Source of the DNA: Octopus vulgaris
Taxonomy: Eukaryota
Direction: 5' to 3'
Length of the DNA stretch: 64,000 bases
Assembly: GCA_951406725.2 (NCBI GenBank)
Contig: OX597822.1
Location: 39,928,001-39,992,000 of the forward strand
Part shown: positions 1-64,000 of the stretch, piece by piece
Position numbering within the stretch: the first letter of the stretch is position 1
Layout: each line of letters starts with the position of its first letter
Notes under the pieces: model-generated
What the model saw: only the letters and a program-made list of their open reading frames with translations
Databases searched by the model: none
What the model was told of the DNA's origin: nothing
Translations under genes and position numbers: made by a program

Positions 1-577
1 CATCTCCAAATTCATCCTCGAGCACTCAACGCGTTCTTGCTTCTGGAAAGGTGTGAGCAACCTGGAAATCCATCTGGCAGACACCTTTTGCATATGCAAA
101 TGGTCATGAATGATAGTTTCCACAGACCCGGTACTAATCTTGACCTTATGGGCTATTTGGCGAATAGTTATGCGTTGACCTTCCAAAATGGCAGCCTCAA
201 CTTGACGGACAGACGTCTCATCAACGGCAGAAGGGGGCGACCAGATCTGGGAGCTGTTTCCACAGAGTTCCGACTATGTTTGAATTCACAATGCCAGCGT
301 TTTACAAGGTCATATGATGGGGCATCATCACCATAAGTTACTTTCATTTCATCAAAAGTCTCCCGTGGTGTGCGTCCTTTCAAATACAAAAACCAGATCA
401 CTGCTCGACACTCAACAGGCTCCATTTCACACTTGACTCAGTTCAAACACCTGTAAATCAGAAACCACAATTAGTTCAGAGCTGTAATTCGCCAATTAAT
501 CTATAGAGGTATAAATAAGTGCACATGCAAAATTTCAGCTAGATCAAACAGGGGCATTACTTATTGAACGCCTCTCG
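1..577 (-). mobile_element. Mariner DNA transposon, 5' part (runs off the window); same family as 35163-36454
   Basis: ORF 168-425 (MEPVECRAVIWFLYLKGRTPRETFDEMK...) is near-identical to 35330; TIR ggggcattacttattgaacgcctctcg is followed by TA at 578-579; frameshifted after SGRP. Confidence 0.95.
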
Positions 578-1215
578 TATGTTTGATATTATTCCACTCT
601 TCAACAATCATCGGGTACAGAAAGTGGATATGCATACACACTCGTATAAACACACACACGCATACACACACACGTGCGCGCGCACATAAATATATATTTG
701 TGTTTGTGTTTGTATGTGTGTGTGTTTGTATGCGTGTGCGTGTGAATGTATGTGTATGTGTTTGTACGTGCGTGTAATGAAGCGCCACCCGAATTAATCT
801 TCATAATAAATTTGACTCTACTCTGCATAAAATCACAGACACACACACACACACACAGAAGCAGAGAGGGGGAAAGGGAGAGCGAAAGAGAGAGGGGGAG
901 AGAGAACAAGAGAGAGAGGGGGAAGGGAGAGCGAAAGAGAGAGGGGGAAGGGAGAGCAAGGGAGAGAGAGGGAAGGGAGAGTGAAAGAGAGAGAGAGAGA
1001 GGGAGAGACTATCTGTATAAACATATTCAATAAAGATTGATGAAGTGTCCGGCATTTTGACACAGACAGAACGGAAATTATCAAATGTTAGACAAACAAA
1101 AAAGGCCAAACACAAGAGAAGAAAAGAAGAATTATCCAATTAATCTATTTACTTAATCTACCAATCAACTAACTAAGGAACCAATAAAATAACTAATTAA
1201 CCAACTAATCAACCT

Positions 1216-1248
<33 letters not shown>

Positions 1249-1754
1249 TTAATTAACCAACTAACTAAGGGACTGACTGACTGACTAACTAATGAACGAA
1301 CGAACGAGCTGTATTAGAAGAGATTTAGAAGGAATAAGAAAATAATAAGTGGTTGAAAGGCGGTGAAGCTTAGTGGATAAAGAGATAAGTGTATATTGAC
1401 TTGGTGGAGGAAGTGAGCTTATGTGTGGCAGAATCATTTGATCACTGTAAATAAATCATCTGTGCAGGCTGTCAGCAAGAAACTGCAGAACGATCATCTG
1501 TCGTTTACGATAGGAGAACCTGCATAAAAAAAGATGGAAGTAATAAAATAACAGGTAATGAAATTTCTGATGAGAATAAGGAAACGATAAAGAACATGCG
1601 CACACGTAGCAATACATTACAATGTGATGACACTAAAGTAAAATATCATAAGGTACCTTGGAAAATGATGGAATCCGATGAAACGAGTGATGCATGGTGT
1701 CGGCAAAAGGTAATACAAAGAATTGAGACAATAGAATGATAAAAATATAATGTC

Positions 1755-1826
1755 CAGGCGAAGCGCATTGTGACCAGCGACGTGTTGCAACATCTGATAG
1801 CCTGGTCGATCACGTGGTCACGTGAT
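1755..1826 (+). repeat. Short interspersed repeat ending in tandem CACGTG motifs (probable SINE/LINE 3' tail)
   Basis: Reverse-complement match to 14641-14705. Confidence 0.55.
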
Positions 1827-2264
1827 GTAATAAGTACAATGTCACACCCAGTTCAAATATGGTTGTGGCACGTTTGGACAAATAAACAAGTCATTCACCG
1901 CGTTTAGTCATGGAGATAATTCTTCGTGGTTGACAATGGTGTAGATACACGTGGATCAGTTCGTAGCGCCAGCTATAAAGGCTGTGTGATGCAGCATTTC
2001 GGAGTAGTTGTGTCCTCCTCAGTCACAGACACTAGACAGAAGGCACTGCGAACTGATAAAAGTAAATGATTCACTTATGTCATACAGACACAAACGTAAA
2101 AACCCGAGGGTCACCATTTGACGGTCAAAAATGTTAAAATGTACGTCTATAAGCCTTTTCTTGTTTGATTTGGTGTCTATATTTTCCGGAGAAAATGTTT
2201 GTGATTGATATATTATGTTGTCCTTCCATGATCCTGCTAAGAGATATCATAGAAGAATCAAGTA

Positions 2265-2315
<51 letters not shown>

Positions 2316-2674
2316 TTCTTATAACATCTATCGGAGTAGAACCAACTAGTTATCCTTCTTTTTTTACATGCAGTGTATAGCCAATCAGGTGATTGTCCTC
2401 CGACTGGGAAGTTTTTATACCCACGGCAAGGGGAACTTTAAGCAGTTGATGAGGGACTGGCCGGAGAGGGAAGTGTCTATCATTAGGCTTTTAAATATGA
2501 CCACCGTGGTTACAGAACACTGGAGAGCTAATTGTCAATCATAGTGAAAGGAAATTTGTGGAACGACCTCGATGATGGACTTATTGGCTTGCACTCGTGA
2601 TTTGTATTAAGAACTTAAAGAGACGTAACTAACTACCACAAACCCTCTTGTTTGACATTTTAACGACACTACAA

Positions 2675-2983
2675 TCTCTGATCCGCCTTTTTTGCCAGAT
2701 TTAGCACTTGCGGACTTCCATCTCTTCCCTAAGATAAAAATGCCGCTCAAAGGTCGCCTTTTCAACACCATCGTCGAGATGGACACCGAATCGCAGAAGA
2801 TCCTCGAGTTGCTTACGGAAAACGATTTTCAGGCCGGATTCCAAAAGTGGCAGGAATGCCAGTACTGGTGTATTGCTGCGCAAGGTGCCTATTTCGAAGG
2901 AGATGATGTTAAAACTAAGGTAAATAAGTTATGTTTTTATATATGAAACATAACTACTCCGTGAAATTTATGATACTACCTCA
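2675..2983 (+). mobile_element. Mariner transposase 3' fragment with decayed right TIR
   Basis: PPFLPDLALADFHLFPKIKMPLKGR...FQKWQEC...CIAAQGAYFEGD matches the YSPDLAPxD motif and mariner C-terminus. Confidence 0.85.
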
Positions 2984-3290
2984 TATATGCACATATATAA
3001 GATACATACAATATATTCAAACACATGCAGCTATGTATGTATCAGTCTCTCTGTCTTTCTCTCTGTCTGTCTGTCTCTTTCTTTCTTTCTTGCTCTCTCT
3101 CTCTCTCTCTGTATATTGTACACAACACACATACTCTCTTTCTCTTTCTCACGCACACACACAAAAACACGCACACAATACAAACACATACACACAAACA
3201 CACAAACACGCACACACACGAACACGTACACATACACATACACAAACACACACACACACACACAAGCACACACAAACACACAAACACACA

Positions 3291-3335
<45 letters not shown>

Positions 3336-3488
3336 ACGCACGCACGCACGTATAAACGAACTTTGGGTTGGTTAAAATGTTTGTGACATATTTGAACATC
3401 TAAAGGCAAATTCACTGCAGTTACCGTAGAGAACCAAAAAACAAACAAACAAACAAATAAACAAAAAGAACACATGTTGCGTGAGATT

Positions 3489-3536
<48 letters not shown>

Positions 3537-4131
3537 GAGAGAAACGAAGAAAAAAATCAGAGCGAGAAGGCTTGCTCATCAACCAAAAGATGAGGGTGAT
3601 ATCAGTGATGATGATGGAGATGATGATGGTGGCCAATCGCATGTGTAAAATGTATTCTTGTCACGTTCAGAAAGATTTGGCAATCTCTGAACTATTAAAC
3701 ATACCGTCCATCTTGCTTGTCATCACCATAGTAACAGATGGTAGTGGTGGTGGTGGTGGTGGTGCTGCTGCTGCTGCGAAGGAAACACACGTCACTTAGT
3801 TGATAGTGATGATATTGGGGGAGTTTGATGATGATGATGATGATGACGAAGATGACGACAATGACGATGACGATGATGACGACGATGATGATGATGGGAA
3901 TAGTGTTTATGATGATGATGAAGGTGATGTTAATAATGATGGAGACAGTAGAGTCGATGATGATGATGGTGATAACGATGACGACGACGATGATGATGTT
4001 GTTGCTGATGGTGGTGGGGGTGGGATTAGTGTTTATGATGATGATGATGATGTTGTTGATGGTGGTGGTGGTGGTGGTGGTGGTGGGAATGTTTATGATG
4101 ATGATGTTGATAATGATGTAGATAGTACAGG

Positions 4132-4179
<48 letters not shown>

Positions 4180-4753
4180 CGACGACGATGACGATGGTGA
4201 TGATGGCGAAGAGAAGGAAGAGGAGAATTAGAAAGAAGGAGGATGTTATACTAGATTATCTTGGAAAAAATGCTGCTGTTAACGTTTTCTTCGACAAAGT
4301 TGAGAAAATGGATTTTTTGTGAATATTCTTGCACCTGTATTTGTTGTTCAACATGAATTAATGTTGTTATTGTTGTTGTGGTTCACACATCCTCTGTTGT
4401 TGTTGGTGGTGGTGGTGATAATGCTACTATTCTTCCTCTTGTTGTTATTGTTGTTGTTGTCGATATTCATGCGATTCGTTGTTGTTGTTGCTACGATTAC
4501 TGTACTTGACGGTTTGGCCAGATGGAGGATGCAGAGCCGATAACACAGCAACCGCACGCACGCTCACTTAGGGTAGGGCATGGTCAGCAGGAAACGAGAG
4601 TGGACAAGGACATGGCAAAACTACGACCTTGCTGATAAAATTGACACCATTCATATCCTTCTTGACCATTTGCAAGTCTACAGCAGCAATATAACAGAGA
4701 TGCTGCGAAGGATGCTGAAAGAAGTTCATCGTATGCATGTATGTATACATGTA

Positions 4754-4963
4754 TACTCTTTTACTCTTTTACTTGTTTCAGTCATTTGACTGTGGCCATG
4801 CTGGATCACCGCCTTTAGTCGTGCAAATCGATCCCAGGACTTATTCTTTGTAAGCCTAGTACTTATTCTATCGGTCTCTTTTGCGGAACCGTTAGGTTAC
4901 GGGGACGTAAACACACCAGCATCGGTTATCAAGCGATGTTGGGGGACGACCACAGAAGCACAA

Positions 4964-5039
<76 letters not shown>

Positions 5040-5200
5040 GACGGGCTTCTTTCAGTTTCCGTCTACCAAATCTACTCAGAATGCTTTGGTTGGCCCGAGG
5101 CTATAGTAGAAGACACTTGCTCAAGGTGTCACGCAGTGGGACTCTGCCCGGAACCATGTGGTTTTTAAGCAAGCTACTTACCACACAGCTACTACGCCTG
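4754..5200 (-). mobile_element. tRNA-derived SINE family A (CORE-like ccttgggcaagtgtcttc segment, internal (TA)n/(TG)n)
   Basis: Collinear with copies at 5883, 10016, 17733 and 63253; A/B-box-like head, A-rich tail. Confidence 0.9.
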
Positions 5201-5212
5201 TATGTATATATG

Positions 5213-5261
<49 letters not shown>

Positions 5262-5439
5262 AAGAAAAATGAGTTGGCTAGCAGCGAGCTGTTTCGCCTC
5301 ATACCGAAGGAATTAGAAATGGCAGTCAAAGACCGTTTTTTCCATTTCTATCAGTGGAGATTCCAAAAACGAAGGCCCTTGCGGCTCACATACACAAAAC
5401 CGGAGTGGCAAATATACGAATTCAGTCACTTACCGTTAA

Positions 5440-5509
5440 TAGCGAACACGGTGTTTCTGGATCACAAACATATAAAAAAAGGGGAGTTTGAATTCCTTCT
5501 TCAGCGCTA
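5440..5509 (-). ncRNA. Minimal type-I hammerhead ribozyme motif
   Basis: UAGCG-CUGAAGA-stemII(GGAAUUCAAAC..GUUUGUGAUCC)-GAAACAC C GUGUU-CGCUA; stem I UAGCG/CGCUA. Confidence 0.7.
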
Positions 5510-5761
5510 TATTCGTTAGCTTTATCAAATGCCACCAGCCCTCACTTCTGACCCAGCGACATCAGATAGTGGGGGAAGTGCGCAGATGCTAAAACCAAGT
5601 AACGACTGGGAACGTAAATTTTCCCTCCAAAATTCTGCCATGCGCGCCTTCTGGGTAATCGTAATGGAATGAGGAATATATATATATATATATGGTGGTG
5701 CTATTAAGTTAGACATGGCCTGGACCAATCTCTGGTCGAAATATATCTAAGTTTTATCTAA

Positions 5762-5850
<89 letters not shown>

Positions 5851-5882
5851 GTGTGTGCGTGTGTGTGTGTGTGTGTATCATA

Positions 5883-6047
5883 GGTGCAGGCATAGGCGTG
5901 TGGTAATTAGCTTGCTTACCAACTCCACATGGTTCCGGATTCAGTGTGAATGCGTGGCACTTTGGTCAATTGTCTTCTGCTATAGCCTCAGGTCGACCAG
6001 AGCCTTGTGAGTGGATTTGGTAGACGGAAACTGAAAGAAGCCCGTCG

Positions 6048-6099
<52 letters not shown>

Positions 6100-6348
6100 T
6101 GTATGTATGTATATATGTGTGTGTGTTTATGTCTGTATGTCTGTATTTGTCTCTCCACCATCGCTTGACGACCGATGTTGGTGTGCTTACGTCTCCGTAA
6201 CATTAGCGGTTCGGCAAAAGAAACTGATAGAATAAGTACTAAGCTTAGAAAGAATAAGTCCTGGGGTCGATTTGTTCGACTAAAGGCGGTGCTCCAGGAT
6301 GGCCGCAGCCAAATGACTGAAACAAATAAAAAGAAAAAGAAAAGAATA
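5883..6348 (+). mobile_element. SINE family A, full length
   Basis: Head gtgtggtaattagcttgcttaccaac...; tail ggcggtgctccag...gactgaaacaaataaaaag. Confidence 0.9.
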
Positions 6349-6717
6349 CACGTAAGCAGTATTAAATTTCTTAGCCGGAAGTAAACGGTTGCAGCACGGA
6401 ATCGTAAAATATATTTTGTCAACTAAATGTGGTTGTCCCATAGAGGACAATGCTATGGTGGTTTTAACCGTGTGAGGAGATCCCTATCTAGCTAACAACG
6501 CGGCAGGAGATCTTCTCCAGCTGGCTAACGACGCATTGTCTGTGAGGAGAAATTATCGTTCCCTTCTCTAGCCTTGCGTTATACACACAGACGTGGGTTT
6601 CATTCATAAATACATGTGTGTCTGTGTGTCTGTGTGTGTGTGTCTGTGTGTTGTTATATTTCGGAACGGTCATTTTTTTTTGTCAAATAAACACACGCAC
6701 TATATATACCTTGTTCA

Positions 6718-7430
6718 CTTCCGAATAAACTACATAAAATACAGAATAGACAAACATCAGAAAGTGAAAAGTGCAGAATCTGTGAACAAAACGGTGAAAC
6801 CGTATGGCATATTACCAGCCAATGTACTCCATTAGCCCAGAAGGAATATAGGAGACGCCACGACAATATAGCCAGGCTTGTCCATTGGTTACTTTACAAG
6901 TATGGACTTGACAGAGCAAAAATTTGGTACGACCACAAACCTGAAGGCGTTGTCGAAAATAGAGATGCAAAGATCCTATAGGATTTTGTGATTCAGTGCG
7001 ACCATGAGGTTGAGAATAGGAAGCTGGACATAGTCTTAATTGAGAAAGAAAACAAACTATGCTGGATCATAGATTTAAAGCATGCCCAGCTGACAACATG
7101 GTATGCAATAAGGAAGTTGAGAGATATGACAGGTTAGCTTGGGAAGTTAAGCAGTTGTGGTCGATGAAAAAGGTAGCAGTAATACCAATAATTGTCGGAA
7201 CTCTGGGAACAGTCAGCAAAAATCTCGAGAAGTACGTGCAACAAATAGGGGCTGCAATAAGTGTGGATCACTTGCAGAAAACAGCACTGATTGGAACCGC
7301 TCTAATATCCCGGAAGGTGCTCGAAAAGTAAGAGGTATTACCTTACTTCACTGGTAGTAAACAGCTGACACTGTAGTACATCTCCAGCGTTAGAAGCTGT
7401 GGAAAGGCGGCAACAACAACAAAAATAATA
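6718..7430 (+). mobile_element. R4/Dong-clade non-LTR retrotransposon 3' fragment (CCHC plus RLE endonuclease)
   Basis: CRICEQNGETVWHITSQC zinc finger, YRRRHDNIA, RKLDIVLI..WIID, LQKTALIGTALISRKVL*; several stops and frameshifts. Confidence 0.88.
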
Positions 7431-7489
7431 ATAATGACAACATCGAAAAATAGCTGAGGAATGAGAACCCAGGTTCGAAATTTCCCCAA

Positions 7490-7534
7490 GACACCTGATG
7501 AAGGCTGGAGGTATATCAGCCGAAACGTTGTGTT
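7490..7534 (+). ncRNA. Minimal type-I hammerhead ribozyme (PLE type)
   Basis: GACAC-CUGAUGA-A-GGCUG(gagguauau)CAGCC-GAAAC-GUU-GUGUU; second copy at 44342. Confidence 0.75.
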
Positions 7535-7707
7535 AACAACAATCAAGGTGAGGACAAATATCCGTCAATTGTAAATAATGTATATTAAATTATATGTGTA
7601 TATATATATATATAAATAATTATTAAAATTATGAATTAGGGTATCTACGAGATACATATATATATATATATATAATTATTAAAATTATGAATTAGGGTAT
7701 CTACGAG

Positions 7708-7748
<41 letters not shown>

Positions 7749-7749
<1 letters not shown>

Positions 7750-8531
7750 TAGCTTAAGGCGACCCGTTCTACGCGCGGGTAAGAGTGTGGTTGTTACTTT
7801 CTGTTGCTTCCATTCTGTTTTTATCACCACATTCTCCCTCTTTGTTTTTCTCTCCTTTCTCTATCTATCTCTCTCCCATTTATAAACAACAAAAGATCTT
7901 AAGTAAGTTGAGAAAGAATATATTTTGAAAGATCCATCATAAATATCAGGCAGTGACAACGGAAAGGTCTGCTTCAAGGCAGACAGCAAAACACTAACAT
8001 TTAAAAGGGACAGACGAACTTGCGAGCTGAATAAAAATAAAAAAAATATTGGAAACCAAAGTTTGAAAGGATAGAATCTGAGGATAGTAGAGTCACCATG
8101 GCTGGCATTTCTTAACGACGGACAGCAACATAGTGGCAGTTTAACGGCTGGCGTAAAATTTTGAACTTGATGTGAAAGAAAATTCCTAAACACCAAGCTT
8201 TGAAGTGATTCTTTCTCACGACAGTAGACTCACGATGGCAAGCATTCAAAACTTCTTCATCATGGACGGCAACACATTGACGATTTAAAGGCAGGTACAA
8301 ATTTTTTAGCTTCATGTAACAGAGAATTCCTAAACACCCGCTCCTGTAAATTTTAATCCCCTTCAAGCCCCATTTAGACCTCTTTTCACATTTTGGTTAA
8401 TATAACCCGATTTCATTCGGGTCTACTCGGGCCACATTTTATAAAATGATGAATTTTGTCCTAGAGGTCACGCGTTTCATTTGAGGAAAAAAATAGTTGC
8501 CATGCAAACTCGCAAGCACTTTTAACATAGG
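7749..8531 (-). mobile_element. Non-autonomous Helitron-like element
   Basis: Minus-strand end ACCCG(cgcgtagaa)CGGGT, about 9 nt, CTAG|T; internal ~140-bp imperfect duplication (about 8085-8195 and 8222-8338). Confidence 0.6.
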
Positions 8532-8570
8532 TGTGCATATTTTCAGCACAACTGACCACATAATGCACAC

Positions 8571-8609
<39 letters not shown>

Positions 8610-8613
8610 GCAT

Positions 8614-8661
<48 letters not shown>

Positions 8662-9329
8662 CATTATATATACAAATGTATGCAAATTATATATATATAT
8701 ATATACATTAAATTAGAGATAAAACCACTATTAGGCAAATCAAACAGTGAAAAACATAAACGAAAACATAAAAATAAAAATATAATATACAAAATATATA
8801 AAATATAAAATTTAAAAATTTAAATTATTTAAATTTAAAATTCCAATTATTAATTTATATTTATAATTTAAAAAAAAATATATATAACTATCAAAAAGTA
8901 TTAAAATGTTTAATATACATAAATACAGATATATACGCTTTGTATATATACATTATATATACATATTTATATATAGAACACACACACACACATATATAAA
9001 TTAACCCAATAAATATCTGATTCATAATATTTGTTCTCATGATTGTGTTGTGGTAGTGGTGGCGATGATAATTCTCTCTATGAATGCAGACAGACGTAGA
9101 GAGAGAGAGAGAGTGTGAAAGCGCTGTTGAAGGCGGGGAAGGGGGAGATATAGAACGCTGTGAAACGACGTTATAAAGAGAAAGTGAAGGAGAAGTAGAC
9201 GCTGTGAAACGACGTTATAGATAGAATTTGATGGGAAGGGAGGAAAGAGAGTGAGTGATGGAGGAAGACAGATACATAAAAGATTGAGAGTAGACTTGTC
9301 AAAGTACGCATTTGGCCCAAGCAACGACA

Positions 9330-9494
9330 CCTTTTAAGATAGGGATTTCTAACCTAGCCCAATCGCATCCTCACCTCATTTTACATGTCCCTGTAAATTT
9401 TGGAGTCAATCCGACGGGATCTAGTGGCCTTTAACCCGTTCGCAATGCCAAAACCAGAGAAACAAACTTTTCGCATTTCAGAATTATAATATAG

Positions 9495-9495
<1 letters not shown>
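9330..9495 (-). mobile_element. Possible Helitron-like 5' end fragment
   Basis: Minus strand starts a|TCTATATTATAATTC next to a TA tract; no 3' hairpin found. Confidence 0.3.
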
Positions 9496-9549
<54 letters not shown>

Positions 9550-9794
9550 GTATGTATGTATATGTATATATATATATAGGTATATGTATATATATATTGT
9601 TATATATTGATATATATATATGTATATGTATATATATGTATATATATTGTATATATATATATATATGTATATGTATATATATATTGTTATATATTGATAT
9701 ATATATGTACGCGCGCATACACACACACACCCATATATACGTGTGCGTGCGTTTTAAAACTCCCATCATCGTATGCCAACTAGTGGTAGTTTCC

Positions 9795-9952
9795 TTACCC
9801 CCCCCCATAACCTAACGGTTCGGCAAATAAGACCGATAGAAAAAAATACCAGGCTTATAAAAGTAATTAAGTACAGGGCTAGATTTGTTCGACTAAATAC
9901 TTCAAGAAGGTGCTCCAGCATGATCACTATCTAAGTACGGAAACACGTAAAG
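9795..9952 (+). mobile_element. SINE family A, 3' half
   Basis: cggttcggcaaataagaccgataga...ggtgctccagcatg. Confidence 0.75.
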
Positions 9953-10015
9953 GACGGTACGAGGATATATAGACAGTTAACGTGTGAAGACTGATTGTAT
10001 ATATTTAGACATAAT

Positions 10016-10203
10016 GTGTGTGGTAAGTAGCTTGCTTACTATCCACATAGCTTTGGGTTCAGTTTCACTGCGTAGCACCTTGGGCAAGTGTCTTCAACTA
10101 GTCTGGAGTCGACCAAAGCCTTGTGAGTGGATCTGGTAGACGGAAACTGAAAGAAGCCCATCGTATATATATATACATATATAGAGAGATAGATATAGAT
10201 ATA

Positions 10204-10236
<33 letters not shown>

Positions 10237-10432
10237 CTGAGTTTGTCTCTCCACCATCGCTTGACAATCGATGTTGGTGTGTTTATATCCCTATAAATAG
10301 CGGTTCGGCAAAAGATACCGATAGAATAAGTTCTAGGCTTACAAAAAATAAGTCCCGAGGTCGATTAGTTCGACTACTAAAGGCGGTGCTCCAGCATGAC
10401 CGCAGTCAAATGACTGAAACAAATAAAAGAAT
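10016..10432 (+). mobile_element. SINE family A
   Basis: Collinear with the other copies. Confidence 0.9.
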
Positions 10433-10993
10433 ACAAGTGTGTAGCTAGTGGCTGCGTATACCTGTGTATGTCTGCTCAGAGTTAGTTATACGGATGTAAG
10501 TTAACTAACACAACATTAACTGGATACGAACACACATCTTGTGAAACTCCACCTTAACACAAACGATTTCAATCTCATTCGACATTGTTAAAGTAATTAC
10601 GCCTCACTCTTCCCACCACCACCATCACCACCACCACCAACAACACTACCGCCACCCCCTACATCCCACTCCGTTCTGTCTTAATGACCCTATTTTTATG
10701 TCCTAAATCTCCACAAAAGAAATTACACCCTGTTTAAGTCATTTACTCATAAACTGAAACAAGAACGCAACTGTTACCGCCACCACCACCACCACCGCAA
10801 CAACAACAAGACAACAACAGCAGCAACGCAACAAAATTACTTTTTATTTAAAAACGAAACAAAACACAATAATAACTTTATTGTTCACTTTTTATGTGCA
10901 CATCACGTGATGTGCGTCACGTGATGTACGCCATAATTTTTGCCAAGACCCTCCCCTCATTTACTATGCTGTAAACAGAAGCTCCTTCCTATC

Positions 10994-11080
<87 letters not shown>

Positions 11081-11231
11081 GCTTATTTTACTGCCTATTT
11101 ATCAGTCTCTCTGTCTGTCCGTCCGTCTGTCTGTCTGTCTATTTGAGATTTCTTACTCTCACCGTCTCTCTTTCTCCCGCCAGTTCCCTCGTTATTCCAT
11201 CTATTATTTCCAACTCCTTCTTTCCCAATTA

Positions 11232-11282
<51 letters not shown>

Positions 11283-12309
11283 GCTTTCTGCCTCTATTCA
11301 ATATATCTCGGCTCCTCATTTTCTCTCTCTATTCTGCCGATATCCCTCTACCTCGCCCCTCTGTATTCCTCCTCTCTCTCTCATTCTATGCACTCTCTAT
11401 CATCCTTTCTCTCCCCTTCTCCGCCTCCCAATTCCCACCTAATTTCCCCGTCTGACTTTCTTTTACTCTTACTTTCACACTCTCTTTTATTCTCTGTTGC
11501 CCTCTTTCACATACTTTTCCTTTCCAACCTCATTCTTTTTACCGCTCACATATACGCACACACGCAACGTATTTACATACATAAACACACATAAATCCAC
11601 AGTAAAAAGATACATATACGGACACACATTATTATCAAACTATTACCTCCCACTCAATCCTATTTATTCATCTCTCTACATATCTTCTTTATCTTCGCCC
11701 ATATTTTCGACTTGATTTCTCCATCTCTCCTCTCCGTTTCTTTCTCTTACGACAAACATAAACTCACTCACATCCAAGCATATATATTCCAAGTAATTTT
11801 ACTTTAGTATCATTGTCCTTTTTGACAAATCATATGTATTTTAACAAACTCGTATTCAAAAACACTTTTCCAGAAATCTAAAAGAATATTGATGTTGATT
11901 GAAACTTGACTTAAAACGGTTCTCAGGTAATCCGATACAATCTTCAGAAACCGAACAGTTGGTTGTAATTACTTTCCCACAATACATTATCAACGTCAAC
12001 ATTCCAAACATTATCAGCAGGTTAAAAATGGCTGCGATTTGTCACTCAGAGAAAAGTAAACAGATTGTTTCACAGAAGCCTTCACGTTCACGTGTAGAGG
12101 GTTAACCTCCTGTTGATACAAATCAAAATATCTTTTGAAATATTTTAAAATGACCAACGATCTGCTGAAAGCCGAACGGCCATAAAATAGTCATATAATC
12201 CATGGCTTAAACAAATAAAAATGTTTCTTCAACCAACATAAGTCAAATATCTGTTACATATATAATTGCCATTGCATATTGAAAATATTGAAGAACGCGA
12301 GACAGAGAG

Positions 12310-12633
12310 TGTGTTATGATACTTCAAGAGATATCAGCAACGATACAAGGTTTTATATTGTGACATTCTGTGGATTGTATCTTTTATGTCGTAAATAAAT
12401 ACAGCATTGTTTTATTCTTTACTTTGATTGATCTAGAATCGGTAAGATGCGAAAATCTGATGGATTTAAGCCTTTAATAAAAAATATAGCTTTGCTGTTC
12501 AACATTATTCAAGTTTTATATACCTCCGCATTTTTTACACCGTTTTGTATACATGCGCATGCATATAAATCTACACGCTTATATATATATATATATATAT
12601 ATTATTTATATACACACGCATATGTATATATTC

Positions 12634-12675
<42 letters not shown>

Positions 12676-12751
12676 ATATATATATATATGTACATATATA
12701 CATACATATACATATACATACCTGCAAACATACGTACATATACAACTGCAT

Positions 12752-12782
<31 letters not shown>

Positions 12783-12998
12783 CATGCACAAATACATACG
12801 CACACACACGTATACACACACACAAACACACATACACACACACACACATGTACAGAGATGAAGAAAGAGAACGAGAGTTTACTTGAGCTGAAGAATTTCA
12901 CTCTTATTCGGTGTTGGTATCTACATCTATCAGTCTCTTTCCCTATCTTCTCTATATGTATGTTTGTATGTATGTATGTACATATGTATGTATGCATG

Positions 12999-13034
<36 letters not shown>

Positions 13035-13300
13035 AATACATATATACAAGTCTAAATGCACATAACGATATTAAAAAAATTCAGGCATATGGAACTCGAT
13101 TGACGCCGAAGAGCAACGTTATAAATTTCATTGAGAGCTTAAATCCATCAGATTTTGGTATCTTACCGATTCTCAAGCAATTAAAGAAAATAATAAAACA
13201 ATGCTGTATTTATTTGCGACATAAAAGATAAAATCCACAGAATGTTCACAATACAAATCCTTCTGATATAGCTGGTGTCTCTTGCAGTATCGCAGTATAC
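12310..13300. repeat. Diverged ~215-bp inverted repeat pair (about 12310-12525 and 13082-13300) enclosing microsatellites
   Basis: gaatcggtaagatgcgaaaatctgatggatttaagc pairs with gcttaaatccatcagattttggtatcttaccgattc; aaataaatacagcattgttttatt pairs with aataaaacaatgctgtatttattt. Confidence 0.85.
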
Positions 13301-13523
13301 TGTTTGCCATGCATATGTATATATACATATAATAATATATACATATACATATATGCATAAATACATACACACACATATATATATATATATGTATATATAT
13401 GTGTATGTATGTATATATGTATGTATGCATATATAAGTATGTATATGTATGCAGATGCATATATATTTGTGCTTGTATACACATATATATACATATATAC
13501 ATATGTGCTTACATATATATATG

Positions 13524-13586
<63 letters not shown>

Positions 13587-13687
13587 ATATACATATGTAT
13601 ATGTATATTAACGTTAGTGTATTTGTTTTGCAGGGTACTTGATGTGAAATGATCATCCCAAAATATAACAATATAAATAAATAAATG

Positions 13688-13746
<59 letters not shown>

Positions 13747-13749
<3 letters not shown>

Positions 13750-13900
13750 TAGCTGTGCGGTAAGTAGCTTGCTTCCCAACCACATGGTTCCGGGTCAGTC
13801 CCACTACGTGGCATCTTAGGCAAGTGTCTTGTACTATAGCCTCGGGACGACCAAAGCTTTGTGCGTTGATTTGGTAGGCGAAAACTGAAAGAAGTCCGTC

Positions 13901-13985
<85 letters not shown>

Positions 13986-14157
13986 CATACATACATACAT
14001 ACGTACATACATACATACATACATGATGTTTTCACGTCTCTTAGAATAAGCACTAGGCTTATAAAGAATAAGTCCTGGGGGCGATTTGTTCGACAAAAGG
14101 CGGTGCTCCAGCATGGCCGCATTCAAATGCCTGAAACAAATAAAAGAATTAAAGAAT
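13747..14157 (+). mobile_element. SINE family A with internal deletion
   Basis: Head and tail match; segment after the microsatellite is missing. Confidence 0.85.
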
Positions 14158-14164
14158 ATCGTTA

Positions 14165-14227
<63 letters not shown>

Positions 14228-14320
14228 TTATTTATCTATCTATCTACCTGTTTATCTATCTATCTGTCTATCTATCTATATACCTATACACAAACACACA
14301 CACACACACACACAAACACG

Positions 14321-14375
<55 letters not shown>

Positions 14376-14417
14376 TTTATTTAAAGCACCAGAAAATTCA
14401 ACAAATTCTAGCAAAAA

Positions 14418-14455
14418 CTGTCCGATGAACGGCAACGGGAAACTCAGAGTAACAG
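14418..14455 (+). ncRNA. Minimal hammerhead motif (U4C core) inside a perfect 31-bp inverted repeat
   Basis: CUGU-CCGAUGA-acggcaacgg-GAAACUCAGAGUA-ACAG; IR arms 14375-14405 and 14458-14488; stem II weak. Confidence 0.6.
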
Positions 14456-14557
14456 GTTTTGTTGAATTTTCTGGTGCTTTAAATAAAGCATATTACTCTA
14501 CCACTGGTATTTGAGTATCCTTTTTTCCACATTGTTTCACATTTATATGTTTACTCC

Positions 14558-14640
<83 letters not shown>

Positions 14641-14648
<8 letters not shown>

Positions 14649-14756
14649 ATCACGTGACCGACCAGACCATCAGATGTTGTTACACATCGCTGGTCACAAT
14701 GCGCTCGTATTGTTTTTGCCTTCGAATGACGCCACCCCGCTGGCTAAGCGAGTAGG

Positions 14757-14760
<4 letters not shown>
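14641..14760 (-). repeat. Interspersed repeat fragment in (TA)n, same family as 1755-1826
   Basis: atcacgtgatcacgtgaccgaccagaccatcagatgttgttacacatcgctggtcacaatgcg. Confidence 0.6.
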
Positions 14761-14823
<63 letters not shown>

Positions 14824-14913
14824 CACATATATGTGTATATATATATATACGCTATGATAGATCGCTAGCCACTACACATTCTTTATTTTCTCTCCTTATT
14901 CTTTCTGTGTTCC

Positions 14914-14947
14914 TTTCTGTGGAAGAGCGTAGGCTCGAAACGTTAAA
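14914..14947 (+). ncRNA. Minimal hammerhead-like motif, atypical core CUGUGGA
   Basis: UUU-CUGUGGA-A-GAGC(guag)GCUC-GAAAC-GUU-AAA within a ~190-bp repeat (14855-15040) also found at 16960-17140. Confidence 0.5.
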
Positions 14948-15684
14948 CACATTTTTATTTCCCGAGCTTTATACTAATACATGTATTTGTTGTCTACATC
15001 ATCTGTCGTCATCTTTTGTTTTTTTTTGTGAATTCTCCCTATACACACACACACACACATACATTTACAAGCGTGTACACATAAATAAAAACATATATAT
15101 ATATACACACCTACCTACAGGCATACACCCACACACCCATCCAGTCATTCATGTATACATCTTATTCATGAAAATCCTTGAAGGTCTCTCGCAGACCTAA
15201 TTTTAACTGAGACGAAATATAGAAATTTACGATTGAAAATATATTGATATTGTATTAAATTCCCAGATGCATGTAAAATCGATACTGATGTTTATCAAAT
15301 GACAGGAGTTCGTCCTTTCATACACATACATACTCACACATGCATGTGCACACACATATGGATGTTTGTGTGTGTGTGTGTGTAGGTGTGTGTATATTCA
15401 TTTATTTACGTCTGCGGCGAATGTCTTGTTTTTGATTTGAATTATCATTTGATTTCGTACATATTGACACCATCTCCATAGAGAGCCATACATCAACAAA
15501 CACATATCTACACTCTCTTTCTGTCTGTCACTGTCGCACACACACAACTGCACATAGACACACAAAATACAGACAAAGACACACACACATACATACACGA
15601 ACACACATACTGACAAACGAGGAAAACAAACAAACATACGCATGCATCTCCCTCTCTCTCTCTCTCTCTCTCGCTCTCTCTCTC

Positions 15685-15720
<36 letters not shown>

Positions 15721-15872
15721 TATATATTTATGTTGTAATCTTTTGTGCCCAATATTTTAAGGAACTTGTTAAACTTTTTATGTCCTTAACATATTCTTTT
15801 TACCAAAGACTGTATATATGTATTGTAGCATTTTGTAACAACCAATAATTAACACAACCAAACTTTTACATG

Positions 15873-15917
15873 TTACTTTTGACAATCTTTTTCCAAAGAG
15901 AGAAACCGGTAAAGTAA
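15873..15917 (+). ncRNA. Minimal hammerhead with U3-A8 covariation
   Basis: UUACUU-UUGACAA-UCUUUU(ucca)AAGAGA-GAAACCGGUA-AAGUAA; lies in repeat 15730-16000 shared with 33084-33346. Confidence 0.7.
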
Positions 15918-16067
15918 ATAAACATCTTTTAAAATTGTATTTTCAAACCTTCTTTCGTATATAATTCTACTCGTGCGGTACCCTACAACTCCACTTTGTT
16001 CCGCATGTGTACCGTTAGCGATTTTTTTCCCTCTGTCTTCCCTTCTCTGGATCTTTCCTTCTCCTAT

Positions 16068-16102
16068 GTTTCCGACGAAGAGCTCCGCTCGAAACGTTAA
16101 AC
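16068..16102 (+). ncRNA. Minimal hammerhead (core CCGACGA)
   Basis: GUUU-CCGACGA-A-GAGC(ucc)GCUC-GAAAC-GUU-AAAC; identical copy at 48570; host repeat 16005-16200 matches 48508-48702. Confidence 0.65.
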
Positions 16103-16212
16103 CCTCCTTCTTTCCTTCTTTCCTGAGCGTCCAATAATACTATATTTGCTCCACGTCCTCGCGTTGTTGTGTTTTTTTGTGCTTTCTTGTTTGAATTAAC
16201 TATATATATACA

Positions 16213-16297
<85 letters not shown>

Positions 16298-16439
16298 GGC
16301 CGTTGTCCGTGCAACAACGATATACCCTCCTGTGTTTGTGAAATCGTGTATCCCTGTCGTAAGGCTTCATTTCCACACACGCCAGCTAAATTCAATTTGT
16401 CCTTAGTCGAAAGACACCTGTTGTTACTTCCTGTTATTA

Positions 16440-16745
16440 TTTTTATTGTATCTGTGTAACATTATCCATTTTTTCCCCGTCCTTATTTTTGTATACATTC
16501 GTTGCTTTCTTCCAAGGAATCTAATGCTTTTAGCTTAGTCTTTCCTTGGGGTTGGCCAGATTGGAACAATCTCAAGTATAATCAACCGAAATTGCGAAGA
16601 TAATCTGGCACTTGTCTGAGGAAAGAAAACTTCGAATGATCCGTCCTTGTTTTCTTTGTATCATCAATCTGGATGTTTTGTTGTCCCATTTTTTGTATCA
16701 CCTAAGTGTCCGGATGTTTTACGTTCTTCTCCCATTTTGTATTAT
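16440..16745 (+). repeat. Unclassified ~300-bp structured interspersed repeat (other copies 39395-39567 and 45210-45480, both minus)
   Basis: Shared motifs ctttcttccaaggaatctaatgc, caatctcaag, ccgaaattgc(g/a)a. Confidence 0.75.
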
Positions 16746-17017
16746 ACACACACGCGCGCGCGCGCACGCACACATACAAGGAAAGTTCCTGGCTAAAAGA
16801 CCAATCCAATCTTCCGAGTTCTTTTAGAGGGCTGAAGAAAAACTGAAGGACCGCTGAAGCGAGCGCATGAATCTGAGAGTGGAATATGTTGAATAAAATC
16901 ATGATTAACTGCTCCTCATGTATTTTCTTTTACCCAAATCCACACACCCTCTCGTGTATATGATAGATCGTTAGCCACTACACACATTGTTTTCTCTCCT
17001 TGTTTTTTTCTGTGTCC

Positions 17018-17053
17018 CTTTCTGTAGAAGAGCGTAGGCTCGAAACGTAAAAG
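17018..17053 (+). ncRNA. Minimal hammerhead-like motif, core CUGUAGA
   Basis: CUUU-CUGUAGA-A-GAGC(guag)GCUC-GAAAC-GUA-AAAG. Confidence 0.55.
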
Positions 17054-17135
17054 AATTTTTCTATTCCTGAGCGTTATACATTTGTTTGTTTTGTACACCA
17101 CCTGTCTTCGTCTTTTGTTGTTGTTTTTTCGTAAA

Positions 17136-17166
<31 letters not shown>

Positions 17167-17193
17167 AGTGAAGGGGAAAGGGTTACAGGTTTC

Positions 17194-17282
17194 AATTCAT
17201 TACGGCTATTTCTAACGAATCCTTTAATTAATTAATGAGAACATTACATCATTGCAAAGAAACCGTTTTCGTCAGATGAATT
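17194..17282 (-). ncRNA. Type-I hammerhead with long stem II
   Basis: AAUUCAU-CUGACGA-aAACGGUUUCUUU...AAAGGAUUCGUUa-GAAAUAGCCGUA-AUGAAUU; 7-bp stem I. Confidence 0.72.
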
Positions 17283-17592
17283 CATGATTGTTAAACATGA
17301 ACGACAGTTCTACTTACTCAACATAGTTAACAAATACACGGAATAAAAATATTTACATTGATCCGGCTACTATTCAGTTGGAAGAATGAACTTACCAGAA
17401 TAGTGTATATTTGGTCAGAACAAATTAGAATTTAGGGTTTATTAGAGTTTATAATAGGCGGAGAATATAATTGACCCAAATGACCCAGTTTCTAAACTTC
17501 TAATAGAGTAAGTATTTTTGAATATGCATGTTACTCAGACCTAATAAGGTGCCTCAATTTAAGTTCCTAATCAAACTGAATCTTAATTGTGC

Positions 17593-18178
<586 letters not shown>

Positions 18179-18202
18179 TATAACAAAAATTATAATTTTT
18201 GA

Positions 18203-18268
18203 CATAGGGTCACCGAAAGTTTCCTATTACTTTGGGTTTGTGGATACGAAACCTTTGGTAATTCTATG
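18203..18268 (+). ncRNA. Degenerate hammerhead-like three-way junction
   Basis: CAUAGGGU-caCCGAAA-GUUUCC..GGAUAC-GAAACC(uuu)GGUA-AUUCUAUG; stems are good but the 5' core is non-canonical. Confidence 0.4.
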
Positions 18269-18349
18269 CCGAAAATTAAACTTTTGTAATAACTACTGCT
18301 CTATTCTTTAGACGACGATTCTTTCCTTAACTATACATACATACATACA

Positions 18350-18385
<36 letters not shown>

Positions 18386-18531
18386 TATATATACTAAAAC
18401 ACACACACACACACACAAATATATATAGTTGAATTTTATAGGAAAACAAAAGACGAAGATGTATAAACAAGAAGCATCTGTATTAGTTTGACGCTCGGGA
18501 GGGTGAGGAAGTCTTTTACGTTTCAGCCTAC

Positions 18532-18876
18532 ATCATCATCATTGTTCGACCGTGGTCGAGACAATGGAATTTACCATGCTACGCCAGACTTCACGGTCCA
18601 TCATGGCATTACGGAGGTCCTGTTGCTGGATGTCTGTATCCCTGGAGATTACATCAGGGTAGGAGAGTGTGCGCCCTCTAGTATCGCGAGTAGATGGCTT
18701 CCAGAGGAGAAGAGTAGAAATTACTTCTTTTTCAGCTCTACAACAATGTCCAGCAAACTGGACTCTCCTACCTTTCACAAGAGATGACACAGGTGGTAGT
18801 TTCCCATATATTTGCATTTTGGTTGGATGGCGCTTCCACGAGAGATTTTGAGCTCTCATAAGGAGGCGAGTGTAGG
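18532..18876 (-). mobile_element. RTE-clade LINE, 5'-truncated 3' end with (TGA)n tail
   Basis: Open C-terminal ORF TYTRLLMRAQNLSW...RRVQFAGHCCR...AMMDREVWRSMV, typical of the RTE ORF end. Confidence 0.88.
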
Positions 18877-18890
18877 TCTTCAACAGATAT

Positions 18891-18927
<37 letters not shown>

Positions 18928-19399
18928 CATCTGTGTATGGTGTTTGGAAATGTTGATGACTGTGGTATCGTTGAGTGTAGTCCTGTGGTTTTCAATGCTG
19001 GTGATTTTTGGTGTTATTGGATGTATTGTACTATAGTATTGTAATCATCAGTATTGATGATTACTTTGATGTTTTATGTTTGCAGTGTTGTTGCCAATGT
19101 TGGAGATCCTGGTGGTGTTGGTGAGTTCTGCGAACCTTTGTTTTCAGAGTTTGTGATAGTCAACATTTTCAAGAATGGAAGAGATAAAAGAAAAAGAGTT
19201 ATTTACTAAATCTACGTTTCTATTTGGGGGTCGGTCGGTTGTTAAAAAGTATTTTATGATACACCGAAATCCACTTCAAGCCTATTCACTGGTGAAAATT
19301 TTCTTTGCTCAATGGTATAAAAGATTCAAAGATAAATAATATTTAGTAGTTTATTTGATGTTTTACTTCACTTAATGTTTTACTAATGCGCGGCCCTTA

Positions 19400-19585
19400 C
19401 TCGAGAACAGTGACGGTCGGAGAGCTTGACTGGAGACGGTGCGTCTGTCAAACGGTAACACAAGGGCCTCAAGGCAAGCTCAGCGTGGACGGAAGCCACA
19501 CGTCAAACAAAAGAGCAAAAGCTTGCTCGATCTCAATTTTCAGTACTAATACTGATCACGGAAGCCCGGCTCATCGATCATTTCC
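19400..19585 (+). pseudogene. Decayed 28S rRNA fragment (domain V region)
   Basis: acagtgacggtcggagagcttgactggagacggtgcgtctgtcaaacggtaacac...gcaaaagcttgctcgatctcaattttcagtactaatac aligns by eye to the conserved LSU segment gggagtttgactggggcggtacacctgtcaaacggtaacgcagg...gcaaaagctcgcttgatcttgattttcagtacgaatac. Confidence 0.85.
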
Positions 19586-20201
19586 GAACTATAGGAATGA
19601 TCAATAGTATAATTAAAAGATATCATTGAGATTTTGGGGCGCTCATGTATTTCTTAGATGGAGTGATAACTAAATTGAGAGAAAATGCATCAATTGGTTG
19701 TATCGATAAAGCACATAATGATGTTTTGTGAAGTGGACGATTTTACCTTTCATTTCTTAGGATCGATAAACAAAGTACCCGTGAAATAATGTGGTCGATA
19801 TAATCGAATCTATGCTGTCCCACTCCCATTTATGCTAAAATTACCTCAATTGTTAGAAACCATTGTGGAAAATTCGGTTGAATGCCAGAGAAGATGGAAT
19901 GTGTTATTTAGTTATATTACTTTAAATTCAGCGTTCAAATTCGAGTGGGATAATATTTGCATTTCATCTTTCCGGAAGTGTTTCCTTGCAAGTGCTGAAC
20001 ATGGTGCCTTCAGCCATTAACACTTGAAGATGTTCCTTCAGAAAGGTTACAACTCAGTGACTGAAACCAGATGAACAATCAAAAGAATCTGTAATTGCAA
20101 AGAACATATTGCCAAGATGATTCTGCGCCACAAGGTATATGACCACAAAGAATGTGGTATCGGGAGGGCGATTAGGGTGGCAGATTTAATGGGGAAGTTA
20201 T

Positions 20202-20238
<37 letters not shown>

Positions 20239-20276
20239 TAAGAGATAATGGTTTCAAATTTTGGCATGAGGCCAGC

Positions 20277-20450
20277 AAGTTTGGGTGAGGAGATAAGTCG
20301 ATTATCTCGACCCCAGTGTTCAACTGGTACTTATTTAATTGGCCCCGAAGGGATGAAAGGCAAAGTCAACGTCGACGAAATTGGAACTCAGAACGCAAAG
20401 GAAGAAATGTCGCTAAGCATTTCGTTTGGCGGATTAACGATTCTGTCTGC
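20277..20450 (-). mobile_element. SINE family B (Nin/Deu-like gcctttcatcc...aagtaccag domain), degenerate
   Basis: ctggtacttatttaattggccccgaagggatgaaaggcaaagtcaac. Confidence 0.8.
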
Positions 20451-20514
20451 TTGCAGTCTCAGGAGAAAATACGAGATGATAATGATGATGATGGTTATGA
20501 TGATGATGAGGGTT

Positions 20515-20548
<34 letters not shown>

Positions 20549-20639
20549 CAATGACGATGATGATGATGATGATAATGATGATGATGAGGATTTCATAATT
20601 AATCACTAAGGGTTTACAAGTATATCGAGGACGGTGAAG

Positions 20640-21665
20640 GAAGATACATTATGATATGATGTGCGTTGGGGGGTTTACATGACAGCGTGTAATCAGTAAA
20701 ACAGCAAGATATAAGGAAACAAAAATTCTAACGAAAAAATTTCCTAAAAGCCGTGAGATTTTCAAGGGTTTCTCGATGAAACCCCACAAAACCATCCATG
20801 TCCACGCTGACCACTAGATCAAGTGTCCTTCCCTAATTCTCCTTCTTCAAACTATTGGCGCATGCTTAAAGCAGACCCATTCATTCGTATCTTCCTTGCC
20901 ACGTTCATCCACCTTTCAACGAATTTACTGGAAAGCAGAATTTCCTTCTTCACCCTCACTTTTCTTTTCAAATCGAACTTGAAGAGAATTGATGAGAGCT
21001 TGATCAATTAGGAAGGTCTCTGATTTAAGTCTTTTCAATCTGGTCCACCACACAACTGTTTTTTGTTACCGCCACCAGATAGTTAAAGACTGGCTGTCAG
21101 TCTAGGCGATGGGACAATCTTCACAATGGACTTAGCTGATTGCTTGGTCCGTCATATACGATACAACAAGAGTTCAACATAAACCCACATGTCAGCAATG
21201 CTCAGGCACTGGACGCGTACCTGGAGGATAGTCTCGTCGCTCTGTGTGCATCTTGGACATGCCCGGCTACGGCACCCCCATTCCTGTAGAGTTTATCTCG
21301 AACAGGTATGCCAAAAATTCCCGGATATCATCCTGGAACCCCAGCCCGAATGTTCTATGGAACAGACCAGACAGTTGCTTTCAGTCGACGCCCAGTTTTC
21401 CCAAAAATGTCATCAATTTTGGCTGTCACAAAAACTCTGTAGAACATCAAAGTGGAATTTCCACCGGCAGCATTGCCCGACGGGTGGAGGGATATAAGTT
21501 CCTATCGGTATTCTTGGTGCCAGGCGCCGTCCTTCGGTCTACGCCCGATTCAGGACAGCAGGTCTGTCAAAGAGACGAGCTGTAGAGAAGTAAATCTGAC
21601 AAACAGCGACCACACCTGCTTATCAGCCAAAAAACGCTGGAGGTCGTGTTAGTTTCATTCATCCG
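20640..21665 (-). mobile_element. Tx1/L1-clade LINE ORF2 3' remnant
   Basis: Minus-strand CPRCTQSDETILQVRVQC (decayed CCHC, zf-RVT-like); homologous to 25065-25590. Confidence 0.75.
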
Positions 21666-22670
21666 ACATAGCCAAATCTGTAAAGGTTGGGCCTTATAAC
21701 CTAAAACATTATTTTACACACACAAATACGCATTCTCATATTAGCGAATTCACACAGTAACATCGTAACACACACATGTTCACACAGTTACACGTTCACA
21801 CTCGTATCTGCACACATTTAGATATACGCACATCGACATATCTAGAGGAGATGCATCTGAAGTGTAGACATATACAGATGTACACATAAACACATGTACA
21901 CACACACACAACTACAGACACACAGACACAGACACATATAGAGAAGCATCTAAAATGTAGGCACGTACATACGCACACATAAACACATGCACACACACAC
22001 ACACACGCATAGACACATATACAGAAGTGTCTGAAACGTAGACACATACATACGCGCAGACAGACACACACAGAGACACACATACAGAGACAGACACTCA
22101 AGCACGTATACACCCGCACTCACAAACACAGACAGATGCACACATATGCACATAGTCTCACAAACGCACGCACACACACGCACATACCCATACATACACA
22201 CGCTCATACATACACACAAACACACTCCCAAGAAACACACATGCACTACAAGCGGTATCCATAGCTGCAGGCAAACAGACATACTCAAATATTTTGGAAA
22301 CAAAAGATATTGCAGTGAAGCTGTAGCTGCTCTTTAATATTGTTGTTGCTGTTGTTGTTGTTGTTGCTGTTGCTGTTGTTGTTGTGGTTGTAGTAGTTGT
22401 TGTTGTTGTTGTGTGCTATTTAGAAATTTGTGCTGGCAAACATACACATGCATGCCAATTTCAGATTATAACACTTGAATACAAATTGCACATGAATGCT
22501 AATTGCATATCCATACATCCACCCAAGAGCCACCCACCCGCCCATCCATCCGACCACCCAGCCATTCACACATACATACAGATGCTTGTGCGTATGTACA
22601 CACACACACACACACAACACACACATACACACCTGCTCTCTCACGTGCGCACATACGTACATACATATGC

Positions 22671-22714
<44 letters not shown>

Positions 22715-22754
22715 TGTATGTATGTATATACTTATATATGTATGTGTGTGTGTC

Positions 22755-22799
<45 letters not shown>

Positions 22800-23076
22800 G
22801 TACGCACGCATAATTTATGGAAGAGTAGTTTAACGGTTTCTGCACACAAGCAGTCTTCTTGTTCCTCTTCTTCTTCTTCTTCTTCTTCTTCTTCTTCTTC
22901 TTCTTCTTCTTCTTCTTCTTCTTCTTCTTCGTCTTCTTCGTCTTCTTCTTTTTCTTCATCTTCTTTTTCTTCATCTTCTTTTTCTTCTTCCTATTCCTCC
23001 TATTCCTTCTTCTCCCCCTCCTTCTCCTCCTCCTCCTACATCATCGCCGCCGCCGCCGTTGTCGTCGTCGTCGTCG

Positions 23077-23131
<55 letters not shown>

Positions 23132-23302
23132 TATCATCATCATCATCATCATTATCATCATTATCATCATTATTATCATTATTCCTTTGTTTTATAGTAG
23201 CTTTTCCAGGTCTCAGAGAACTCAAGTAACGGCAAAGTGAGCGTTTTTCCTGTGGCTTTTGAAGTGTAAAACTGCTGTATTGCAAGGAAATTTTCTTGTT
23301 GC

Positions 23303-23347
<45 letters not shown>

Positions 23348-23381
23348 CATTGTTGTTGTTATTTTGCTTTTGTTATGAAGC

Positions 23382-23490
23382 TGGTGTGCGGGCAGAATCG
23401 TAGCCGCATCGGACAAAAACGTTCATTAGGGCCGGCATTTTTTCCGTTGAACCTTCTGAATTCAAAGTCCTCCGAAGTCTAAGTTACCTT
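23382..23490 (+). mobile_element. SINE family B, degenerate head
   Basis: ggcagaatcgtagccgcatcggacaaaa...ttctgaattcaaagtcctccgaagtc. Confidence 0.55.
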
Positions 23491-24120
23491 TCACTCTTTC
23501 TGCGTCGATGACGTAAGTACCAGCCAAGCACTCTCCTCTTCATCCTCCTACTCCACTTCTTTTTATTCTGCTTCCTCCTTTTTTTTCCTTCTCCTCCCCC
23601 TCCTCTTCCTCTTCTTCTTCTTCTTCCCCCTCCCCTCCCCCTCCCCCTCTTCCTCCTCCTCTTCATCAAGATCTTCCTCCCCCTCCCATTCTCTTCCCTC
23701 CCCATCCCCACCCTCCTCTTATCCCTTCCCACCCTTATCCTCTTTATTATCGTATTATTATTATTATCATTATTGTTGTTGTTGTTTTTGTTGTTGTTGC
23801 TGTTGTTATCATTATTACCTCCGCCTTAGAGAAGGCGGAGGTATTGTTATTATTATCACGATGGTTTTCTTTCTTTTTTTGTCTTCTCATTACATAATGT
23901 AGTTTGGTCGATAATTGCCATGTCCCTGGCGTGTTAACGGCTCACTCATGATTCAATTTGTGAACTTAATTATCTTTATAACGAACTGCAACACAACTGC
24001 AGCACAACTGCATCTTACTTGCAGTTCTTTAACAATGGCAGCAAATTCCTTAAAAGGTAAAAAAAAACAGCTTTATATATCTGTTTGGAAATTTATAGAC
24101 AGTTTTCACACCCACAACAA

Positions 24121-24175
<55 letters not shown>

Positions 24176-24345
24176 GCTACTACTACTACTACTACTACAA
24201 GTTGTAGTAGTAGTTGTTGTAGAATTACTTTTAACATTACCAGCGGTTTATTATTATTAGTAGTGTTAGTAGCGGTAGTAGTAGTAGTAGTAGTAATAAT
24301 AATAATAATGAAAATATCAACAACAATAACAAAAACAACAACAAT

Positions 24346-24377
<32 letters not shown>

Positions 24378-24400
24378 TAATAATAATAATAATAGTAATA

Positions 24401-24809
24401 TATTTCTTTATTGCCCACAGGGGGCTAAAGAGAGAGAGGACAAACAAGGATAGACAAAGGGATTAAGTCAATTATATAGACTACAATGATTAACTGGTAC
24501 TTATTTAATCGACCCCAAAAGGATGAAAGGCAAAGTTGACCTCGACAGAATTCGAACTCAGAACGTAACGGTAGACGAAATACCTATTTCTTTACTCCCC
24601 ACAAGGGGCTAATCACAGAGAGGACAAACAAGGACAGACAAACGGATCAAGTCGATTATATCGACTCCAGTGCGTAACTGGTACTTATTTAATCGACCCC
24701 GGAAGGATGAAAGGCGAAGTCGACCTCGGCAGGATTTGAACTCAGAACGTAGTGGCAGACGAAATACTGCTAAGCATTTTGCCCGGCTTGCTAACGTTTC
24801 TGCCAGCTC
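24401..24809 (-). mobile_element. SINE family B, dimeric copy
   Basis: Two tandem bodies with the same junction as 30163-30585. Confidence 0.9.
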
Positions 24810-24855
24810 AATAATCAATAAAATGAAGACGACGATGATGATGGTGTTTGTTATA

Positions 24856-24940
<85 letters not shown>

Positions 24941-24941
<1 letters not shown>

Positions 24942-25063
24942 CAGGCAGTGGCTTTCGTGGCTTCTGATCTTAACTGATTGGAAGTGTTATCATGTACATT
25001 GTTTTGTCTTGGTATAAACATGGGCTACAGCAAATATACTGCTCAATACCACAGATATGCTTG
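24941..25063 (-). repeat. Probable retroelement 3' tail ending in (ATT)n
   Basis: Unique-looking segment abutting a long (AAT)n tract and truncating the Tx1 remnant. Confidence 0.4.
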
Positions 25064-25064
25064 T

Positions 25065-27410
25065 GGAGCGTTCAGAACTGCTTCGTCACTCTGCGCACGC
25101 CTCGGGCAATCCTGACTGACAGCGCTTCCATGCCTGTAAAGTTTATCCCAAACCCGCAATGCCCCTCGGTGGCATTGCCAGGCCAGAGATTTCTGGAAGT
25201 TATCCATGAGTCCCCTCCCGAAAGTCCTCTGGAACCAAGTCATTCTTAACGACGTCCATAGTCTCCCCAAGAACTTGCCCGCCATTAACCCTTTATAGAA
25301 CGACTGAGTGGAGCTTCCACGGACCGCATTGTCCGACTGACAGAGAATTGTGGGCGTCTGACAGCACTCTAGATGTCAGGCGTCTTGCCTCGCTCTACGC
25401 TTGATCCAGGACTGCAGCTAAGACGAGACGAGCTGTGGGAAATCTTGTCTGGGAAAACGGCAACCCCACCTGTTCACGTTCTAGGAAGCGCTAGAGATGT
25501 TGCAGCTTCAGCACATGTCTGCGCATCAGAAGCTACGGCATGCCCAGCCCTCTATTCAGCAGGTTTTGACGGCAAATAGAGCACCTGAAAAGTGCAACAC
25601 TTCCCTCACACATAAAGCAAAAGAGATAAAAGTATAGAAGCGGAAAAGGCTCCTTACTGTGATTTAGTTGGTGAGGAGGGGGTGGATGTTCCGTCCTCAT
25701 AGGTAAGTGTGGGCGTTTCTACGAGCAGTTCTTCATATATTCGTAAATGTATGTCTCTCTGGAAAGTCCCTATTTCTTCAGGGTATTTTTTTTAGTGTTA
25801 TATGTGTGTTGTGATGTTTGTATGACTTTAAAATATGTTGGTGGGTTCTTTTTTGGTGTGATAAAATCGGTATGTGTGAAATGTATGTATGTAATCCATT
25901 ACTTTTTTATTGTTCGTGTCTATTGCTCTACAGTTCAAAATATTTGAATTTTGCTGGTGTTGAGATGTGCGATCTGAAAGCTGTGTGTGAATTGGGTTGT
26001 GCATGTTGTTCTTGTAGTTACTGCAAATGCTGTCGGTGTTTCTGTGCTTGCAGTTGCTGCTACTACAGTTACTGTTGTTTTTTTCAGCTGTAGTCAACTG
26101 TTTCTGCTGTTGCTGTTGTTGTGATAGTGAGGTTGATGTCGGCAAAAATGGGTGGGGAGCTCACTTCTCTCTTTTGCTGTGGGCAGAAAGATTAATGATG
26201 ATTTGTGTCCCTGCACAGACGGCATCTTGGCTTTCTGCCCCAACATCCACATGAGACTTTGTGCCACCCGGTAGGATTTTATAGTCCGGGATAACCTCCA
26301 CGTCCCCTGGTCTGCCTGTATTAGTGGCTGCATCCTCTGGCCTAACCATTCGCAGAATCGTAGTTTTCTCTTCTGTGTCGAGGAGAATTGCAGCTACTAA
26401 CTAGCAGATATTTATCTTTGGTAGGATGTTGAGTATTTAGAGTTAGAATACTTTTCGACCAAGGTAGATGGGGATGAGTATGAGCCTAACTCGCTAGTGT
26501 AGCTATCGAATGATATTTGGCCTCCCCCTCTGAGGCGGGCCTCCCCTCGACAGTCCCATATTTCTTTCCCCTGGCTACATAGGTTTTGCTTTTCCAAACT
26601 GGTTTTAAGCATTTCTCTATTTGCTGCTGTATTGCCCGCTCCACTTTCCTTGTTTTGGCTCCAGTTGTTTTATATAGAACTGTCTGCAAATTAATTTCTT
26701 ACTGGGCAGTTCTAGGAATATTTGGTACCACGTTTCTTCCACATTTCTCCAATACGCCTTTCGCAATCGTGAATTTATTTTCGTCTATAAAATATGTCTT
26801 TACTTACTTCTCTGGTTTCCCTCGCAAAGTCGAACACGTTTCGACAGGATTTGCATGTCTCGTTTTCATTTGTTATCTTTTTCATTAGTGACATTGTTGG
26901 TGGTGATGGTGGTGGGCCTGCTGCTGCCACCGGTGGTAGCCGTGGAGGAGACAGTGTTCTTGCTTATGTTATCGCCTTTTGTCAATGATTTGTTTTGTTC
27001 CTGCGATGGTGGAGTGGATGGTAAAAGCAAGGAAAAATTGCTTTCGTATTAGCCTCACGTGCGCTATTGCTGTCATTGTTGTTGTTGTTCCTGCTACTGC
27101 TGCTGCTGCTGCTACAGCAGTCATTGTCGTTTACAACTCGGTTGTTCTTTTTTCCGGATGACCGGCTGTCCCTTTCGGCGGACGGACAATTCGCATTCGC
27201 CATCTTTTTAAACAAAAGAATGATGGATGTCTTAGCCCAAAACAAACACCAAAATAACCCCTAAAGGATAAATATGGAGAACCAACCAACTCCCAAAGGT
27301 TCTGGTTAGTTTAACTAAGTAACGATAACAAAATTACAATGTATAACAATGTGTAACAATATGAATATCAACAAAACTTACTGAGAGATGTACAACACTT
27401 GTTGATAGAC

Positions 27411-27411
<1 letters not shown>
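25065..27411 (-). mobile_element. Tx1/L1-clade LINE remnant: putative 5'UTR plus decayed ORF1 joined to ORF2 C-terminus
   Basis: aagATGGCG start near 27204; ORF1 zinc knuckle CRLCRDTNHH*SFC at about 26180-26225; ORF2 tail FQKSLAWQCHRGALRVWDKLYRHG..CPR at 25065-25285; no APE or RT sequence in between. Confidence 0.65.
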
Positions 27412-27460
<49 letters not shown>

Positions 27461-27462
27461 AC

Positions 27463-27522
<60 letters not shown>

Positions 27523-27541
27523 GGTGGTGGTGGTGGTTGTG

Positions 27542-27576
<35 letters not shown>

Positions 27577-27699
27577 GGTGGTGGTGGTGGTTGTGGTAGT
27601 AGTAGTAGTAGTAGTTATTATTACGTGGGATGAAAAGAGAATGAAAAGGGGACGTCAGAAACGTCAAAGTAACATCCCTATTATCTCGCAACCATAATA

Positions 27700-27784
27700 T
27701 AGTTGAACTCAGAATGTAATGACGGACAAAAGACCGCTAAACATTTAGACCGGCAAACTAACGATCCTGACAGCTCGCCGCCAA
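27700..27784 (-). mobile_element. SINE family B head fragment
   Basis: ttgaactcagaatgtaatgacggacaaaagaccgctaaacattt...cagctcgccgcc. Confidence 0.7.
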
Positions 27785-28115
27785 AGTAGTAGTAGTAGTA
27801 GTAGTAGTAGAAATAATAATAACAATTCCTTATATTGTTGCAAGAGGCACGGTATGACAGACAGACGGGTACAAAAACCCCCGGAGGGATATAAAGAAAA
27901 ATATAACTGACAGGTTGTTATTTGAACGCAAAAACCACAATTTGCTTTTGTTGCTATTCCATTTTATTCCACAAACTAGAGAAATGTGGAGGAAAATCTG
28001 AAAAATCTGTTGGGACACAAGATTACTAATTCCAATGAATTTTTTTCTAAAGAACAGGAACAAATATCCGGTATACCATGAAATTGAGGCGATGGAAACA
28101 ATGACACTGGAGACA

Positions 28116-28189
<74 letters not shown>

Positions 28190-28287
28190 ATTTAATAACA
28201 ATAATAGATCTAGTATTAACAATATAACTATAAGTGGTTGTAATAATAACAATACCAATAATGTTTATGATGGTGATGATAATAATG

Positions 28288-28373
<86 letters not shown>

Positions 28374-29073
28374 AAGAAGAAGAAGAAGAAGAAGAAGAAG
28401 AAGAAGAAGAAGAAGAAGAAGAAAAATGATGAGGATGATGATGATGATGACAACGATGATGATAACTATCATAATAATTTGTTTTGTAGCCACATGGGTG
28501 TTGGTTTGAGGAAAATTACGAAGATAAATTACAAATGTATAAATAAAAAAAAAACAGTGGAAGTTAACAATAGTGATTTTTTTATTTATATGTATTGCCC
28601 ACGAGGGAACGAGGGAGATTACAAAACAAAACAGGATTTACTGAACAATGGAATGAAATCGGATCCAAATAAAAAATTAATAAATAAATGAATGAAACAG
28701 AATATATAAGATGATGTGACATACATCCAAATGGTTATTCTATGCAGTGGTACATATTTATATTTACATATATAAATATGTATGTTTGCGTATTTATGCA
28801 TAATTATATATGCGTATGTGTGTGTATATACACGTGTGTATGTGTGTGTGTGTATACATACATATAAATGTGCATATACGTTTGTATGCACATGTATGCA
28901 TTTATTGTGTGGTCTTTGGATGTGCGTGTATATATGTAGAGATTTGTGTGTGTATATATATATATGTATATGTTTGTGTGTATACATAAAAATATATATA
29001 TATATATATAAATATGTATATATATACATATATATTTATGCATATATATACTTATGTGTTTATGTATGCATAT

Positions 29074-29112
<39 letters not shown>

Positions 29113-29121
29113 CATGCATAG

Positions 29122-29185
<64 letters not shown>

Positions 29186-29354
29186 CATAGGTAATATATT
29201 TATAAATATCTATCCAGACGTTGACACGTTATATACATACATATATGTATTTAAGCACGTACACACACATATATATACATATATGCCTACACGCATACAT
29301 ACATACATACATACATACATACATACATACATACATACATTCATACATACATAC

Positions 29355-29462
29355 AAAAATACCTTGTTGTTGATGTAAAAATTCCAATGAACGAGCCTCG
29401 GATCTAGGTTAGAAACCGGCTCTTTTTCTATTGGCCAGAAATCTTGAAACAAAACTGAACAA
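29355..29462 (+). repeat. Short hairpin-forming interspersed repeat (second copy 53726-53817, minus)
   Basis: aaaaataccttgttgttga...tctaggttagaaaccgg...agaaatc(t/a)tgaaa present in both copies. Confidence 0.7.
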
Positions 29463-29914
29463 TGTCATACATAAAAACACATGCACAAACAAACAAACAA
29501 ACACACAGATATATTGTTTTATTTGCGATTCACTGATGTCTACAATAGTTTTGGATCGATGGCATGAAACTTTTAAGCGTTAGTAAGTAATCTAGTTCAG
29601 TAAAATGCATCACTATGGGGATGGATATATGATTGCGACTAGTTTGCCATATGTTTAGATCCATCTCTAATAGTAACTTGTAATAGAAACGAATTGTCGA
29701 TTCCATTCTTTGTGGCACCTTTTTATTTTTATGTAAAACCACTCACATACGACCCCACTTCATAACTTTAAAATTATAGATAGCACGCTGAGCAGTCGAA
29801 AGTACAAAGGTACAGAGTTAGTAGTGCTTGCTCCTTGAGCATAATAAGCGCATGGTGCTAGCTCTTATTTATTAAACAAAGAATCCTTCAGAGAATAGAA
29901 ATGGCTCAACTCAA

Positions 29915-30585
29915 GGCGGCGAGCTGGCAGAAACGTTAGCACACCGGGAGAAATGCTTAGCGGTATTTCGTCTACCGCTACGTTCTGAGTTCAAATTCCA
30001 CCGAGGTCGACTTTGCCTTTCATCCTTTTCGGGGTCGATAAATTAAGTACCAGTTACGCACTGGGGTCGATATAATCGACTTAATCTGTTTGTCTGTCCT
30101 TGCTTGTTGTCTCTGTGTTTAGCCCCTTGTGGATAGTAAAGAAATCGATCATTCGTCTGCCGAAGGCGGCGATCTGGCAGAAACGTTAGCACACCGGGCG
30201 AAATGCTTAGCGGTATTTCGTCTGCCGCTACGTTCTGAGTTCAAATTCCGCCGAGGTCGACTTTGCCTTTCATCCTTTCGGGGTCGATAATTAAGTACCA
30301 GATAAATTAAGTACCACTGGGGTCGATATAATCGAATTAATCCGTCTGTCTGTCCTTGTTTGTCCCCTCTGTGTTTAGCCTCTTATGGGTAGTAAAGAAA
30401 TAGGTATTTCGTCTGCCGTTACGTTCAGAGTTCAAATTCTGCCGAGGTCGACTTTACCTTTCATCCTTTCGGGGTCGATAAATTCTGTACAAGTTACACA
30501 CTGAGGTCGATGTAATCGACTTAATCCCTTTGTCTGTCCTTGTTTGTCCCTTTTATGTTTAGCCCCTTGTGGGCAATAAAGATAT
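29915..30585 (+). mobile_element. SINE family B: monomer followed by dimer (three tandem bodies)
   Basis: ggcggcgagctggcagaaacgttagc head twice; B-box gagttcaaattc three times; gcctttcatcctttcggggtcgataaattaagtaccag domain. Confidence 0.92.
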
Positions 30586-30619
30586 AAGAATAATTATATA
30601 AGAATAAATAGATATAGAT

Positions 30620-32056
30620 ATATCAGAAATTAAAGATGGAAAATGCTCACACTTTACATAGTTTTAATACATTTTATATTGTGTTTGTCGAACGGTTTCG
30701 CTTTCGCTAATCACGACATTAAAATTATTTTAATTACGTATTTTCTTAAGAAAAATTAGTTTGTCCATGTGTGGAGTTTATGAATGAATGACTCAATAGA
30801 TAGAAAAAGCTAAGGGGAGGTAATTGTGATAGTTATAATTGTGGATAGGAGAGATAATTGTTCACCATTCGGGGGTGGGGGAATATACATAAAAATTCAA
30901 AATCTAGAGTAGCGGGGAGGAATATGTACAGTGATAGGTGTAATCGTGAATTAAAATATGTATAGAGATCAAAGTTGGTTATGCGTACATATTTAGACGT
31001 GTTCTGTATTTTTGATGAATAAATTTCTTTATTTAAACGTTCTTGTATAGAAATTGTGTCGTTGCACTGGTGTAAAGAGAAAACTACGAAATTTGGTTTG
31101 ATGTTACCTGCACATCTCTTTATGTGTTTATTTAAAGGAATCTGTCTGTATGGCGGGAACCAGATCTGCTCTTTATACAGAGTGGTTCTCCGTTTCAATG
31201 TCATACTCGTCTGTCCTATATAATGATGTCCACAACCCGAGCAGATTATTACATAAATTAAATTCTCAGAAGCACAAGTGAAGTTGGATTTAATTGTGAA
31301 CCTCACTCCTTTTTTGCAAGAAAATCCGAGCTTTCAAATAGGTTAGAGCATGTTTGAGCATCCACATTTTTTAAGTGCTGGTTTCGTGGTTGTTGTGTAA
31401 AGTTTCGCATTTGTTAGAAGTATCTTTAGCCATTCGTGTTGCTTTTCGCATTTGATGAATCTATGTTTTTCAGGATCTTCCTTTTTGGGTCTTTAGTTAG
31501 TAAAGGAAGATTTTACACAATAGTGCTGTATGCCTCATTGTTTCTAGGGTTGTGAGTTGATATATAAAGTAGTGTTTTGAGCTGAGGTGTGGTGTTAGGT
31601 TTTGTTTCCTTAGTGCTTTTATGTCTAATTTCTTGGCACGCTTTTTCCCCATCGTGTATAAGTGAGAGTGGATATTGTCTTCTAGTTAGAGTTGTTCTGA
31701 GGTCTTGAAGACGAAGGTCCGAGCAGTTCTGTCAGACACTATAGTTCAAAACCTTTTTGCCAAATTAAAGGGGATATTTATTTTGATGTGTTTCGGGTGG
31801 CATGAGGTAAAAAGGAGATATTGCTTCGAGTCCGTTGGTTTATTATAGATGCCAGTTATAATTTGGTTGCTGACATTTTTTTTATCATTATATATAAAAA
31901 AAAATAGGAGCAGTTCTTTGCTATATTCCATTGTGTATTGAATGTTACGGTTTATATCATTTAGTGTTGATTTGAATTCCAAAAGTCTATCAATGGTGTC
32001 CTTCCAAATGATAAAACAGTCATCCAGGTATCTTTTCCGGTTTTCCCTTATGTAAT
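30620..32056 (-). mobile_element. Penelope-like element, 5'-truncated (RT C-half plus GIY-YIG, decayed)
   Basis: KRYLDDCFIIW, NIQYTME, KPTDSKQYLLFTSCHPKH (PLE RT); NLIYVIICSGCGHHYIGQT...RR (GIY-YIG). Confidence 0.92.
30686..30718 (-). ncRNA. Degenerate minimal hammerhead in the 3' region (pLTR) of the PLE
   Basis: UGUC-GUGAUUA-GC(gaaa)GC-GAAACCGUUC-GACA, same strand as the PLE ORF and ~115 nt downstream of it. Confidence 0.5.
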
Positions 32057-32077
32057 GGTGAAACGGACACTTCAATA

Positions 32078-32193
32078 TGGTCGGCCCGAGTCTATAGTAG
32101 AAGACTCTTGCCCAAGGTGCCATGCAGTGGGACTGAACACGGAAGGATGTAGTTCGTAAGCAAGCTACTTACCACACAGCTACTCCTACGCCT
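32078..32193 (-). mobile_element. SINE family A head
   Basis: cttgcccaaggtgccatgcagtgggactgaac...gctacttaccacacagc. Confidence 0.85.
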
Positions 32194-32567
32194 ATGTACA
32201 ATTTTATACAAACATAAACCACAACTCATATATCAACGTGTTTTATACACATCTCGGATATTTCTGAAACAGATACAAAACAATACATGTGACTTGTTGA
32301 AATGTATAAAGCATATTGAATAAATTGTAGCAAGGGGCTTGATTTGTTAAAAGAAATGTAATAAATGTTATGTAATGCAAATAGTCATATATATAAAAAG
32401 AAAAAGAGACAAAAAAGAAAAAGTATGAGAAATTCTGTCATTCAAGAACTTTGTTTTGCACATGTAATGTTATATTTGAATAAATTTGAGCTACTTATAT
32501 TGTGCCCACTCGTTTTATTTTCCGTCAAAAGTCATGTTGACTGCTACGCTTACATTGTACAAACTGT

Positions 32568-32640
<73 letters not shown>

Positions 32641-32654
32641 CATACATACATACA

Positions 32655-32690
<36 letters not shown>

Positions 32691-32725
32691 TACATACATA
32701 CATACATATATATATATATGTATAT

Positions 32726-33344
32726 ATATATGAAAGAAGGTTTGAAAACGCAATTTTAAAGATGTTTATTTACTTGACCGGTTTCATTTTTTTTAGAAAA
32801 AGATTGTCAAAAGTAAAATGTAAAGCTTTGTATAAGCTTTGTTATGTTAAGTACTGGTTGTCACAAAAGTATTAAAATACATATATACATTCTTTGATAA
32901 TAATAAGAAAATGTTAAAAACAGCTTACAAGGAAATATCTTGAGAAAATATATCTCCTTCTGTGTATATATACTACCAAATATGACTTTTTTGAACTAAT
33001 ACTTTTCTGTATATAGATATAGATACTTCCAAACAAACATGATTTTTAATGAAATCCTAATATTTTATTGAAATTTTTGTTTAATATTTTCTCAAGATAT
33101 TTCCTTGTAAACTGTTTTTAATATTTTCTTATTATTGTCAAAGAATGTATATATGTATTTTAATACTTTTGTGACAATCAGTACTTACCACAACAAAGCT
33201 TTTACAAAGCTTTACATTTTACTTTTGACAATCTTTTTCTAAAAAAGTGAAACCAGTCAAGTAAATAAATATCTTTAAAATTGCATTTTCAAACCTTCTT
33301 TCATATATATTTCCATTCGGGCGGTACCTTACAATTTCACTTTG

Positions 33345-33346
<2 letters not shown>
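32726..33346. repeat. Inverted repeat with ~225-bp arms (32726-32951 and 33084-33308), each carrying a hammerhead motif; PLE pLTR-like
   Basis: Arms are near reverse complements; HHR at 32769-32817 (-) and 33218-33265 (+): UUUACUU-UUGACAA-uCUUUUU..AAAAA(A/G)u-GAAACC(G/A)GUC-AAGUAAA. Confidence 0.88.
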
Positions 33347-33417
<71 letters not shown>

Positions 33418-33440
33418 AAATTATAGCGTTTGAATATTTT

Positions 33441-33484
<44 letters not shown>

Positions 33485-34134
33485 AAAATATTCAAACGCT
33501 AAAATTTGAAATACGTTTTTCTGTAATTTATGGAAATTACCCAGGCCATAAATATCTTAAAATTATTCTGTATATGCTTTTGTGTGTGTGCATGAAATGC
33601 TTCTGTGTGTGTGTATGTGTGCCTACGTGTGTGTCTAATGGGAACAAATTGTTTTGTGAACAGCTGCACGAAGGATATCATCTTGAGAGGAGACTCACTC
33701 ACGTTGTTTTGTCACATGACTCGCAAGACGTAATTGCATGGGAAAATTTTCGCCGAAGCTATTTCTTCGTAACGTTAATATCACTAATTTGAGGCGAGTG
33801 AGACCGAACATCCTGTTTAGTTATACAATATCTCTCTCCAACTGATGCTTTATGGGATTTTCAGTTCCACGCCAGTCACTGCTTCATTCGTGATGTTCAT
33901 AAGCAATAAAAACCGTGCAATGTTGGTATCGTGCTTTAATGTAAGAATGTTTTATCGTGGTTTTAAGCTTCGACTGCTATTTTTAGCATGTAAGAAATTC
34001 ACACGGTGGTTTTTGAGGCTTTGACTGCCATTTTTAGCAAGTAAGAAATCCACATGGTGGTTTTATCGTAATAGTTTCATACACTATTATGTCTTAAAAT
34101 ATTTATGTCTTCTGACTTTTATTACATATATCGT

Positions 34135-34504
34135 AGTGCTCCATCGGTTACGACGAAAAGGGTTCCTGTTGATCCGAACAAGGGAACAGTCTGCTCGTGA
34201 AATTAACGTGGAAGTGGCTGAGCACTCCACAGACACGTGTACACTTAACGTAGTTCTTGGGGAGATTCAGCGAGACACAGAGAGGGACAAGGCTGTCCTT
34301 TTGAAATACAGGTACAACAGAAACGGAGAAAGAGTGAGAGAAAGTTGTGGTGAAAGAGTAGAGCAGGTTTCACTACCATCCCCTGCCCGAACCTCGTGGT
34401 GCTTTACGTGTCTTCAGTAAACACTCGCACCGTTCGGTCTGGGAATCGAAACGTCGATGTTACGACCACGAGTCCGCTGCCCTAACAACTGGGTCATTGC
34501 GCCT
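34135..34504 (-). mobile_element. tRNA-derived SINE family C
   Basis: Minus head aggcgcaatgacccagttgttagggcagcggactcgtggtcgt...gtttcgattcccagaccg (A/B boxes); head related to 53484. Confidence 0.8.
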
Positions 34505-34606
34505 ACACACACACACACACACGCACCCCCCACACACATACACACACACATATATATATATATATATATCCGTAAATATAATATGTGACATGTATTCGGT
34601 AGCCAT

Positions 34607-34667
34607 GATAAAACTCCGAGTTTCGGATGTCGGGGCTGAAACCCACACTGGCATCTCTTCAGTTATC
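34607..34667 (-). ncRNA. Type-I hammerhead ribozyme
   Basis: GAUAA-CUGAAGA-GAUGCC..GACAUC-c-GAAACUCGGAGUU-UUAUC. Confidence 0.72.
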
Positions 34668-34790
34668 GGGCCATCGATAACAAGAGCTGTTAACTTCAAT
34701 TAAATATCCATTATTTGGTGAGGTGACAAATTAGACACAAGTAAAGTTAACAACCTCTGCGCGCTTCTGAATGGCTATGAGCCTTTCAAA

Positions 34791-34841
<51 letters not shown>

Positions 34842-34941
34842 TAAAAACGGTAAGATAACAAAATAAAGAAAGAGACCTCAATATTATGTAAATAGAGGAA
34901 TTTATCTGTAAAATAATATGTGACAATTATTCAGCAGCCAA

Positions 34942-35002
34942 GATAAAACTCTGAGTTTCGGATGCCGAGGTGGAAATCCACACCACCATCTCTTCGGTTA
35001 TC
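34942..35002 (-). ncRNA. Type-I hammerhead ribozyme (paralog of 34607, U4C)
   Basis: GAUAA-CCGAAGA-GAUGGUGGUGUGGA(uu)UCCACCUCGGCAUC-c-GAAACUCAGAGUU-UUAUC. Confidence 0.68.
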
Positions 35003-35023
35003 TGGCCATCTGAAAACTGCATA

Positions 35024-36553
<1,530 letters not shown>

Positions 36554-36564
36554 GTATATATATG

Positions 36565-36640
<76 letters not shown>

Positions 36641-37383
36641 CAGAAGTATCAAGTTGTTGGAAATCAGAGAGATCATTAATGATAATTTACAGCTGAACAT
36701 AACACTTCATAGTTTTTGGGTAGCCTCGGGATACCTTGATGAGAAGACAGTAATTCCTAAATCAATAATTCCCAAAACAAATCTATAAGAATATTCGAAG
36801 TTACTTTCCCGTTTAGTTAAGAGAACGCTGGGATATTTTCACATCGTAGGCAATAACCACAACTTAGGTTTTCTGTTATCTACATTTTACATTTTCTCAG
36901 ATATGTGTGTGAATGTTTGCACTGACACTCGCCCCTCACACACACATGTTAAACATGTGAAAGATATCTATTATTCTACTGTCAACCCGTACAATTATGG
37001 CATAATTGGCTTGAACGATTTTCCATTTTCGAGCATTTCAAAACCATCCATTCCTCCCCCAAACACTACCCTGTACCCTCCAGATTCTACAATTGTACCC
37101 GAGGGATTAATTCTCCACCATAGATACATTTTTTATAGTATTTATCACAAACACACTGTACTTCTGTTTGAAATCTCGGTTTATAATTGCGTTCGAGTTG
37201 CTGTGAGAGCAAATTACATAACAGCTGATTGTGGTTGAAGTGGTGTTAGTAGCGCTATGGATGTTACAGTGTGGGTGATAGTATTGAAGTAGTGTTGTCA
37301 ATTGTGACTCCGGAGTAGGGATGTTATGGCAGTGGTGTGACAAGGATCTTGCAGATGTTAGTTACATCGCTGGTGATAATATT

Positions 37384-37770
37384 GCAGACGTGGCTGTGTA
37401 GTATGAAGTTTGTTTCCCAACCACATGGTTCTGGGTTCAGTCCTACTGTGTGATACCTTTGGAAAGTGTCTCCTACTATAGCCACGGGCTGACCAAAGGC
37501 ATGTGAGTGGATTTGGTAGACGGAATCTAAAGGAAGCCCATCGTATATCTGTGTGTGTGTATGTTTCTGTTTGTCACGCACCACCGCTTGACAAACGGTA
37601 TTAGCTTGTTCACTTTCCCTTAACCTAGCAGTTCGGCAAAACAAAACTAATAGAATAAGCATCAGGCTTTGAATAACAGTATTGGGGAGGGGGGTCGATT
37701 CGTTCGACTAAAAACTGTTGAGGGCTGTGCCCCTAGCCAGGCCAGAGTCTAATGACTGACACGAATAAAT
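37384..37770 (+). mobile_element. SINE family A, older diverged copy
   Basis: Collinear with the other copies. Confidence 0.85.
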
Positions 37771-38580
37771 GATAATAAAAAAAATGTCGCGATGGTAGAC
37801 CCTGAGTGACGCTTCTTTGTAGGTGTCGCTGCTGTGGCGGTGATGCTGTCGGGACTATGATGCAGGAGTGACCTTGTGGTAGCGAAGTTGTGACCATGCT
37901 GGGATGGTACGGTGCTGACGGTGTTGTAATACTAATGTAATGTTATTACATGTATGATAGTGAAGGAGAGGAGAGTGTTATAGGTGTGGCTTTATTCGTG
38001 TTAGATTGGTGCCCTCTATCTGTCTGTCTATCTGTTTTTTTGGTCTTTCTCTCCGGTGGTTGTGAGAAAGCGGTAGTAGGGTCGTGGAGAGCGGTGCTAT
38101 TATGGTTTACAAGTACAACCTCCTTTACGACCACTAACGCCACCATCAACACCATCACTACCACCGCCGCCATTACTGCCATCACCGCCACTACCACCAC
38201 CTCTATCAACACCCCTCAACACCCCTACAACCACCACAATCTATAATCGCCGCTACCACCATCATCACCTCTACCACCCCATCAGTACCACCACCATCAT
38301 CAACCCCATCACCACTACAATCAACATCACCACCACCATCACCACAACAACCACCATCACTACCACCATCATCACCACCATCATCACCACCATTACCACC
38401 ACCATCACCACCACCATCGACACCACCACTGTCACCACCGCTACAACCACCACCAACACCACTGCTACCACCACCACTACCACCACCACCATCAACATCA
38501 CCACCACCACCACCAATGTTACCACCACCACTAAGACTACCAGCATTTAACACTACTTACCATAATACTGTCACTATGAT

Positions 38581-38613
<33 letters not shown>

Positions 38614-39188
38614 AGCCCCCACCACCGCTTTCATTCCCACGGACACAGATGCTTTCCCTATTGCCAAAACCATCACCAATATCATCACCATCACTATCAA
38701 GACCACTACCACCACCACCACCATCACAACCACCACCATCACCACTACCGTCACTGTCAACACCGCCACTTCTACCACCACTCTATCCGCCATCACTCTT
38801 ACCACCACCATCACCACCACCACTACCATCACCACCACCACTATTCTCACAACTATTATTTTCATTAATACCAGTACCAGCCATCTGAGGCGTTTGGGTC
38901 TCATACAGTAATCCGCATAATCTTGAAAGAACAGATTTCAGATTTAAGACAAAAGTACTTTTGTTAGTATGGCAAACACTTGTGTGAATATCGTTTCACT
39001 GTTCTGCCAGTTAGATGCGGATCGTTAAGGAACGGTAATAGAATGGAATGCAAAAGAGGCAGGGATAGAATAGGCACGGTAAAGTGCTCGAGTTTGTTGA
39101 CGATGGGGAGGAATGGCTGAACTATCAAATGGTGATGATTTCCATACAGCTTGACATATATAATGTGTGAATGTGCGTATATACATAT

Positions 39189-39281
<93 letters not shown>

Positions 39282-39292
39282 GTGTGTGTGTG

Positions 39293-39332
<40 letters not shown>

Positions 39333-39363
39333 GTTTCTGTATATGTAAGTGTGTGTGCGTGCG

Positions 39364-39394
<31 letters not shown>

Positions 39395-40494
39395 ATAAAA
39401 AATGCAAAAATGGGACAAGAACGCCAAACATCCAAACAGTTAGGTGATACAAAAAAGGGTCAACAAAACACCCAGACAGAGGATACAAAGAAAACAAGAA
39501 CAGGTCATTTGGAGTTTTCTTTTCTCAGTCGAGTTCCAGATTATCTTTGCAATTTCGGCTGGTTATGTCTGTCTGCCTGTCTTTCTGTCTGTCTGTATGT
39601 ATGTATGTACAAGGTGTTTGGGCTAAATTTCACGATTTTTAATGTCTTCTTTAGTCAGGAACAGCTTGATGCATTGGTGAGCTGTCAACGGCGTTAGAGA
39701 GCATAAAGTTTAAAGTCATTGTTGAGAAAAAGTTAGCTGATATGGAAGTGTGGAAGTCACCTGGATATTGGAAAAGAGTTACCTGTATCATGATAATTCA
39801 CGCCAGTTGTCAAGATGTACATATCATGAAAATCAAGTTCTCAAAAACTTTGATAGTAAGTTGAAGAAATTTTTGTTTAAATCCCGTACGGTGATGGGTT
39901 TTATGTGTCATGATATTAATACAATACAATTATAAGGAAAGGAGCATGTTAGCACAAATTTCAGTTGTGATAGTGGAGATTCAGGACAACTATTATCGAA
40001 AAGAAGGAAAACAATGGAATTCTGAGGTTCTAATAACAAAAATATAACCTACTGGAAGAGCATAATGTAAACATCTGGTATATTATAAAGCTTCCGGCTT
40101 ATATTGAAATTTACAATAAGTTAATCAGTCTGGTATAATTACCTTATTATAATTTTCGGAATAAAACGATACCCCCGCAGAGGCATGCACGAAAACTCAG
40201 ATCCGCATTTGCCCATTTAATTTGTTTTTCAAACTCTAAATATAGCGAGACCGGGCTGTAGAGTGTCTAACAACTGTAACACAGAAAAATGAACGTGATT
40301 TAGATGGCAGTACTTGAAATTAACTTCTGTGGATGTGTGTTATGGGTAACCTGGAGAGAATTGACATGAGTTTCACATAAAAACACATCGGTCACGATTT
40401 ATCGAATCTATGTGCAAAGGCATTCCAGCGATTTTCCTTCTTATTTTTTATTGAGACGCAGTTATAATTTCATGCATAAGTTTGTGGGTTTGTA

Positions 40495-40612
40495 AGGGGT
40501 AGCGTAATTCTATGCTAAAACGTTTGCTTCCCAATCGTATGGTTCCAAGTTCACGCTCGTTGTGTTGCATTTTGTGAGTGAATTTGGTAAACAAAAAGTG
40601 AAAGAAGTCCGT

Positions 40613-40615
<3 letters not shown>
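40495..40615 (+). mobile_element. SINE family A degenerate head
   Basis: tttgcttcccaatcgtatggttcc...tgtgagtgaatttggtaaacaaaaagtgaaagaagtccgtc. Confidence 0.65.
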
Positions 40616-40653
<38 letters not shown>

Positions 40654-40678
40654 TAAACAAGGACGTTACGGTAATAGT

Positions 40679-40763
40679 GCATTACGGCCGTTTCAGGCGG
40701 CTCCATTTAATCGAACAATGCAAGCATTACATCAGTTTGAGGTACACCGCCTACTTCGGATGC
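40679..40763 (-). ncRNA. Hammerhead-like motif with long stem II, atypical core CCGAAGU
   Basis: GCAU-CCGAAGU-AGGCGG...CCGCCU-GAAACGGCCGUA-AUGC; perfectly palindromic helix III; related to 17194. Confidence 0.58.
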
Positions 40764-41275
40764 GTAAAACCATATTGGTTTTCAACATGCAGGATACTCC
40801 ATTATAATATTTTAGCAAATATTTTATCAGCCCTTGAGAATAAAAGAATTCTATGCTTGTTGCTATTATTGTAGCAACTATAATTTGGAGTGGCAGAAGA
40901 GAATAACAATGGGGATTATGCGATGGTGGTATAGTTACATTTATCTATCTCCTTATCACCATCAGAACATCTACTACGTCCACTAAGAATTAAAACCACT
41001 GTTAAGTTCTAGCGGCTGATAATAAATCTAATTAATGTCGGATACATTCCCAAACCTCGATTTTAAAATGGCTATAAATTCGCTATAACTACATAAAGAA
41101 ACAAATCTCAGAAATCAGTAAGATAGTGGTGTATGCCCAGAAAGATGGAGGATAGGATGAAGTAAACTATTTTAGTATTATCAGTTACATTACTTTTGAT
41201 CTTTTTTTTTAAAGTGAAACCAGTCGAGTCAATAAATATCTTTAAAAGACCTCTGCATATTTAAACTCTCTTCCC

Positions 41276-41306
<31 letters not shown>

Positions 41307-41307
<1 letters not shown>

Positions 41308-41724
41308 ATAGAAATATTAAAATTACTAAGTCTCTTTAAAAGAGATTACCACAGCGTTTCTGGAAATTAATAGTTATCGCCATACTAATATGGCATTCTT
41401 AAAAATAAGAATAAAGCTGTCGCTGATTAGCTCCATGAAGCCATCGCCTCAAGCTAGTTACTTGACACACAAACTGCGTCCGTTATTAAACCTTCGAACA
41501 GGGGAGGTCAGCCGCTTCAACCTGCTAGTCCGACAGCTACAGACATGTTTCAGGGTTGTTGCCCCTTATCAATGCAGCGTAGTCAGACCTGCAGGTGACG
41601 CTACTGACCGTCTCTGCTCGAAGATTTTACCTAGTTACGGTGGAATGCATTTAATAACTATTAATTTCCAGAAACGCTGTCGTAATCTCTTTTAAAGAGA
41701 CTTAGTAATTTTAATATTTCTATT
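41307..41724. mobile_element. ~420-bp cassette with ~69-bp terminal inverted repeats and an internal hammerhead
   Basis: aatagaaatattaaaattactaagtctctttaaaagagattac..cagcgtttctggaaattaatagttat is mirrored at about 41654-41724. Confidence 0.8.
41536..41578 (-). ncRNA. Minimal hammerhead with U3-A8 covariation and GUC site
   Basis: GCUGCA-UUGAUAA-GGGG(caacaa)CCCU-GAAACAUGUC-UGUAGC. Confidence 0.75.
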
Positions 41725-41996
41725 ATTGAAAACAAGTGGATGTGTGTATATATATCATAATTATAAAATGTAATTATGAATAACTAAAAAATGTAAATGT
41801 AAATACCATATTGTATTATATTTTACCATAATTAATTGTAGAGAAAAGTTACAACCCCTTCGCAAATCAGAATATTACACCAATATGTACCAGTATTTAG
41901 GAGGGTGAATAGGTATACAAAATACAACATTTAATGATATAATATAATATAATATAATATAATATAAAAGAATAAATACAGCAAAAACAAAATGAC

Positions 41997-42040
<44 letters not shown>

Positions 42041-42044
<4 letters not shown>

Positions 42045-42876
42045 CAACAATTGAGGGTAAAATTAATTAATTAATCAATTTCACCAAGTGTTCAGTATGT
42101 AAAAGGACCATTTAAGGCGAATTCAAAATATTACATTATATAATTAGGGCTTAGTAAAATAAATTACTTTGCCACATACTGAACTTAGTAGAAATAGCAG
42201 CCCCAAAACATTTTCTTAGCATTTCTACTACTTAAAGAAAATTTCTCTCAGATAATGCTTACTCTAGACAGCTCACGAAGGTTTGGGGGTAAATACAGAA
42301 AAATATCACAAGTACATAGATCGTTTGAGTACGTCAACGTTTCAAGATTAGCCAAATAAAATCAGCATTTCTTTCGTCAGCTCAAAATTTCTTAATTTGG
42401 ATTTGGAAACACTAAAAAGAAGGAACTTTACCTATCAGCGACTTGTCGTTCAGATGAACCACTCCAACTAACAGTGTCAACAAATTTAAAATGCGCAGGC
42501 GTAAAATTCTGCACTCCCCATTCCACCCACGTGGTCTATCTAGCAAACATTATATTTTAACCGCGAGAACCGAGGCAGTATGACCGAGAGATATGAATTA
42601 TAATATCAACAATTGAGGGTAAAATTAATTAATTAATCAATTTCACCAAGTGTTCAGTATGTAAAAGGACCATTTAAGGCGAATTCAAAATATTACATTA
42701 TATAATTAGGGCTTAGTAAAATAAATTACTTTGCCACATACTGAACTTAGTAGAAATAGCAGCCCAAAAAATGTTCTTAGCATTTCTACTACTTAAAGAA
42801 AATTTCTCTCAGATAATGCTTACTCTAGACAGCTCACGAAGGTTTGGGGGTAAATACAGAAAAATATCACAAGTAC
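42041..42876. repeat. Near-identical 275-bp direct repeats (42041-42315 and 42603-42876), period about 562 bp
   Basis: Base-by-base match with only a few differences. Confidence 0.95.
42324..42386 (-). ncRNA. Canonical-core type-I hammerhead
   Basis: UUUGAG-CUGACGA-AAGA...UCUU-GAAACG(uuga)CGUA-CUCAAA. Confidence 0.8.
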
Positions 42877-43053
42877 TTGACAACCGATGCTGGTGTGTTT
42901 ACGTCCCCGTCACTTAGCGGTTCGGCAAAGGAGACTGATAGAATAAGTACTGGGCTTACAAAGAATAAGTCCCGGGGCCGATTTGCTCGACTAAAGGCGG
43001 TGCTCCAGCATGGCTGCAGTCAAATGATTGAAACAAGTAAAAAGTAAAAGAAT
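42876..43053 (+). mobile_element. SINE family A, 3' half
   Basis: cttgacaaccgatgctggtgtgtttacgtcccc...gaaacaagtaaaaag. Confidence 0.88.
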
Positions 43054-43788
43054 ATATATATATATATATAATTTCAATAATGGATTTATAAAATTAAAAA
43101 ATAGACATAAGTTTAAAATATATTTTCCTTGCTGAAGCCAAAAGATACGTACTAGGTATTAGGAGAGATAAAGGATAACAAAATTAAGATAAAAATAAGA
43201 AATAAAAATAGTAAGAAAAAATAAAAACAAACAATAATAAGTAAATAAATCATAAGGATAGGTCGAGGTATTCCTAACAAAGTAAGTTAAGAAATAAATG
43301 AAGTAAGATGAGAATACCATTGGATGCAGTTTTACAAAATACGATATAATATTACAGGCACTGATGTATGTAGAATCATATAGTAATGATGTATGTAGAA
43401 TCATATAGTTCCTAGAGGGGATAGAGTATACCCAAATGAGGCTTACGGCCTGATAGGGAAGAAAGTTTTGGTATTGAAGGAAAAACAGTGTAATCACCGT
43501 ATATGTTGAATGCAGACAGAACTGGTAGAGGTTGTAAGAGGACGAAATCATATATAATATATAATTTAATACACTAGAGGGTACGTTATGAAAGATATGA
43601 CACCCCAGATAATTTCTACCATCAAATTCAAAGTAGGATGAGTATAATAGTATTTGTTTCCAAAATATTTAATTGTGCGGTTGATGCTATGCACACAGGA
43701 TACCCTAAGCTCTAATCTATTATTAATTAGGTTATTCTTGCCCACGGGCTACTAACCCCGAGATTCCGAGTTCGATTCCAGGCAGTGA

Positions 43789-43860
<72 letters not shown>

Positions 43861-43869
43861 TAATAATAA

Positions 43870-43900
<31 letters not shown>

Positions 43901-43905
43901 AAGAA

Positions 43906-44181
43906 GAAATTCAAAAGATAGTGCTCATGGGAACTGCTCATATCCTACGCAAAATACTTTCTATGTAACTTCAAGGTTTAAAACAAACATAATTTTCGGT
44001 TTAAAAAAAAAAATATTAAAAAAAATTTTTTTTTAGACATTCATTAGTACAACACCCCACCCAAAAAAAAATATATGGCACACTAGGCATAACAACAACA
44101 TGAACTTCAAACCTGTTGTCTCTTGAGGTCTCTGGGTGAGACCTGGAGCCAACTTGTACAAATATAAAGCAAAAGTCAAAC

Positions 44182-44183
<2 letters not shown>
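43906..44183 (+). mobile_element. R4/Dong LINE extreme 3' fragment
   Basis: EIQKIVLMGTAHILRKILSM* plus 3'UTR ending in (TAA)n. Confidence 0.8.
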
Positions 44184-44274
<91 letters not shown>

Positions 44275-44341
44275 TAATAATAATAACAACAACATCGAAA
44301 AATATCTTAGGAATGAGAACTCAGGTTCGAAATTCCCCCAA

Positions 44342-44387
44342 GACACCTGATGAAGGCTGGAGGCTATATCAGCCGAAACGTTGTGTC
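44342..44387 (+). ncRNA. Minimal type-I hammerhead
   Basis: GACAC-CUGAUGA-A-GGCUG(gaggcuauau)CAGCC-GAAAC-GUU-GUGUC. Confidence 0.75.
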
Positions 44388-44682
44388 AACAACAAACTAG
44401 ATGAGGACAAATATCCGTCAAATGTAAATAATGTACATGATTCCTCATCTCTTAAATATAGAACTGTATTATTCTTGTCTCTGTACTTAAAAATCTCATA
44501 AATTTCATAGAGCAAAGTTCGCAACCGTATCTGCTATGGTTGCGCTCTCCGTACTATATCCCATGTAAGGCTAAATCTAATCTTGCTTTCCTTAAATTCC
44601 CAGATCTTACAAAATAAAGAAGTATTGTTAGCTTTATGTCTAAGTCAAAAAGATGAAAGCGGGTTATTGAAGATGGTTATTC

Positions 44683-44768
<86 letters not shown>

Positions 44769-44769
44769 A

Positions 44770-44818
<49 letters not shown>

Positions 44819-44853
44819 GTAAGACGACTACGGTTTTAGAACAGTTACGATGC

Positions 44854-45006
44854 TACATATGTACTGAGAAGCTCTGTAATTGCCCGAAATCACCGGACGA
44901 GCGGTTCCTGTTGATGAGGTTACGGAGTTAGTTGAAATTGACCGATCAGTATAGAGAATTCTCGACCGGTACTTTCGGGCGATTAGTCCCTGTCAGTAGA
45001 TACGTA
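44854..45006. other. ~150-nt imperfect rod-like hairpin
   Basis: Nested pairings tactga/tcagta, taattgcccgaaa/tttcgggcgatta, accgg/ccggt, cgag/ctcg, tgttgat/atcagta, ggtta/tgacc. Confidence 0.7.
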
Positions 45007-45143
45007 TACAGTTATGTGCTTTAACTACAATATTAGAGCTTTTTAGCTCTTATTTCTAGCAATGTAGGTGTTCTAAAACCCTAGTTTTCCTTTTAGGTAA
45101 CACATTACATAAGGCTGTCTATATTAATTTTTTTTACATACAA

Positions 45144-45212
<69 letters not shown>

Positions 45213-45513
45213 AAAAAATACAAACTTGGACAAGAACGCAAAGCATTTAGAAGACGATACAAAAAACACGGACGGGACATTCGAAGCCTTCAATCTTCAG
45301 TCAAGAACCGGATCATGCTCGCAATTTCGGCTGATTAATCTTGAGATTGCTCCTATCTGGCAAGCCCCAAAGGAAAATCTAAGCCAAGCGCATTAGATTC
45401 CTTGGAAGAAAGCCTCGAATGTATACAAAACAAGGACGGAAAACCGGACGATGTTACACGAATATGAATACAAAAATACGTAAAAACAATAATGATAACA
45501 CGAATAAGAATAC

Positions 45514-45605
<92 letters not shown>

Positions 45606-45614
45606 TGTAAGCCC

Positions 45615-45772
45615 ATTGCTTGACAAACAGTTTTAGCTACTTTTTATGCACGCGTAACTTAGCGGTTCGGTATGAGGGACGGATAGAATAACTGAATAAG
45701 TCCTGGGGTCGAATCGCACGACCAAAAACCTTCAATGTGATGCCCTAGCGTGGCCTTGAAACAAGTAAACGA
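45615..45772 (+). mobile_element. SINE family A degenerate 3' half
   Basis: gtaacttagcggttcgg...gaataagtcctggggtcga. Confidence 0.7.
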
Positions 45773-45800
45773 GAAAACACACATCCTCACATACACACGC

Positions 45801-45854
<54 letters not shown>

Positions 45855-46539
45855 AGAAACATCGATTCTTTGCGTGCAGACAGGGTTGAGTCATTAAACA
45901 GCTTAATTTGTGATCAGCAGTTTGCTGGTTCGATCTCTCTGAGTGGCATCTTTGGCAAGTTTATTTTACTTCAGCACCAAGTCAACCGAAGACTTATGAA
46001 TAAAACTGGCCAAATACGACAACAAAGGGAAATGTGTCAGTCTTATTTTAACTTTATTTTGTAGGAAAAAAAACCTTATCATACCTACACACATTCACAC
46101 ACATACACACTGCACCTTGTTTGTTCTAGCTGAAGACTATTATAACGTTATGGGTATATGTGACTGCCACACGTACTAAGTTCTAAAACGTAAGCATTTC
46201 ACTTAATCAAACAACACTTGAACTCATCGTCGATAAAGAAGGAAGACCCGTTCAGTTTATTTGTTTTTATGTGTAAATATTCAATATAAATCCTCCCAGG
46301 AGTAAATTTGATGAATGTATTAGCAAAATAGCATAACAGCAAAACACACTGCAGGACATTCAAATCTATTAACTCAATATATATAAACATACATACAAAC
46401 ATGTATGCATCCATACATACATACACACATATATATGTGTGTGTATGAGTATGTGTGCGTGTAAGTATATAAGTATATGTATATATGTATATATATACGT
46501 ATCTGTATAAATATATATATATGTATATATATAACCTAC

Positions 46540-46768
<229 letters not shown>

Positions 46769-47149
46769 GATATGTACATATACTTTATAATCGAAAAGAA
46801 AAATCAATAACTGAAAAACTGAAAAAAGAAATACACAAAAAATCAACAATTATTTTCATATTAGACTGGAGGGCAATAAAAAACCAAGAAACATTACGTT
46901 ACAAATAGATACTACTTCTCCCTTGCAAACAGAGACTTCTACACACATAGAGGTATATATATATATATATAGCTAATAAATTGAGTTTTTTCTTATTAAG
47001 TAGATGAAAAATACATTTATAATAATGTTCTTGTAATATCAACATCAATAATATACATAATAAAAAAATGATCAAGTAAATATTGAATATGTAGTAATAA
47101 TAATAATGATGATAATAACAATAATGATAATAATAAAATTATGATGATG

Positions 47150-47188
<39 letters not shown>

Positions 47189-47382
47189 TTGATATTAATA
47201 CTAATAATGTTTGGAATAAAAATTCTGCGGCTATTAACCCATTTACATTTAATAGCGTGTTTATATTTTTTCTTATAAGTTTTCAGACTTTTATATAGAA
47301 GCACTTAAGATGCCAAAGAAGCAGAATTAGTCACACGCGCGCTCGCGAGTGCACACACGCATACACACACACACACACACAC

Positions 47383-47432
<50 letters not shown>

Positions 47433-48153
47433 CGCATATAAAAACACACACATATATACACATCCATGAGAGCGCGTACATATGTGTGTTTATGTATGTA
47501 CATGCACACATTCACACACACCTACACACGGGCACACACACACACACACCTATACACAAGCACATACATACATGCACATCCACCGGCGCGCACGTGCATA
47601 ATATACACATTGTATATACACATTGTATATTGATACGCGCATGCGTTTGTGTTAGTGCGCATGTCTATATTTGCTTATATGCGTATTTATGTATGAGCAT
47701 ATATGTGCATATGTGCATATGTGTGTATGTATATTTGTATGTGCGTGTGTGCGTGTGTGTGTGTGTGTGTGTGCTTATGTGTTTACAAGTTTCAATCGTC
47801 TTCCGGAGTCAAAATATCGTCATAGAAAAGCATTTCAAAATGGCGGATATCACAGGATAAATATATTCACATACATATACAATTACTTACATGTACACAT
47901 GCATACACATGCACAAAGACAGACGCACATACATACGTGCAGACCACTCAAATATCAAGTATACATTCATAGATGTATATCTATGTATAATGATCACATA
48001 CATACATACTTACATACATACATACATACATACATACATGCATAAATGCATACTTACATACATACATACGTACATAATGCATACATACATGCATACATAC
48101 ATATATACGTACATACATACATACATACATACATACATACATACATACATACA

Positions 48154-48189
<36 letters not shown>

Positions 48190-48569
48190 TATACAGACAA
48201 ATAAGATATTTACATGTTTATATATGTTTATGTTTATACAGGTGTGTGTATTTAACTTTTCCTTATTTCAGAATCATTGACAACCAATATCATTTTTATG
48301 CTGTCAATTATTTTAGGAATTTTAACAATTAAATAATTTAATTTGTTGTATAAAGATGAAATGATATTTCAGCATTTATCTCTGCATTCAGCATCCTGAA
48401 ATTATCTTCCCTTAGTTTCAAAATTTTTAAACTAGATGGAGTTTTCAGTTACACTTCAACTTCATTAAAAGGAATTTGGCCAAATTATCCCTATATATAT
48501 GTGACCTGGTGTGTACCGTTGGCGATTTTTTTTTCCTCTGTCTTCCCTTCTCTGGATCTTTCCTTCTAT

Positions 48570-48604
48570 GTTTCCGACGAAGAGCTCCGCTCGAAACGTT
48601 AAAC
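48570..48604 (+). ncRNA. Minimal hammerhead, identical to 16068-16102
   Basis: gtttccgacgaagagctccgctcgaaacgttaaac. Confidence 0.65.
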
Positions 48605-48697
48605 CCTCCTTCTTTCTTTCTTTCCTGATCGTCCAATAATACTATATTTGTTCCATGTCCTCGCGTTGTTGTATTTTTTGTGCTGTCATGTTTGGAT

Positions 48698-48747
<50 letters not shown>

Positions 48748-48788
48748 CACATACATTTATATATACACACACACACGCACACACACAA

Positions 48789-48848
<60 letters not shown>

Positions 48849-49389
48849 TTCCATATAAGCATATGTATGTGTATAACTGACGATGTGTGCGTGTATATGT
48901 GTGTAAACTCGCACAACTGATTTTTTCCAAACTGGGAATCCATTACTTATGATCCAGAGATAGTTTTAAACTCTTAAAAATTTTCACGTAATGAGTCATG
49001 GGGTACGTACGACTGCCTGCATGGTCCACGCGTTGCTTCTGTTCAAACTGGAAAAAACAACTACTGAAATGTTATAAGTAGGTTGTATTAAATGAATGTA
49101 TCGATGTAGGCTTCAAACTGCGTTGTCTAAGTGGTAGCAATAATAGCCTGTTCTCGTAGAACCACATATAGCAATCTGTTGGAATAAGAACTGTTTGGAA
49201 CACACTATGTTTATTATGAAAGATATGGTAAACTATGTTAAATCCTGAACAGCTATTCAACTGTTTTCTTTTAGCTTCAGTATCAAAGCCTTCCTTCTAA
49301 GAATAGACGAATCCCATACAAATATTCTTCTGCTGAAATATCGCATGTATATTAACTTACTAATTTATGGTGTCTAAGATCCAACCACG

Positions 49390-50138
49390 TTAGTTAGAGA
49401 CCGTCTACTTAATGTGACCTTGCGTGCAGAATTGTTTTCGTTTGAGAGCTTAATTGTCCTCACAATGGTTGCACGCTGTTTACACGAAGGCGTGCAAGGT
49501 TGAGCTACGACTATTGATTCCCAACAACGTCAGCAACACAAACGCCACGTGACACAAACGTCACGTGATCCAACCACTTTTTTTAGAGACCGTGTCCTTA
49601 ATGTTACCTTGCATACCCCGACGCTGCATGCAGAATTATTCTCGTTTCTGAGCTAAGTTGTCCTCACAATGGTCATACGTTGTTCACGCGAAAGAGTGCA
49701 CTGTTGAGCCACAACTATTGATTCCAAGCCAAAATATCGCATAACAATGTTGTTTTCAAGCGCTTCCTTGCCAATCTACCCGCTCCCTTATCACGCCATT
49801 TCTTTCATGTAGATTTCTCTCATGTGATGCTACTGAACGCGCCACCAAGCTTAAATTATCACATATATGTAGCTCCTATATCTGCTGGTTGTTTAGCGTG
49901 GTAGCAGCAGCGCCGACAGTCACACAGAAGAGTATATCCACTCAGAGCTTTTTGGTGCGTTCAAAAATTATATACTCCTCCACACACATTTCCATGACAA
50001 GATTAGGGCCTGGAATCTACTCCACAAATGTTTTATCGTCAATGCTGCTCTTCCCTATATCATATGTTTCAACCTAACGATATCATATATACAAACTATG
50101 CCATTTAAATCCCGAGCAACGCCAGGTATCTCTGCTAG
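49390..50138 (+). mobile_element. Non-autonomous Helitron-like element (5' boundary uncertain)
   Basis: 3' end cccgagcaacgccagg hairpin, 8 nt, CTAG|T; internal ~130-bp duplication (49396-49520 and 49584-49724). Confidence 0.6.
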
Positions 50139-50287
50139 TACATATATGTATATATAGGAGAAATACTGAGAAAAGTTTGATATTGTGTCGAAATTTTATA
50201 TAGATATATGTTTTTTGTTTAATGGAAATAAACTCACCAATTTAATATAAGGGGAAAATAATTTTTTTTGTATTTATACGTACAGAA

Positions 50288-50370
<83 letters not shown>

Positions 50371-50631
50371 CATACATATGTGTATATATATATATATAAA
50401 CATATATATATGCATATATATGAATATATATGTATATATACATATACATATATTTATATATGTATATATATGTATGCATATATATATATATATGTATACG
50501 CACATACATATATATATATACATTTATATATGCATACATATATATATACATACATATATACATAGATATATACATATATAGATAGATAGAGAGAGAGGTA
50601 GATAGATAGATAAATAGATAGACAGACAGAC

Positions 50632-50896
<265 letters not shown>

Positions 50897-52417
50897 TTCA
50901 CACACTAAAAAAACTCATTATCTGTTCAAGACATTTTGCTAAACGCTTTTAAGATAACAGATACATAAGTATGTACGTGTATATGTCAGAAAATAAAGAT
51001 TAAAAATATTCAAGCAAAAACATCACTAAGCTATCTGTGTATAAAACTCGTCTAAAGGGATGTCCAATCAAGATTATTGTAATCTGCATATGTTGTTAAT
51101 TCTGCGTGACAGGTGCAAACTGTAAATATGAGGTTTATTAACAATTAGTGATTTTGGTGTCATAAACACTGATTATATTGGTAATGAAATATTAAATGAA
51201 GAATTATATTCATATGACATTTTTTCGCTTACACTTGTTTCAAATGATCCGCCGAACTGTAGCTATTATATATTATGGATTGCAAGCTTACTCGATTCAT
51301 TGATTGATCGATTAATCAAACAATCTATGGAAGAGTTATCTCTCGAGCCATTCTAAGAGCAGTTGTAGTACTTATTATATTTTACAGCAAGATATGCTCA
51401 ATCGTATTTAGTGGAGGAGGTTAGCAGAAGTTTGACATCAGATTTTCTCACATTATTTCTTACCCTAAAGTGAGTTCATTGTGGGAGTTAGTTCTGCTAT
51501 CAGATGCTGGCGAAAGAATGTCTGTGGGAAAATGATAATAATAGTGTCTACTTAATGTCTAAATTAATTCATATTTAAATGTTTAAAGTCATTTAAGTGC
51601 AAAGCAATAAACAGTAGCCAGTAGAATATACTGCAATAACGTTGCCTGTTTACATTACTTGGGAATTTCAAATTTGCAATCATAAAATTCCATTACATAA
51701 AATAGATTCGAAAAAAGAAATTAAATTAGCAACGTTATCTAGAAATCCATTAAATGAATATAAACGGAAGCAAGGATAAACTATATTACTTTCGGCGTGG
51801 ATATTAAACACCATGAATAGAAATTGGGATGAATTTCAAAATAGTGAGAAAAAAAATTCATATAAGCTAATTAAGGAGAAAAACACAAATGAGGAAGGGG
51901 AATCATTAAAATATGATCCAAGAATCGAATAAATTAATTCTAATTCTGGTTAGTTGGGAAATTTTTTGTAAAATTCTTGGTTGTTGATAAGAAGAGATAT
52001 AATTAGTCGTAACATAACAAAGGCAATAAATTTATTTGTACTAGGATAAGCTAACAATTTTGGATCTTTATTTGGAAATGCCACGAATGTTCTTCTGTGA
52101 AATTGTGAAATGCGAATCAGAAGATCATTATGTTTATTAATTAAATTGGAATTACGTTCGATAAGTTACATCACTTACTCCTGGCGTAAATTACACGAAA
52201 AATCCTTTCCATTGTGTGATAGAGTACTCTCTATTATAGATCAAACGATAGATTATTTAACATTATTCTCCTTGAGGTTCCATATGAGTTTCCTCCATGA
52301 CGTAACATTTTCTTTTTTATATATATTTAAAGGAATGGTGATTTGGAAATCTGGATTTGAACTTTATAGCTGAAGTGCCTGTGTGACAATAAGCTTTTTC
52401 AGAACATTTATAAATAA

Positions 52418-52821
52418 CTAGCGGGAACCGTGAATATTTCACGGAATTAATGGTAAACTTAGGCTATTTCCGAAAACATTATCAAAAAGACCTGAAAGCG
52501 TAGCCTGTGTAGTGTCTGTATGGAAAGCTAGTCACTCATCTGCAACACATTGAAAAGTGAAAGAAATTAGAATACAATGATTACTTAATGCACTTTATAT
52601 ATACACTTTATATACTTTATGCACAATTTTATAGACGTAATAAACAGCACTCATAAAATAAATATTCACTCTTATTTTTCCATTTTTCCCATAAACAACA
52701 GGAAAAATATATCCCGTACATATGATACGACTTTTAGTTAAATTGCATATATCTGACACGTAAATAATCGTGAATATTTCACGGAATTGCACTTATGCGT
52801 ATGTGTTAAGTGGTAAGTGAT
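52418..52821 (-). mobile_element. Non-autonomous Helitron-like element
   Basis: Minus-strand end CCGTGAA(ata)TTCACGG-ttcccg-CTAG|T; the same palindrome recurs at 52769-52784. Confidence 0.6.

Positions 52822-64000: not shown

What the first reader, a model, noticed from the sequence alone, without database searches (positions are those of the whole stretch)
42041..42876. Young 1.5-mer of a 562-bp non-coding unit containing a canonical hammerhead (retrozyme-like)
Near-identical 275-bp direct repeats flank a 287-bp core. The best-formed HHR of the window (perfect core, 6-bp stem I, closed helix III with tetraloop) has its predicted GUA cleavage site about 14 nt from the repeat boundary. A greater-than-unit-length tandem is what reverse transcription around a circular RNA produces, as described for retrozymes. 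There is no ORF.
Basis: partly seen in the sequence, partly recalled or inferred. Interest (0 to 1): 0.75.

Follow-up and report, generated by a model that had tools for sequence, protein, structure and literature searches.

The report
Hammerhead retrozyme with two-armed Penelope insertions
This is one young copy of a non-coding jumping repeat with hundreds of copies in this animal genome and a predicted self-cutting RNA motif; the kind is known, but its copies start at two fixed points inside TA repeats and share mutations within each insertion, which suggests that a Penelope-type enzyme likely copies one RNA ring from both cut DNA strands.

Summary
Observation confirmed: 1.49 copies of a 562-bp non-coding unit with a type I hammerhead on the minus strand. 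It is not a local duplication: 387 exact genome-wide matches to a hammerhead 21-mer. In 115 loci, 167 of 184 arms start at one of two fixed sites 94 nt apart, nearly always fused to (TA)n, and end at random. 47 of 49 classifiable two-armed insertions pair one site with the other. Repeats within an insertion differ by 0.6-0.7%, between insertions by 1.95%. Copies read through the cleavage site; only 2 detectable stops there genome-wide. This is the Penelope-element footprint, also seen in a coding Neptune-type family here. Verdict: new member of the animal non-LTR retrozymes, probably written from one RNA circle by double priming. Cleavage, circles and the partner enzyme are not shown. The 14-nt distance to the repeat edge is coincidence, and this copy, with one hammerhead, cannot release a monomer. 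The scan reported the same pattern before on other DNA of this genome (other retrozyme families).

The parts
42041..42876 (-). Whole insertion: one arm, 1.49 units, primed at site A; RNA sense is the minus strand
42041..42602 (-). 562-bp monomer unit, 97-99% identical to the 40 best-scoring genomic copies
42041..42315 (.). First direct repeat (unit 1-275)
42603..42876 (.). Second direct repeat = partial second pass, truncated at unit position 275
42324..42386 (-). Type I hammerhead ribozyme; predicted cleavage between 42330 and 42329 (unit 290/289)
   Evidence: conserved in four sister families
41999..42044 (.). (TA)n target fused to start site A (unit position 1)
42135..42145 (-). Second family-wide start site B (unit ~95), not used by this copy
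42045..42245 (-). Structured module around both start sites, conserved in sister families; likely the enzyme-binding signal (inferred)
42412..42431 (-). 20-nt GT...AG motif (donor-like then acceptor-like) upstream of the hammerhead; role unknown
42876..43052 (+). Truncated, very abundant SINE-like repeat (label recalled) joined to the arm's end with 1 nt of overlap, followed by (TA)n; probably incidental

Best explanation
The element is a young, non-coding, dispersed repeat family whose 562-nt unit carries a predicted hammerhead ribozyme and is likely inserted by the enzyme of a Penelope-like element (PLE), probably copying one circular monomer from both cut DNA strands. Steps: (1) arrays with two or more hammerheads are transcribed, self-cleave to monomers and are ligated into circles (inferred from known animal retrozymes). 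(2) A PLE reverse transcriptase/GIY-YIG protein binds the structured module and nicks both strands of a (TA)n tract (target shown; enzyme inferred). (3) One 3' end primes at site A and the other at site B, 94 nt apart (sites and pairing shown; simultaneity inferred). (4) Each polymerase runs across the ligated cleavage site and stops at random, after up to 3.6 rounds (read-through and random ends shown; circle inferred). (5) The two cDNA ends anneal through a few complementary bases and are filled in (overlaps shown; mechanism inferred). The window copy is a one-armed product primed at A, and a dead end for monomer release.
For: 387 exact hammerhead 21-mer matches, control 0. Of 184 arms in 115 loci, 82 start at A, 85 at B, 17 elsewhere; (TA)n upstream in 78/82 and 81/85; 47 AB, 1 AA, 1 BB, p 2e-12, plus 12 two-armed copies with one unclassifiable end; 78 arms exceed one unit. 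Either arm can be the longer, so one is not a fold-back copy of the other. Divergence: 0.62% between passes, 0.73% between opposite arms, 1.95% between loci. Alleles found in 4 or more loci are in every covering copy of an insertion in 130 of 143 cases. 14 of 83 informative loci carry a private allele in all covering copies, 6 of them across both arms. Shared rare changes are 22/42 A>G or U>C in RNA sense, against 23/154 of unshared ones, unlike conversion of ordinary genomic mutations. No indel at the cleavage junction in 69 of 69 crossings in loci not chosen by that motif; 2 detectable stops there genome-wide. 33 of 53 head-to-head joints overlap by 1-20 nt. The longest array returned was the 3.6-unit query itself (40 best candidates). 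A coding Neptune-type PLE here has two TA-fused ends 38 nt apart (19 short, 10 long, 1 intermediate of 30) and short+long pairing in 3 of 3 pairs. Anolis Poseidon protein cuts and extends both strands, starts at two internal sites and is modelled as a dimer (PMC11167929).
Against: No cleavage, circle or transcript was shown. No coding partner was found: three PLE families (30 loci each) lack this module in their terminal repeats. The active hammerhead fold is not the predicted minimum-energy fold, and Rfam misses it. In vitro, Poseidon does not need cleavage and uses unprocessed RNA. L072 has 4 subfamily alleles that differ between passes, and 13 of 143 common alleles are discordant, so some templates were mixed or switched. 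L259 ends exactly at the cleavage site after 2.5 units, as a linear multimer would. 59 of 120 elements were scored as one-armed, although several hide a very short A arm. Two RNAs from one source locus would also share alleles.
Confidence: 0.65

Rival explanations
1. PLE enzyme, same two start sites, but the usual template is an uncleaved or partly cleaved linear multimer transcribed from existing arrays; uniformity is inherited from already uniform sources, and circles are rare or absent.
For: Poseidon uses unprocessed RNA in vitro. L072 is a mosaic of subfamily alleles. L259 stops exactly at the cleavage site after 2.5 units. 38 of 184 arms cross the site twice or more and could be such sources.
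Against: A purely linear route cannot lengthen arrays or spread a new allele to all passes and both arms, yet 130 of 143 common alleles and private alleles at 14 loci are spread so. No array longer than 3.6 units was returned. The 14 recurring unshared alleles sit mostly in different passes or arm types.
Confidence: 0.2
2. Templates are linear cleaved monomers, and the polymerase jumps from the 5' end of one monomer to the 3' end of the same or another.
For: Explains more-than-unit length and the occasional mosaic (L072); 3 of 184 arms end at 289-291.
Against: Jumps usually leave added or lost bases (recalled); none in 69 crossings. Only 2 detectable stops at the site against 387 read-throughs; none of the 17 loci chosen without the hammerhead motif ends there.
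Confidence: 0.07
3. The inverted arm arises by self-priming or fold-back (proposed for PLEs on antisense templates, PMC3846280), not by priming from the second target strand.
For: Some joints are near-perfect fold-backs, with both arms ending at the same place (L075, L104, sister L108).
Against: Most joints connect different unit positions, either arm can be the longer, and 57 one-armed copies start at A or B next to (TA)n on their own.
Confidence: 0.05
4. DNA-level repeat (local duplication, satellite or MITE) homogenised by gene conversion, with a decorative hammerhead.
For: Two-armed copies look like elements with inverted ends; near copies can convert each other.
Against: Fixed start with random truncation, strict A/B asymmetry, a template-type mutation spectrum, and hammerhead and module conserved across sister families 66-76% identical.
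Confidence: 0.03

Closest known systems
Animal non-LTR retrozymes (Cervera and de la Pena 2020, PMC7229834, parts 2-4 of 6 read; Li, Clavereau and Pollet 2026, bioRxiv 10.64898/2026.07.22.740005, parts 1-3 of 5 read)
   Same: Non-coding tandem units, each with one type I hammerhead, under 50% GC, dispersed, no LTR features seen, structured monomer (circular fold z -4.5), PLEs present in the same genome.
   Different: 562 nt exceeds the 150-450 bp typical in PMC7229834 but lies within the 51-972 bp of the 2026 preprint. Arrays are short (up to 3.6 units). The text read does not describe fixed start sites, a (TA)n target or two-armed A/B insertions. Circles and cleavage were shown there, not here.
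Endonuclease-containing Penelope-like elements (Poseidon PAc, PMC11167929, parts 1-2 of 4; Naiad/Neptune structure, PMC8557442, passages; Adineta PLEs, PMC3846280, passages; PLE hammerheads, PMC4209133, passages)
   Same: AT-rich or (TA)n target, two internal start sites giving a tail on one end, inverted 5'-truncated copy, partial tandems, type I hammerhead.
   Different: No ORF; tail of 94 nt rather than 30-40 nt; full rather than minimal hammerhead; no sequence link to a coding PLE found.
L1 twin priming (recalled, no paper read)
   Same: Both target strands prime cDNAs that are joined head to head through short overlaps.
   Different: Here both primers use fixed sites, and the arms copy the same sequence, often more than once, which a single linear monomer cannot supply.

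Membership tests
Animal non-LTR retrozyme | Type I hammerhead in each tandem unit | tested here: met
   core letters almost invariant in 130-140 passes, partly because many loci were chosen by a motif overlapping it
Animal non-LTR retrozyme | Short non-coding unit, no ORF | tested here: met
Animal non-LTR retrozyme | Multi-copy, dispersed, tandem | tested here: met
Animal non-LTR retrozyme | Two consecutive hammerheads (the 'active' criterion of the 2026 preprint) | tested here: met
   Met by the family (38 of 184 arms cross the site twice or more); NOT met by the window copy (one hammerhead)
Animal non-LTR retrozyme | Self-cleavage | not testable with these tools
   Prediction only; the active fold is not the minimum-energy fold
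Animal non-LTR retrozyme | Accumulates as circular RNA | not testable with these tools
   Only assembled contigs were available; genomic evidence is indirect
Autonomous Penelope-like element | RT plus GIY-YIG ORF between the repeats | tested here: not met
   No ORF in the unit; PLE protein hits in 7 of 117 regions, none with the unit as a sense terminal repeat (three inspected by eye, the others judged from coordinates)
PLE-mobilised non-autonomous element | PLE footprint: two internal starts (tail), AT-rich target, inverted truncated copy | tested here: met
   same footprint in a coding family
PLE-mobilised non-autonomous element | Sequence shared with the terminal repeat of a coding partner | tested here: inconclusive
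   Not found in three families, 30 loci each; the genome holds many more PLE candidates
Plant LTR retrozyme | Type III hammerhead in LTRs, fixed LTR ends | tested here: not met
   Type I motif lies outside the repeated part; repeat length varies between copies

The most novel reading that the evidence does not exclude
A dimeric Penelope-type reverse transcriptase loads on one retrozyme RNA circle at two fixed sites, primes one from each strand of a cut (TA)n tract, rolls past unit length, and the two cDNAs serve as each other's second strand. This would explain the tail, the inverted copy and the partial tandem of Penelope elements in one step, and edits made on the circle (e.g. the clustered A>G changes shared by all passes of L258) would be written into the genome.
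Probability: 0.45. Interest if true: 0.75.

Novelty: new member of a known kind. Interest (0 to 1): 0.5.

Why it matters
That PLEs mobilise animal retrozymes through circles is proposed, not shown (PMC7229834 discussion; 2026 preprint), and the origin of PLE tails and inverted copies is called undefined (PMC8557442 passages). This young family gives countable genomic evidence: two start sites used equally, near-obligate A/B pairing, and one haplotype per insertion across passes and opposite arms. It also offers a 562-nt substrate with mapped start sites for an in vitro test. The window copy itself is ordinary.

Tried and rejected
RNA evidence: no RNA holder listed on record. Contigs of four runs guessed to be RNA cover the unit and not the unique flanks, but DNA carry-over would look the same, and contigs show no ends or strand; not used as evidence. 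Empty site: not recoverable, no contig joins the flanks. Coding partner: not found among the P0001 Neptune-type family, the P0002 family or the L061 family; following two sister families and a degenerate module motif (hits not fetched) led only to more non-coding relatives. Stops at the cleavage site as a sign of cleavage in vivo: 3 of 184 looked suggestive, but the genome-wide test gave 2 (ends followed by T are invisible to it), about what random ends would give by my rough estimate; rejected. snRNA-type promoter (lead from scan notes): no significant match between the window unit and U2 upstream regions, 5 of 12 loci aligned. Micro-intron removal: 0 of 100 genomic spans shortened. Editing as the only source of shared variants: A>G is enriched (13/42 vs 8/154, p 2e-5), but strand bias against U>C is not significant (13 vs 9, p 0.2). 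RNAalifold did not recover the hammerhead from five aligned relatives, only stem II. The repeat finder was swamped by microsatellites. Literature: searches listed no paper whose title or abstract start describes A/B pairing or shared haplotypes for retrozymes; subscription papers are not covered, and no supplements were read (Figure S9 of PMC7229834, the mobilisation model, may bear on novelty).

Full report
Observation. The window holds 836 bp made of a 562-bp unit plus 274 bp of a second pass; the two repeats differ at 2 bases and one gap. A type I hammerhead lies on the minus strand at 42386-42324, with predicted cleavage at unit position 290/289. It is the only strict hit in the window, against 0 in 60 shuffles. 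Rfam does not detect it, and its active fold is not the minimum-energy fold. There is no ORF of 100 aa or more. The monomer folded as a circle is more stable than shuffles (z -4.5, 40 shuffles).

Family. The 40 best-scoring candidates of 1867 are 97-100% identical over the full unit and lie on many contigs. A hammerhead 21-mer has 387 exact matches and a 24-mer of the start region 617, controls 0. I examined 117 regions, chosen by similarity, by either motif or by length. Two duplicate regions were dropped first; 2 regions with no arm of at least 89% identity gave no rows. This is a sample of the family, biased towards long copies and copies that contain the hammerhead.

Ends. Of 184 arms, 82 begin at unit position ~1 (site A) and 85 at ~95 (site B), nearly all fused to (TA)n; the far ends are spread over the unit; 78 arms exceed one unit. 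Both sites are AT-alternating stretches that could pair with the target. Many insertions have two arms joined head to head: 47 AB, 1 AA, 1 BB, and 12 with one unclassifiable end. Either arm may be the longer. 33 of 53 joints overlap by 1-20 nt, 8 are blunt and 12 have inserted bases. The window copy is a single A arm; its far end joins a truncated abundant repeat, seen in 1 of 41 single-arm copies.

Template. A cleaved linear monomer would stop cDNA at position 289. Instead 133 of 184 arms cross it (inflated by selection). None of the 17 loci chosen without the hammerhead motif ends there, only 2 such stops are detectable genome-wide, and 69 of 69 unselected crossings have no indel. Passes of one arm differ by 0.62%, opposite arms by 0.73%, different loci by 1.95%; 12 added loci alone gave 0.61%, 0.80% and 2.32%. 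Common alleles are in all covering copies in 130 of 143 cases, and 14 of 83 informative loci have private alleles in all copies, 6 across both arms. Shared rare changes are mostly A>G or U>C, whereas unshared ones are led by C>U and G>A, which argues against DNA conversion. The window's two repeats share an allele seen in 4 of 153 other passes. So one monomer sequence is copied repeatedly at insertion; a circle is the simplest template. Against this, L072 is a mosaic and L259 ends exactly at the cleavage site, so linear multimers or template switches also occur.

Enzyme. Two internal starts, an AT-rich target and an inverted truncated copy are the PLE signature (PMC8557442 and PMC3846280 passages). 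Poseidon protein extends both strands from two internal sites (PMC11167929). A young coding PLE here (RT and GIY-YIG Pfam hits below the curated cut-off; Neptune-type by its cysteine motif; many 784-aa frames) has two TA-fused ends 38 nt apart and short+long pairing in 3 of 3 pairs. Its terminal repeat, and those of two other PLE families, do not match the unit, so the partner is unnamed. The module around A and B is conserved in sister families of ~546-550 nt with the same two starts. It folds well (z -4.5) and has 5 of 38 pairs with two-sided changes in 6 sequences (structure derived from the same alignment).

Comparison and novelty. The family meets every testable feature of animal non-LTR retrozymes (PMC7229834; 2026 preprint). 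Circular templates for more-than-unit copies were already proposed (PMC4209133 passage). I found the A/B pairing and shared-haplotype evidence in no paper read or listed (searches named under Tried and rejected). My reading was fixed before the first look-up of scan notes; those notes report the same pattern for 359-590-nt families in this genome and call it an octopus or cephalopod. They are unchecked and not independent support. No note matched this unit by sequence.

Verdict. New member of a known kind, with a clear mechanistic footprint. My estimates: retrozyme 0.95, PLE-mobilised 0.9, circle as main template 0.7; combined model 0.65; interest 0.5.

Noticed in passing
window 41310-41722: Another two-armed, TA-flanked element of a different family, with a minimal U3-A8 hammerhead at 41578-41536 (minus strand); similar sequence follows the end of an arm in L080.
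   Followed up: partly
window 31025-32066 (minus): Broken Neptune-type PLE ORF fragment, 46-50% identical to P0001.
   Followed up: no
window 15873-15917 (+), 34667-34607 (-), 17282-17194 (-): Further hammerhead-like motifs under the loose descriptor.
   Followed up: no
L071:875-2074; L108-L137: Sister retrozyme, 546-nt unit, 76% identical, young (97-99% among copies), arms over 4 units, same two starts, hammerhead with a shorter helix III and palindromic loop.
   Followed up: partly
L032:3875-4850; L168-L197; L101; L057: Older sister families (~550 nt) with the same module, starts about 108 nt apart and a U3-A8 hammerhead whose stem I differs by compensatory changes (read by eye).
   Followed up: partly
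window 42412-42431 (minus): Donor-like GT followed 17-23 nt later by a pyrimidine tract and AG, upstream of the hammerhead, in 4 of 5 family members compared; no genomic copy lacks it.
   Followed up: partly
L258 unit positions 388, 389, 393: Cluster of A>G changes (RNA sense) shared by all covering passes, as A-to-I editing of the template would give.
   Followed up: partly
L061:1676-3323; L174:1501-2870: Retrozyme arms joined, through a short inverted piece, to the 3' part of a coding PLE: possible template switches or deletions at insertion.
   Followed up: partly
unit position 333 (window 42373): A subfamily (12 loci) has a U-U mismatch at the base of stem II yet spread, as described for axolotl HHR_Amex2.
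   Followed up: no
L138-L167: Very young Neptune-type PLE family: all 150 scored matches 99-100% identical, many with 784-aa open frames.
   Followed up: partly
runs X16, X17, X20: Contigs labelled organisms B, C and D also cover the unit with few differences.
   Followed up: no
window 35900-36211: Frame resembling a mariner transposase fragment (label recalled).
   Followed up: no
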